64,000 bases of DNA, taken from the NCBI RefSeq assembly GCF_016026235.1, contig NZ_CP065613.1. One strand, written 5' to 3'. Numbering within the stretch: the first letter of the stretch is position 1; the number at the start of each line of letters is the position of its first letter. Of the stretch, positions 1 to 64,000 are shown piece by piece. This DNA comes from Escherichia coli (GTDB lineage: Bacteria; Pseudomonadota; Gammaproteobacteria; Enterobacterales; Enterobacteriaceae). The translations under genes and the position numbers were made by a program. Below the pieces are notes generated by a model. That model did no database searches and was not told the origin of the DNA. It saw only the letters and a list, made by a program, of their open reading frames with translations.

Positions 1-15624: not shown

Positions 15625-16274
15625 TACTGCGATTGCGTTCCTAAAGTTTGAATTCCTGGCACCTGTACAGCGGCTTGCTGGGTTTGCGCCTGCTCAAACT
15701 GAAGCTGTTCAGAGTGGAGTCGGCGTTGCAGTTCGTAATCCTGCAACATTGCATTAATGCGACGACGCTGCTCCTGTACCTGCTGCTGTTGACCATTGTT
15801 TGCGGTCGCTTCAGAAGGTACTCCCAGGCTAACCGGGCTGGCTTTACCCATCATCGGCAGTGTATTAAATACCGGCGTTTCGGGCTGCTGGGACGTTTCA
15901 GATTGTCCATTATAGTGCTGGACGCCAACGATAACTGCAAGCGATACGCATGCGGCTACGCCCATTTGGGTAAGCTGTGCCGCCCACGGACGTACTTTCT
16001 GCCAGAATGGCATTTTCTGCCATTGATGCGGCGCAGGCTGGGCTTCCGGGATCAATGTCGCCGGTTGACGTACTGGCTCTTCTTCAATGGCGGCCATCAC
16101 GCGTGAAGAGATATCGAAATGGAGCACCTCGGGAGTATCACCCCGCATTGAGTCACGGATTAAGTGATAGCTTTCCCAGGTTTTCTGCATTTCTGGGTTA
16201 TGAGCCAGTTCGTTAAGCAGCTCACTATCCAGCGTTTCGCCATCCATTAAAGCGGAAAGTTGTTCTTTCTGCAT
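15624..16274 (-). CDS. rseA: Anti-sigma-E factor RseA
   Basis: Track ORF 15624..16310; start set at MQKEQLSALMDGETLD (216 aa). Confidence 0.93.
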   Translation of the reverse strand: MQKEQLSALMDGETLDSELLNELAHNPEMQKTWESYHLIRDSMRGDTPEVLHFDISSRVMAAIEEEPVRQPATLIPEAQPAPHQWQKMPFWQKVRPWAAQLTQMGVAACVSLAVIVGVQHYNGQSETSQQPETPVFNTLPMMGKASPVSLGVPSEATANNGQQQQVQEQRRRINAMLQDYELQRRLHSEQLQFEQAQTQQAAVQVPGIQTLGTQSQ

Positions 16275-16306
16275 GCCTAATACCCTTATCCAGTATCCCG
16301 CTATCG

Positions 16307-16882
16307 TCAACGCCTGATAAGCGGTTGAACTTTGTTATCAATAGCTTCCCTCGCTCGGAAGATACGTGAACGCACCGTACCTACCGGACAATCCATGATA
16401 GCGGCTATCTCTTCATAGCTCAGGCCATCCAGCTCCCGCAAGGTTATTGCCATGCGTAAATCTTCCGGGAGGGACTCAATAGTTCGGAAAACTATCTGTC
16501 TCAGTTCTTCTGACAACATTAAGTTCTCAGGGTTCGAAATTTCTTTCAACGCGCCGCCACTTTCGAAGTTCTCAGCTTCAATGGCATCCACATCACTGGA
16601 AGGTGGACGACGCCCCTGAGCAACCAGGTAATTTTTCGCTGTATTTACAGCAATCCGATACAGCCATGTATAAAAAGCGCTATCTCCCCGGAACGAATCC
16701 AGCGCACGATAGGCTTTAATAAAAGCTTCTTGTACCACATCGGGAACATCACCCGACGGCACATAGCGGGAAACCAGACTCGCCACTTTATGCTGATAGC
16801 GCACTACCAGTAAGTTAAAGGCTTTCTGATCTCCCTTCTGGACCCGTTCAACCAGGACCTGGTCCGTTAACTGCTCGCTCAT
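16307..16882 (-). CDS. rpoE: RNA polymerase sigma-E factor
   Basis: Track ORF 16307..16915; start set at MSEQLTDQVLVERVQKGDQKAF (191 aa); ECF sigma regions 2 and 4. Confidence 0.95.
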   Translation of the reverse strand: MSEQLTDQVLVERVQKGDQKAFNLLVVRYQHKVASLVSRYVPSGDVPDVVQEAFIKAYRALDSFRGDSAFYTWLYRIAVNTAKNYLVAQGRRPPSSDVDAIEAENFESGGALKEISNPENLMLSEELRQIVFRTIESLPEDLRMAITLRELDGLSYEEIAAIMDCPVGTVRSRIFRAREAIDNKVQPLIRR

Positions 16883-16964
16883 CCGAGGTAAAGTCTCCCC
16901 AAACCAAATTTCCACGCGCTATCGAAACGCCACTCCATTAGCTGCAATTTGAGCAAGCAAAGGG

Positions 16965-16992
16965 TTAGAGTGTCTCGTTTTTGTAAAGTTCC
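16965..16992 (-). promoter_or_regulatory. Sigma-E-dependent promoter of rpoE (autoregulated)
   Basis: Minus-strand GGAACTT - 16 nt - TCTAA, a strong match to the sigma-E consensus, ~80 nt upstream of the rpoE ATG. Confidence 0.7.
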
Positions 16993-17265
16993 GTAACGCA
17001 TCTGTTTTTGTTTGTCATGCTGTAGACGGATCATTATCTATCATTATAAGTCTACAGAATCTGAACATCGCATTATCTGTGTAGAAATGCCCATTTAACT
17101 GCCTGAAGAGTAACCCAACGGCCTTTTTATTTCACCACCTAATCCTCCGCCAGCCAGTAACTTCTCTTTTTCTCGCCGCCCTGCGTCAGCGTGTTTAGCC
17201 ACTGTAACAAATATTAAAATAGCAGGTGTTTATTCGCACAACATGATGCTATGCTGACCAAACCG

Positions 17266-17283
17266 TGTTTAGTAAATTAAACA
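17266..17283. promoter_or_regulatory. Putative NadR operator at nadB
   Basis: TGTTTA-GTAAAT-TAAACA 18-bp palindrome a few nt upstream of the nadB start codon; a second TGTTTA half-site at ~17227. Confidence 0.5.
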
Positions 17284-17289
17284 AAGAAA

Positions 17290-18912
17290 ATGAATACTCT
17301 CCCTGAACATTCATGTGACGTGTTGATTATCGGTAGCGGCGCAGCCGGGCTTTCACTGGCGCTACGCCTGGCTGACCAGCATCAGGTCATCGTTCTAAGT
17401 AAAGGCCCGGTAACGGAAGGTTCAACATTTTATGCCCAGGGCGGTATTGCCGCCGTGTTTGATGAAACTGACAGCATTGATTCGCATGTGGAAGACACAT
17501 TGATTGCCGAGGCTGGTATTTGCGATCGCCATGCAGTTGAATTTGTCGCCAGCAATGCACGATCCTGTGTGCAATGGTTAATCGACCAGGGGGTGTTATT
17601 TGATACCCACATTCAACCGAATGGTGAAGAAAGCTACCATCTGACCCGTGAAGGTGGCCATAGTCACCGTCGTATTCTTCATGCCGCCGACGCAACTGGT
17701 AGAGAAGTAGAAACCACGCTGGTGAGCAAGGCGCTGAACCATCCGAATATTCGCGTGCTGGAGCGCAGCAACGCGGTTGATCTGATTATTTCTGACAAAA
17801 TTGGCTTGCCGGGCACGCGACGGGTTGTTGGCGCGTGGGTATGGAACCGAAATAAAGAAACGGTGGAAACCTGCCACGCAAAAGCGGTGGTGCTGGCAAC
17901 CGGCGGTGCGTCGAAGGTTTATCAGTACACCACCAATCCGGATATTTCTTCTGGCGATGGCATTGCTATGGCGTGGCGCGCAGGCTGCCGGGTTGCCAAT
18001 CTCGAATTTAATCAGTTCCACCCTACCGCGCTGTATCACCCACAGGCACGCAATTTCCTGTTAACGGAAGCACTGCGCGGCGAAGGCGCTTATCTCAAGC
18101 GCTCGGATGGCACGCGTTTTATGCCCGATTTTGATGTGCGCGGCGAACTGGCCCCGCGCGATATTGTCGCCCGCGCCATTGACCATGAAATGAAACGCCT
18201 CGGCGCGGATTGTATGTTCCTTGATATCAGCCATAAGCCCGCCGATTTTATTCGCCAGCATTTCCCGATGATTTATGAAAAATTGCTCGGGCTGGGGATT
18301 GATCTCACACAAGAACCGGTACCGATTGTGCCTGCTGCACATTATACCTGCGGTGGTGTAATGGTTGATGATCATGGGCGTACGGACGTCGAGGGCTTGT
18401 ATGCCATTGGCGAGGTGAGTTATACCGGCTTACACGGCGCTAACCGCATGGCCTCGAATTCATTGCTGGAGTGTCTGGTCTATGGCTGGTCGGCGGCAGA
18501 AGATATCACCAGACGTATGCCTTATGCCCACGGCGTCAGTACGTTACCGCCGTGGGATGAAAGCCGCGTTGAGAACCCTGACGAACGGGTAGTAATTCAG
18601 CATAACTGGCACGAGCTACGGCTGTTTATGTGGGATTACGTCGGCATTGTGCGCACAACAAAACGTCTTGAGCGCGCCCTGCGGCGTATCAATATGTTGC
18701 AACAGGAAATAGACGAATATTACGCCCACTTCCGCGTGTCGAATAATTTGCTGGAGCTGCGTAATCTGGTACAGGTTGCCGAGTTGATTGTTCGCTGTGC
18801 GATGATGCGCAAGGAGAGTCGGGGGTTGCATTTCACGCTGGATTATCCAGAACTGCTCACCCATTCCGGTCCATCGATCCTTTCCCTCGGCAATCATTAC
18901 ATAAACAGATAA
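17290..18912 (+). CDS. nadB: L-aspartate oxidase
   Basis: 540-aa ORF; FAD-binding GSGAAG motif; matches NadB. Confidence 0.96.
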
Positions 18913-19634
18913 AAAGCCTGGGTCAGCGCCGTATACGCTTCGGAATAGTTCTGGTCTGGCCCACGAATGACTAAGCGATCGCTAAAGCATTCTCCCGCCT
19001 GCGGGGAGAATGCCAGCAGCACCCGATGCGGCAGTCGCGCTTCGTTTTCCGCCACATCCGTCCGCAAACGTAAATGCCAGCCCATGCTTAATGCCAGTTC
19101 AGTAAAACCATTACCAATCTGCTCTGGCAGCACCACGCAGAAAAATCCCTCTTCGGTAATGCACTCCGCCGCACAGGTCAGCAGCGATGGGTGATCAAGC
19201 GTAGTGGTATAGCGAGCCTGTTCCCGTTGAGGTGTCGCGCACTCTACTCCCTGCTGATAGTAAGGTGGGTTACTGATGATTAAATCGAAGCGTACTGTCT
19301 GCTGTGTGATCCACTGCTGAATATCCGCCGTATGGACGTTAATCCGCTCTGCCCACGGGGACTGGTTGATATTTTCCTGCGCCTGCGCGGCAGCTTCACT
19401 TTCCAGCTCAACGGCATCAATTATCACGCTGTCACTGGTTCGCTGCGCCAGCATCAGTGCCAGCAACCCGCTACCCGCGCCGATATCAAGGCAACGTTTC
19501 ACCCCAGCCACCGGTGCCCATGCGCCCAGCAAAATGCCATCCGTTCCCACTTTCATCGCACAGCGATCGTGAGCAACAAAAAACTGTTTAAAAGTAAATC
19601 CATTACGACGAAGCACGGATGTAGACTGTGACAT
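18897..19634 (-). CDS. yfiC: tRNA1(Val) (adenine37-N6)-methyltransferase
   Basis: Track ORF 18897..19754; start set at [20 protein letters not shown] (245 aa); NPPY methyltransferase motif; 3-prime end overlaps nadB 3-prime end by 16 nt. Confidence 0.9.
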
Positions 19635-19765
19635 GAAAATAAAACCTTGCAGGAAAAACGGCGATAGCACCGGGTGAGAACAATACCCGAGAAGCGATAT
19701 CCATACAAACAGATGAAGATTGCAGCCGTAACGTCTATAATCAGCGCCCCACACAGAGGTAGAAC

Positions 19766-21100
19766 ATGACTGTAACGACTTTTTCCGAACTTGAACTCGA
19801 CGAAAGCCTGCTGGAAGCCCTCCAGGATAAAGGTTTCACTCGCCCGACCGCCATTCAGGCTGCCGCCATTCCGCCTGCGCTCGATGGCCGTGATGTACTC
19901 GGTTCTGCGCCGACAGGCACCGGTAAAACGGCGGCGTATCTGCTGCCAGCGTTGCAGCACCTGCTCGATTTCCCACGTAAGAAATCCGGTCCGCCGCGTA
20001 TTTTGATCCTCACCCCAACTCGCGAGCTGGCGATGCAGGTGGCCGATCATGCCCGCGAACTGGCGAAACATACGCATCTGGATATCGCCACCATCACCGG
20101 CGGCGTAGCCTATATGAACCACGCGGAAGTATTCAGCGAAAATCAGGACATCGTGGTCGCCACGACCGGACGTCTGCTGCAATACATAAAAGAAGAGAAC
20201 TTCGATTGCCGCGCGGTTGAAACGCTGATCCTCGACGAAGCAGACCGTATGCTGGATATGGGCTTCGCTCAGGATATCGAACATATTGCTGGCGAAACGC
20301 GCTGGCGTAAACAGACCCTGCTCTTTTCGGCAACGCTGGAAGGCGATGCGATTCAGGACTTTGCCGAGCGTCTGCTGGAAGATCCGGTGGAGGTTTCTGC
20401 CAATCCGTCCACCCGTGAGCGCAAAAAAATTCATCAGTGGTATTACCGCGCCGATGACCTGGAACATAAAACCGCATTGCTGGTGCATCTGTTAAAACAG
20501 CCGGAAGCGACCCGCTCAATTGTGTTTGTGCGTAAGCGTGAACGTGTGCATGAGCTGGCAAACTGGCTGCGCGAAGCGGGCATCAACAACTGCTATCTCG
20601 AAGGTGAGATGGTACAAGGCAAGCGTAACGAAGCGATCAAGCGTTTGACCGAAGGTCGCGTAAACGTACTGGTTGCAACCGATGTTGCCGCGCGCGGTAT
20701 CGACATTCCTGACGTCAGCCACGTCTTTAACTTCGATATGCCGCGCAGTGGCGATACTTATTTGCACCGTATCGGACGTACCGCGCGCGCCGGTCGTAAA
20801 GGCACCGCAATTTCGCTGGTGGAAGCCCATGACCATTTGCTGCTGGGCAAGGTTGGCCGTTACATTGAAGAGCCGATTAAAGCTCGCGTTATTGATGAGT
20901 TACGCCCGAAAACGCGTGCGCCAAGCGAGAAGCAGACCGGCAAGCCATCGAAGAAAGTACTGGCAAAACGCGCCGAGAAGAAAAAAGCTAAAGAGAAAGA
21001 GAAACCGCGGGTGAAAAAACGCCATCGCGACACCAAAAATATTGGTAAGCGCCGTAAACCAAGCGGAACGGGCGTGCCACCGCAAACGACAGAAGAGTAA
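19766..21100 (+). CDS. srmB: ATP-dependent RNA helicase SrmB (DEAD-box)
   Basis: 444-aa ORF; GTGKT Walker A, DEAD and SAT motifs, basic C-terminal tail. Confidence 0.96.
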
Positions 21101-21104
21101 TCTC

Positions 21105-21118
21105 AATGCCGGGTTTAA
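21105..21118. repeat. 14-bp direct repeat AATGCCGGGTTTAA, left copy flanking the REP cluster
   Basis: Exact match to 21281..21294. Confidence 0.8.
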
Positions 21119-21153
21119 GCCTGGTATTAAAAGTGCTGGCAAACGCAAAACTG

Positions 21154-21250
21154 CCTGATGCGCTACGCTTATCAGGCCTACGTGGCTCATGCAATATATT
21201 GAATTTGCACGATCTTGTAGGCCGGATAAGGCGTTCACGCCGCATCCGGC
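21154..21250. repeat. REP/BIME element (two inverted REP units)
   Basis: GCCTGATGCGCTACGCTTATCAGGCCTAC and GTAGGCCGGATAAGGCGTTCACGCCGCATCCGGC, canonical enterobacterial REP sequences in opposite orientation, between convergent srmB and yfiE. Confidence 0.85.
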
Positions 21251-21280
21251 ATGAATAAAGCGCACTTTGTCGACAAGTTA

Positions 21281-21294
21281 AATGCCGGGTTTAA
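21281..21294. repeat. 14-bp direct repeat AATGCCGGGTTTAA, right copy
   Basis: Exact match to 21105..21118. Confidence 0.8.
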
Positions 21295-21308
21295 TCCCGA
21301 CATTATTT

Positions 21309-22190
21309 TTATCCAGCCACAAAACTCTCTTCAACACACTGAATAAAAGTGTGCATCGCCGGGCTAACCGCTTTTCCAGCATGGTGTGCGCACATGGCCG
21401 TAATGGTCTGCGACTGTTCGCCAAAAGGCAATTCAATTAATTCTCCGCTCTCAAGCTCTTTTTCCACCGCAAAGCGGGGCAAGTAACTGACACCGATATT
21501 CGCCGCGACACAACGTTTGATACTTTCAATGCTTAACAGCTCAATGGTGTTTTCCACCGTGATCCGCCGCTGACGCAGCGTGCTCTCAAATATCTGCCGG
21601 AAGACACATTGCGGTTCGTTGATAATAAAGCTACAGGCGTTATGTCTTCCCGGCTCAGTAAAATCGACATCTGCAATTTGCGGTGAAGCCACCAGCACCA
21701 GCGATTGTTCACCCAACTCTCGTCGGTTCAGGGCATCATCATTCCCTACGCGATAAAAGACGCCGACATCGGCCTCATCATTCAGTAGCGCATCACGGAT
21801 CACGTAACAGTTCAGCGACTGCAACGATAAACGCACTTTTGGTGCGCGTTGCCGAAAACGCTGCAACACCTGCGGCATTCGGTAAGAGAGCAACGTTTCG
21901 CCCGAAACAACGCGTAGTTCCCCGTCCGGATCTGACTCCTTTTTGGCAGCCTCACGAAGCGTATCCATCACTCGGGTAAGTTCATAAATGTGCGGCAGCA
22001 ACTTTTTTCCTTCGCGGGTAAGGCACATCCGTCGGCCAATTTTCTCAAATAACTGGACTGAAAACTCCTGCTCAATCTGCTGAATATGAAAAGTCACCGT
22101 CGATTGTGTACAGCACAATTTTTGCGAAGCTCGCAAAAAGGAACCCTCTTCCACCACGGTTTTAAGCGTAATAAAACGGCGCAGATCCAT
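21309..22190 (-). CDS. yfiE: LysR-family transcriptional regulator
   Basis: Track ORF 21309..22235; start set at MDLRRFITLKTVVEEGSF (293 aa); N-terminal LysR HTH. Confidence 0.88.
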   Translation of the reverse strand: MDLRRFITLKTVVEEGSFLRASQKLCCTQSTVTFHIQQIEQEFSVQLFEKIGRRMCLTREGKKLLPHIYELTRVMDTLREAAKKESDPDGELRVVSGETLLSYRMPQVLQRFRQRAPKVRLSLQSLNCYVIRDALLNDEADVGVFYRVGNDDALNRRELGEQSLVLVASPQIADVDFTEPGRHNACSFIINEPQCVFRQIFESTLRQRRITVENTIELLSIESIKRCVAANIGVSYLPRFAVEKELESGELIELPFGEQSQTITAMCAHHAGKAVSPAMHTFIQCVEESFVAG

Positions 22191-22292
22191 AACCCCAAAC
22201 CTATCGAAAATATCGAATCTAGAATATAAAAACATTCATTTTTTTAAATGTTCCGTGTCGGGTACTGTCTACCAAAACAGAGGAGATAACAA

Positions 22293-22880
22293 GTGACACC
22301 GACCCTTTTAAGTGCTTTTTGGACTTACACCCTGATTACCGCTATGACGCCAGGACCGAACAATATTCTCGCCCTTAGCTCTGCTACGTCGCATGGATTT
22401 CGTCAAAGTACCCGCGTGCTGGCAGGGATGAGTCTGGGATTTTTGATTGTGATGTTACTGTGTGCGGGCATTTCATTTTCACTGGCAGTGATTGACCCGG
22501 CAGCGGTACACCTTTTGAGTTGGGCGGGGGCGGCATATATTGTCTGGCTGGCGTGGAAAATCGCCACCAGCCCAACAAAGGAAGACGGACTTCAGGCAAA
22601 ACCAATCAGCTTTTGGGCCAGCTTTGCTTTGCAGTTTGTGAACGTCAAAATCATTTTGTACGGTGTTACGGCACTGTCGACGTTTGTTCTGCCGCAAACA
22701 CAGGCGCTAAGCTGGGTAGTTGGCGTCAGCGTTTTGCTGGCGATGATTGGGACGTTTGGCAATGTGTGCTGGGCGCTGGCGGGGCATCTGTTTCAGCGAT
22801 TGTTTCGCCAGTATGGTCGCCAGTTAAATATCGTGCTTGCCCTGTTGCTGGTCTATTGCGCGGTACGCATTTTCTATTAA
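22293..22880 (+). CDS. eamB: Cysteine/O-acetylserine exporter (LysE/RhtB family)
   Basis: 195-aa ORF, GTG start preceded by AGGAG; six hydrophobic segments; matches EamB (YfiK). Confidence 0.92.
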   Translation: MTPTLLSAFWTYTLITAMTPGPNNILALSSATSHGFRQSTRVLAGMSLGFLIVMLLCAGISFSLAVIDPAAVHLLSWAGAAYIVWLAWKIATSPTKEDGLQAKPISFWASFALQFVNVKIILYGVTALSTFVLPQTQALSWVVGVSVLLAMIGTFGNVCWALAGHLFQRLFRQYGRQLNIVLALLLVYCAVRIFY

Positions 22881-22882
22881 CG

Positions 22883-22916
22883 AAAAAAAGCGGAAGAGGT
22901 CGCCCTCTTCCGCTTA
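22883..22916. terminator. Bidirectional intrinsic terminator between eamB and grcA
   Basis: AAAAAAAGCGGAAGAGG-TCGCC-CTCTTCCGCTT hairpin with A/T runs on both sides, between convergent genes. Confidence 0.7.
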
Positions 22917-22935
22917 GTAACTTGCTACTTAAGCC

Positions 22936-23319
22936 TTACAGGCTTTCAGTAAAGGTACGAGCGATAACGTCGCGCTGCTGTTCCGGAGTCAGAGAGTTAA
23001 AGCGAACTGCATAACCGGATACACGGATGGTCAGCTGCGGATATTTTTCCGGATGCTTAACTGCATCTTCCAGAGTTTCACGACGCAGAACGTTAACGTT
23101 CAGGTGTTGACCACCTTCAACGCGAACTTCTGGTTTCACTTCTACTGGAACTTCACGGTATTCAATGTCACCCAGTTTGCTTACTGCAACCACTTCATCT
23201 TCTGCATAACCTGCTTTTGCAACGATGCAACGTGCTTCGCCTTTTTCGCTGTCCAGCAGCCAGAAAGAGTTCAGCAGATCGTCGTTAGCGGCTTTAGTAA
23301 TCTGGATACCTGTAATCAT
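22936..23319 (-). CDS. grcA: Autonomous glycyl radical cofactor
   Basis: Track ORF 22936..23337; start set at [19 protein letters not shown] (127 aa); C-terminal RVSGYAV glycyl-radical motif. Confidence 0.95.
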
Positions 23320-23426
23320 GTGATGCCTCCCCGGCAAAATTATTTGATTTGTTCAGCCTGTCGCGGCCAATTGGTAAAACCATTGTTGCTTGAGTGTATA
23401 TATACTCCTCAACCACCCTTGATTCT

Positions 23427-23440
23427 TTGATTTAAATCAA
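23427..23440. promoter_or_regulatory. FNR site I at grcA promoter
   Basis: TTGAT-TTAA-ATCAA, perfect FNR consensus, ~110 bp upstream of the grcA start. Confidence 0.75.
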
Positions 23441-23479
23441 TAAAAACCACACATCGATTGTGGTCGTAAATGGATTTTA

Positions 23480-23493
23480 TTGTTTTACATCAA
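23480..23493. promoter_or_regulatory. FNR site II at grcA promoter
   Basis: TTGTT-TTAC-ATCAA; centre 53 bp from site I. Confidence 0.6.
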
Positions 23494-23623
23494 CTTATGC
23501 GGGTGTGAAATTTTACCAATTTACATTTTTTTGCACTCGTTTAAGTCTAAAAAATGAGCATGATTTTGTTCTGTAGAAAGAAGCAGTTAAGCTAGGCGGA
23601 TTGAAGATTCGCAGGAGAGCGAG

Positions 23624-24313
23624 ATGGCTAACGAATTAACCTGGCATGACGTGCTGGCTGAAGAGAAGCAACAACCTTATTTTCTTAATACCCTTCAGAC
23701 CGTCGCCAGCGAGCGGCAGTCCGGCGTCACTATCTATCCACCACAAAAAGATGTCTTTAACGCGTTCCGCTTTACCGAGTTGGGTGACGTTAAAGTGGTG
23801 ATTCTCGGCCAGGATCCTTATCACGGACCGGGACAGGCGCATGGTCTGGCATTTTCCGTTCGTCCCGGCATTGCCATTCCTCCGTCATTATTGAATATGT
23901 ATAAAGAGCTGGAAAATACTATTCTGGGCTTCACCCGCCCTAATCATGGCTATCTCGAAAGCTGGGCGCGTCAGGGCGTTCTGCTGCTCAATACTGTGTT
24001 GACGGTTCGCGCAGGTCAGGCGCATTCCCACGCCAGCCTCGGTTGGGAGACGTTTACTGATAAAGTCATCAGCCTGATTAACCAGCACCGCGAAGGCGTG
24101 GTGTTTTTGTTGTGGGGATCACATGCGCAAAAGAAAGGGGCGATTATAGATAAGCAACGCCATCATGTACTGAAAGCACCGCATCCGTCGCCGCTTTCGG
24201 CGCATCGTGGATTCTTTGGCTGCAACCATTTTGTGCTGGCAAATCAGTGGCTGGAACAACGTGGCGAGACGCCGATTGACTGGATGCCAGTATTACCGGC
24301 AGAGAGTGAGTAA
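23624..24313 (+). CDS. ung: Uracil-DNA glycosylase
   Basis: 229-aa ORF; GQDPYH and HPSPLS motifs. Confidence 0.97.
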
Positions 24314-24360
24314 ATTTGCGGGGAAATGCCGGATGGCAGAGTTGCCACCCGGCTGATTTA

Positions 24361-25398
24361 TCAGGCTTTATTCTGACGCCACCATTCACCAAGCAAAACG
24401 CCGGTTGCGACAGAGATATTCAGCCCGGCAACGTTGCCCGTACCGTCAATCTTCACGCGCAGATCGTTCGGATCGCGTGCGGCATCCGGTAACCCTTCAT
24501 ATTCCTGACCCAGCACCAGTACCATTTTCGCTGGCAGACTAGTTTTGAACAGCGGTTTACCCTGCTCGCTGGAAGTGGTCACTACGGTGTAACCTGCCTG
24601 ACGGAAATCATCCAGCACGTTAACAATGTTGTCGCCAGTAATCGGCTGAACGTGCTCTGCGCCGCCTTCTGCGGTACGGATAGCCGCCCCCGACTCCAGC
24701 AGTGCCGCATCCTGCACCACGACACCTTTCACGCCGAAGTGCGCGCAGCTGCGCATCATGCCACCCAGGTTATGCGGGTTAGATTCGTTTTCCAGTGCCA
24801 GAACGCAATCCTGCGCGCCTGCCTGGCTTACCCACTGCTGCACGGTTGTACCGTTACGCTTTTTGATCAGGAAGCAAACGCCGCCGTGATGTTCCGTGCC
24901 TGACGCTTTTGTCAATTCAGCTTCATCCACCACATGGTACGCTTTGCGGTTTGCCGCCATCCAGCGCAAGGCTTCTTTAAAACGTGGCGTTACACTCTGG
25001 ATAAACCAGGCGCGAACAATCGCTTCCGGACGGCTCTGGAAAAGTGCCTGACATGCATTTTCGCCGTAGACGCGGGTTTCTTCCGCACGCTGACGACGCA
25101 ACACTTCCGGATCAATAAAACTTTTACCACTGATGCCACCGTGATCGGCCTTTTCCGGCGTCTCATCACCCGGCGCGCGGGAAACCGTGCGCCACGGCGA
25201 ATCTTCCCACTTGCGGTCACGGGGCTGACTCTGTTTGTCATCGCGGGCGGGGCGACGGCCACCGTCAGCACGAGATTTTCCTGGACGCCCGCCCCCTTTC
25301 CCGGTACGCGGGTTGTGGGTACGTTTATCAGAATCATCATCACTGCGGACATACATCACTTTGACCTTGCCGCTTTTACCTTTCATTTCATCGTTCAT
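24361..25398 (-). CDS. yfiF: SpoU/TrmH-family RNA 2-prime-O-methyltransferase with basic low-complexity N-terminal extension
   Basis: Track ORF 24361..25473; start set at [22 protein letters not shown] (345 aa). Confidence 0.88.
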
Positions 25399-25604
25399 GC
25401 TTTTCTCCACCAGCGCTGCGCGAAGCGCGCAGATTACCCGAAGTCCGCGCGGTTCGCCATGATTTCGTACCAAAGCCTGCGACTATCATACCTATTGAAT
25501 AAAACAGATTGTTGTCTGGAACAATGTCCCCGATAATATGTAACATATTAGAAACATACCGGCGTCGTTGCCGATAAGTCTCCTTACTCATCCCGAGGTT
25601 AGTT

Positions 25605-26024
25605 ATGAATACCGTTTGTACCCATTGTCAGGCCATCAATCGCATTCCCGACGATCGGATCGAAGATGCGGCAAAATGCGGACGCTGCGGTCACGACTTG
25701 TTTGACGGAGAGGTGATTAATGCGACCGGTGAAACACTCGACAAATTGCTGAAGGATGATCTACCTGTGGTGATCGACTTCTGGGCACCGTGGTGCGGCC
25801 CCTGCCGTAATTTCGCACCAATTTTTGAAGATGTCGCGCAAGAGCGTAGCGGTAAAGTGCGCTTTGTGAAAGTGAATACCGAAGCTGAACGTGAATTGAG
25901 CAGTCGCTTTGGAATTCGTAGTATACCGACGATCATGATTTTCAAAAACGGTCAGGTTGTCGACATGCTTAATGGCGCAGTACCGAAAGCGCCGTTCGAT
26001 AGCTGGCTGAACGAATCTCTTTAA
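25605..26024 (+). CDS. trxC: Thioredoxin 2
   Basis: 139-aa ORF; N-terminal zinc-binding CxxC pairs plus WCGPC active site. Confidence 0.96.
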
Positions 26025-26092
26025 TCTTACCGGGGCGCATCTTGTGCCCCGTTTTCTCCTCTGCGACAATGGCGTTTTTTCGACGCTCTCTT

Positions 26093-26791
26093 ATGACCGA
26101 AAACGCTGTTCTCCAGTTACGCGCCGAGCGTATTGCGCGCGCAACACGTCCTTTTCTTGCCCGCGGTAATCGCGTTCGTCGCTGCCAACGCTGTCTTTTG
26201 CCAGAGAAATTATGTCTCTGTTCGACAATTACCCCAGCACAAGCAAAAAGTCGCTTCTGTTTGCTGATGTTCGACACCGAGCCAATGAAGCCCAGTAATA
26301 CCGGGCGTCTGATTGCTGATATTTTGCCTGATACCGTTGCGTTTCAATGGTCGCGTACCGAACCCTCGCAGGATTTGCTGGATCTGGTACAAAACCCGGA
26401 TTATCAGCCAATGGTGGTCTTTCCCGCCTCGTATGCTGATGAGCAACGGGAAGTGATCTTCACACCACCTGCCGGTAAGCCACCGCTGTTTATCATGCTC
26501 GATGGTACCTGGCCGGAAGCTCGCAAGATGTTTCGTAAAAGTCCGTATCTGGATAATCTTCCCGTCATTTCCGTCGATCTTTCCCGGCTTTCTGCCTATC
26601 GCCTGCGTGAAGCCCAGGCTGCAGGCCAATATTGTACTGCCGAGGTAGCCATCGCACTGTTAGATATGGCCGGCGATACCGGGGCGGCAGCAGGGTTAGG
26701 CGAGCATTTTACCCGCTTTAAAACACGCTATCTGGCAGGAAAAACGCAACATCTGGGTAGCATCACAGCAGAACAGTTAGAAAGCGTTTAA
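26093..26791 (+). CDS. yfiP: DTW-domain protein (tRNA-uridine aminocarboxypropyltransferase TapT family)
   Basis: Track ORF 26042..26791; start set at MTENAVLQLRAERIARATRPF (232 aa); DGTW motif present. Confidence 0.85.
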   Translation: MTENAVLQLRAERIARATRPFLARGNRVRRCQRCLLPEKLCLCSTITPAQAKSRFCLLMFDTEPMKPSNTGRLIADILPDTVAFQWSRTEPSQDLLDLVQNPDYQPMVVFPASYADEQREVIFTPPAGKPPLFIMLDGTWPEARKMFRKSPYLDNLPVISVDLSRLSAYRLREAQAAGQYCTAEVAIALLDMAGDTGAAAGLGEHFTRFKTRYLAGKTQHLGSITAEQLESV

Positions 26792-26822
26792 AATCATTCG
26801 GTCACTTCTGCGGGAGACCGGT

Positions 26823-29483
26823 ATGAGTCAGCGAGGACTGGAAGCACTACTGCGACCAAAATCGATAGCGGTAATTGGCGCGTCGATGAAACCCAATCGC
26901 GCAGGTTACCTGATGATGCGTAACCTGCTGGCGGGAGGCTTTAACGGACCGGTACTCCCGGTGACGCCAGCCTGGAAAGCGGTGTTGGGTGTGTTGGCCT
27001 GGCCGGATATTGCCAGCTTGCCCTTTACACCCGACCTTGCGGTTTTATGTACCAATGCCAGCCGTAATCTTGCTCTTCTGGAAGAGCTCGGCGAGAAAGG
27101 CTGTAAAACCTGCATTATTCTTTCCGCCCCGGCATCGCAACACGAAGATCTCCGCGCCTGCGCCCTGCGCCATAACATGCGCCTGCTTGGACCAAACAGT
27201 CTGGGTTTACTGGCTCCCTGGCAAGGTCTGAATGCCAGCTTTTCGCCTGTGCCGATTAAACGCGGCAAGCTGGCGTTTATTTCACAATCGGCAGCCGTCT
27301 CCAACACCATCCTCGACTGGGCGCAACAGCGTGAGATGGGCTTTTCCTACTTTATTGCGCTCGGCGACAGCCTGGATATCGACGTTGATGAATTGCTCGA
27401 CTATCTGGCGCGCGACAGTAAAACCAGCGCCATCCTGCTCTATCTCGAACAGTTAAGCGACGCGCGACGCTTTGTTTCGGCAGCCCGTAGTGCCTCGCGT
27501 AATAAACCGATTCTGGTGATTAAAAGCGGACGTAGCCCGGCGGCACAGCGACTGCTCAACACGACGGCAGGAATGGACCCGGCATGGGATGCGGCTATTC
27601 AGCGTGCCGGTTTGTTGCGGGTACAGGATACCCACGAACTGTTTTCGGCGGTGGAAACCCTTAGCCATATGCGCCCGCTGCGTGGCGACCGGTTGATGAT
27701 TATCAGCAACGGTGCTGCGCCTGCCGCGCTGGCGCTGGATGCCTTATGGTCACGCAATGGCAAGCTGGCAACGCTAAGCGAAGAAACCTGCCAGAAATTG
27801 CGCGATGCATTGCCAGAACATGTGGCAGTCTCTAACCCGCTCGATCTGCGCGATGACGCCAGCAGCGAGCATTATGTCAAAACGCTGGACATTCTGCTCC
27901 ACAGCCAGGATTTTGATGCGCTGATGGTTATTCATTCGCCCAGCGCCGCTGCTCCCGCAACAGAAAGCGCGCAAGTATTAATTGAAGCGGTAAAGCATCA
28001 TCCCCGCAGCAAATATGTCTCTTTGCTGACGAACTGGTGCGGCGAGCACTCCTCGCAAGAGGCACGACGTTTATTCAGCGAAGCCGGGCTGCCGACCTAC
28101 CGTACCCCGGAAGGAACCATCACTGCTTTTATGCATATGGTGGAGTACCGGCGTAATCAGAAGCAACTACGCGAAACGCCGGCGTTGCCCAGCAATCTGA
28201 CTTCCAATACCGCAGAAGCGCATCTTCTGTTGCAACAGGCGATTGCCGAAGGGGCTACGTCGCTCGATACCCATGAAGTTCAGCCCATCCTGCAATCGTA
28301 TGGCATGAACACGCTCCCTACCTGGATTGCCAGCGATAGCACCGAAGCGGTGCATATTGCCGAACAGATTGGTTATCCGGTGGCGCTGAAATTGCGTTCG
28401 CCGGATATTCCACATAAATCGGAAGTTCAGGGCGTCATGCTGTACTTGCGTACAGCCAATGAAGTCCAGCAAGCGGCAAACGCCATTTTCGATCGCGTAA
28501 AAACGGCCTGGCCGCAGGCGCGGATCCACGGCCTGTTGGTGCAAAGTATGGCTAACCGTGCTGGCGCTCAGGAGTTGCGGGTTGTGGTTGAGCACGATCC
28601 GGTTTTCGGGCCGTTGATCATGCTGGGTGAAGGCGGTGTGGAGTGGCGTCCTGAAGATCAAGCCGTCGTCGCACTGCCGCCGCTGAACATGAACCTGGCC
28701 CGCTATCTGGTTATTCAGGGGATCAAAAGTAAAAAGATTCGTGCGCGCAGTGCGCTACGCCCATTGGATGTTGCAGGCTTGAGCCAGCTTCTGGTGCAGG
28801 TTTCCAACTTGATTGTCGATTGCCCGGAAATTCAGCGTCTGGATATTCATCCTTTGCTGGCTTCTGGCAGTGAATTTACCGCGCTGGATGTCACGCTGGA
28901 TATCTCGCCGTTTGAAGGCGATAACGAGAGTCGGCTGGCAGTGCGCCCTTATCCGAATCAGCTGGAAGAATGGGTAGAATTGAAAAACGGTGAACGCTGC
29001 TTGTTCCGCCCGATTTTGCCAGAAGATGAGCCACAACTTCAGCAATTCATTTCGCGAGTCACCAAAGAAGATCTTTATTACCGCTACTTTAGCGAGATCA
29101 ACGAATTTACCCATGAAGATTTAGCCAACATGACACAGATCGACTACGATCGGGAAATGGCGTTTGTAGCGGTACGACGTATTGATCAAACGGAAGAGAT
29201 CCTCGGCGTCACGCGTGCGATTTCCGATCCTGATAACATCGATGCCGAATTTGCTGTGCTGGTTCGCTCGGATCTCAAAGGGTTAGGCTTAGGTCGACGC
29301 TTAATGGAAAAGTTGATTACCTATACGCGAGATCACGGACTACAACGTCTGAATGGTATTACGATGCCAAACAATCGTGGCATGGTGGCGCTAGCCCGCA
29401 AGCTCGGGTTTAACGTTGATATCCAGCTCGAAGAGGGGATCGTTGGGCTTACGCTAAATCTTGCCCAACGCGAGGAATCATGA
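26823..29483 (+). CDS. patZ: Protein lysine acetyltransferase (acyl-CoA synthetase-like domain + GNAT)
   Basis: 886-aa ORF; matches PatZ (YfiQ/Pka). Confidence 0.95.
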   Translation: MSQRGLEALLRPKSIAVIGASMKPNRAGYLMMRNLLAGGFNGPVLPVTPAWKAVLGVLAWPDIASLPFTPDLAVLCTNASRNLALLEELGEKGCKTCIILSAPASQHEDLRACALRHNMRLLGPNSLGLLAPWQGLNASFSPVPIKRGKLAFISQSAAVSNTILDWAQQREMGFSYFIALGDSLDIDVDELLDYLARDSKTSAILLYLEQLSDARRFVSAARSASRNKPILVIKSGRSPAAQRLLNTTAGMDPAWDAAIQRAGLLRVQDTHELFSAVETLSHMRPLRGDRLMIISNGAAPAALALDALWSRNGKLATLSEETCQKLRDALPEHVAVSNPLDLRDDASSEHYVKTLDILLHSQDFDALMVIHSPSAAAPATESAQVLIEAVKHHPRSKYVSLLTNWCGEHSSQEARRLFSEAGLPTYRTPEGTITAFMHMVEYRRNQKQLRETPALPSNLTSNTAEAHLLLQQAIAEGATSLDTHEVQPILQSYGMNTLPTWIASDSTEAVHIAEQIGYPVALKLRSPDIPHKSEVQGVMLYLRTANEVQQAANAIFDRVKTAWPQARIHGLLVQSMANRAGAQELRVVVEHDPVFGPLIMLGEGGVEWRPEDQAVVALPPLNMNLARYLVIQGIKSKKIRARSALRPLDVAGLSQLLVQVSNLIVDCPEIQRLDIHPLLASGSEFTALDVTLDISPFEGDNESRLAVRPYPNQLEEWVELKNGERCLFRPILPEDEPQLQQFISRVTKEDLYYRYFSEINEFTHEDLANMTQIDYDREMAFVAVRRIDQTEEILGVTRAISDPDNIDAEFAVLVRSDLKGLGLGRRLMEKLITYTRDHGLQRLNGITMPNNRGMVALARKLGFNVDIQLEEGIVGLTLNLAQREES

Positions 29484-29596
29484 GTAAGGTACTGGAAATG
29501 TTGACCACTTAATCGGGACTGGTGTTATTATTGCCCGCTTATGTCGTCTGCATTGCACAGAGGACCCTTCAATGAACAGAGAAGAAATGCACTGTG

Positions 29597-30952
29597 ATGT
29601 TGTCAAAATTTAAGCGTAATAAACATCAACAACACCTTGCCCAACTACCCAAGATTTCTCAATCAGTTGATGATGTCGATTTCTTTTACGCTCCCGCCGA
29701 CTTCCGGGAGACGCTGCTGGAAAAAATAGCCAGCGCGAAGCAGCGCATTTGCATTGTCGCCCTGTATCTCGAACAGGATGACGGTGGCAAAGGCATTCTG
29801 AACGCGTTGTATGAAGCTAAAAGGCAGCGTCCGGAACTGGATGTGCGGGTGCTGGTCGACTGGCATCGTGCACAACGTGGACGCATTGGCGCTGCGGCAT
29901 CTAACACTAACGCTGACTGGTACTGCCGCATGGCGCAGGAAAATCCGGGCGTAGATGTTCCGGTTTATGGCGTTCCAATCAATACCCGTGAAGCCCTTGG
30001 TGTTCTGCACTTTAAAGGCTTTATCATCGACGATAGCGTACTTTATAGCGGTGCCAGCCTGAACGATGTTTACCTGCATCAGCACGATAAATATCGCTAC
30101 GACCGTTATCATCTTATCCGTAACCGTAAGATGTCAGACATTATGTTTGAATGGGTTACACAGAATATTATGAATGGCCGCGGCGTTAATCGTCTGGATG
30201 ATGTTAATCGGCCAAAAAGCCCGGAAATCAAGAACGATATTCGTCTGTTCCGCCAGGAGCTGCGTGATGCCGCTTATCATTTCCAGGGCGATGCCGACAA
30301 CGATCAGCTTTCCGTAACGCCGCTAGTGGGGCTGGGGAAATCGAGTCTGTTGAACAAGACCATTTTCCATCTTATGCCTTGTGCCGAGCAGAAACTAACC
30401 ATCTGTACGCCATACTTCAACCTGCCAGCAATCCTTGTGCGCAATATTATCCAGTTGCTGCGCGAAGGGAAAAAGGTCGAAATTATTGTTGGTGATAAAA
30501 CCGCGAACGACTTCTACATTCCGGAAGATGAACCTTTCAAGATAATTGGCGCATTGCCTTATCTCTATGAGATCAATCTGCGTCGTTTCCTGAGCCGTTT
30601 GCAGTATTACGTCAATACTGACCAGCTAGTGGTTCGGTTATGGAAAGATGACGACAACACCTATCACCTAAAAGGGATGTGGGTTGATGATAAGTGGATG
30701 TTGATCACCGGTAATAATCTGAACCCGCGCGCCTGGCGTCTGGATCTGGAAAACGCCATTTTGATCCACGATCCACAACTGGAGCTTGCGCCGCAGCGAG
30801 AGAAAGAACTGGAGCTGATCCGCGAGCATACCACCATCGTTAAGCACTATCGCGATCTGCAAAGTATTGCCGATTATCCGGTGAAGGTTCGTAAACTCAT
30901 CCGCCGTTTGCGCCGTATCCGCATCGACCGATTAATTAGCCGCATCCTGTAA
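29597..30952 (+). CDS. pssA: CDP-diacylglycerol--serine O-phosphatidyltransferase
   Basis: Track ORF 29594..30952 begins MM; 451-aa product MLSKFKRNKHQQHLAQLPKI; two PLD-type HKG motifs. Confidence 0.95.
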   Translation: MLSKFKRNKHQQHLAQLPKISQSVDDVDFFYAPADFRETLLEKIASAKQRICIVALYLEQDDGGKGILNALYEAKRQRPELDVRVLVDWHRAQRGRIGAAASNTNADWYCRMAQENPGVDVPVYGVPINTREALGVLHFKGFIIDDSVLYSGASLNDVYLHQHDKYRYDRYHLIRNRKMSDIMFEWVTQNIMNGRGVNRLDDVNRPKSPEIKNDIRLFRQELRDAAYHFQGDADNDQLSVTPLVGLGKSSLLNKTIFHLMPCAEQKLTICTPYFNLPAILVRNIIQLLREGKKVEIIVGDKTANDFYIPEDEPFKIIGALPYLYEINLRRFLSRLQYYVNTDQLVVRLWKDDDNTYHLKGMWVDDKWMLITGNNLNPRAWRLDLENAILIHDPQLELAPQREKELELIREHTTIVKHYRDLQSIADYPVKVRKLIRRLRRIRIDRLISRIL

Positions 30953-30956
30953 TCAC

Positions 30957-30986
30957 AACCCCGTCCTGTACGGGGTTTGTTTTTTG
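30957..30986 (+). terminator. Intrinsic terminator after pssA
   Basis: AACCCCGTCC-TGTA-CGGGGTT hairpin followed by TTGTTTTTT, 5 nt after the pssA stop. Confidence 0.75.
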
Positions 30987-30997
30987 GAGGCCACGTT

Positions 30998-31321
30998 TTG
31001 CGTATTCTTTTTGTCTGTTCGCTATTGTTACTTTCTGGATGCAGCCATATGGCTAACGATAGCTGGAGCGGGCAGGATAAAGCTCAACACTTTATCGCCT
31101 CGGCGATGCTTTCCGCCGCCGGAAATGAATATTCACAGCATCAGGGGATGAGCCGGGATCGCAGTGCCATGTTTGGATTGATGTTCTCTGTCAGTTTGGG
31201 GGCGTCAAAAGAGCTTTGGGATAGCCGCCCCGAAGGGAGCGGCTGGAGCTGGAAGGATTTGGCCTGGGATGTCGCCGGTGCAAGCACCGGCTATACCGTC
31301 TGGCAACTGACCCGTCACTAA
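30998..31321 (+). CDS. yfiM: Lipoprotein YfiM
   Basis: Track ORF 30977..31321; likely TTG start at [15 protein letters not shown] (lipobox LSGC) with GGAGG 8 nt upstream; 107 aa. Confidence 0.8.
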
Positions 31322-32616
31322 AGACGCATCCCCTTCCCTTTGCGATGTAGCATCAAAGAAACCAGAAACGCCACCACGGCCATCAAGGTCACATACCAGA
31401 AGAAGGCTGTTTCCATTCCTATTGATTTCAGCGACAACGCTACGTACTCCGCCGAACCACCAAATATAGCATTAGCGACCGCATATGACAGACCAACGCC
31501 TAATGCGCGAACCTGTGCCGGGAACATCTCAGCCTTCAGTATTCCACTGATTGATGTATAAAAACTCACTATCAGCAGGGCACACATCACCAGACCAAAA
31601 GCGGCATAAGGCGAGGAAACGTTTTGCAATGCTGAGAGAATAGGAACGGTAAAAATGGCTGCCAGCGAACCGAAACATAACATTGAGGTACGGCGACCAA
31701 TCTTATCCGACAGCGCGCCAATGAGTGGTTGAATAAGCATGAATACAAACAATGCGGCAGTCATAATGCCACTCGCCACGTTGGCATGCATTCCCGCAGT
31801 ATTTACCAGATACTTCTGCATATAAGTGGTGAAGGTATAGAAACAAAGGGAGCCCGCAGCGGTAAAACCGAGAACCATGATGAATGCACGGCGATTGCGC
31901 CATAATCCTTTCAGAGATCCAGCTTCTTTTAAAGCGCGCGTTTCTTGTTGCGAAGTTTCATCTAATTGACGACGTAACCACAACGCCACAACAGCTAACA
32001 CAGCTCCTAACGCGAAAGGAATACGCCATCCCCACTCTCTGAGTGCAGCGTCTTCCATGGTGTGTTGTAAAACCACGACAACCAGTAGGGCTAGCAGTTG
32101 TCCGCCGATCAACGTCACATACTGAAATGATGCGTAAAAACCTTTGCGCCCTTCAACGGCAACTTCACTCATATAGGTGGCGCTGGTGCCATATTCTCCG
32201 CCAACGGATAATCCCTGAAATAAACGAGCGAAAAGCAATAATGCCGGAGCCCACGTACCTATAGTTTCATAACCTGGGAGGCAGGCGATAACCAGCGATC
32301 CGAAACACATCATACACACCGATAACAGCATCGATTTTTTGCGACCATGTTTATCGGCTATGCGGCCAAATAGCCAACCGCCTATTGGGCGCATCAGGAA
32401 TCCCGCAGCAAAAACACCTGCTGTTTGTAGTAGTTGAGTCGTCGTGTTCCCGGAAGGGAAGAAAATGTGGGCGAAGTAGAGTGAACAGAACGAGTAGACA
32501 TAGAAATCGAACCACTCGACCAGATTACCTGAAGAGGCCCCCACAATCGCCCAAATGCGGCGACGAGTATCACTACTTGTCAGTTTGCTGTCTGCCGTTA
32601 CAGTACTTTCAGCCAT
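31318..32616 (-). CDS. kgtP: Alpha-ketoglutarate:H+ symporter (MFS)
   Basis: Track ORF 31318..32718; start set at [20 protein letters not shown] (432 aa). Confidence 0.93.
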
Positions 32617-32688
32617 GCCATTATGTCTCCTGCCGTAATCCGATGCTTTTGTTGGTCGCTTTTGTTTATTTCTTTTGGTAAAGAAAAT

Positions 32689-32719
32689 GTTATACATTTG
32701 TTGCGTATCATTATGCAAC
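32689..32719 (-). promoter_or_regulatory. Candidate sigma-70 promoter of kgtP
   Basis: Minus-strand TTGCAT - 18 nt - TATAAC, ~70 nt upstream of the kgtP start. Confidence 0.5.
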
Positions 32720-32795
32720 CTTAACCATGAATTTAGTTAGCAGGAAAATGGTTATTGAGGAGCTTAAGGATAAATTTCTGGTAAGGAGGACACGT

Positions 32796-32858
32796 ATGGA
32801 AGTAGGCAAGTTGGGGAAACCGCATCCGTTGCTGAATCTGGCATATGTGGGAGTATAA
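32796..32858 (+). CDS. Candidate unannotated small ORF (20 aa, MEVGKLGKPHPLLNLAYVGV)
   Basis: ATG preceded at 7-nt spacing by TAAGGAGG (consensus Shine-Dalgarno), in the kgtP-rrfG intergenic region; no homology evidence. Confidence 0.2.
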   Translation: MEVGKLGKPHPLLNLAYVGV

Positions 32859-32894
32859 GACGCGCAGCGTCGCATCAGGCATTTTTTTCTGCGC

Positions 32895-32926
32895 CAATGC
32901 AAAAAGGCCATCCGTCAGGATGGCCT
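32895..32926 (-). terminator. rrnG operon terminator
   Basis: AGGCCATCC-GTCA-GGATGGCCT hairpin followed on the minus strand by a U-run, 14 nt downstream of the 5S 3-prime end. Confidence 0.75.
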
Positions 32927-32939
32927 TCTGCTAAATTTG

Positions 32940-33059
32940 ATGCCTGGCAGTTCCCTACTCTCGCATGGGGAGACCCCACACTATCATCGGCGCTACGGCG
33001 TTTCACTTCTGAGTTCGGCATGGGGTCAGGTGGGACCACCGCGCTAAGGCCGCCAGGCA
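32940..33059 (-). rRNA. rrfG: 5S ribosomal RNA
   Basis: 120-nt reverse-strand match to E. coli 5S rRNA (TGCCTGGCGGC...CAGGCAT). Confidence 0.95.
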
Positions 33060-33151
33060 AATTCTGTTTTATCAGACCGCTTCTGCGTTCTGATTTAATC
33101 TGTATCAGGCTGAAAATCTTCTCTCATCCGCCAAAACATCTTCGGCGTTGT

Positions 33152-36053
<2,902 letters not shown>

Positions 36054-36246
36054 TCACAACCCGAAGATGTTTCTTGCGATTCATCATCGTGTTGCGAAAA
36101 TTTGAGAGACTCACGAACAACTCTCGTTGTTCAGTGTTTCAATTTTCAGCTTGATCCAGATTTTTAAAGAGCAAATATCTCAAACATCACCCGAAGATGA
36201 GTTTTGAGATATCAAGGCAGGTGACTTTCACTCACAAACCAGCAAG

Positions 36247-36322
36247 TGGCGTCCCCTAGGGGATTCGAACCCCTGTTACCGCCGTGAAAGGGCGGTGTCC
36301 TGGGCCTCTAGACGAAGGGGAC
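36247..36322 (-). tRNA. gltW: tRNA-Glu in the 16S-23S spacer
   Basis: 76-nt reverse-strand match to tRNA-Glu(UUC) GTCCCCTTCGTCTAGAGGCCCAGGACACCGCCCTTTCACGGCGGTAACAGGGGTTCGAATCCCCTAGGGGACGCCA. Confidence 0.95.
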
Positions 36323-36407
36323 GTATCAGTCTGCTTCGCAAGACGCCTTGCTTTTCACTTTCTATCAGACAATCTGTGTGAGCACTGCAAAGTACGCTTC
36401 TTTAAGG

Positions 36408-37949
<1,542 letters not shown>

Positions 37950-38073
37950 AAAAGTTTGATGCTCAAAGAATTAAACTTCGTAATGAATTACGTGTTCACT
38001 CTTGAGACTTGGTATTCATTTTTCGTCTTGCGACGTTAAGAATCCGTATCTTCGAGTGCCCACACAGATTGTC

Positions 38074-38093
38074 TGATAAATTGTTAAAGAGCA
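38074..38093 (-). promoter_or_regulatory. rrn leader boxA antitermination element
   Basis: Minus-strand TGCTCTTTAACAATTTATCA between the rrn promoters and 16S. Confidence 0.75.
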
Positions 38094-38130
38094 GTGCCGC
38101 TTCGCTTTTTCTCAGCGGCGCGGGGTGTGC

Positions 38131-38159
38131 ATAATACACTTTCCCGCTACAGAGTCAAG
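38131..38159 (-). promoter_or_regulatory. rrnG promoter P2
   Basis: Minus-strand TTGACT - 17 nt - TATTAT followed by GC-rich discriminator (GCACACCCCGCGCC). Confidence 0.7.
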
Positions 38160-38249
38160 CATTTATTTTTGCCTTCTCTGCCGGAATTCTCAGGAGAACC
38201 CCGCTGACCCGGCGGCGTGTTTGCCGTTGTTCCGTGTCAGTGGTGGCGC

Positions 38250-38277
38250 ATTATAGGGAGTTATTCCGGCCTGACAA
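38250..38277 (-). promoter_or_regulatory. rrnG promoter P1 with upstream A/T-rich UP/Fis region
   Basis: Minus-strand TTGTCA - 16 nt - TATAAT - GCGCCACC discriminator; A/T-rich tract at 38280..38350. Confidence 0.75.
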
Positions 38278-38354
38278 GCGAAAAATATAAAAACTTTATC
38301 GTTCGCTCATTTTTCAGGCAAAACATCTTAAATATAGTCTTTTCCGTCTAACTT

Positions 38355-38387
38355 ATAGACAAAAACGAGCCCCGAAGGGCTCGTTTT
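38355..38387 (-). terminator. clpB intrinsic terminator
   Basis: AAAACGAGCCC-CGAA-GGGCTCGTTTT palindrome with U-run, immediately after the clpB stop. Confidence 0.8.
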
Positions 38388-38392
38388 ATCAT

Positions 38393-40966
38393 TTACTGGA
38401 CGGCGACAATCCGGTCTTCATTAACTTCCAGGCGAATCACTTTACCCGGAACCAATTCACCAGACAGTATTTGCTGTGCCAGCGGGTTTTCGATCTGCTG
38501 CTGAATTGCACGTTTCAGAGGACGTGCACCATAGACCGGATCGTAACCGTTCTCGCTCAGCAGTTTCAGCGCCTCGTCAGAAATGTGGATTTCATAACCA
38601 CGTTCTTCCAGACGTTTATACAGACGTTTCAACTGAATCTGCGCAATCGACGCAATGTGCTGTTCACCCAGCGGATGGAAGACCACCACTTCATCGATAC
38701 GGTTAATGAATTCCGGACGGAAGTTATGGCTAACCACACCGAGCACCAGCTCTTTCATGTGCGCATAATCCAGTTCACCGAAGCGTTCCTGAATCAGATC
38801 GGAACCGAGGTTAGAGGTCATAATGACAACCGTATTACGGAAGTCGACCGTTCTCCCCTGCCCGTCAGTCAGACGCCCATCATCCAGTACCTGCAACAGA
38901 ATATTGAAGACATCCGGATGCGCTTTTTCCACTTCATCCAACAGGATGACGGAATACGGACGACGACGCACAGCTTCGGTCAGGTAGCCACCTTCTTCAT
39001 AACCGACATATCCCGGAGGCGCACCAACCAGACGAGACACCGAGTGTTTCTCCATAAACTCGGACATATCGATACGGACCATCGCCTCGTCGCTATCAAA
39101 CATAAAGTTCGCCAGCGCCTTACAAAGCTCTGTTTTCCCCACACCAGTTGGGCCGAGGAACAGGAATGAACCAATCGGGCGATTTGGATCCGCCAGCCCC
39201 GCACGGCTACGACGAATAGCGTTAGATACCGCATCAACCGCTTCGTTCTGACCAATAACGCGATGGTGCAGTTCTTGCTCCATACGCAGCAGTTTTTCGC
39301 GCTCGCTTTCCATCATGCGAGAAACCGGAATCCCCGTCCAACGCGCCAGCACTTCAGCAATTTCGGCGTCGGTCACTTTATTACGCAACAGACGCATAGT
39401 TTTGCCTTCGAGCTGCGTTGCGGCTTCCAGTTGCTTTTCCAGTTCCGGGATTTTGCCGTATTGCAGTTCAGACATCCGCGCCAGGTCCCCCACACGGCGA
39501 GCCTGTTCAATAGCGATTTTCGCCTGTTCCAGTTCCGCTTTAATGGTCTGCGTACCAGAAAGCGATGCCTTCTCTGCTTTCCACTCTTCTTCTAACTTGG
39601 AGTACTGACGTTCTTTGTCGCTCAGTTCTTCGTTGAGCATATCCAGACGTTTTTTACTGGCTTCATCAGACTCTTTCATTAACGCCTGTTGTTCCAGTTT
39701 GAGCTGGATGATACGGCGATCGAGTCGGTCGAGTTCTTCTGGTTTTGAGTCAATCTGCATACGAATGCTGGATGCTGCTTCATCGATCAGGTCGATGGCT
39801 TTATCCGGCAGCTGACGGTCAGCAATGTAGCGATGAGACAACGTCGCCGCTGCAACAATTGCCGGGTCAGTAATTTGCACATGGTGGTGCAATTCGTAAC
39901 GTTCTTTCAGGCCACGTAGAATCGCAATGGTATCTTCAACAGAAGGCTCGGCAACAAACACTTTCTGGAAACGACGTTCCAGCGCAGCATCTTTTTCGAT
40001 GTACTGGCGATATTCGTCAAGCGTCGTGGCACCTACGCAGTGCAATTCACCACGCGCCAGCGCCGGTTTCAGCATGTTTCCGGCGTCCATTGCGCCATCG
40101 GCTTTACCCGCGCCGACCATGGTATGTAATTCGTCGATAAACAGGATGACGTTGCCTTCCTGTTTGGCAAGATCGTTAAGCACGCCTTTTAAACGTTCTT
40201 CAAACTCACCGCGATATTTCGCCCCAGCCACCAGCGCGCCCATATCCAGCGCCAGTACGCGGCGGCCTTTCAACCCTTCCGGCACTTCGCCGTTGATAAT
40301 ACGCTGCGCCAGACCTTCAACGATGGCAGTTTTACCGACGCCGGGTTCACCAATCAGTACCGGGTTATTTTTAGTACGACGTTGCAGCACCTGAATGGTA
40401 CGGCGAATTTCTTCATCACGACCAATCACCGGATCGAGTTTGCCTTGTTCGGCTCGTTCGGTAAGATCGATGGTATATTTTTTCAAAGCCTGACGTTGGT
40501 CTTCAGCACCTTGATCGTTCACGCTTTCACCTCCACGCATTTGTTCAATCGCTTGAGTAATGTTGGCGGTGGTCGCCCCTGCTGCTTTCAGGATGTCGGC
40601 CAGCGTGCCGCGAGACTCAAGTGCCGCCAGAACGAACAGTTCTGACGAGATAAAGTTATCACCACGTTTTTGCGCCAGCTTGTCGCAAAGATTAAGAACG
40701 CGCACCAGATCCTGTGATGGCTGGACATCACCACCAGTACCTTCAACCTGCGGTAAACGATTTAATGCCTGATTGATATCTGTGCGCAACTGGCCAGCAT
40801 TTATGCCAGCGGATGTTAATAAAGGACTAACCGAACCCCCTTCCTGATTCAGCAGGGCGCTCATTAAATGAAGTGGTTCGATGAATTGGTTGTCGTGCCC
40901 GAGTGCAAGTGATTGGGCATCGGCAAGAGCAAGCTGGAATTTATTAGTAAGACGATCCAGACGCAT
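38393..40966 (-). CDS. clpB: Chaperone/disaggregase ClpB (Hsp100)
   Basis: Track ORF 38393..40978; start set at [18 protein letters not shown] (857 aa); two AAA+ modules with Walker A GEPGVGKT and GPTGVGKT. Confidence 0.97.
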
Positions 40967-41004
40967 AACTCCTCCCATAACGGATCAAAGTTGCTACTGG
41001 AGAT

Positions 41005-41034
41005 TAAATGAGGTCATCCCTCAATTATTCAAGG
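41005..41034 (-). promoter_or_regulatory. Sigma-32 heat-shock promoter of clpB
   Basis: Minus-strand CCTTGAA - 14 nt - CCTCATTTA, matching the sigma-32 consensus (CTTGAA ... CCCCATNT), ~45 nt upstream of the clpB ATG. Confidence 0.65.
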
Positions 41035-41095
41035 TTATTGACCAGATTAATGTGAAAAGAAAATCACGCGTACCGGATCGTCTTGATTCTTTAGG

Positions 41096-41827
41096 TTATA
41101 TCAGCCAAATGAAACTTGCCATACGCCCGGTGGTCTTGTCGCGACGATAAGAGAAGAAAGTCTCATTTTCCGTATATGTACAACGGTCGCCGCCGAAAAT
41201 TTGTTCAACGCCAACGCTCGCCAGACGCTGCCGGGCAAGCAGATAAATATCCGCCAGATACTTATCACCATGCTGAATGAAAGCTGTACTCGCTTTGGCG
41301 TCTGCTGCCATAAACGCCTCGCGAACCTCCGCCCCCACTTCGAACGCGCGTGGACCAATTGCCGGCCCTAACCAGGCGAGAATATTTTCCGGATTATCAG
41401 CAAAACAGGAAACTGTCTCTTCCAGCACGCCTGCGCACAGTCCACGCCAGCCAGCATGAGCGGCGGCGACTTCCGTTCCCGCTCGATTGCAAAACAGCAC
41501 AGGGAGGCAGTCGGCAGTCATCACTGCGCAAACCGTGCCAGGCGTATTGCTATAAGAGGCATCTGCTCGTTTTGAGGCATAAGGTTCGCCAGTAAGCTTA
41601 AGCACATCTTTGCCGTGTACCTGCTCAAGCCAGACCGGTTTAGAAGGCAAATTGCCCGCAGCAAAAAGTCGCTTGCGATTCTCCTCAACGTGATCCGGGT
41701 TATCGCCACAATGGGCAACGAGGTTGAGCGAGTCATACGGGGGCAAGCTCACGCCGCCGATACGAGTAGAGCTACAAGCCGCAACACCTTTTGGCAGCGG
41801 CCACTGCGGGACAATCAGCTTACTCAT
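41096..41827 (-). CDS. yfiH: Purine-nucleoside phosphorylase / peptidoglycan-editing factor, YfiH family (DUF152)
   Basis: 243-aa ORF; matches YfiH (PgeF); 4-nt overlap with rluD. Confidence 0.92.
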   Translation of the reverse strand: MSKLIVPQWPLPKGVAACSSTRIGGVSLPPYDSLNLVAHCGDNPDHVEENRKRLFAAGNLPSKPVWLEQVHGKDVLKLTGEPYASKRADASYSNTPGTVCAVMTADCLPVLFCNRAGTEVAAAHAGWRGLCAGVLEETVSCFADNPENILAWLGPAIGPRAFEVGAEVREAFMAADAKASTAFIQHGDKYLADIYLLARQRLASVGVEQIFGGDRCTYTENETFFSYRRDKTTGRMASFIWLI

Positions 41828-42804
41828 AACCAGTCCACTTCATCCTTATGCTCTTCGAAATCGGCGCGCATCACCTCAATCAGCTCCACCATATCTTGTG
41901 GAATAGGCGCATGCCATTCCATTTCGATGCCGGAGATCGGGTGATAAAGACGCAGCATGGTTGCATGAAGCGCCTGGCGGTCAAACTTACGCAGCGTGGA
42001 GATAAATGCTTCCGAAGCACCTTTTGGCGGACGCGGACGGCCACCATAAACCGGATCGCCCACCAGCGGATGAGTGATATGGGCCATATGCACGCGGATC
42101 TGGTGCGTACGTCCAGTTTCCAGACGCAACCGCAGACGCGTGTGCACACGGAAGTGTTCCATGATGCGATAGTGAGTCACCGCCGGTTTGCCCATCGGAT
42201 GCACCGCCATGTGAGTACGTTTGGTCGGGTGGCGGCTGATGGGTTCATCTACTGTACCGCCAGCGGTCATATGACCAATTGCCACCGCTTCATACTCACG
42301 AGTAATTTCACGCCTTTGCAAAGATTCGACTAAACGCGTCTGAGCCGGAACGGTTTTTGCCACAACCATCAGGCCAGTGGTGTCTTTATCCAGACGATGG
42401 ACGATGCCTGCACGCGGTACATCAGCAATGGGCGGATAGTAATGAAGCAACGCATTCAGTACCGTGCCATCCGGGTTACCCGCGCCAGGATGTACCACCA
42501 GGTCGCGCGGTTTATTAATGACAATGATATCTTCATCTTCATAGACGATATCCAGCGGGATATCCTGCGGTTCAAAACGCGCTTCTTCTTCAATCTCAGC
42601 GTTTATGGCAACCTGCTCGCCACCCAATACTTTTTCTTTCGGCTTATCACAAACTTTGCCGTTTACCAGCACGCGCTGGTCGAGGATCCATTCTTTTATT
42701 CGCGAACGTGAATAATCCGGGAACATTTCGGCCAAAGCCTGATCTAAGCGTTGACCGAGTTGGTTTTCGGACACCGTTGCAGTGAGCTGTACTCGTTGTG
42801 CCAT
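41824..42804 (-). CDS. rluD: 23S rRNA pseudouridine(1911/1915/1917) synthase
   Basis: 326-aa ORF; S4 domain then RluA-family catalytic HRLDKDTTG motif. Confidence 0.96.
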   Translation of the reverse strand: MAQRVQLTATVSENQLGQRLDQALAEMFPDYSRSRIKEWILDQRVLVNGKVCDKPKEKVLGGEQVAINAEIEEEARFEPQDIPLDIVYEDEDIIVINKPRDLVVHPGAGNPDGTVLNALLHYYPPIADVPRAGIVHRLDKDTTGLMVVAKTVPAQTRLVESLQRREITREYEAVAIGHMTAGGTVDEPISRHPTKRTHMAVHPMGKPAVTHYRIMEHFRVHTRLRLRLETGRTHQIRVHMAHITHPLVGDPVYGGRPRPPKGASEAFISTLRKFDRQALHATMLRLYHPISGIEMEWHAPIPQDMVELIEVMRADFEEHKDEVDWL

Positions 42805-42938
42805 ATATACTGCTTCTTCGTTTATCGTTGGGGTTTTACGGCTTTGCCGTTTAATATAGTGTGCTATTGTAGCTGGTCTTAACCGGGAGCAGGAACAGAG
42901 AATCTCCCGTATTACATTTTGAGGAAAGTCAAAACGTC

Positions 42939-43676
42939 ATGACGCGCATGAAATATCTGGTGGCAGCCGCCACACTAAGCCTGTTTTTGGCGGGTTGCTC
43001 GGGGTCAAAGGAAGAAGTACCTGATAATCCGCCAAATGAAATTTACGCGACTGCACAACAAAAGCTGCAGGACGGTAACTGGAGACAGGCAATAACGCAA
43101 CTGGAAGCGTTAGATAATCGCTATCCGTTTGGTCCGTATTCGCAGCAGGTGCAGCTGGATCTCATCTACGCGTACTATAAAAACGCCGATTTGCCGTTAG
43201 CGCAGGCTGCCATCGATCGTTTTATTCGCCTAAACCCGACCCATCCGAATATCGATTATGTCATGTACATGCGTGGCCTGACCAATATGGCGCTGGATGA
43301 CAGTGCGCTGCAAGGGTTCTTTGGCGTTGACCGTAGCGATCGCGATCCTCAACATGCACGAGCTGCGTTTAGTGACTTTTCCAAACTGGTGCGCGGCTAT
43401 CCAAACAGCCAGTACACCACCGATGCCACCAAACGTCTGGTATTCCTGAAAGATCGTCTGGCGAAATATGAATACTCCGTGGCCGAGTACTATACAGAAC
43501 GTGGCGCATGGGTTGCCGTCGTTAACCGCGTAGAAGGCATGTTGCGCGACTACCCGGATACCCAGGCTACGCGTGATGCGCTGCCGCTGATGGAAAATGC
43601 ATACCGTCAGATGCAGATGAATGCGCAAGCTGAAAAAGTAGCGAAAATCATCGCCGCAAACAGCAGCAATACATAA
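42939..43676 (+). CDS. bamD: Outer membrane protein assembly factor BamD
   Basis: 245-aa ORF; lipobox LAGC, TPR-like repeats. Confidence 0.96.
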
Positions 43677-43692
43677 CAGAAACCTGAAACAC

Positions 43693-43722
43693 AAAACGGC
43701 AGCCATTGAGCTGCCGTTTTTT
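43693..43722 (+). terminator. Intrinsic terminator after bamD
   Basis: AAAACGGCAGC-CATTGA-GCTGCCGTTTTTT. Confidence 0.8.
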
Positions 43723-43897
43723 ATTCTGTTAGTTGTGAATGTGAAACTGAAGCGATTTAGTCACTATCGATCTCATCAAATATGGCTCGCTTTGAGATAT
43801 TCCTCAAGTAAAAAAACACCTCTTCCTGCGATTTCTCACAAAAAAGATTCGTTGACAAAAAGTGACAAAATTATGAGATTTCCATCACACATTTTGA

Positions 43898-44293
<396 letters not shown>

Positions 44294-44316
44294 TCCTTTA
44301 TATTGAGTGTATCGCC

Positions 44317-44340
44317 AACGCGCCTTCGGGCGCGTTTTTT
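44317..44340 (+). terminator. Intrinsic terminator after raiA
   Basis: CGCGCCTTCGGGCGCG stem-loop followed by TTTTTT. Confidence 0.8.
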
Positions 44341-44396
44341 GTTGACAGCGTGAAAACAGTACGGGTACTGTACTAAAGTCACTTAAGGAAACAAAC

Positions 44397-44444
44397 ATGA
44401 AACACATACCGTTTTTCTTCGCATTCTTTTTTACCTTCCCCTGA
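44397..44444 (+). CDS. pheL: pheA leader peptide (15 aa, Phe-rich)
   Basis: ATG...TGA encoding [15 protein letters not shown], 7 of 15 residues Phe; TTGACA -35 hexamer at ~44342. Confidence 0.9.
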
Positions 44445-44490
44445 ATGGGAGGCGTTTCGTCGTGTGAAACAGAATGCGAAGACGAACAAT

Positions 44491-44522
44491 AAGGCCTCCC
44501 AAATCGGGGGGCCTTTTTTATT
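44491..44522 (+). terminator. pheA attenuator terminator
   Basis: AAGGCCTCCC-AAAT-CGGGGGGCCTTTTTTATT between pheL and pheA. Confidence 0.85.
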
Positions 44523-44542
44523 GATAACAAAAAGGCAACACT

Positions 44543-45703
44543 ATGACATCGGAAAACCCGTTACTGGCGCTGCGAGAGAAAATCAGCGCGCTGGATGAAA
44601 AATTATTAGCATTACTGGCAGAGCGGCGCGAACTGGCCGTCGAGGTGGGAAAAGCCAAACTGCTCTCGCATCGCCCGGTACGTGATATTGATCGTGAACG
44701 CGATTTACTGGAAAGATTAATTACGCTCGGTAAAGCGCACCATCTGGACGCCCATTACATTACTCGCCTGTTCCAGCTCATCATTGAAGATTCCGTATTA
44801 ACTCAGCAGGCTTTGCTCCAACAACATCTCAATAAAATTAATCCGCACTCAGCACGCATCGCTTTTCTCGGCCCCAAAGGTTCTTATTCCCATCTTGCGG
44901 CGCGCCAGTATGCTGCCCGTCACTTTGAGCAATTCATTGAAAGTGGCTGCGCCAAATTTGCCGATATTTTTAATCAGGTGGAAACCGGCCAGGCCGACTA
45001 TGCCGTCGTACCGATTGAAAATACCAGCTCCGGTGCCATAAATGACGTTTACGATCTGCTGCAACATACCAGCTTGTCGATTGTTGGCGAGATGACGTTA
45101 ACTATCGACCATTGTTTGTTAGTCTCCGGCACGACTGATTTATCCACCATCAATACGGTCTACAGCCATCCGCAGCCATTCCAGCAATGCAGCAAATTCC
45201 TTAATCGTTATCCGCACTGGAAGATTGAATATACCGAAAGTACGTCTGCGGCAATGGAAAAGGTTGCACAGGCAAAATCACCGCATGTTGCTGCGTTGGG
45301 AAGCGAAGCTGGCGGCACTTTGTACGGTTTGCAGGTACTGGAGCGGATTGAAGCGAATCAGCGACAAAACTTCACCCGATTTGTGGTGTTGGCGCGTAAA
45401 GCCATTAACGTGTCTGATCAGGTTCCGGCGAAAACGACGTTGTTAATGGCGACCGGGCAACAAGCCGGTGCGCTGGTTGAAGCGTTGCTGGTACTGCGCA
45501 ACCACAATCTGATTATGACCCGTCTGGAATCACGCCCGATTCACGGTAATCCATGGGAAGAGATGTTTTATCTGGATATTCAGGCCAATCTTGAATCAGC
45601 GGAAATGCAAAAAGCATTGAAAGAGTTAGGGGAAATCACCCGTTCAATGAAGGTATTGGGCTGTTACCCAAGCAAGAACGTAGTGCCTGTTGATCCAACC
45701 TGA
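44543..45703 (+). CDS. pheA: Bifunctional chorismate mutase / prephenate dehydratase
   Basis: 386-aa ORF; matches PheA. Confidence 0.97.
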
Positions 45704-45705
45704 TG

Positions 45706-45740
45706 AAAAAGTGCCGGATGATGTGAATCATCCGGCACTG
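45706..45740. terminator. Bidirectional terminator between convergent pheA and tyrA
   Basis: GTGCCGGATGAT-GTGAA-TCATCCGGCAC perfect palindrome flanked by A-run and T-rich sequence. Confidence 0.8.
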
Positions 45741-45745
45741 GATTA

Positions 45746-46867
45746 TTACTGGCGATTGTCATTCGCCTGACGCAATAACACGCGGCTTTCACTCTGAAAA
45801 CGCTGTGCGTAATCGCCGAACCAGTGCTCCACCTTGCGGAAACTGTCAATAAACGCCTGCTTATCGCCCTGCTCCAGCAACTCAATCGCCTCGCCGAAAC
45901 GCTTATAGTAACGTTTGATTAACGCCAGATTACGCTCTGACGACATAATAATGTCGGCATAAAGCTGCGGATCCTGAGCGAACAGTCGCCCGACCATCGC
46001 CAGCTCAAGGCGGTAAATCGGCGAAGAGAGCGCCAGAAGTTGCTCAAGCTGAACATTTTCTTCTGCCAGGTGCAGGCCATAAGCAAAAGTGGCAAAGTGG
46101 CGCAACGCCTGGATAAACGCCATATTCTGATCATGTTCGACAGCACTAATGCGATGCAGTCGCGCGCCCCAGACCTGAATTTGCTCAAGAAACCATTGGT
46201 ACGCTTCTGGCTGGCGTCCATCACACCAGACCACGACCTGCTTCGCCAGACTGCCGCTATCCGGACCAAACATCGGGTGTAACCCCAGCACCGGGCCATC
46301 ATGCGCCGCCAGCATGGCCTGTAACGGCCCATTTTTCACTGATGCCAGATCGACCAGAATACAGTCTTGCGGTAAAGGCGGTAATTTGCCGATAACTTGC
46401 TCAGTAATGTGGATTGGCACACTAACAATCACCATTCCAGCATCGGCAACAATATCAGCCGCTCGATCCCAGTCATGTTGCTCCAGAATCCGCACCTGAT
46501 AACCCGAGAGTGTCAGCATCTTCTCGAACAGACGTCCCATCTGACCGCCGCCGCCAACGATAACTACCGGGCGTAACGCAGGACAAAGCGTTTTAAATCC
46601 TTTGTCGTTTTCACTGGAGTAAGATTCACGCATCACCCGACGCAAAACATCCTCAATCAGATCTGGCGGTACACCCAGAGCTTCCGCCTCTGCACGACGC
46701 GAGGCCAACATAGATGACTCGCGCTCCGGAACATAAATAGGCAGTCCAAAGCGGCTTTTCACCTCTCCCACTTCAGCAACCAGTTCCAGACGCTTCGCTA
46801 ATAAATTCAGCAGCGCTTTATCGACTTCATCAATTTGATCGCGTAATGCGGTCAATTCAGCAACCAT
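45746..46867 (-). CDS. tyrA: Bifunctional chorismate mutase / prephenate dehydrogenase
   Basis: 373-aa ORF; matches TyrA. Confidence 0.97.
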
Positions 46868-46877
46868 AATAAACCTC

Positions 46878-47948
46878 TTAAGCCACGCGAGCCGTCAGCT
46901 GCCCGTTCAGATCCTGATGAATTTCACGCAGCAAGGCATCGGTCATTTCCCAGCTAATGCAGGCATCGGTTACGGATACACCGTATTTCATTTCACTGCG
47001 CGGTTGCTCGGAAGACTGATTGCCCTCGTGGATATTACTTTCGATCATCAGACCAATAATTGAGCGATTGCCATCTTTGATTTGAGCAACCACGGATTCT
47101 GCCACCGCAGGCTGACGGCGATAATCTTTATTGGAATTACCGTGGCTGCAATCTACCATCAGAGACGGGCGCAGTCCCGCCTGTTCCATCTCTTTTTCAC
47201 ATTGCGCAACATCCGCAGGGCTATAGTTCGGCGCTTTACCACCGCGCAGGATGACATGCCCGTCCGGATTCCCCTGAGTTTGTAGCAACGCAACCTGCCC
47301 TGCCTGGTTAATGCCAACAAAACGATGCGGCTGGGCGGCGGCGCGCATAGCGTTAATTGCTGTTGCCAGACTGCCGTCGGTGCCGTTTTTAAAACCAACC
47401 GGCATGGAAAGCCCGGAGGCCATTTCACGGTGAGTTTGCGATTCCGTTGTACGAGCACCAATGGCTGACCAGCTAAACAGATCGCCCAGGTATTGCGGGC
47501 TATTCGGATCTAACGCTTCCGTCGCCAGTGGCAGTCCCATATTCACCAGCTCAAGCAGCAATTTACGCGCGATCTGCAGCCCGGCTTCTACATCAAAAGA
47601 GCCATCCATATGGGGATCGTTAATTAACCCTTTCCAGCCGACAGTGGTACGGGGTTTTTCAAAATAGACGCGCATTACCAGATAGAGGCTATCGCTGACC
47701 TCTGCGGCAAGGGCTTTAAATCGACGAGCATATTCCAGAGCAGTTTCCGGATCATGAATGGAACAAGGACCACATACTACCAGCAGACGAGGATCGCGCC
47801 CGGCGATAATATCTGAAATGGTTTTACGCGAGTCAGCAATCTGGGCTTCTTGTTGCAGGCTTAATGGAAAAGCGGCCTTCAGTTGTGCCGGAGTCATTAA
47901 AACCTGTTCGTCGGTAATATGTACGTTATTCAGCGCGTCTTTTTGCAT
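46878..47948 (-). CDS. aroF: DAHP synthase, Tyr-sensitive
   Basis: Track ORF 46878..48017; start set at [24 protein letters not shown] (356 aa). Confidence 0.96.
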
Positions 47949-48042
47949 GATGGCGATCCTGTTTATGCTCGTTTGCGATAGTTGATCCTCAGCGAGGATG
48001 ACGTAACGATAACACATAAAGTAAAGTTTTCAATCCATATTT

Positions 48043-48060
48043 CGTACATTTTTCTTTACA
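48043..48060. promoter_or_regulatory. TyrR box upstream of aroF
   Basis: Minus-strand TGTAAA-GAAAAA-TGTACG (consensus TGTAAA-N6-TTTACA). Confidence 0.6.
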
Positions 48061-48094
48061 TAAGCAATTTATTCGCGCTTTAAACCCTTGCTTC

Positions 48095-48112
48095 TGTATA
48101 GATAAATTTACA
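48095..48112. promoter_or_regulatory. TyrR box upstream of aroF (distal)
   Basis: Minus-strand TGTAAA-TTTATC-TATACA. Confidence 0.6.
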
Positions 48113-48157
48113 CCACCTTTGAAAGCAATCCGCTATGCTTTGAAAAAGGAGAAAGAA

Positions 48158-48313
48158 ATGATGAAAAAGTTTATCGCCCCCTTGTTGGCTTTACTGGTTA
48201 GCGGATGCCAGATTGATCCTTATACTCACGCGCCAACCTTGACCAGCACCGACTGGTATGATGTTGGTATGGAAGATGCGATATCGGGCAGCGCCATAAA
48301 AGATGACGATGCA
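48158..48313 (+). pseudogene. yfiL: yfiL lipoprotein gene, 5-prime 52 codons only; interrupted by IS1
   Basis: MMKKFIAPLLALLVSGCQIDPYTHAPTLTSTDWYDVGMEDAISGSAIKDDDA (lipobox LVSGC), then the reading frame runs directly into the IS1 terminal inverted repeat. Confidence 0.8.
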
Positions 48314-48328
48314 GGTAATGACTCCAAC

Positions 48329-48832
48329 TTATTGATAGTGTTTTATGTTCAGATAATGCCCGATGACTTTGTCATGCAGCTCCACCGATTTTGAGAACGA
48401 CAGCGACTTCCGTCCCAGCCGTGCCAGGTGCTGCCTCAGATTCAGGTTATGCCGCTCAATTCGCTGCGTATATCGCTTGCTGATTACGTGCAGCTTTCCC
48501 TTCAGGCGGGATTCATACAGCGGCCAGCCATCCGTCATCCATATCACCACGTCAAAGGGTGACAGCAGGCTCATAAGACGCCCCAGCGTCGCCATAGTGC
48601 GTTCACCGAATACGTGCGCAACAACCGTCTTCCGGAGACTGTCATACGCGTAAAACAGCCAGCGCTGGCGCGATTTAGCCCCGACATAGCCCCACTGTTC
48701 GTCCATTTCCGCGCAGACGATGACGTCACTGCCCGGCTGTATGCGCGAGGTTACCGACTGCGGCCTGAGTTTTTTAAGTGACGTAAAATCGTGTTGAGGC
48801 CAACGCCCATAATGCGGGCAGTTGCCCGGCAT
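48329..48832 (-). CDS. insB: IS1 InsB (transposase C-terminal frame; made as InsAB by -1 frameshift)
   Basis: 167-aa track ORF matching IS1 InsB. Confidence 0.93.
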
Positions 48833-49026
48833 CCAACGCCATTCATGGCCATATCAATGATTTTCTGGTGCGTACCGGGTTGAGAAGCGGTGTAAGTGAA
48901 CTGCAGTTGCCATGTTTTACGGCAGTGAGAGCAGAGATAGCGCTGATGTCCGGCGGTGCTTTTGCCGTTACGCACCACCCCGTCAGTAGCTGAACAGGAG
49001 GGACAGCTGATAGAAACAGAAGCCAC
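48751..49026 (-). CDS. insA: IS1 InsA (transposition inhibitor / DNA-binding protein)
   Basis: 91-aa track [43 protein letters not shown]..., GTG start. Confidence 0.93.
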
Positions 49027-49272
49027 TGGAGCACCTCAAAAACACCATCATACACTAAATCAGTAAGTTGGCAGCATCACCAAAGGGGCTGATGAAAATG
49101 CCAGCACAATACGATTAAATTAATTAAAACCCCACAAATAAATTAAACATAAGATTTTACTCATTATGTTTTATTTCTCACAATGATGACGACTGCATGA
49201 AATAATGATATTTTAATGAGCATTCAGAAAAAATATCGATGCATTTCGAGCGAAGATGGTGGGGATCCCTGA

Positions 49273-49791
49273 ATGCGTTTTTCTCACCGACTGTTCTTAC
49301 TGCTGATTATCCTGCTGACGGGAGCACCAATACTCGCTCAGGAGCCTTCTGACGTTGCGAAAAACGTGCGTATGATGGTTTCCGGTATTGTCAGTTACAC
49401 TCGCTGGCCTGCGCTATCAGGGCCACCAAAGTTATGTATCTTTTCATCTTCACGTTTTAGTACCGCCCTACAAGAGAATGCCGCGACATCTTTGCCTTAT
49501 CTGCCTGTCATCATTCACACTCAACAAGAGGCGATGATTTCAGGCTGCAATGGTTTTTATTTTGGCAACGAGTCACCGACATTCCAGATGGAATTAACCG
49601 AACAATATCCGTCAAAGGCGTTATTATTAATTGCCGAACAAAATACCGAGTGCATTATTGGTAGCGCCTTTTGTCTGATCATCCACAATAATGACGTCAG
49701 ATTTGCCGTAAACCTGGATGCCTTATCGCGTAGCGGTGTAAAGGTCAACCCGGATGTCTTGATGCTCGCACGGAAGAAAAATGATGGATAA
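49273..49791 (+). CDS. yfiR: Periplasmic repressor of diguanylate cyclase DgcN
   Basis: 172-aa ORF with signal peptide; matches YfiR. Confidence 0.93.
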
Positions 49792-51007
49792 CGATAATTC
49801 TCTTAATAAGCGCCCCACGTTTAAAAGAGCATTACGCAACATCAGTATGACCAGCATATTTATCACTATGATGCTGATCTGGTTGCTGCTTTCCGTGACC
49901 TCGGTGCTGACCCTGAAACAGTACGCGCAAAAAAACCTGGCACTGACAGCAGCAACAATGACTTACAGTCTGGAAGCAGCTGTCGTTTTTGCCGATGGCC
50001 CTGCAGCAACTGAAACACTGGCAGCGCTGGGCCAGCAAGGGCAATTTTCAACTGCAGAAGTACGTGATAAGCAGCAAAATATTCTGGCATCCTGGCATTA
50101 CACCCGTAAGGATCCAGGCGATACTTTCAGCAATTTCATAAGCCACTGGCTCTTCCCTGCCCCCATCATTCAGCCGATTCGTCACAATGGTGAAACCATT
50201 GGCGAAGTACGCTTAACCGCTCGCGACAGTTCAATCAGCCATTTTATCTGGTTTTCGCTCGCCGTACTGACCGGTTGTATTCTGCTGGCATCAGGAATCG
50301 CAATTACCCTCACCCGCCATTTGCACAATGGCCTGGTGGAAGCACTGAAAAATATCACCGATGTCGTACATGATGTGCGTTCCAACCGCAATTTTTCCCG
50401 ACGAGTTTCGGAAGAACGTATAGCTGAGTTTCACCGCTTCGCTCTCGACTTCAACAGTCTGCTGGATGAAATGGAAGAGTGGCAGCTTCGTTTACAGGCC
50501 AAAAATGCGCAGCTTCTGCGTACCGCGCTACATGACCCATTAACCGGGCTGGCTAACCGCGCAGCGTTTCGTAGCGGCATCAATACGTTGATGAACAATT
50601 CCGCTGCCCGAAAAACGTCGGCGTTACTATTTCTTGATGGCGATAATTTCAAATATATCAATGATACCTGGGGTCATGCGACGGGCGATAGAGTCTTGAT
50701 TGAAATCGCAAAACGGTTAGCTGAATTTGGCGGGCTACGACATAAAGCATACCGCCTGGGCGGCGATGAATTCGCGATGGTGCTCTATGGTGTACAGTCG
50801 GAATCTGAAGTGCAGCAGATATGCTCAGCACTGACACAAATCTTTAATCTCCCGTTTGATCTTAATAATGGCCATCAGACCACCATGACATTAAGCATTG
50901 GTTACGCAATGACCATTGCGCACGCTTCTGCGGAAAAATTACAAGAGCTGGCCGATCACAATATGTATCAGGCCAAACACCAGCGTGCCGAAAAGCTGGT
51001 GAGATAA
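49781..51007 (+). CDS. dgcN: Diguanylate cyclase (membrane, HAMP + GGDEF)
   Basis: 408-aa ORF; GGDEF motif (YRLGGDEF); overlaps yfiR by 11 nt. Confidence 0.95.
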
Positions 51008-51022
51008 CAAGGATATATCGAT

Positions 51023-51505
51023 ATGATAAAGCACCTGGTAGCACCCCTGATTTTCACCTCACTAATACTGACTGGCTGCCAGTCCCCTCAGGGAAAGTTT
51101 ACTCCTGAGCAAGTCGCCGCTATGCAATCTTATGGATTTACTGAATCCGCCGGCGACTGGTCGCTGGGCTTATCAGATGCCATTCTGTTCGCAAAAAATG
51201 ACTACAAATTGCTCCCGGAAAGCCAGCAACAGATCCAAACCATGGCAGCCAAATTGGCCTCGACAGGGCTAACACATGCCCGTATGGATGGACACACCGA
51301 TAACTATGGTGAAGACAGTTACAACGAAGGCTTATCATTGAAACGGGCGAATGTCGTGGCCGATGCATGGGCTATGGGTGGACAAATTCCACGCAGCAAT
51401 CTCACCACACAGGGTTTAGGAAAAAAATATCCCATAGCCAGTAACAAGACCGCCCAGGGCCGCGCCGAGAACCGCCGCGTCGCAGTGGTGATTACTACCC
51501 CTTAA
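51023..51505 (+). CDS. yfiB: OmpA-family outer membrane lipoprotein YfiB
   Basis: 160-aa ORF; lipobox LTGC; OmpA-like C-terminal peptidoglycan-binding domain. Confidence 0.94.
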   Translation: MIKHLVAPLIFTSLILTGCQSPQGKFTPEQVAAMQSYGFTESAGDWSLGLSDAILFAKNDYKLLPESQQQIQTMAAKLASTGLTHARMDGHTDNYGEDSYNEGLSLKRANVVADAWAMGGQIPRSNLTTQGLGKKYPIASNKTAQGRAENRRVAVVITTP

Positions 51506-51522
51506 AACACGAGCAAACAGAT

Positions 51523-51556
51523 AAAAAAAGGGCCAGCCAATTGGCCAGCCCTTCTT
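51523..51556 (-). terminator. Terminator of the rpsP-rimM-trmD-rplS operon (also end of yfiB transcript)
   Basis: AAGGGCCAGCC-AATT-GGCCAGCCCTT imperfect palindrome with A-run upstream (U-run on minus strand), between convergent yfiB and rplS. Confidence 0.65.
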
Positions 51557-51581
51557 AACAGGATGTCGCTTAAGCGAAATC

Positions 51582-51932
<351 letters not shown>

Positions 51933-51970
51933 TTAATCTCTTATCCTGGGTAAACTGATATCTCGGGGGC

Positions 51971-52738
51971 TTACGCCATCCCATCATGTTTATGTTGCTG
52001 TTGTGCGTGTTCCGTTTTGAACTCCGCCAGCAACCTTGCTTGCTCTTCAGTCAGAGCCAGGTTTTCCAGAAGTTCAGGTCTTCTAAGCCAAGTACGGCCC
52101 AGCGACTGTTTCAAACGCCAGCGACGTATCTCGGCATGGTTGCCCGACAGTAACACTGGCGGAACTTCCATCCCTTCTAACACCTCAGGCCGCGTATAGT
52201 GCGGGCAATCCAGCAATCCTTCAGCAAAGGAATCTTCCGTTGCCGAGGCTTCATGTCCCAGTACTCCCGGAATAAACCGGGAAACGGAGTCAATCAGCGT
52301 CATTGCTGGTAACTCACCACCACTGAGAACGTAATCGCCGATTGACCATTCTTCGTCAATTTCGGTTTGGATCACGCGCTCATCTATACCTTCGTAGCGA
52401 CCGCACACCAGAATCAATTTTTGATTCGTTGCCAGTTCGCTGACGCCCGCTTGATCAAGCTTGCGTCCCTGTGGTGAAAGATAAATCACCTTTGCGCCTT
52501 CACCCGCCGCGGCTTTTGCTGCATGAATGGCGTCCCGCAAGGGTTGCACCATCATTAACATCCCCGGTCCGCCGCCATAAGGACGATCGTCCACGGTACG
52601 GTGCCGGTCATGCGTGAAATCGCGAGGACTCCAGCTCTGGATGCTCAGCAGGCCATTTTTAACTGCCCGGCCAGTTACCCCGTAATCGGTAATTGCGCGG
52701 AACATTTCAGGAAACAGGCTAATTATGCCAATCCACAT
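51971..52738 (-). CDS. trmD: tRNA (guanine37-N1)-methyltransferase
   Basis: 255-aa ORF matches TrmD. Confidence 0.97.
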
Positions 52739-52768
52739 AGCGCCGTCTTTTACCGTTTATCCGGTGGT

Positions 52769-53317
52769 TTAAAAACCAGGATCCCAATCTACTTCGATTG
52801 AACGAGTAGTGAGATCGACTTTCTTGATAACCTGCCCATCGAGGAACGGTACGAGACGTTCCTTGATACCAAACGCATCTTTCAGGTTTGCCTTAATGAC
52901 GAGAACGTCATTGGATCCGGTTTCCATCATATCGACGACTTTACCGAGATCGTAGCCTTCAGTGGTTACTACCTGGCAGCCCATCAGGTCTTTCCAGTAG
53001 TAGTCACCCTCTTCAAGCTGAGGCAGCTGCGATGAATCCACGACAATTTCACAATTCGTCAGCAGGTTCGCCGCATCACGATCGTCAACGCCTTTCAGCT
53101 TGATGATCATGTCCTGATTGTGGTGCTTCCAACTTTCCAGCTGGACTTGCTGCCACTGACCCGCCTTCTGGATAAACCAGGGCTGATAGTCAAAAATGCT
53201 TTCGGCGTCTTCGGTGGAAGAAAACACTCTGAGCCACCCACGAATACCGTAAGACGAACCCATTTTTCCCAAAACGATGGGATCAACAGGTGCTTGCGCG
53301 GTGAGTTGTTTGCTCAT
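52769..53317 (-). CDS. rimM: Ribosome maturation factor RimM
   Basis: Track ORF 52769..53326; start set at [20 protein letters not shown] (182 aa). Confidence 0.95.
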
Positions 53318-53335
53318 CATGACCACCGTGACAGA

Positions 53336-53662
<327 letters not shown>

Positions 53663-53720
53663 TTACTGATTTCTGGAGAAAATGCAATCAGCAGTTAATA
53701 ACTCTGTCGCATAAGGTCAT

Positions 53721-55082
53721 TTAGCGACCAGGAAATCCCGGTGGCATCATCCCTTTCATGCTTCTCATCATCTTCGCCATTCCGCCCTTCTTCATTTTCT
53801 TCATCATGCGCTGCATGTCGTCGAACTGTTTCAGAAGACGGTTAACGTCCTGCACCTGCATACCGCAACCGGCAGCAATACGGCGTTTACGCGAACCTTT
53901 GATGATTTCTGGCTTAGCGCGTTCTTTCATCGTCATCGAGTTGATGATGGCTTCCATACGCACCAGCACTTTATCGTCCATCTGCGACTTGACATTATCC
54001 GGGATCTGCCCCATGCCCGGCAGCTTGCCCATCAGGCTAGCCATGCCGCCCATATTTTTCATCTGGCGCAGCTGCTCAAGAAAGTCGTTGAGATCGAAGC
54101 CGTCGCCTTTTTTTAGCTTGCTGGCTAATTTCTCTGCCTGCGCGCGGTCAACTTTGCTTTCGATATCTTCGATCAGCGACAGTACGTCGCCCATGCCGAG
54201 AATACGCGACGCAATGCGGTCCGGATGGAACGGCTCCAGCGCCTCAGTTTTCTCGCCAACACCGAGGAACTTGATCGGTTTGCCAGTGATGTGACGAATA
54301 GAGAGCGCCGCACCGCCGCGGGCATCGCCGTCCACTTTGGTCAACACTACGCCGGTAAGCGGTAACGCTTCATTGAATGCTTTTGCCGTATTGGCCGCAT
54401 CCTGACCGGTCATGGCGTCAACCACAAACAGGGTTTCAACTGGGTTAATCGACGCATGGACTTGTTTGATCTCGTCCATCATCGCTTCGTCAACGTGCAG
54501 ACGACCAGCGGTATCCACCAGCAGCACGTCGTAGAATTTCAGTTTGGCTTCTTTCAGCGCCGCGTTAACGATATCTACCGGCTTCTGACCAACATCAGAA
54601 GGGAAGAAATCAACGCCCACCTGCTCAGCCAGCGTCTCAAGCTGTTTGATTGCCGCCGGGCGATAGACGTCGGCAGAAACCACCAGCACTTTCTTCTTGT
54701 GCTTCTCGCGCAGGAACTTACCGAGTTTACCAACGCTGGTTGTTTTACCAGCACCTTGCAGGCCCGCCATCAGTACGACCGCAGGCGGTTGCGCAGCCAG
54801 GTTCAGGGTCTGGTTCTCTTCGCCCATCGCCGCAACCAGTTCGTTACGGACGATTTTGACGAACTCCTGCCCCGGCGTCAGGCTCTTATTAACTTCATGA
54901 CCAACCGCTTTCTCTTTTACGCGATTGATAAACTCACGCACTACCGGCAGAGCGACGTCCGCCTCCAGCAGCGCCATGCGCACTTCGCGCAGCGTATCTT
55001 TTACGTTGTCTTCAGTGAGGCGTCCACGGCCACTGATATTGCGCAGCGTGCGCGACAAACGATCGGTTAAATTATCAAACAT
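53721..55082 (-). CDS. ffh: Signal recognition particle protein Ffh
   Basis: 453-aa ORF; SRP54 N and G domains, Met-rich M domain. Confidence 0.97.
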   Translation of the reverse strand: MFDNLTDRLSRTLRNISGRGRLTEDNVKDTLREVRMALLEADVALPVVREFINRVKEKAVGHEVNKSLTPGQEFVKIVRNELVAAMGEENQTLNLAAQPPAVVLMAGLQGAGKTTSVGKLGKFLREKHKKKVLVVSADVYRPAAIKQLETLAEQVGVDFFPSDVGQKPVDIVNAALKEAKLKFYDVLLVDTAGRLHVDEAMMDEIKQVHASINPVETLFVVDAMTGQDAANTAKAFNEALPLTGVVLTKVDGDARGGAALSIRHITGKPIKFLGVGEKTEALEPFHPDRIASRILGMGDVLSLIEDIESKVDRAQAEKLASKLKKGDGFDLNDFLEQLRQMKNMGGMASLMGKLPGMGQIPDNVKSQMDDKVLVRMEAIINSMTMKERAKPEIIKGSRKRRIAAGCGMQVQDVNRLLKQFDDMQRMMKKMKKGGMAKMMRSMKGMMPPGFPGR

Positions 55083-55248
55083 TGTCTCTCGCCTGGGGTG
55101 GAAACGGTTGGCCGCAATCGCGACACATCATCAGTATTTTGCCGCAGTATAACATGAAGGCGTCTTTGTTGTTATGCAACGGTTGGAGCAGCGTTCACCT
55201 GACGCTATACTGCTTCTCTTTCTTATTGCTCAAACTGTCGACATTACT

Positions 55249-56040
55249 ATGCCCGTTTTTGCTCTGCTCGCGCTTGTCGCCTACTCCGTCAGTCTTGCGC
55301 TGATTGTTCCCGGTCTGCTGCAAAAAAACGGCGGCTGGCGGCGCATGGCTATTATTTCTGCGGTCATTGCGCTGGTCTGCCACGCAATCGCTCTGGAAGC
55401 CCGCATCCTGCCCGACGGTGATAGCGGACAAAACCTCAGCCTGCTGAACGTTGGTTCATTGGTCAGTTTGATGATCTGTACGGTAATGACCATTGTGGCT
55501 TCTCGCAATCGTGGCTGGTTGCTGCTACCCATTGTCTATGCCTTTGCGCTTATCAACCTGGCGCTGGCAACCTTCATGCCCAATGAATACATCACCCATC
55601 TGGAAGCTACGCCTGGGATGCTGGTGCACATTGGCTTATCGCTCTTTTCCTATGCCACGCTAATTATCGCCGCCCTGTACGCGCTGCAACTGGCGTGGAT
55701 TGATTACCAACTGAAGAACAAGAAACTGGCGTTTAACCAGGAAATGCCGCCATTGATGAGTATCGAGCGTAAAATGTTCCACATCACGCAGATTGGCGTG
55801 GTGCTGCTAACGCTCACGCTTTGCACTGGCCTGTTCTACATGCACAACTTATTTAGCATGGAAAATATCGACAAGGCTGTGCTCTCTATCGTGGCGTGGT
55901 TTGTCTATATTGTGCTGCTGTGGGGACATTATCATGAAGGATGGCGTGGACGCCGCGTCGTCTGGTTTAACGTTGCGGGTGCAGTCATTCTGACACTGGC
56001 CTACTTCGGCAGCCGAATTGTCCAGCAGTTAATCAGCTAA
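55249..56040 (+). CDS. ypjD: Inner membrane protein, cytochrome c assembly (CcsA/ResC)-like family, function unknown
   Basis: Track ORF 55174..56040; start set at MPVFALLALVAYSVSLALIV (263 aa); multiple TM segments, WGHYHEGW-containing region. Confidence 0.85.
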   Translation: MPVFALLALVAYSVSLALIVPGLLQKNGGWRRMAIISAVIALVCHAIALEARILPDGDSGQNLSLLNVGSLVSLMICTVMTIVASRNRGWLLLPIVYAFALINLALATFMPNEYITHLEATPGMLVHIGLSLFSYATLIIAALYALQLAWIDYQLKNKKLAFNQEMPPLMSIERKMFHITQIGVVLLTLTLCTGLFYMHNLFSMENIDKAVLSIVAWFVYIVLLWGHYHEGWRGRRVVWFNVAGAVILTLAYFGSRIVQQLIS

Positions 56041-56084
56041 ACCCAGAAAAGGAGTTTCCCCTGGAACACATTTCTACTACTACG

Positions 56085-57347
56085 TTGATCATTATTCTGA
56101 TCATCATGGTGGTCATTTCAGCCTATTTTTCCGGGTCCGAAACCGGAATGATGACCCTCAACCGCTATCGTCTTCGACATATGGCGAAACAGGGTAATCG
56201 CTCGGCCAAACGCGTCGAAAAATTGCTGCGTAAGCCAGACCGCCTGATAAGCCTGGTGTTAATCGGCAATAACCTGGTCAATATTCTTGCCTCCGCGCTC
56301 GGCACTATTGTTGGGATGCGTTTGTACGGTGATGCAGGCGTGGCAATTGCGACTGGTGTGCTGACTTTTGTCGTACTGGTATTTGCTGAGGTATTGCCGA
56401 AAACCATTGCCGCGCTGTACCCGGAAAAAGTCGCTTATCCGAGTAGTTTTCTGCTGGCTCCGCTGCAAATTTTGATGATGCCGCTGGTCTGGTTGCTGAA
56501 TGCTATCACCCGTATGCTGATGCGCATGATGGGTATCAAAACCGATATCGTGGTTAGCGGCTCTTTGAGCAAAGAAGAGTTGCGCACTATCGTGCACGAA
56601 TCACGCTCACAAATTTCCCGTCGCAATCAGGATATGCTGCTGTCGGTGCTCGATCTGGAAAAAATGACCGTTGATGACATCATGGTGCCGCGCAGTGAAA
56701 TTATCGGTATTGATATCAACGATGACTGGAAATCTATTCTGCGCCAACTCTCCCACTCACCTCACGGGCGCATCGTGCTCTACCGTGATTCGCTGGACGA
56801 CGCCATCAGTATGCTGCGAGTACGTGAAGCTTGGCGGTTGATGTCGGAGAAAAAAGAGTTCACCAAAGAAACCATGCTGCGCGCCGCGGACGAGATCTAT
56901 TTTGTGCCGGAAGGTACGCCGCTCAGCACGCAGTTGGTAAAGTTTCAGCGCAACAAAAAGAAAGTCGGCCTGGTCGTCAACGAGTATGGAGACATTCAGG
57001 GGCTGGTGACGGTTGAAGATATTCTGGAAGAGATTGTCGGCGATTTCACCACGTCGATGTCGCCAACACTTGCCGAAGAGGTCACGCCGCAAAACGACGG
57101 TTCGGTGATTATCGATGGCACCGCCAACGTGCGGGAAATCAACAAAGCCTTTAACTGGCATCTACCGGAAGATGATGCCCGCACGGTTAATGGCGTCATT
57201 CTTGAGGCACTGGAAGAGATCCCTGTCGCAGGCACCCGCGTGCGTATTGGCGAGTACGATATAGATATTCTCGACGTACAGGACAATATGATTAAGCAGG
57301 TAAAAGTTTTTCCTGTGAAACCGCTGCGCGAGAGTGTGGCGGAGTAA
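56085..57347 (+). CDS. yfjD: CNNM/CorB-family membrane protein (DUF21 + CBS pair + CorC_HlyC)
   Basis: 420-aa track ORF with TTG start; an in-frame upstream start shortly after the AGGAG at ~56050 cannot be excluded. Confidence 0.85.
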   Translation: MIIILIIMVVISAYFSGSETGMMTLNRYRLRHMAKQGNRSAKRVEKLLRKPDRLISLVLIGNNLVNILASALGTIVGMRLYGDAGVAIATGVLTFVVLVFAEVLPKTIAALYPEKVAYPSSFLLAPLQILMMPLVWLLNAITRMLMRMMGIKTDIVVSGSLSKEELRTIVHESRSQISRRNQDMLLSVLDLEKMTVDDIMVPRSEIIGIDINDDWKSILRQLSHSPHGRIVLYRDSLDDAISMLRVREAWRLMSEKKEFTKETMLRAADEIYFVPEGTPLSTQLVKFQRNKKKVGLVVNEYGDIQGLVTVEDILEEIVGDFTTSMSPTLAEEVTPQNDGSVIIDGTANVREINKAFNWHLPEDDARTVNGVILEALEEIPVAGTRVRIGEYDIDILDVQDNMIKQVKVFPVKPLRESVAE

Positions 57348-57401
57348 CGAAAACGGCCCTGCATTCGCATGCAGGGCCGTGAATTATTACGAAAACAGAA
57401 A

Positions 57402-58028
<627 letters not shown>

Positions 58029-58040
58029 CTAACTTCGCTT

Positions 58041-58071
58041 ATTATGGGGATCAGTTTCAGGGTTTCAAGGG
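58041..58071 (-). promoter_or_regulatory. Sigma-32 heat-shock promoter of grpE
   Basis: Minus-strand CCCTTGAAA - 13 nt - CCCCATAAT, near-perfect sigma-32 consensus. Confidence 0.75.
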
Positions 58072-58117
58072 AAGCACTCACATTGTCATCAATCTTCGCA
58101 ACAAGGACCTCGGAAAA

Positions 58118-58996
58118 ATGAATAATCATTTCAAGTGTATTGGCATTGTGGGACACCCACGGCACCCTACTGCACTGACAACACATGAAATGCTCTACCG
58201 CTGGCTGTGCACAAAAGGTTACGAGGTCATCGTTGAGCAACAAATCGCTCACGAATTGCAACTGAAGAATATGAAAACTGGCACGCTCGCGGAGATTGGG
58301 CAACTGGCTGATCTCGCGGTAGTCGTTGGTGGCGACGGTAATATGCTGGGCGCGGCACGCACACTCGCCCGTTACGATATTAAAGTTATTGGAATCAACC
58401 GTGGCAACCTGGGTTTCCTGACTGACCTTGACCCCGATAACGCCCAGCAACAGTTAGCCGATGTGCTGGAAGGCCACTACATCAGCGAGAAACGTTTTTT
58501 GCTGGAAGCGCAAGTCTGTCAGCAAGATTGCCAGAAACGCATCAGCACCGCGATAAATGAAGTGGTGCTTCATCCAGGCAAAGTGGCGCATATGATTGAG
58601 TTCGAAGTGTATATCGACGAGATCTTTGCGTTTTCTCAGCGATCTGATGGACTAATTATTTCGACGCCAACAGGCTCCACCGCCTATTCCCTCTCTGCAG
58701 GCGGTCCTATTCTGACCCCCTCTCTGGATGCGATTACCCTGGTGCCCATGTTCCCGCATACGTTGTCAGCACGACCACTGGTCATAAACAGCAGCAGCAC
58801 GATCCGTCTGCGTTTTTCGCATCGCCGTAACGACCTGGAAATCAGTTGCGACAGCCAGATAGCACTGCCGATTCAGGAAGGTGAAGATGTCCTGATTCGT
58901 CGCTGTGATTACCATCTGAATCTGATTCATCCGAAAGATTACAGTTATTTCAATACATTAAGCACCAAGCTCGGCTGGTCAAAAAAATTATTCTAA
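58118..58996 (+). CDS. nadK: NAD kinase
   Basis: 292-aa ORF; GGDG motif; matches NadK (YfjB). Confidence 0.96.
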
Positions 58997-59013
58997 TTTT
59001 ACGCCAGCCTCTT

Positions 59014-59033
59014 TACTGTATATAAAACCAGTT
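59014..59033. promoter_or_regulatory. LexA (SOS) box 1 at recN promoter
   Basis: TACTGTATATAAAACCAGTT (CTGT-N8-CCAG). Confidence 0.75.
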
Positions 59034-59035
59034 TA

Positions 59036-59055
59036 TACTGTACACAATAACAGTA
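59036..59055. promoter_or_regulatory. LexA (SOS) box 2 at recN promoter
   Basis: TACTGTACACAATAACAGTA, perfect CTGT-N8-ACAG; a weaker third half-site follows at ~59060..59072. Confidence 0.8.
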
Positions 59056-59081
59056 ATGGTTTTTCATACAGGAAAACGACT

Positions 59082-60743
59082 ATGTTGGCACAACTGACCA
59101 TCAGCAACTTTGCTATCGTTCGTGAGCTTGAGATTGATTTTCATAGCGGCATGACCGTAATAACTGGCGAGACCGGCGCGGGTAAATCTATTGCAATAGA
59201 TGCCCTCGGTCTTTGTCTCGGTGGTCGCGCTGAAGCCGACATGGTGCGTACCGGCGCTGCTCGCGCTGACCTGTGCGCCCGTTTTTCTCTGAAAGATACG
59301 CCAGCGGCTCTGCGCTGGCTGGAAGAAAACCAGCTTGAAGACGGGCATGAATGTTTGCTTCGTCGCGTGATCAGCAGCGATGGTCGCTCCCGTGGTTTCA
59401 TCAACGGTACAGCTGTTCCTCTGTCACAACTGCGCGAACTGGGTCAGTTGCTGATTCAGATCCATGGTCAGCACGCTCATCAGTTACTCACCAAACCCGA
59501 GCACCAAAAGTTCCTGCTTGATGGCTATGCCAATGAAACCTCTCTACTCCAGGAAATGACCGCACGTTATCAGTTGTGGCATCAAAGCTGCCGTGACCTC
59601 GCGCATCATCAACAGTTAAGTCAGGAACGCGCTGCCCGTGCGGAACTGCTGCAATACCAATTAAAAGAACTTAACGAATTTAATCCGCAGCCCGGAGAGT
59701 TTGAGCAAATCGACGAAGAGTACAAACGTCTGGCGAACAGCGGTCAATTGCTGACCACCAGCCAGAATGCATTGGCATTAATGGCCGACGGTGAAGACGC
59801 AAACCTGCAAAGTCAGCTTTACACGGCTAAACAACTGGTGAGCGAATTGATTGGCATGGACAGCAAACTGTCCGGCGTACTTGATATGCTGGAAGAAGCT
59901 ACCATCCAGATTGTTGAAGCCAGCGACGAACTGCGCCACTACTGCGATCGTCTGGATCTCGATCCCAACCGACTGTTTGAACTTGAACAGCGCATCTCAA
60001 AACAGATTTCGCTGGCACGTAAACATCACGTCAGCCCTGAGACATTGCCACAGTATTACCAGTCGCTACTGGAAGAACAGCAGCAACTGGACGATCAGGC
60101 CGACTCACAAGAAACGCTCGCGCTGGCGGTAACGAAACATCATCAGCAGGCACTGGAAACGGCGCGCGCATTACACCAGCAACGCCAGCATTATGCAGAA
60201 GAACTTGCACAGCTGATCACCGACAGTATGCATGCGCTCTCAATGCCGCATGGGCAGTTTACGATTGATGTCAAATTTGACGAGCATCACCTGGGCGCTG
60301 ACGGCGCCGATCGTATTGAGTTTCGGGTAACCACCAACCCAGGTCAGCCAATGCAGCCTATTGCCAAAGTCGCATCCGGTGGTGAATTGTCCCGCATCGC
60401 ATTGGCAATTCAGGTCATCACGGCGCGTAAAATGGAAACCCCGGCACTGATTTTTGATGAAGTGGATGTAGGGATTAGCGGTCCAACAGCGGCAGTTGTC
60501 GGCAAACTGCTGCGTCAACTCGGCGAATCAACTCAGGTGATGTGTGTTACCCACCTGCCACAAGTCGCGGGATGTGGTCATCAACACTATTTTGTCAGCA
60601 AAGAAACCGATGGTGCGATGACAGAAACGCATATGCAATCTCTGGATAAAAAAGCGCGGTTACAAGAGCTGGCGCGCCTGCTTGGTGGCAGTGAAGTCAC
60701 ACGTAACACACTGGCGAATGCGAAAGAACTGCTTGCGGCGTAA
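59082..60743 (+). CDS. recN: DNA repair protein RecN (SMC-like)
   Basis: 553-aa ORF; Walker A GETGAGKS; coiled-coil centre. Confidence 0.97.
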
Positions 60744-60891
60744 ACTTTTTCCCTGCTTCACGGTCAGAGTAAACAGCAAAACGCCGTAAGACTGGAAAGC
60801 AAAAGGTTTTAAAGTGATGAAAGGTCTATTATCATCGGCATATTACAGATGAGCCACGTACTGCTCGGGCCCGAAAAGGAATCAAATCACT

Positions 60892-61233
60892 ATGCGCTGT
60901 AAAACGCTGACTGCTGCAGCAGCAGTACTATTGATGTTGACCGCAGGCTGTTCCACTCTGGAGCGAGTGGTTTACCGTCCTGACATCAACCAGGGGAACT
61001 ATCTGACCGCTAACGACGTATCCAAAATACGTGTTGGCATGACGCAACAACAAGTTGCGTACGCATTGGGTACACCGCTGATGTCCGATCCATTTGGTAC
61101 GAATACCTGGTTCTATGTCTTCCGCCAGCAACCAGGTCATGAAGGTGTAACGCAGCAAACGCTGACGCTAACCTTTAACAGTAGCGGTGTGTTGACCAAT
61201 ATTGATAACAAACCTGCGCTGAGTGGTAACTAA
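60892..61233 (+). CDS. bamE: Outer membrane protein assembly factor BamE
   Basis: 113-aa ORF; lipobox LTAGC. Confidence 0.95.
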
Positions 61234-61258
61234 TAATAAAGTTGCTCTCAAAGACGTT

Positions 61259-61287
61259 AAAAAAGGTGCTCAATGAGCACCTTTTTT
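61259..61287. terminator. Bidirectional terminator between convergent bamE and ratB
   Basis: AAAAAGGTGCTC-AAT-GAGCACCTTTTTT. Confidence 0.8.
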
Positions 61288-61294
61288 CTGTCTG

Positions 61295-61585
61295 TTATTT
61301 ATTCGCTGATTTTTCTGCTCGTTGCCTGCGCAGCTCTTTCGGATCGGCAATGAGAGGGCGATAAATCTCCACCCGATCGCCATCATGCACACTATCGCTT
61401 AGTTTTGCCGGACGGCTGTAAATGCCGACTTTGTTTTTAGTTAAATCGATATCGGTACGCAATTCCAGCAAGCCACTGGCGCGAATAGCTTCTTCAACCG
61501 TCGCGCCCTTCTGCAGCGTCACTCGCTGCAGGTACTGCTTCTCAGGTAGCGCATAAGCCACCTCAACGGCAATTTTACCTGGCAC
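61295..61585 (-). CDS. ratB: RatB (UPF0125, ubiquitin-like fold), encoded downstream of toxin RatA
   Basis: Track ORF 61295..61669; 96-aa product from a GTG start at [20 protein letters not shown]; overlaps the ratA 3-prime end. Confidence 0.8.
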
Positions 61586-62051
61586 TGTAAACCTCTTTCG
61601 CACGAACCGTAAAAGCCTGGACCATATTAGACGCCAGCTCTTTAAACACGCGACCAAAGGCGAGTTCAATCAACTTATTGGTAAACTCAAAGTCGAGATG
61701 AAACTCGATACGACACGCCTCCTGGCTCAGCGGCGTAAACTTCCATCCACCAATCAATTTCTTGAACGGCCCATCCACCAGATTCATAAGAATACTTTGG
61801 TTACTGGTCAACTGGTTGCGGGTAGTAAACGTTTTGCTGATCCCAGCCTTAGAGACATCTACCGCCGCAGTCATCTGCCCAGGAGTGGACTCCAGAATCC
61901 GACTTCCGGTACAACCCGGCAAAAACTGAGGATAAGACTGAACGTCATTCACTAACTGATACATTTGCTCCGCGCTGTAGGGTACCAGTGCGGTCCGGCT
62001 AATCTGAGGCATAACAATTTCCATCAACAAAAATCCAACAAATAATATCAT
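61575..62051 (-). CDS. ratA: Ribosome association toxin RatA (SRPBCC family)
   Basis: 158-aa ORF; an internal start at [10 protein letters not shown] is possible. Confidence 0.88.
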
Positions 62052-62182
62052 TTATCCTGCTGTAAAAAAAACGCTATCCCGGCGCTGGGTAACATCGGGT
62101 TCATGCTAAGATAGAGCCTTGTCCCCCGCAGGATTGATATGGGGTGTTTTCGATTTCAGATTACCGATGATTCACGACGCTT

Positions 62183-62665
62183 ATGACGAAGAAAAAAGCA
62201 CATAAACCTGGTTCAGCGACCATCGCGCTTAACAAGCGCGCCCGTCACGAATACTTTATCGAAGAAGAGTTCGAAGCGGGACTTGCCCTGCAAGGCTGGG
62301 AGGTTAAATCCCTGCGCGCAGGAAAAGCCAATATCAGCGACAGCTACGTCCTTCTGCGTGACGGAGAGGCATTTCTGTTTGGCGCTAACATCACGCCAAT
62401 GGCCGTGGCCTCCACGCATGTGGTGTGCGACCCTACCCGTACCCGCAAGTTACTTCTCAACCAGCGCGAACTGGACTCATTGTACGGTCGCGTCAATCGA
62501 GAAGGCTATACCGTAGTGGCGCTCTCCCTGTACTGGAAAAATGCCTGGTGCAAAGTGAAAATCGGCGTCGCCAAAGGTAAGAAACAGCACGATAAACGTT
62601 CAGATATCAAAGAGCGCGAATGGCAGGTGGATAAAGCGCGTATCATGAAAAACGCCCACCGTTAA
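62183..62665 (+). CDS. smpB: SsrA-binding protein SmpB
   Basis: 160-aa ORF matches SmpB. Confidence 0.97.
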
Positions 62666-62880
62666 ACCTGTACTCCAATTATTGACCAGTTCCTCACCGC
62701 GCCTCCCTCTCCGGCGGCGCGAATGAACATCTTATTGGTTATCACATCCGACACAAATGTTGCCATTCCATTGCTTAATCGAATAAAAATCAGGCTACAT
62801 GGGTGCTAAATCTTTAACGATAACGCCATTGAGGCTGGTCATGGCGCTCATAAATCTGGTATACTTACCTTTACACATTG

Positions 62881-63243
62881 GGGCTGATTCTGGATTCGAC
62901 GGGATTTGCGAAACCCAAGGTGCATGCCGAGGGGCGGTTGGCCTCGTAAAAAGCCGCAAAAAATAGTCGCAAACGACGAAAACTACGCTTTAGCAGCTTA
63001 ATAACCTGCTTAGAGCCCTCTCTCCCTAGCCTCCGCTCTTAGGACGGGGATCAAGAGAGGTCAAACCCAAAAGAGATCGCGTGGAAGCCCTGCCTGGGGT
63101 TGAAGCGTTAAAACTTAATCAGGCTAGTTTGTTAGTGGCGTGTCCGTCCGCAGCTGGCAAGCGAATGTAAAGACTGACTAAGCATGTAGTACCGAGGACG
63201 TAGGAATTTCGGACGCGGGTTCAACTCCCGCCAGCTCCACCAA
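62881..63243 (+). ncRNA. ssrA: Transfer-messenger RNA (tmRNA, 10Sa)
   Basis: 363-nt match GGGGCTGATTCTGGATTCGACGGG...GGTTCAACTCCCGCCAGCTCCACCA; internal tag ORF GCA AAC GAC GAA AAC TAC GCT TTA GCA GCT TAA (ANDENYALAA) at ~62970..63002. Confidence 0.95.
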
Positions 63244-63289
63244 AATTCTCCATCGGTGATTACCAGAGTCATCCGATGAAGTCCTAAGA

Positions 63290-63322
63290 GCCCGCACGGC
63301 GCAAGCCCTGCGGGCTTTTTTG
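63290..63322 (+). terminator. ssrA intrinsic terminator
   Basis: AGCCCGCA-CGGCGCAAGCCC-TGCGGGCT stem followed by TTTTTT. Confidence 0.7.
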
Positions 63323-63446
63323 TATCTGCAATTTGTCCCGCGAAGTCCGAAGAGAACTAATTAAATCCGAACCTTTTAGGCCCATTGATAGGCCCAACGA
63401 AAAGCTCTATTGTTTTCGTTGGGCCTAAACGCATGGAGACTCCCCA

Positions 63447-64000
63447 TGGCAAGAAAAACCAAGCCGTTAACCGATACGGAAATCAAAGCCGCCAAACCTA
63501 AAGATGCCGATTACCAGCTGTATGATGGTGACGGGCTTACTCTGTTAATCAAGTCCAGTGGTAGTAAGCTCTGGCAGTTCCGTTACTATCGACCTCTGAC
63601 AAAGCAGCGAACCAAGCAGAGCTTCGGTGCCTACCCTGCCGTCTCACTTTCTGATGCGCGTAAACTCAGAGCCGAATCTCGAGTTTTATTGGCAAAAGAT
63701 ATTGATCCTCAGGAACATCAGAAAGAACAGGTGAGGAATTCTCAAGAGGCCAAAACCAACACCTTCTTGTTAGTTGCCGAGCGTTGGTGGAATGTGAAGA
63801 AAGCCAGCGTGACAGAGGACTATGCCGACGATATCTGGCGCTCGCTTGAGAGAGATGTTTTTCCAGCAATCGGTGATATCAGTGTCACTGAGATTAAGGC
63901 TCATACTCTGGTTAAAGCAGTTCAGCCGGTTCAGGCTAGAGGTGCATTAGAAACTGTTCGCCGTCTTTGTCAGCGTATTAACGAAGTCATGATTTATGCG
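63447..64000 (+). CDS. intA: P4-family tyrosine integrase, N-terminal ~184 codons; continues beyond window end (prophage/island integrated at ssrA)
   Basis: ATG after a GGAGA RBS; translation MARKTKPLTDTEIKAAKPKDADYQLYDGDGLTLLIKSSGSKLWQFRYY... is typical of P4-like integrase N-terminal (DUF4102/arm-binding) domains; ORF runs off the window so it is absent from the ORF track. Confidence 0.85.

Follow-up and report, generated by a model that had tools for sequence, protein, structure and literature searches.

The gene pair ratA-ratB of Escherichia coli raises the question of whether it encodes a ribosome-targeting toxin together with its antitoxin, as current database names have it, or two housekeeping proteins. 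We addressed this question in a stretch of 64,000 nucleotides from an E. coli genome (assembly GCF_016026235.1, contig NZ_CP065613.1), which is called the window in the following. An initial annotation of this DNA had described RatA as a toxin that blocks 70S association and the status of RatB as an antitoxin as unsettled. The first of these claims was not supported, and the second point has been largely settled against a toxin-antitoxin (TA) system by the literature from 2020 to 2026 together with comparative data. In our judgement ratA-ratB is very probably a housekeeping operon, part of the core genome of E. coli, that encodes a Coq10-type RatA and does not constitute a TA module. Because published work and comparative data agree on this finding, the question is largely settled, the function of the widely conserved RatB (YfjF) aside. 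The interest of the case lies chiefly in the quality of annotation, since the toxin label of RefSeq and NCBIfam was reproduced by a reader who had the sequence only.

Organization and conservation of the ratA-ratB locus

In the window, ratA and ratB form a bicistronic operon on the minus strand between smpB/ssrA and bamE. In its physiological form of 145 amino acids, ratA (pasT or yfjG, with ubiM as a proposed name) occupies positions 61575..62012, from the ATG at 62012-62010 to the TAA at 61577-61575. The ratB gene (yfjF or pasI, 96 amino acids) follows at 61295..61585, from the GTG at 61585-61583 to the TAA at 61297-61295. The pair had initially been placed at 61295-62051; the first of these limits is indeed the end of ratB, whereas the second is the start of an old long form of ratA, the true start being the ATG at 62012. 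The overlap between the genes, put at about 11 nt before, is exactly 11 nt (GTGCCAGGTAA, 61575..61585, minus strand) both by reading of the sequence and in RefSeq. The 3' end of ratA reads ...GTT TAC AGT GCC AGG TAA and ratB begins, in a frame offset by one base, with GTG CCA GGT AAA (V/M-P-G-K). RefSeq gives the same 11-nt overlap, with a ratA form of 438 nt, in a genome whose sequence matches window positions 60700-62700 at 100 % identity (L001; yfjF at 2096-2386, ratA at 2376-2813). Between the convergent bamE and ratB genes, a terminator scan of the plus strand revealed a symmetric hairpin of 13 pairs (AAAAAAGGTGCTCAATGAGCACCTTTTTT, 61259..61287). It is a palindrome with A-run and T-run arms, is identical on the minus strand and probably serves as a bidirectional intrinsic terminator. 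In an Rfam search of positions 60500-64000 the tmRNA was the sole match, and no known RNA element was found in the ratA-ratB operon.

The locus is present in 5425 of 5426 complete E. coli genomes (at least 95 % identity), with a median of one copy and a chromosomal location. The order smpB<>ratA-ratB<bamE is kept across Enterobacterales and Alteromonadales as well as in loci from Aeromonas and Photobacterium, and the arrangement smpB<>ratA-ratB occurs in sampled Betaproteobacteria. Synteny is fixed in 73 of 80 loci from several orders, and smpB is the divergent neighbor in 69 of the 80. Values of dN/dS were about 0.02-0.05 for ratA and ratB in the two closest comparisons (0.04-0.05 for ratB against E. 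albertii and Citrobacter), suggesting that both genes are under purifying selection.

The start codon and the promoter of ratA

The long ratA reading frame begins with an ATG at 62051 ('Met1'), 13 codons ahead of the ATG at 62012 (Met14). Met14 is kept in all 71 related loci, and the NCBIfam model NF007999 matches residues 14-157 of the long frame over its full length (model positions 1-144 of 144). An uninterrupted frame from the upstream ATG to Met14 exists in no more than 15 of 48 Enterobacterales loci (Escherichia and 14 others), stops or a shift of frame intervening in 33. The peptide sequence of the 13-residue extension is not conserved. All 48 Enterobacterales loci carry the extended -10 motif TGnTAnnnT (here TGnTATTAT), which lies 38-40 nt 5' of the Met14 ATG in 45. 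The TG of this putative element (TGaTATTAT, 62042..62050, minus strand; TG at 62050-62049, hexamer TATTAT at 62047-62042) is formed by the final two bases of the 'Met1' ATG. We infer the exact positions of the -10 element and of the transcription start site, the latter at about 62036-62034. A simple sigma-70 scan of the minus strand did not report the ratA promoter because its -35 region is poor, and the position given here rests on a statement in the literature and on conservation.

Published experiments describe a sigma-70 promoter that lies partly within the annotated ratA frame, including its -10 box, and a mapped transcription start downstream of Met1; in the same work, an M1S mutation lowered the ratA promoter score and the mRNA level (PMC11988751). 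The conserved position of TGnTAnnnT fits both the -10 box inside the annotated frame and the effect of M1S. Met14 was found to be the only start used, with cells making the 145-residue form alone (PMC11988751), and this short form remained the only one observed at different growth phases and under stress (PMC11988751; bioRxiv 10.64898/2026.05.04.722385). At the Shine-Dalgarno position 5' of Met14, most of the listed upstream regions from Enterobacterales share a (C)AGGAA(A) motif, and in the window a weak Shine-Dalgarno-like GGAAA can be read at 62018..62022 (minus strand), 5 nt 5' of the Met14 ATG. An extended -10 sigma-70 promoter with its TG inside the old 'Met1' ATG would yield an mRNA that starts 3' of that ATG, and translation from the ATG at 62012 gives RatA as a START-domain protein of 145 residues. 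The mis-annotated N-terminal extension of 13 codons (62013..62051, minus strand) corresponds to the promoter -10 region plus 5' untranslated region, in keeping with the unconserved peptide and the start of transcription downstream of Met1. We conclude that the label of ribosome toxin and antitoxin arose from an error in the annotated start codon and that RatA 'toxicity' traces back to a start codon that is really promoter sequence.

One could still suppose that RatA is a conditional toxin, such that stress drives a second, upstream promoter, the resulting RatA of 158 residues with its hydrophobic tail slows growth, and RatB modulates the effect. The authors of PMC11988751 did not exclude another ratA promoter, for example a stress-specific upstream one giving the long form, and the frame between Met1 and Met14 is open in Escherichia and the 14 other Enterobacterales loci mentioned above. 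In addition, one study, as related in bioRxiv 10.64898/2026.05.04.722385, found that pasI eased long-form toxicity in liquid culture. However, the growth phases and stresses covered in the literature showed the short form only, the extension is closed or out of frame in 33 of the 48 Enterobacterales loci and unconserved as a peptide, and the 'Met1' ATG is explained by the extended -10 element, to which it contributes the TG. We regard a conditional toxin as very improbable.

RatA as a probable Coq10-like ubiquinone carrier

The SRPBCC fold initially ascribed to RatA was confirmed. The protein matches Pfam family PF03364 (E = 1e-38), and its AF2 model adopts the START (helix-grip) fold (pLDDT 96.3, pTM 0.88). 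Foldseek aligned this model with START/ARO-CYC structures at TM-scores of 0.75-0.84. The 50 PDB matches listed consist of cyclases, Bet v 1/PYL-type ligand binders and START-type proteins, all of which bind small ligands, and there was no toxin among them. Caulobacter CC1736 (1T17) matched RatA with an E value of 1.8e-19 and 30 % identity. When RatA was compared directly with yeast COQ10 by BLASTP, the match was marginal (E = 0.01), so that profiles were needed to establish this relationship: hhalign of the RatA family against the yeast COQ10 family (with member P0271 named COQ10 by NCBI) gave a probability of 98.5 % and an E value of 3.7e-15 over 133 columns, spanning the entire domain. In 35 RatA sequences F30, C34 and W90 are invariant and P32 is nearly so. 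In the numbering of the long form, F30 and W90 become F43 and W103, and mutation of F43/W103 resulted in a null RatA phenotype, though with a reduced protein level (bioRxiv 10.64898/2026.05.04.722385). RatA thus combines a START fold containing a hydrophobic pocket with homology to COQ10 and conserved pocket residues.

These results agree with reports that RatA is the bacterial Coq10 homologue and binds ubiquinone-8 (Fino 2020, PMC7424257; Fasnacht 2025, PMC11988751; Fasnacht 2026 preprint, bioRxiv 10.64898/2026.05.04.722385). Loss of ratA leads to respiratory defects, and human COQ10 rescues the mutants (PMC7424257). Ubiquinone-8 co-purifies with RatA, which is found in the cytosol and at the membrane and contacts the soluble Ubi metabolon, including UbiF and UbiG (bioRxiv 10.64898/2026.05.04.722385). 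The hydrophobic pocket of RatA would hold ubiquinone-8, and via its UbiF and UbiG contacts the protein would carry newly made ubiquinone-8 from the soluble Ubi metabolon to the inner membrane and hence support aerobic respiration. This shuttle model is based on the preprint.

The toxin-antitoxin assignment

According to the competing explanation, ratA-ratB is a genuine type II TA system, in which RatA attaches to the 50S subunit and prevents 70S association, with RatB as a co-translated antitoxin. Database names convey this reading: in NCBIfam NF007999 and in RefSeq, RatA continues to be listed as a type II TA toxin, and the JGI product name of relatives of RatB is 'antitoxin RatB'. It also draws on two older studies which, as cited in bioRxiv 10.64898/2026.05.04.722385, observed growth arrest and fewer 70S ribosomes upon over-expression of ratA/pasT, and on the superficial resemblance of the overlapping two-gene layout to TA operons. 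Later work located the toxicity elsewhere. Only the artificial Met1 form of 158 residues is toxic, native RatA of 145 residues being beneficial (PMC11988751), and the long form has never been detected from the native promoter (PMC11988751; bioRxiv 10.64898/2026.05.04.722385). Fino et al. saw no toxicity in strains CFT073 or MG1655 and no need for PasI (PMC7424257). We attribute the toxicity and the deficit in 70S ribosomes described earlier to over-expression of a non-physiological RatA with a hydrophobic extension of 13 residues.

Evidence on RatB points in the same direction. In the original RatA study, as summarized in bioRxiv 10.64898/2026.05.04.722385, RatB did not neutralize RatA on plates and no RatA-RatB complex could be formed. 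The doubt that the initial annotation had cast on RatB as an antitoxin was justified. Deletion of ratB is viable (bioRxiv 10.64898/2026.05.04.722385; PMC11988751). A Pfam domain search of RatB found Ub-RnfH (PF03658) alone and no DNA-binding domain. The gene order is ratA then ratB, so that the putative toxin comes first, unlike the usual antitoxin-first layout. RatA itself has a ligand-binding START fold and is homologous to COQ10. The patchy, multi-copy or mobile distribution of TA systems is not seen either, given one copy at a fixed position in 5425 of 5426 E. coli genomes and synteny across orders; ratB is found without adjacent ratA, and solitary ratA is common (PMC7424257). Hence we consider the type II TA explanation largely refuted and scarcely tenable, and conclude that ratA-ratB is not a TA module.

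Overlap of ratA and ratB and possible translational coupling

The overlap of the two genes had been taken to suggest translational coupling. It is kept in 70 of the 73 loci with an adjacent ratA (8 nt in 40 loci, 11 nt in 20, 4 nt in seven, 20 nt in two and 17 nt in one) and is for this reason not a product of chance. The apparent gaps in loci L048, L063 and L070 are probably artefacts of automatic start-codon choice. A Shine-Dalgarno sequence for ratB, AAAGAGG (61592..61598, minus strand), is embedded in the RatA codons for Lys-Glu-Val, 6 nt 5' of the GTG, and GAGG with this 6-nt spacing precedes the ratB start in 46 loci. In the parsable Enterobacterales loci, the Glu codon of Lys/Arg-Glu-Val is GAG in 38 of 39 cases (GAA once, in L040), a bias that suggests selection on a synonymous site. 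The proposed GTG start of ratB was likewise upheld. GTG is used by 57 of 80 ratB genes, all seven ratB genes without adjacent ratA starting with ATG, and since the Pfam and NCBIfam RnfH models match the 96-residue RatB from residue 4-5, initiation at the GTG gives a full-length member of the family.

Within ratA, the minus-strand scan found no sigma-70-like site. When the 121 nt surrounding the start of ratB were folded as RNA, the minimum free energy was no better than that of shuffled sequences (z = -0.33), and no structure appeared that would occlude the site or enforce coupling. The conserved layout renders coupling plausible. Upon deletion of ratA only, ratB was reported to fall (log2FC of -6.75, data not shown there; bioRxiv 10.64898/2026.05.04.722385), an effect that could be transcriptional or polar. 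As to mechanism, we infer that ratB would be read from the ratA mRNA and that ribosomes ending ratA would expose or re-use the GAGG/GTG site, thereby tying synthesis of the 96-residue RatB to ratA expression.

A RatA-RnfH fusion of 241 amino acids (P0247), which might be read as a 'Rosetta stone', stems from a single Logan contig of 2.8 kb and was given no weight, because one indel in the overlapping frames would create such a fusion. P0001 was discounted on the same grounds.

RatB and its possible partners

RatB matches Pfam PF03658 over model positions 1-83 of 83 (E = 5.4e-35; 120 bits, cut-off 23.7) and NCBIfam NF002490 with an E value of 1.7e-45 (153 bits, cut-off 75). These matches identify it as a ubiquitin-like beta-grasp protein of the RnfH family with a basic C-terminal tail. 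Its closest solved relative is PDB 2hj1 (E = 2.2e-27, residues 4-88), and RnfH of the Azotobacter vinelandii Rnf1 complex (8ahx_H) aligned with an E value of 3.7e-13 over 72 residues. Y11, S37, G54, GDR69-71, E73 and Y75 are invariant and common to RatB and the RnfH proteins of rnf operons. The latter form a separate clade of 84-88 residues with a poly-Asp/Glu tail, and their genes lie after rnfABCDGE and next to nif genes, whereas RatB-type proteins have the conserved basic tail ADPKExRRxRA. RatB is not of the rnf-operon type, ratB being flanked by ratA and bamE in the window, and it belongs to the ratA-linked RnfH subfamily of Iyer et al. 2006. With tags, RatB was not detectable (bioRxiv 10.64898/2026.05.04.722385).

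In seven Pasteurellaceae loci (Haemophilus, Rodentibacter, Aggregatibacter segnis and Cricetibacter), inspected in the adjacent region, ratB occurs without adjacent ratA. The order of the Pasteurellaceae includes species that have lost the ubiquinone pathway (PMC11707229). We tentatively propose that RatB, instead of being an antitoxin or just an accessory to RatA, could be an autonomous, basic-tailed beta-grasp adaptor of the RnfH type for another partner, either an Fe-S subunit of the RnfB/RsxB type, to which a two-hybrid result from Legionella points, or the translation/tmRNA machinery, with its synthesis slaved to ratA via the GTG start. If this is true, ratB without adjacent ratA and the charge-inverted tail would be the first comparative signs of an independent role of RatB. 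Together, the conserved overlap with its embedded Shine-Dalgarno sequence, the Pasteurellaceae ratB genes lacking a neighboring ratA and the basic versus acidic tails narrow the hypotheses on RatB and give no answer.

One such hypothesis, compatible with a housekeeping operon, is that RatB, independently of RatA, serves as an adaptor of the RnfH type and docks on an RnfB/RnfC-like Fe-S subunit, which in E. coli would belong to the Rsx complex. Besides the match to RnfH in the Rnf1 cryo-EM structure, it can be argued that A. vinelandii RnfH is a cofactor-less cytoplasmic subunit touching RnfB and RnfC according to the literature, and that an interaction between RnfH/RatB-like and RnfB-like proteins of Legionella pneumophila has been predicted and validated by two-hybrid analysis. 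The retention of ratB without adjacent ratA in genera that include species reported to lack ubiquinone would also fit. Conversely, partners may differ between the acidic-tailed RnfH clade and the basic-tailed RatB, and the Legionella protein may not be of the RatB type. Such an adaptor function appears rather unlikely to us. The Rsx operon of E. coli has no H gene.

Alternatively, RatB might be an RNA- or ribosome-associated factor tied to trans-translation or termination, whose basic tail binds RNA and whose smpB/ssrA neighborhood is functional. Both Iyer et al. 2006 and a tmRNA survey remarked on the proximity of smpB, which recurs in 69 of 80 loci, and the former study grouped RnfH most closely with RNA-binding TGS domains. 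Readthrough of UGA and UAG fell in a yfjF knockout in a published study, and the conserved basic tail of RatB could serve such a function. Yet the change in readthrough went uncomplemented and may be a polar effect or an indirect one acting via respiration, neighborhood by itself is weak evidence, and the solitary Pasteurellaceae ratB genes do not lie beside smpB. We judge this alternative to be quite unlikely.

Comparison with known systems

Like the type II TA systems MazEF and RelBE, ratA-ratB is a two-gene operon with overlapping frames, and both its historical name and its database label are those of a TA system. It differs from them in that the gene at the toxin position comes first, there is no DNA-binding antitoxin and no toxin fold, native toxicity is absent according to the literature, ratB can be deleted, and the locus is core, single-copy and syntenic. 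With coupled overlapping gene pairs (ATGA or overlaps of 8-11 nt) it shares the stop-start overlap, a Shine-Dalgarno sequence in the upstream coding region, a weak GTG start and conservation, a likeness that lies in the sequence layout.

RatA has the same PF03364 domain, START fold and pocket residues as CC1736 and mitochondrial Coq10 (S. cerevisiae COQ10, human COQ10A/B) and is distinguished from the latter by having neither a mitochondrial presequence nor a membrane anchor. The overlapping rnfH-family gene that follows beta- and gamma-proteobacterial ratA is absent from eukaryotes and most other bacteria. RatB shares PF03658 and the beta-grasp core with A. vinelandii Rnf1 RnfH (8AHX chain H) and with RnfH from rnf operons of Stutzerimonas/Pseudomonas, which carry a poly-Asp/Glu tail and are encoded after rnfABCDGE, in contrast to the basic tail and the position after ratA in the case of RatB. 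The Haemophilus influenzae 2HJ1 protein has a basic tail as in RatB, whereas in the sampled Haemophilus loci the gene of this family is solitary, begins with ATG and has no ratA beside it, unlike E. coli ratB.

Genomic context of ratA and ratB

The 59-64 kb part of the window is E. coli core chromosome and carries recN (59082-60743, plus strand), bamE (60892-61233, plus strand), the 96-aa ORF ratB (61295-61585, minus strand), the START-domain ORF ratA (61575-62012, long form to 62051, minus strand), smpB (62183-62665, plus strand) and the tmRNA gene (62880-63242). A 2-kb query around ratA-ratB was 100 % identical to E. coli FDAARGOS_943 and was recovered at an identity of at least 95 % from 5425 of 5426 complete E. 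coli genomes, with a median of one copy per genome. RefSeq names the genes 'type II toxin-antitoxin system toxin RatA' (ratA, 438 nt) and 'RnfH family protein' (yfjF, 291 nt) and annotates an 11-nt overlap. The neighbourhood ratA-rnfH-smpB-smpA(bamE) was reported by Iyer et al. (2006) and later in a tmRNA survey. Directly after the tmRNA gene, an integrase (intA) region occupies 63243-64000. It is covered at 80 % or more in just 692 of the 5426 E. coli genomes, and in FDAARGOS_943, the best match for the ratAB region, an IS5 transposase is found in its place. This segment is a variable ssrA-linked island junction.

Start codon and promoter of ratA

The right-hand end at 62051 in the initial annotation corresponds to the former 'Met1' of RatA in its 158-aa version; by RefSeq, model alignment and conservation the true start is the ATG at 62012 (Met14). 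RefSeq today gives the 145-aa form, the 144-position RatA model of NCBIfam aligns solely with residues 14-157 of the long form, and the Met14 ATG is present in all 71 loci whose ratA is complete. Upstream of this ATG, 48/48 Enterobacterales loci carry a TGnTAnnnT motif, in most cases TGnTATTAT, at a distance of 38-40 nt in 45. In 43 of the 48, the 'Met1' ATG consists of an A and the TG that belongs to the extended -10 element; only 15 of the 48 have an open reading frame running from it to Met14. The peptide between Met1 and Met14 is not conserved in these loci. In the window, we place the putative element at TG 62050-62049 and TATTAT 62047-62042 (minus strand); a generic sigma-70 promoter scan missed the ratA promoter, which has a weak -35. 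The conserved motif and the Met14 data agree with the mapping of Fasnacht et al. (2025; PMC11988751), who located a sigma-70 promoter with its -10 box within the annotated ratA ORF and the transcription start downstream of Met1, and found that mutation of Met1 lowered mRNA while mutation of Met14 abolished the protein. Directly upstream of the -10 region, at 62070-62086 (minus strand), lies a terminator-like short hairpin with a T-run (AGCGCCGGGATAGCGTTTTTTTT); the T-run is kept in many Enterobacteriaceae and occupies the -35 position.

RatA and the toxin-antitoxin assignment

RatA matched Pfam PF03364 (E 1e-38), and its AF2 model adopts a START helix-grip fold (pLDDT 96.3). Structural comparison placed it among binders of small hydrophobic ligands: the neighbours were polyketide cyclases, TTHA0849, Caulobacter CC1736 (1T17, 30 % identity), Bet v 1/PR-10 proteins and PYL receptors, with no toxin among the matches listed. 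Profile-profile comparison of 35 RatA sequences with the yeast COQ10 family, whose seed was confirmed to be 'ubiquinone-binding protein COQ10', gave 98.5 % probability (E 3.7e-15, 133 columns). The invariant residues F30 and W90 correspond to F43 and W103 in long-form numbering, mutation of which results in a null phenotype (Fasnacht, 2026, bioRxiv 10.64898/2026.05.04.722385). The same preprint reports co-purification of Q8 with RatA, a cytosolic and membrane-associated location and contacts with UbiF and UbiG, and suggests the name UbiM. Mutants have respiratory, membrane-potential and oxidative-stress defects that are rescued by pasT (ratA) alone or by human COQ10, with no role for pasI (ratB) and no pasT toxicity found (Fino et al., 2020; PMC7424257). 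In fold, sequence homology and conserved pocket residues, RatA conforms to the Coq10 family.

The initial annotation headlined a ribosome-targeting toxin, which repeats an outdated annotation: toxicity and polysome loss are limited to the artificial long form of RatA (Fasnacht et al., 2025; PMC11988751). The reading of the pair as a type II module of RatA toxin and RatB antitoxin failed on every testable point. RatA lacks a toxin fold, a DNA-binding antitoxin is absent, and the genes stand in an atypical order for type II systems. The locus is single-copy, syntenic and part of the core genome; published work records no native toxicity, no RatA-RatB complex and a viable ratB deletion. For 61575-62051, the names 'type II toxin RatA' and 'antitoxin RatB' have been overturned by the experimental literature but continue to be spread by NCBIfam NF007999 and by RefSeq product and JGI names. 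The locus as such is already known and was clarified recently.

The ratA/ratB junction

Direct reading of the minus strand (...CGAAAGAGGTTTACAGTGCCAGGTAAAATT...) bore out the overlap of about 11 nt and the GTG start proposed at the outset: ratA ends in AGT GCC AGG TAA (stop 61577-61575), ratB begins with GTG CCA GGT AAA from 61585, and the overlap is exactly 11 nt. A good Shine-Dalgarno sequence, AAAGAGG (61598-61592, minus strand), precedes the GTG with a spacing of 6 nt. The GTG start yields a full-length family member, since the Pfam Ub-RnfH (E 5.4e-35) and NCBIfam NF002490 (E 1.7e-45) alignments of the 96-aa product begin at residue 4-5. We sampled 80 related loci, one genome per species, from Enterobacterales, Pasteurellales, Alteromonadales, Aeromonas, Photobacterium and a few Betaproteobacteria. 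An adjacent ratA was present in 73, and 70 of these overlap with ratB (8 nt in 40, 11 nt in 20, 4 nt in seven, 20 nt in two and 17 nt in one); ratB starts with GTG in 57/80 loci, and 46 have GAGG 6 nt upstream of the start. The overlap with its GTG start is real and not due to chance. The Shine-Dalgarno sequence doubles as RatA codons Lys-Glu-Val, and among the Enterobacterales loci with a parsable codon pattern Glu is encoded by GAG in 38/39 and by GAA once, a bias that points towards selection at this synonymous site. Both genes are under strong purifying selection: dN/dS for the two is 0.035 and 0.040 in the comparison with E. albertii, and 0.017 and 0.048 in that with Citrobacter.

We infer translational coupling of ratB to ratA. 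Most likely, the extended -10 promoter gives a short-leader mRNA, on which ribosomes initiate at ATG 62012 and produce the 145-aa ubiquinone carrier. At the last ratA codons they would cross the GAGG/GTG site and could initiate ratB, either through termination-reinitiation or because the site is unmasked, so that RatB output would track RatA output. Consistent with coupling, the promoter scan detected no sigma-70-like site within ratA on the minus strand, deletion of ratA lowered ratB by a log2FC of -6.75 (Fasnacht, 2026), and an A6-stem-T6 hairpin of perfect symmetry (61259-61287) between the convergent bamE and ratB probably acts as a bidirectional intrinsic terminator for both. The local RNA fold at the ratB start was unremarkable.

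RatB family and possible partners

RatB belongs to the RnfH ubiquitin-like beta-grasp family, which comprises 3559 cluster representatives at E <= 1e-3. S37, G54, R71, E73 and Y75 are invariant and the tail ADPKExRRxRA is nearly so; relatives of known structure are 2HJ1 from H. influenzae (E 2e-27) and, in the A. vinelandii Rnf1 complex, RnfH (8AHX chain H, E 4e-13). Seven collected Pasteurellaceae loci (L053, L055, L059, L060, L067, L069 and L076; Haemophilus, Rodentibacter, Aggregatibacter segnis and Cricetibacter) carry ratB, at about 4001 in most, without an adjacent ratA. All seven genes start with ATG, and their neighbourhoods differ (modC; a small EamA-like membrane protein; a JmjC/cupin-like gene with xseA). 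A faint ratA-like match in A. segnis L060 (3738-3815, E 0.53) is possibly a decayed ratA remnant. Some Pasteurellales species have lost the ubiquinone pathway (PMC11707229), and the lone ratB genes, for which adjacency was judged at the locus only, fit RatA following ubiquinone and RatB having a role of its own.

Three tentative leads to a RatB partner emerge: an RnfB-like protein, as predicted and validated by two-hybrid analysis in Legionella (PMC11445079); the machinery of translation or tmRNA, suggested by the gene neighbourhood and by a yfjF readthrough phenotype reported without complementation (PMC10570021); and RatA itself. Detection of tagged RatB failed (Fasnacht, 2026). A single 2.8-kb metagenome contig (L082, 1595-2320) encodes a 241-aa RatA-RnfH protein between dnaB and a same-strand smpB, which may reflect a genuine gene fusion or an artefact of an indel.

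We found no description of the lone Pasteurellaceae ratB or of an inverted tail charge in the literature cited here. The RnfH proteins of rnf operons (Azotobacter, Stutzerimonas, Pseudomonas) form a separate clade of 84-88 aa with a poly-Asp/Glu tail, and their genes follow rnfABCDGE and adjoin nif genes, as checked at loci L083/L084 (7001-7264). In contrast, the conserved ADPKExRRxRA tail of RatB-type members is basic, opposite in charge to that of rnf-operon RnfH in our family alignment (A4). By sequence, rnf-operon RnfH and RatB-type proteins are two subfamilies with charge-inverted tails, and RatB belongs to the ratA-linked subfamily, not to that of the rnf operons.

What the first reader, a model, noticed from the sequence alone, without database searches (positions are those of the whole stretch)
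62881..64000. tmRNA gene followed by a P4-type integrase: boundary of a horizontally acquired island at the window edge
ssrA is a classic integration hotspot. About 200 bp after its 3-prime end a P4-family integrase begins and runs off the window. If anything accessory or novel is associated with this region, it lies immediately beyond coordinate 64000, not inside this window. The identity of the island (CP4-57-like cryptic prophage in K-12, or a different element in another strain) cannot be settled from the integrase N-terminus alone.
Basis: partly seen in the sequence, partly recalled or inferred. Interest (0 to 1): 0.5.

Follow-up and report, generated by a model that had tools for sequence, protein, structure and literature searches.

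The report
Known ssrA–intA genomic island junction
The window ends at the well-known left junction (attL) of a mobile island inserted into the 3' end of the tmRNA gene ssrA by a CP4-57/P4-type integrase. This is ordinary biology; the only less familiar material, a rare NACHT defence-like cargo, lies beyond the window edge.

Summary
A full-length tmRNA gene lies at 62880..63242 (+), one base earlier than stated. An integrase ORF starts 203 nt later, at 63446, and stays open for 185 codons to the window end. Its N-terminus has the arm-DNA-binding and central domains of heterobivalent tyrosine integrases. It is identical to the 413-aa protein annotated IntA in public genomes, which is 94% identical to K-12 CP4-57 IntA and 35% identical to P4 Int.

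The spacer holds a complete P4-style attL: the core in the ssrA 3' end, the ssrA terminator supplied by the island, and two tandem plus one inverted 12-nt arm sites (TAGGCCCA) overlapping a promoter-like site for intA.

The source genome itself was not found. In near-identical genomes (1 to 3 mismatches per 10-13 kb), intA is followed by a low-GC cargo rather than K-12's yfjH-alpA. That cargo is three ORFans, a nuclease-NACHT STAND protein and a conserved 482-aa partner. A decayed CP4-57-like remnant follows, then a degenerate attR just before ypjA. This cargo occurs in only 13 of 5426 complete E. coli genomes, always with this intA allele.

The feature is already known and of low interest.

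The parts
62183..62665 (+). smpB, the SsrA-binding protein. This is core-genome context upstream of ssrA.
   Evidence: 160-aa ORF; annotated smpB in collinear genomes.
62836..62865 (+). Promoter-like site for ssrA: TGGTCA, 18-nt spacer, TATACT, with an extended -10 TG.
   Evidence: Consensus scan only. It ends 15 nt before the mature tmRNA 5' end. The assignment is an inference.
62880..63242 (+). ssrA, the tmRNA gene: 363 nt, tag ANDENYALAA, encoded CCA end.
   Evidence: ARAGORN; Rfam RF00023 at 292.8 bits, full length; one substitution relative to K-12, at 63199.
63200..63242 (+). Core and crossover region of attL, where host DNA meets island DNA. It is the T-arm and 3' acceptor strand of ssrA and ends TTCAACTCCCGCCAGCTCCACCA.
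   Evidence: Genomes with other islands diverge from the window at 63243. The same island in a foreign background is identical from 63200 on, and the last host-specific mismatch is at 63191. Degenerate copies of this segment form attR in K-12, L013 and L002.
63286..63325 (+). Intrinsic terminator of ssrA: a GC-rich hairpin plus a T-run. It is encoded by island DNA, not by the host.
   Evidence: Inverted repeat I2 at 63286-63319; terminator scan hit at 63303-63317 followed by TTTTTTGT. It lies to the right of the att core. A homologous hairpin sits at the same position in P4-like elements at ssrA (alignment A1).
63278..63371 (+). Three copies of the motif GAAGTCCKAAGAG / AAATCCGAA, at 63278-63290, 63342-63354 and 63363-63371. 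They may be accessory-protein sites (IHF, or an AlpA/Vis-type directionality factor).
   Evidence: Direct-repeat families D1 and D2. CATCCGA..AAGTCC, GTCCGA and AAATCC are conserved columns between this attL, P4-like elements and P4 attP. The function is inferred and was not tested.
63377..63427 (.). Arm-type integrase-binding sites (P' arm): tandem TAGGCCCATTGA (63377-63388) and TAGGCCCAACGA (63389-63400), plus inverted TCGTTGGGCCTA (63416-63427).
   Evidence: Repeats D3, I1 and I3. The only three TAGGCCCA words in the 64-kb window all fall within these 51 bp, against 1.29 expected for the whole window. Their number, spacing and orientation match the annotated P4 attP arm repeats next to int. 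P4-like satellites at ssrA carry their own words in the same alignment columns. Matching tandem sites TAGGACCAACAA and TGGGACCAAAAT lie about 60 nt inside attR in K-12 and L013.
63385..63413 (+). Promoter-like site for intA (TTGATA, 17-nt spacer, TATTGT), overlapping the arm sites.
   Evidence: Consensus scan only. The overlap suggests Int autoregulation, as reported for P4 int (Piazzolla 2006, cited in PMC2951348). This is an inference.
63446..64000 (+). intA: the N-terminal 185 codons of a 413-codon P4-family tyrosine integrase. The arm-binding domain and most of the central domain are present. The gene runs off the window.
   Evidence: Translation; Pfam. It is identical over 185 aa to WP_000101724.1 'intA integrase'. 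That full-length protein scores 896.7 bits on NCBIfam NF007246, is 94% identical to K-12 IntA and 35% identical to P4 Int.

Best explanation
The region is the attL junction of a genomic island integrated into the 3' end of ssrA by a CP4-57-type (IntA) member of the P4 integrase family.

Mechanism, as established for heterobivalent tyrosine integrases such as P4 Int and lambda Int: IntA binds the TAGGCCCA arm sites through its N-terminal domain and the core in the ssrA T-arm/acceptor strand through its central and catalytic domains. It recombines attP with ssrA. The island replaces the last ~40 nt of ssrA with its own identical copy and supplies the ssrA terminator, so tmRNA stays functional. 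The displaced original 3' end becomes attR at the far end of the island.

Shown here: the gene identities, the domain content, the host/island boundary and the arm-site architecture.

Inferred: binding of IntA to these sites, autoregulation of intA from a promoter overlapping them, and everything beyond base 64000. From genomes that differ from the window by 1-3 bases per 10-13 kb, the island most likely continues as follows: the rest of intA; a 261/270-aa ORFan; on the opposite strand a 565-aa ORFan, a 482-aa protein and a 1475-aa nuclease-NACHT STAND NTPase (which may or may not be cut by an IS); a decayed CP4-57-like remnant; and a degenerate attR immediately before ypjA.

In the IS-rich relative FDAARGOS_943 the attR-side arm sites are replaced by an IS and the attR core has lost CCACCA. 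There the composite island is probably fixed, and excision would destroy tmRNA.
For: tmRNA gene.

Integrase ORF and domains. Identity to annotated IntA. 94% to K-12 IntA. 35% and E 6e-83 to P4 Int, with R248, H337, R340, H363 and Y373 aligned to P4 catalytic motifs in the full-length relative.

Boundary: other islands diverge at 63243. The same island in a foreign background is 100% identical from 63200, with 29 differences before that.

Arm sites. P4 annotation and alignment.

attR copies.

Downstream content in near-identical genomes: L016, 1 mismatch in 12,706 nt; L002, 3 mismatches in 9,914 nt; L013. Linkage of this allele to the cargo: the 12 best intA matches (99.8% or better) are 12 of the 13 genomes that hold the cargo. 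Cargo GC is 35-46%, against ~50% for the core.

Literature: CP4-57 integrates in ssrA, is excised on AlpA overproduction, and leaves the inactive ssrA deltaT357 (PMC10107115; PMC3105296). The tmRNA locus is a multi-element hotspot (PMC10121019).
Against: The catalytic domain, the cargo and attR are all outside the window. The source genome was not found: no complete E. coli genome is identical, and there was no exact hit among the species-representative genomes.

Carriers of the same intA allele differ in IS insertions and deletions, so the island in the source could be intact, truncated or almost gone.

No binding, promoter or excision experiment exists for this allele. The promoter calls are bare consensus matches.
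Confidence: 0.9

Rival explanations
1. It is the K-12-type cryptic prophage CP4-57 itself: intA-yfjH-alpA-yfjI ... rnlAB ... ypjF, about 22 kb.
For: The same insertion site and the same attL spacer layout. The nucleotide sequence 63243-64000 differs from K-12 at 33 of 758 positions. The integrase is 94% identical overall, with 4 differences in the 185 N-terminal residues.
Against: The 12 complete E. coli genomes whose intA region is 99.8% or more identical to the window carry the NACHT cargo or its IS-truncated remains next to intA, not yfjH-alpA. The two genomes nearly identical to the window over 10-13 kb do the same. The C-terminal ~13 residues of IntA differ from K-12, which marks a mosaic breakpoint.
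Confidence: 0.05
2. It is a true P4-like phage satellite, with alpha primase, sid, delta, psu and epsilon, integrated at ssrA.
For: P4-like satellites do occupy ssrA in other E. coli genomes that share this core region (L018, L020, L022, L023). Their attL spacer is homologous to the one in the window.
Against: Those satellites have different integrases (398-407 aa) and different arm-site words. They align with the window only up to 63327-63338. None of the genomes examined here with the window's IntA has satellite genes downstream.
Confidence: 0.02
3. It is an integrase stump: intA is retained, but the island behind it has been deleted, so core genes resume within a few kb and no second att copy exists.
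For: This state exists among carriers of the identical IntA protein. CP062908 goes intA, two cargo genes, IS1, kbp, with no attR. L007 goes intA, IS1, ygaQ-like gene, glaH. L017 goes intA, three cargo genes plus the NACHT C-terminal part (286 aa), IS1, gabP fragment. The window's lineage is IS-rich, with an IS1 at 48315-49082.
Against: The two closest relatives, with 1 and 3 mismatches, retain at least 4.6 to 7.6 kb of cargo. One of them retains a degenerate attR.
Confidence: 0.1

Closest known systems
Cryptic prophage CP4-57 of E. coli K-12 (ssrA-intA ... ypjF, with attR annotated as the pseudogene psaA)
   Same: It uses the same target, the ssrA 3' end. The attL spacer has the same layout, including the terminator and the three TAGGCCCA arm sites. 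The integrase is 94% identical. The P-arm words next to attR are the same in the relative L013. The right-hand gene set in relatives is the same: yfjI family, GTPase, DUF932, antirestriction, radC, DUF987 and the yeeU/cbtA-type toxin-antitoxin pair, ending before ypjA. An AlpA homologue at 52% identity is present in relatives.
   Different: The genes next to intA differ: the NACHT module replaces yfjH-alpA. A fragment of a second integrase gene, 85% identical to intA, sits between the NACHT module and the CP4-57-like part, which indicates a tandem or composite island. The attR core is more degenerate than in K-12: GCCAGCCCAATCA or GCCAGCCAATCA against GCCAGC-CCACCA.
Satellite phage P4 integrase and attP
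   Same: The domain order is the same. Identity is 35% over 402 aa, and the catalytic R, H-x-x-R, H and Y motifs align in the full-length relative. Both integrate into the 3' end of a tRNA-like gene with int adjacent to attL. Both have two tandem 12-nt arm repeats plus one inverted repeat just upstream of int, and two tandem repeats on the other arm.
   Different: P4 targets leuX rather than ssrA. The arm word is different (TTGGGGGCAT against TAGGCCCA). No P4 replication or capsid-hijacking genes are associated with this integrase.
Bacterial NACHT / Avs (STAND NTPase) anti-phage proteins such as bNACHT25/32. This applies to the cargo beyond the window only.
   Same: The 1475-aa protein has an N-terminal Cap4/PD-(D/E)xK-like nuclease region, a central NACHT NTPase (PADLOC and precomputed Pfam) and a long C-terminal region with no hits. 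That is the tripartite architecture described for clade-6 bNACHT proteins (PMC12169576). It sits in a mobile island at a known defence hotspot.
   Different: No PADLOC family covers it beyond a weak partial Avs1b NTPase match at E 4e-11. It is translationally coupled to a conserved ~480-aa partner of unknown function, also in Shewanella and Burkholderia. No defence phenotype has been tested.

Membership tests
tmRNA (ssrA, Rfam RF00023) | A full-length match of sequence and secondary structure to the tmRNA covariance model above the gathering score; a tRNA-like domain with a CCA end; a tag reading frame. | tested here: met
   292.8 bits against a gathering score of 47, model positions 1-374 of 374. 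ARAGORN finds the tag ANDENYALAA**.
P4-family heterobivalent tyrosine integrase | An N-terminal arm-type DNA-binding domain (Pfam PF13356) followed by a central core-binding domain (PF22022). | tested here: met
   PF13356 at residues 8-95, E 7e-25. PF22022 at residues 108-185, E 2e-21, cut by the window end.
P4-family heterobivalent tyrosine integrase | A C-terminal catalytic domain (PF00589) with the R...H-x-x-R...H...Y residues. | not testable with these tools
   This part lies beyond base 64000. In the 413-aa protein whose first 185 aa are identical to the window, PF00589 is on record, and R248, H337, R340, H363 and Y373 align with the P4 Int motifs.
P4-family heterobivalent tyrosine integrase | Significant full-length sequence similarity to P4 Int. 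| tested here: met
   35% identity over 402 aa, E 6e-83, using the full-length relative. The in-window residues 8-185 are part of that alignment.
P4-family heterobivalent tyrosine integrase | An att site in the 3' end of a tRNA or tmRNA gene, with the int gene adjacent to attL and arm-type repeats between the core and int. | tested here: met
   The boundary lies at 63192-63242 inside ssrA. Three arm-type repeats lie at 63377-63427, in the same arrangement as the annotated P4 repeats.
CP4-57 (the K-12 element) | intA allele and attL spacer. | tested here: met
   94% protein identity. 33 differences in 758 nt across 63243-64000, with the same arm sites.
CP4-57 (the K-12 element) | K-12 gene content adjacent to intA (yfjH, alpA, yfjI, yfjJ, abpAB, rnlAB ...). 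| tested here: not met
   This could not be read in the window. In all near-identical relatives, intA is followed by the 261/270-aa, 565-aa, 482-aa and NACHT genes instead. Only a CP4-57-like right-hand part is present further on.
bNACHT / Avs antiviral STAND (cargo in relatives) | A tripartite protein with an effector domain, a NACHT or STAND NTPase and a sensor domain. | tested here: inconclusive
   The NACHT domain (Pfam) and an N-terminal nuclease-like region (PADLOC matches to a SAVED-PDDEXK model, an endonuclease effector and LmuA, E 3e-8 to 2e-5) are present. There is no full-length match to any PADLOC, NCBIfam or PDB entry.
bNACHT / Avs antiviral STAND (cargo in relatives) | Protection against phage infection. 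| not testable with these tools
   This needs a plaque or efficiency-of-plating assay.

The most novel reading that the evidence does not exclude
Just beyond the window edge, the island may carry an undescribed two-gene anti-phage system: a 1475-aa nuclease-NACHT STAND protein translationally coupled to a conserved ~480-aa partner. The partner is mis-annotated in NCBI as a DMT transporter permease. The partner family is 55-81% identical from Citrobacter to Pseudomonas, Burkholderia and Shewanella, and the NACHT-partner pairing was confirmed in Shewanella woodyi and Burkholderia cenocepacia. The partner's only structural hit is Avs3, which would fit a sensor module encoded separately from the NTPase. 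The pair travels with three ORFans on an IntA island that has recently moved between enterobacterial species.
Probability: 0.15. Interest if true: 0.45.

Novelty: already known. Interest (0 to 1): 0.14.

Why it matters
For the window itself it matters little. It is a textbook example of tRNA/tmRNA-targeted island integration, and the sequence is 99.8-100% identical to public genomes annotated ssrA and intA. Its practical value is as a signpost: it marks where the core genome stops.

Two modest points follow. First, in this IS-rich lineage the island looks immobilised, and its attR core has lost CCACCA. Any excision would therefore inactivate tmRNA, which extends the CP4-57 'excision switches ribosome rescue' picture (PMC10107115). 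Second, this rare intA allele is a reliable marker for an uncharacterised NACHT-containing cargo that could be tested as a defence system.

Tried and rejected
1. Finding the source genome.
- No complete E. coli genome is identical.
- An exact 51-nt scan of the species-representative genomes gave 0 hits.
- Exact-protein look-ups gave near-identical relatives only (L016 and L002).
- The IS content (an IS1 in the window; IS600, ISSso6 and ISSfl3 in the relative) suggests a Shigella or enteroinvasive E. coli lineage. This was not proven.

2. Finding attR by BLAST with short words failed. A fuzzy pattern search was needed.

3. No internal att copy with 5 or fewer errors was found between the NACHT module and the CP4-57-like part. 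Only a fragment of a second integrase gene is there.

4. The cargo ORFans (261, 565 and 1260 aa) have no significant hits in PADLOC, NCBIfam or PHROGs. The only match is a marginal pVip hit for the 261-aa protein (E 0.005), which was disregarded. The 482-aa partner has no hits in these libraries either. The 1260-aa and NACHT proteins also have none in PDB sequences.

5. The AlphaFold2 model of the 482-aa partner is only moderate (pLDDT 63, pTM 0.49). Its single Foldseek hit, Avs3 chain 8dgc_B at E 3.9e-5 but TM 0.34, is therefore a hint and not a result.

6. Williams 2002 and 2003 (tmRNA integration sublocations) are not held in the library. They are cited only through papers that cite them.

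7. The 41-55-aa ORFs overlapping ssrA (62799-62966 and others) were rejected as gene-caller artefacts over an RNA gene.

Full report
**Observation**

- ARAGORN and the Rfam tmRNA model both place a complete, untruncated tmRNA gene at 62880..63242 on the + strand. The score is 292.8 bits against a gathering score of 47, and the tag is ANDENYALAA.
- The gene differs from K-12 ssrA at one base, U320C at 63199.
- smpB lies just upstream at 62183..62665.
- An ATG at 63446, 203 nt after the CCA end and preceded by GGAG, opens a frame that runs 185 codons to base 64000 without a stop.
- Pfam finds the arm-type DNA-binding domain (residues 8-95, E 7e-25) and the phage-integrase central domain (residues 108-185, E 2e-21). 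The latter is cut by the window end.

**What the integrase is**

The 185 residues are identical to the start of WP_000101724.1, a 413-aa protein annotated 'intA, integrase' in RefSeq E. coli genomes.
- That protein scores 896.7 bits on NCBIfam NF007246.
- It is 94% identical to IntA of the K-12 cryptic prophage CP4-57, with four substitutions in the first 185 residues and a divergent last ~13 residues.
- It is 35% identical to the integrase of satellite phage P4 over 402 residues (E 6e-83). The catalytic Arg, His-x-x-Arg, His and Tyr motifs align.
- Among deposited phages, only two Klebsiella temperate phages have a close homologue (85%). All other matches are below 47%.

It is therefore a P4-family integrase of the CP4-57 (IntA) type. 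The catalytic half lies outside the window.

**Anatomy of the junction**

The 203-nt spacer is a complete attL, not filler.

(a) Boundary.
- E. coli genomes that share the flanking core but carry other elements at ssrA stop aligning with the window at 63243, or at 63327-63338 for P4-like satellites, whose attP flank is homologous.
- Two genomes of a different enterobacterial background (L005, L006) carry the same island. Their ssrA differs from the window at 29 positions, and their upstream genes are a type I secretion/BapA-like cluster rather than smpB.
- They are 100% identical to the window from 63200 through 64000. Their last host-specific difference is at 63191.
- The host/island boundary and the crossover region therefore lie within the last ~50 nt of ssrA. 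The island has moved horizontally in the recent past.

(b) Terminator.
- The ssrA terminator hairpin and T-run (63286-63325) lie to the right of the core. The island supplies them.

(c) Arm sites.
- Two tandem 12-nt repeats, TAGGCCCATTGA and TAGGCCCAACGA (63377-63400), and one inverted copy (63416-63427) lie just upstream of intA.
- These are the only three TAGGCCCA words in the 64-kb window.
- The annotated attP of P4 has the same arrangement: two tandem 12-nt arm repeats plus one inverted repeat abutting the int start.
- In a five-way alignment, P4 and two P4-like satellites at ssrA have their own, different words in the same columns.
- On the other arm, K-12 and strain 2017.02.03CC have tandem TAGGACCAACAA and TGGGACCAAAAT about 60 nt inside attR. 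This again matches the P4 layout.

(d) Promoter.
- A promoter-like site (TTGATA, 17-nt spacer, TATTGT; 63385-63413) overlaps the arm sites.
- This would allow autoregulation of intA, as reported for P4 int (cited in PMC2951348).
- Binding and regulation are inferences. The architecture is read directly from the sequence.

**What lies beyond the edge**

The source genome could not be retrieved.
- The 25 kb before the edge is at most ~99% identical to any complete E. coli genome.
- The window carries an IS1.
- An exact-match scan of the species-representative genomes gave nothing.

Three assemblies are almost identical to the window and serve as proxies.
- GCA_031665325.1 (L016) has 1 mismatch in 12,706 nt.
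- GCA_901482675.2 (L017) has 5 mismatches over the same 12,706 nt.
- FDAARGOS_943 (L002) has 3 mismatches in 9,914 nt plus an extra IS5-family insertion after 63359. It is rich in IS600, ISSso6 and ISSfl3.

In L016 the window-equivalent continuation is as follows.
- intA runs to 64687.
- A 270-aa ORF lies at 65220-66032 (+).
- A 565-aa ORF lies at 66186-67883 (-).
- A 482-aa ORF lies at 68003-69451 (-).
- A NACHT gene starts at 69448 (-) and is recorded as 1475 aa.

In FDAARGOS_943 the NACHT gene is cut by IS600. Downstream of it come an integrase fragment, an AlpA-like gene, many IS elements, and then a degenerate att copy (TTCAGACTCCGCCAGCCAATCA) 157 nt before a truncated ypjA.

The best-preserved version is in strain 2017.02.03CC. 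Its order is:
1. intA
2. an IS1
3. the 261-aa gene
4. the 565-aa gene
5. the 482-aa gene
6. the NACHT gene (1475 aa)
7. a 1260-aa gene
8. a fragment of a second integrase gene, 85% identical to intA
9. an AlpA homologue, 52% identical to K-12 AlpA
10. CP4-57-like genes (YfjI family, GTPase, DUF932, antirestriction, RadC, DUF987, YeeU/CbtA)
11. attR
12. ypjA

The locus is therefore a composite: an IntA/NACHT module fused to a decayed CP4-57-like element.

Further points on the cargo and its state:
- The cargo GC content is 35-46%, against ~50% for the core.
- The 12.4-kb cargo occurs in only 13 of 5426 complete E. coli genomes, always at one chromosomal place.
- Those 13 include all 12 genomes whose intA region is 99.8% or more identical to the window. 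The allele in the window is thus a good marker for this cargo.
- IS1-mediated deletions have removed most of the island, and attR with it, in some carriers. The state in the source genome remains uncertain.

**State of the island**

The attR cores are imperfect.
- K-12 has GCCAGC-CCACCA.
- 2017.02.03CC has GCCAGCCCAATCA.
- FDAARGOS_943 has GCCAGCCAATCA.

In K-12, AlpA-induced excision leaves ssrA deltaT357, which abolishes trans-translation and switches ribosome rescue to ArfA (PMC10107115; PMC3105296). In the window's lineage the attR copy lacks CCACCA. In FDAARGOS_943 the attR-side arm sites have also been replaced by ISSso6. The composite island there is therefore probably fixed, and any excision would inactivate tmRNA. 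This is an inference.

**Cargo function (outside the window, partly followed)**
- The 1475-aa protein has an N-terminal Cap4/PD-(D/E)xK-like nuclease region and a NACHT NTPase, with a weak Avs1b match. This resembles clade-6 bNACHT proteins (PMC12169576).
- The 482-aa gene overlaps the NACHT stop codon. It belongs to a well-conserved family, 55-81% identical in Citrobacter, Providencia, Pseudomonas, Burkholderia and Shewanella. NCBI mis-names it a 'DMT transporter permease'.
- In Shewanella woodyi and Burkholderia cenocepacia, the NACHT gene (1471-1474 aa) plus a 480-aa partner recur as a translationally coupled pair. The other three genes do not recur there.
- A moderate AlphaFold2 model of the partner (pLDDT 63) is soluble alpha/beta. 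Its only Foldseek hit in the PDB is Avs3 (E 3.9e-5, TM 0.34). This is a hint at best.
- The 261-, 565- and 1260-aa proteins have no significant hits in PADLOC, NCBIfam or PHROGs. The only match is a marginal pVip hit for the 261-aa protein, E 0.005. The 1260-aa protein also has none in PDB sequences.

**Comparison with what is known, and verdict**

ssrA as an integration hotspot, the CP4-57 IntA/AlpA system and the P4 integrase family are all established. The sequence in the window is 99.8-100% identical to annotated public sequence.
- The feature is already known and of low interest.
- What this analysis adds is the exact boundary, the P4-type arm-site map, the likely identity of the island (not K-12 CP4-57 but a rare IntA/NACHT composite) and evidence that it is decaying in this lineage.
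- The only lead with some novelty is the NACHT plus 480-aa pair. It lies beyond the window and may be disrupted in the source genome.

Noticed in passing
window 48315-49082: An IS1 copy, 99.5% identical to the IS1A of locus L001. Its right end abuts the last ~40 nt of yfiL. No 9-bp target duplication is evident, and the left flank has no exact match in the reference locus, so an adjacent deletion or rearrangement is possible. The near-identical FDAARGOS_943 has an intact yfiL.
   Followed up: partly
window 63199: The only difference between this ssrA and K-12 ssrA is U320C, in the 3' strand of a helix. It is shared by the near-identical assemblies L002, L007, L016 and L017 and is absent from the other loci checked, so it is a lineage marker. 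Its effect on pairing was not evaluated.
   Followed up: partly
L005 9387-21242 and L006 9387-17236 (GCA_040566455.1, GCA_013732395.1): The same IntA island is present in another enterobacterial background. intA and the attL spacer are 100% identical to the window, and the cargo is 98.6-99.9% identical. In that background the ssrA body differs at 29 positions and a type I secretion/BapA-like cluster precedes ssrA instead of smpB. This is evidence of recent inter-species transfer.
   Followed up: partly
L013 36909-42781; L026 5577-11443; L027 and L028 5586-11443: A nuclease-NACHT protein (~1471-1475 aa) and a ~480-aa partner form a translationally coupled pair that is conserved from E. coli to Shewanella and Burkholderia. 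The partner is annotated 'multidrug DMT transporter permease', but its predicted fold is soluble alpha/beta. Its only PDB fold hit is Avs3, and that hit is weak.
   Followed up: partly
L014 (K-12) 28461-28482: K-12 has a third degenerate copy of the ssrA 3' end (TTCAGTCACTGCCAGCCCACCA) between pinH and ypjB, beyond the annotated attR (psaA). This suggests that the ypjA-pinH block is itself the remnant of an older island in a tandem array. The same copy is present in L013 at 17391-17412.
   Followed up: no
L015, L018, L020-L024 (E. coli genomes sharing the window's yfjF allele): The ssrA site holds very different elements in otherwise collinear genomes. These include P4-like satellites with a pair of reverse-transcriptase genes, a SIR2 gene or a DUF8426 gene next to int; an island with HxsD, two radical-SAM genes and DUF6119; and a P2-like prophage. 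This illustrates the defence-hotspot character of the locus.
   Followed up: no
phage records OK490418.1 and OK490421.1 (Klebsiella phages Kp4865-2 and Kp4866-6): Two 45-47 kb Klebsiella temperate phages encode an integrase 85% identical to this IntA. The IntA type is therefore also used by complete phages and not only by cryptic islands.
   Followed up: no
window 62799-62966 (+) and 62795-62959 (-): Short ORFs of 54-55 aa (41 aa in some public gene calls) overlap the ssrA promoter and 5' half. They are almost certainly gene-caller artefacts over an RNA gene.
   Followed up: partly

What the first reader, a model, noticed from the sequence alone, without database searches (positions are those of the whole stretch)
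63391..63427. 13-bp perfect inverted repeat immediately upstream of the integrase start
AGGCCCAACGAAAA ... TTTTCGTTGGGCCT forms a 13-14 bp stem with a ~9-nt loop ending ~20 nt before the integrase RBS; a shorter AGGCCCA direct repeat precedes it. Its position suggests an operator for an integrase or excisionase regulator, or an RNA structure occluding the integrase translation start.
Basis: seen in the sequence. Interest (0 to 1): 0.3.

Follow-up and report, generated by a model that had tools for sequence, protein, structure and literature searches.

The report
Integrase arm-binding sites over intA promoter
The palindrome in front of the integrase gene is most likely a pair of oppositely oriented docking sites for the integrase's own N-terminal domain, part of the five-site layout already annotated for phage P4, so it is real but ordinary.

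Summary
The inverted repeat is real. It is a perfect 15-bp repeat, TAGGCCCAACGAAAA (63389-63403) / TTTTCGTTGGGCCTA (63413-63427), with a 9-nt spacer. It is the longest perfect inverted repeat in the window and is not expected by chance.

It lies in attL of a CP4-57-like, P4-family island inserted at the 3' end of ssrA. It ends 18 nt before the intA ATG at 63446.

It is not an isolated hairpin. A third copy, TAGGCCCA, sits 12 nt upstream at 63377-63384. Two more 12-nt-spaced copies lie on the other arm of the attachment site, next to attR, in complete islands.

A second island lineage, found across Enterobacterales, carries TAGGCACC in all five positions. Its integrase differs mainly in the Arm-DNA-bind_3 domain.

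The P4 GenBank record annotates the same layout as "attP arm sequence repeats": two direct copies, core, two direct copies, one inverted copy, then int.

The three int-side sites bracket a conserved promoter-like -35/-10 pair. The likely function is therefore intasome assembly plus negative autoregulation of intA, as shown for P4 Int, KplE1 IntS and PAI I536 IntI.

An RNA hairpin that blocks translation is not supported. This is a new member of a known kind, of low interest.

The parts
62880..63242 (+). ssrA (tmRNA gene). Its last ~20 nt (63223-63242, AACTCCCGCCAGCTCCACCA) are the att core shared with attR.
   Evidence: ARAGORN and Rfam RF00023 at 292.8 bits. An imperfect copy, GACTCCGCCAGC-CCACCA, lies at the far end of the island in K-12 (L008 22425-22442) and in Z0117EC0036 (L073 20170-20187).
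63286..63321 (+). Intrinsic terminator of ssrA (GCCCGCA...TGCGGGC followed by T6). It lies downstream of the core, so the island supplies it.
   Evidence: Inverted repeat I2 and a terminator-like site. Invariant in alignment A1.
63270..63284 (+). CATCCGATGAAGTCC block, a candidate binding site for the recombination directionality factor (AlpA/Vis type). This is an inference.
   Evidence: Conserved between the CP4-57-like islands and the P4 P' arm (CATCCGAGAAAGTCC) in alignment A4. It resembles the TorI sites GTTCG/GATCG/GTCCG (PMC2951348).
63335..63371 (+). GTCCCGCGAAGTCCGAAG ... TTAAATCCGAA: further RTCCG-type blocks just upstream of the arm sites. They are candidate AlpA sites at about -50 and -70 from the predicted transcription start. 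This is an inference.
   Evidence: Direct repeats D1/D2 and the RTCCG scan. They align with P4 GTCCTGCG..TTCCGAGG and TTGAAATCCGG.
63377..63388 (+). Arm-type site P'1 (TAGGCCCA core in a 12-nt unit), abutting the predicted -35.
   Evidence: It changes to TAGGCACC in class-2 islands together with the other copies.
63385..63390 (+). Predicted -35 hexamer TTGATA of PintA.
   Evidence: Consensus scan: 9 of 12 matches with a 17-nt spacer. Class 2 has TTGTTA at the same place. This is a prediction only.
63389..63403 (+). Left arm of the inverted repeat, which is arm-type site P'2. The conserved part is TAGGCCCAACG (63389-63399). It sits in the promoter spacer.
63408..63413 (+). Predicted -10 hexamer TATTGT, inside the spacer of the inverted repeat.
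   Evidence: Across 57 related loci, apart from one decaying locus (L058, which has TTTTGT and a broken int), it varies only at positions 3-5 (TATGGT, TAATGT); T1, A2 and T6 are kept.
63413..63427 (-). Right arm of the inverted repeat, which is arm-type site P'3 in inverted orientation. The conserved part, 63417-63427, reads TAGGCCCAACG on the minus strand. It covers the predicted transcription start.
63435..63439 (+). Shine-Dalgarno GGAGA of intA. It lies outside the stem.
   Evidence: Sequence and RNA fold.
63446..64000 (+). 5' part of intA, a P4-family tyrosine integrase, cut by the window end. Residues 8-95 are the Arm-DNA-bind_3 domain.
   Evidence: Annotated intA in genomes that are identical or 97% identical here. 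Pfam PF13356, PF22022 and PF00589. 35% identical to P4 Int over 402 aligned residues.

Best explanation
The inverted repeat is two of five arm-type binding sites for the N-terminal Arm-DNA-bind_3 domain of the island's own P4-family integrase, IntA.

In the excised circle (attP) the layout would be: two tandem direct sites (P1, P2), about 55 nt, the core (3' end of ssrA), about 134 nt, two tandem direct sites (P'1, P'2), a 17-nt gap, one inverted site (P'3), 18 nt, then the int ATG.

Integrase molecules bound to these sites, while their catalytic domains hold the core, would build the intasome for integration. With AlpA and probably IHF they would build it for excision.

P'1 abuts the -35 of the only promoter-like element upstream of intA. 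P'2 sits in the promoter spacer and P'3 sits on the predicted start site. Occupancy by IntA should therefore also shut off intA transcription, giving negative autoregulation.

What is shown here:
- the five-site layout;
- its co-variation between two island lineages;
- its identity with the annotated P4 layout;
- the presence of an arm-binding domain, and its divergence between the lineages.

What is inferred:
- that IntA, rather than AlpA, is the binding protein;
- the position of the promoter;
- the repression.
For: 1. The motif occurs three times within 51 nt and nowhere else in the window or in 27 kb of K-12 CP4-57 at 0 mismatches.

2. Related copies sit on the other arm of the attachment site. 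K-12 has TAGGACCAACAA-TGGGACCAAAAT, 55 nt before the attR core. Class-2 island Z0117EC0036 has TAGGCACCACAT-TAGGCACCATCA, 55 nt before the attR core, and its attL carries TAGGCACC three times. CU42ET-1 has the same attR pair, split by an IS66 element.

3. Across 57 loci from many Enterobacterales genera only two discrete versions exist, and all copies switch together: CCCAACG to CACCTCA.

4. Integrase identity between the two classes is 73% in the arm-binding domain but 92-93% in the core-binding and catalytic parts. Of the 14 class-diagnostic residues in the first 110, 13 lie in Pfam Arm-DNA-bind_3, residues 8-95.

5. The P4 record NC_001609 annotates 12-nt 'attP arm sequence repeats' in the same order, orientation and spacing. 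Two lie 53 nt before the core. Two lie 112 nt after it, followed by one inverted copy at the int start. IntA is 35% identical to P4 Int.

6. The 8-nt cores are unchanged in every locus with an intact int except one. Core changes are seen in loci whose int is broken: L026, L027, L058 and L061.

7. The promoter-like site TTGATA-17-TATTGT overlaps the sites, and the critical -10 positions are conserved.

8. Precedent from the literature:
- P4 Int represses Pint by DNA binding near the start site (Piazzolla 2006, as summarised in PMC2951348 and PMC7286903).
- IntS, IntC, IntF and IntL, whose genes sit next to tRNA genes in arrangements predicted to be autoregulated, were shown to be so.
- IntI of PAI I536 represses its own promoter.
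- The ssrA-intA intergenic length, 203 nt, fits the 208-228 nt typical of the predicted autoregulated class.
Against: There are no binding, footprint or transcription-start data for CP4-57 IntA in anything I could read, so the promoter is only a consensus match at 9 of 12.

AlpA also differs between the two classes (78% identity), so co-variation alone does not exclude AlpA as the binder.

The association between the int-proximal sites and the N-terminal coding region could partly reflect physical linkage. Only the attR copies, seen in three genomes, escape that objection.

AlpA is reported to increase intA expression (Trempy 1994, as cited). A simple repression model does not explain that.
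Confidence: 0.75

Rival explanations
1. The three TAGGCCCA sites are operators for AlpA, the island's 70-aa winged-helix excisionase and regulator. AlpA would bind them to activate or repress intA and to bend attL during excision.
For: AlpA is the only reported regulator of intA. AlpA differs between the two site classes, at 78% identity. In KplE1 the homologous factor TorI binds attL next to the -35 and represses intS.
Against: Copies of the motif lie on both arms of the attachment site, flanking the core. That pattern is typical of integrase arm sites, whereas directionality factors usually bind one arm.

P4 annotates the equivalent repeats as arm repeats.

A separate set of RTCCG-type blocks is conserved from P4 to both CP4-57 classes. 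These resemble the TorI sites and are better AlpA candidates.

The strain identical to the window keeps perfect sites although its island has no alpA.
Confidence: 0.12
2. The repeat acts as an RNA stem-loop in the intA 5' UTR. The transcript could be read-through from ssrA or start at an unrecognised upstream promoter. The stem-loop would attenuate transcription, alter stability or limit translation, as proposed for the 5'-UTR stem-loops of int in ICEKp1.
For: The hairpin is predicted to be stable: the 101-nt fold is -33.5 kcal/mol with z = -3.9. 94% of cells pair across 16 variants and 4 pairs change on both sides. In ICEKp1, int is read through from tRNA-Asn and stem-loops in the UTR lower its expression (PMC13023037).
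Against: Here an intrinsic terminator with a T6 tail sits between ssrA and the repeat. In ICEKp1 the tRNA terminator is displaced.

No U-run follows the stem on either strand, and the SD and ATG lie outside it.

The only promoter-like site would start transcription inside the right arm.

All four double changes come from one class switch that also changes the three non-hairpin copies.

Within classes there is no compensatory pair, and there are 7 disruptive against 7 wobble-compatible single changes.

The K-12 sequence itself has an A-A mismatch in the stem.

No Rfam family matches.
Confidence: 0.07
3. The repeat is a site for a host factor such as IHF, a cruciform, or a fortuitous palindrome with no function of its own.
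For: P4 has a high-affinity IHF site in the int regulatory region, and the spacer is A/T-rich.
Against: No match to the IHF consensus WATCAANNNNTTR, even with one mismatch, anywhere in 63243-63446. Chance is excluded. A host-factor site would not switch sequence together with the integrase class.
Confidence: 0.03

Closest known systems
Phage P4 attP arm sequence repeats and Pint (Pierson & Kahn 1987; Piazzolla et al. 2006; GenBank NC_001609)
   Same: The order, orientation and spacing are the same: two tandem 12-nt units, about 53-55 nt, the core at the 3' end of a tRNA-like gene, 112-134 nt, two tandem units, one inverted unit, then int. The integrase is homologous at 35% and the Vis/AlpA factors at 34%. 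The accessory RTCCG blocks are shared. The int promoter overlaps the repeats.
   Different: The recognition sequence differs: TTGGGGGCAT in P4 against TAGGCCCA or TAGGCACC here. In P4 the best promoter match puts the -10 at the junction of the two direct units, and the inverted unit overlaps the first int start codon. Here the -10 lies between P'2 and P'3, and the inverted unit ends 18 nt before the ATG. The target gene is ssrA rather than tRNA-Leu.
KplE1 (CPS-53) attL / PintS autoregulation paradigm (Panis et al. 2010, PMC2951348)
   Same: The integrase gene follows the tRNA-type gene in the same orientation, so attL overlaps the integrase promoter. An arm-type site overlaps the -10. Directionality-factor sites lie just upstream of the -35. 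Both proteins repress intS.
   Different: IntS is not a P4-family integrase. Its arm sites have a TAAA motif and a different number and arrangement. Repression was measured for IntS and is only inferred here.
PAI I536 intI promoter (Chitto et al. 2020, PMC7286903)
   Same: A P4-like island integrase that strongly represses its own promoter, with IHF involved.
   Different: The binding sites were not resolved to the arm-repeat level in the text I read. It uses a different attachment site, and I made no sequence comparison.
ICEKp1 int 5'-UTR stem-loops (Liu et al. 2026, PMC13023037)
   Same: A P4-type integrase directly downstream of a tRNA-type gene, with stable stem-loops between the two genes.
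   Different: In ICEKp1 the tRNA terminator is displaced, int has no promoter of its own when integrated, and the stem-loops act on a read-through RNA. Here the island brings a terminator and a promoter-like site, and the stem is made of repeated protein-site motifs.
Lambda attP arm-type sites (P1, P2, P'1-P'3)
   Same: Five arm-type sites split 2 + 3 around the core, bound by the N-terminal domain of a heterobivalent integrase (established knowledge; summarised).
   Different: The orientations differ, and lambda int is not transcribed from a promoter inside attL.

Membership tests
P4-type attP/attL arm-type integrase site set | Three or more copies of one short motif on the int-proximal arm, two tandem at a 12-nt pitch plus one inverted | tested here: met
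   63377, 63389 (+) and 63417-63427 (-). Same pattern as P4 3965-3942 and 3915-3926.
P4-type attP/attL arm-type integrase site set | Further copies on the opposite arm, at a fixed distance from the core | tested here: met
   Not visible in the window, which ends inside int. Found in related complete islands: K-12 L008 22346-22369, 55 nt before the core; Z0117EC0036 L073 20091-20114, 55 nt before the core. The P4 distance is 53 nt.
P4-type attP/attL arm-type integrase site set | Adjacent integrase has an arm-type DNA-binding domain and belongs to the P4 family | tested here: met
   Pfam Arm-DNA-bind_3, E = 1.5e-24, residues 8-95. 35% identity to P4 Int over 402 aligned residues.
P4-type attP/attL arm-type integrase site set | Site sequence co-varies with the integrase arm-binding domain | tested here: met
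   There are two classes. All five sites switch together, 13 of the 14 diagnostic residues fall in the arm domain, and identity is 73% there against 92-93% elsewhere. Linkage is a partial confounder for the attL copies.
P4-type attP/attL arm-type integrase site set | Direct binding of the integrase N-terminal domain to the sites | not testable with these tools
   Needs a gel shift or footprint with IntA residues 1-95.
Negatively autoregulated integrase promoter overlapping attL (KplE1/P4 paradigm) | tRNA-type gene and int in the same orientation, with an intergenic region long enough to hold attL (about 200 nt or more) | tested here: met
   ssrA ends at 63242 and the int ATG is at 63446, a gap of 203 nt. 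The range typical of the predicted autoregulated class is given.
Negatively autoregulated integrase promoter overlapping attL (KplE1/P4 paradigm) | The integrase promoter overlaps arm-type sites | tested here: inconclusive
   There is a consensus match, TTGATA-17-TATTGT, at 63385-63413, and it is conserved. No transcription start has been mapped.
Negatively autoregulated integrase promoter overlapping attL (KplE1/P4 paradigm) | Integrase supplied in trans lowers promoter activity | not testable with these tools
   Needs a reporter fusion with and without IntA.
Intrinsic terminator / attenuator hairpin | G+C-rich stem followed by a U-run on the transcribed strand | tested here: not met
   The stem is followed by AAACGC on the plus strand and by TCAATGG on the minus strand. 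It was not reported by the terminator scan.
Translation-occluding 5'-UTR structure | The SD or start codon is sequestered in the conserved helix | tested here: not met
   The SD (63435-63439) and ATG (63446) lie outside the stem. Only two SD bases pair, and that is in a weak outer helix.
Known RNA family (Rfam 15) | Covariance-model match | tested here: not met
   Only tmRNA matches in 62700-64000 at E <= 1. Nothing matches over 63377-63427.

The most novel reading that the evidence does not exclude
The two lineages of ssrA islands (TAGGCCCA type and TAGGCACC type) share the same core site, the same accessory-factor blocks and nearly the same catalytic domain. They may have switched arm-site specificity together with their integrase arm-binding domain. 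That would make them mutually orthogonal recombination modules that compete for one attachment site without cross-excising or cross-repressing each other. It would be the mirror image of the lambda/HK022 pair, where arm recognition is shared and core recognition differs. It would also be a natural, minimal template for reprogramming the arm specificity of P4-family integrases.
Probability: 0.4. Interest if true: 0.4.

Novelty: new member of a known kind. Interest (0 to 1): 0.15.

Why it matters
It assigns a concrete role to a conspicuous palindrome at one of the most heavily used integration hot spots in enterobacteria, the ssrA site. It also gives base-level candidate sites for IntA and AlpA in CP4-57, a cryptic prophage whose excision inactivates tmRNA (PMC10107115) and has been linked to biofilm and stress phenotypes. 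I found no mapping of the arm sites for this element.

In practice, the sites define the minimal attL/attP needed for engineering with this integrase. The two natural specificity classes offer a ready-made test of how Arm-DNA-bind_3 domains read DNA. The principle itself has been known since P4 and KplE1, so the gain is in detail and not in concept.

Tried and rejected
- Rfam scan of 62700-64000 at E <= 1 found only tmRNA and nothing over the repeat.
- Terminator scan: the repeat is not terminator-like on either strand.
- IHF consensus search over 63243-63446 with up to one mismatch gave no hit.
- Dispersed-repeat (REP-like) idea: the motif occurs nowhere else in the window.
- RNA covariation looked positive at first, with 4 double-changed pairs and 0 of 500 shuffles reaching the score. 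It reduces to one lineage switch that is shared by copies outside the hairpin, so I rejected it as evidence for RNA structure.
- Q-like antitermination by AlpA, as in Pseudomonas aeruginosa, where the AlpA element also lies between -35 and -10: rejected. That AlpA has DNA-contact residues up to position 142 and an N-terminal ring, whereas E. coli AlpA is 70 aa and consists only of the Phage_AlpA domain.
- E. coli M9 was fetched to get another class-2 attR, but its island is truncated by an IS3 element.
- The original papers on slpA/alpA (PMC205312, PMC205313) and on P4 Pint (10.1099/vir.0.81875-0) are not held in the library. What I say about them rests on how later papers cite them.
- No mapped transcription start for intA was found.

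Full report
**Context.** The end of the window holds smpB, then ssrA (tmRNA, 62880-63242, plus strand), then the start of a gene annotated intA in E. coli genomes that are 97-100% identical over this stretch. These include K-12, where the gene is the integrase of the cryptic P4-like prophage CP4-57. The protein has the Arm-DNA-bind_3, Phage_int_M and Phage_integrase domains and is 35% identical to P4 Int over 402 aligned residues. The 203 nt between ssrA and the ATG at 63446 are therefore the left junction (attL) of an island inserted at the 3' end of ssrA.

**The observation.** The repeat is real: TAGGCCCAACGAAAA (63389-63403) and TTTTCGTTGGGCCTA (63413-63427), 15 nt, perfect, with 9 nt between the arms. 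It is the longest perfect inverted repeat in the window. None of 30 Markov shuffles produced arms of 13 nt or more. A third copy, TAGGCCCA, lies 12 nt upstream at 63377-63384. The three copies are the only exact occurrences of this octamer in 64 kb. The SD is at 63435-63439 and the ATG at 63446.

**What surrounds it.** An intrinsic terminator (63286-63321) follows ssrA. It lies beyond the shared core, so the island supplies it. The only sigma-70-like promoter match on the plus strand between ssrA and intA is TTGATA (63385-63390), 17 nt, TATTGT (63408-63413). On that reading, P'1 abuts the -35, the left arm fills the spacer, the -10 sits in the 'loop', and the right arm covers the expected start site. 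A transcript from this promoter could not contain the left arm.

**Comparative evidence.** Alignment with other ssrA islands shows a second version: TAGGCACC-TTGT-TAGGCACCTCA, a 17-nt gap, then TGAGGTGCCTA. It occurs in E. coli M9 and CU42ET-1 and in a Klebsiella prophage record.
- A scan of one genome per species returned 61 loci from many Enterobacterales genera.
- The 57 that could be scored (including four E. coli loci fetched earlier) fall into just these two classes.
- All three copies always switch together, while the -35 and -10 positions stay.
- The conserved unit is the outer 8-11 nt of each arm. The inner A/T part varies, and K-12 itself has a mismatch there.
- The 8-nt cores are unchanged in every locus with an intact int, apart from one locus that has lost P'1. 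Core changes occur in loci with a broken int: L026, L027, L058 and L061.

**The other arm.** In K-12 the far end of CP4-57 carries TAGGACCAACAA-TGGGACCAAAAT, 55 nt before the imperfect attR core. In a complete class-2 island (E. coli Z0117EC0036) attL has the three TAGGCACC copies. The attR side has TAGGCACCACAT-TAGGCACCATCA, again 55 nt before the core. CU42ET-1 has the same pair, split by an IS66 element. The motif therefore flanks the core on both sides as 12-nt tandem pairs, and it changes with the island class even 20 kb away. Linkage to the int 5' end cannot explain that.

**The protein partner.** Between the classes the integrase is 73% identical in the arm-binding domain but 92-93% identical in the core-binding and catalytic parts. 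Of the 14 class-diagnostic residues in the first 110, 13 fall inside Arm-DNA-bind_3. AlpA also differs, at 78% identity, so this alone does not exclude AlpA. However, a separate set of RTCCG-type blocks is conserved between both classes and the P4 P' arm. These are CATCCGATGAAGTCC, GTCCCGCGAAGTCCGAAG and TTAAATCCGAA. They resemble the mapped TorI sites GTTCG/GATCG/GTCCG of KplE1. AlpA, Vis and TorI are the same kind of small winged-helix factor; AlpA and Vis are 34% identical. I therefore assign those blocks to AlpA and the TAGGCCCA sites to IntA. This assignment is an inference.

**P4 settles the anatomy.** The P4 GenBank record annotates 12-nt 'attP arm sequence repeats' as follows:
- two tandem units 53 nt before the core;
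- two tandem units 112 nt after it;
- one inverted unit 15 nt further on, overlapping the int start.

This is the same plan as here, with a different recognition sequence (TTGGGGGCAT). The best promoter match in P4 also overlaps the tandem units.

**Mechanism.** The five sites are arm-type sites for the heterobivalent integrase and serve intasome assembly. This rests on established lambda and P4 knowledge, summarised. Because the three int-side sites bracket the promoter, IntA occupancy should also repress intA. The precedents are:
- P4 Int (Piazzolla 2006, as cited);
- IntS, IntC, IntF and IntL;
- IntI of PAI I536.

AlpA is reported to raise intA expression. Its candidate sites lie at about -50 and -70, positions that would suit an activator, but this is speculation.

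**Rivals.** An RNA hairpin looks attractive at first. The fold is stable, and pair counts show four double changes. Against it:
- those four changes are one event, and copies outside the hairpin share it;
- within classes there is no compensatory pair, and single changes are 7 disruptive against 7 wobble-compatible;
- no U-run follows the stem, and the SD is not in it;
- a terminator separates the repeat from ssrA, whereas in ICEKp1 the tRNA terminator is displaced.

An AlpA operator remains possible at about 0.12. Host-factor and chance explanations are weak.

**Verdict.** It is not an RNA switch. This is a new, unmapped member of a well-known kind, and interest is low. The most novel reading that remains is that the two classes are orthogonal arm-specificity variants of one recombination module.

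Noticed in passing
L007 3140-3160 and 5860-5880; L009 19686-19709 and 22392-22420: IS66-family elements have inserted into class-2 arm-type sites twice independently. Both insertions start right after TAGGCA of a site, with 8-bp target duplications CCTCATAA (attL, E. coli tcmA_3) and CCACATTA (attR, E. coli CU42ET-1). This may be a target preference or simply chance.
   Followed up: partly
L006 2960-3180 (Klebsiella phage ST437-OXA245phi4.1 record, host flank): K. pneumoniae ST258/437/512 keeps a CP4-57-like attL scar downstream of the ssrA 3' end. It is 92.6% identical to window 63243-63418. It breaks off inside the right arm, with no integrase, and has one-base changes in P'1 and P'2.
   Followed up: partly
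L001 20204-25516: In the E. coli strain that is 100% identical to the window over the intergenic region (Res13-Lact-EB12-05), the island is a ~5-kb remnant: intA, two hypothetical genes and IS1. It abuts kbp, with no alpA, no attR and no glaH-csiR (gab) region. The integrase there is an orphan that could only autoregulate.
   Followed up: no
window 63286-63321: The ssrA terminator lies downstream of the att core, so the island provides it. After excision ssrA gets a different 3' flank. The K-12 attR core is also imperfect (missing bases), which matches the tmRNA with a U357 deletion described after CP4-57 excision (PMC10107115).
   Followed up: partly
window 63270-63284, 63335-63371: RTCCG-type blocks (CATCCGATGAAGTCC, GTCCCGCGAAGTCCGAAG, TTAAATCCGAA) are conserved with the P4 P' arm. 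They are candidate AlpA/Vis binding sites, similar to the TorI sites.
   Followed up: partly
L005, L006, L007 (upstream of the ssrA 3'-end copy): Other prophages, a P2-like Klebsiella phage and a phage with its own excisionase and integrase, sit in tandem in front of the CP4-57-like attL. ssrA is therefore occupied by stacked elements in these genomes.
   Followed up: no
L073 10022-13412: The complete class-2 island of E. coli Z0117EC0036 carries a retron Eco8-type reverse transcriptase and effector. The CU42ET-1 island carries TIR-domain and nuclease/helicase genes. These ssrA islands are defence-gene carriers.
   Followed up: no
L018 2400-2500; L035 2429-2503: Natural deletions occur in this region. 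Cedecea neteri lacks everything from P'1 to just before the ATG, so it has lost the promoter and the inverted repeat while keeping an intact int. Photorhabdus khanii has lost exactly one 12-nt unit (P'1).
   Followed up: no
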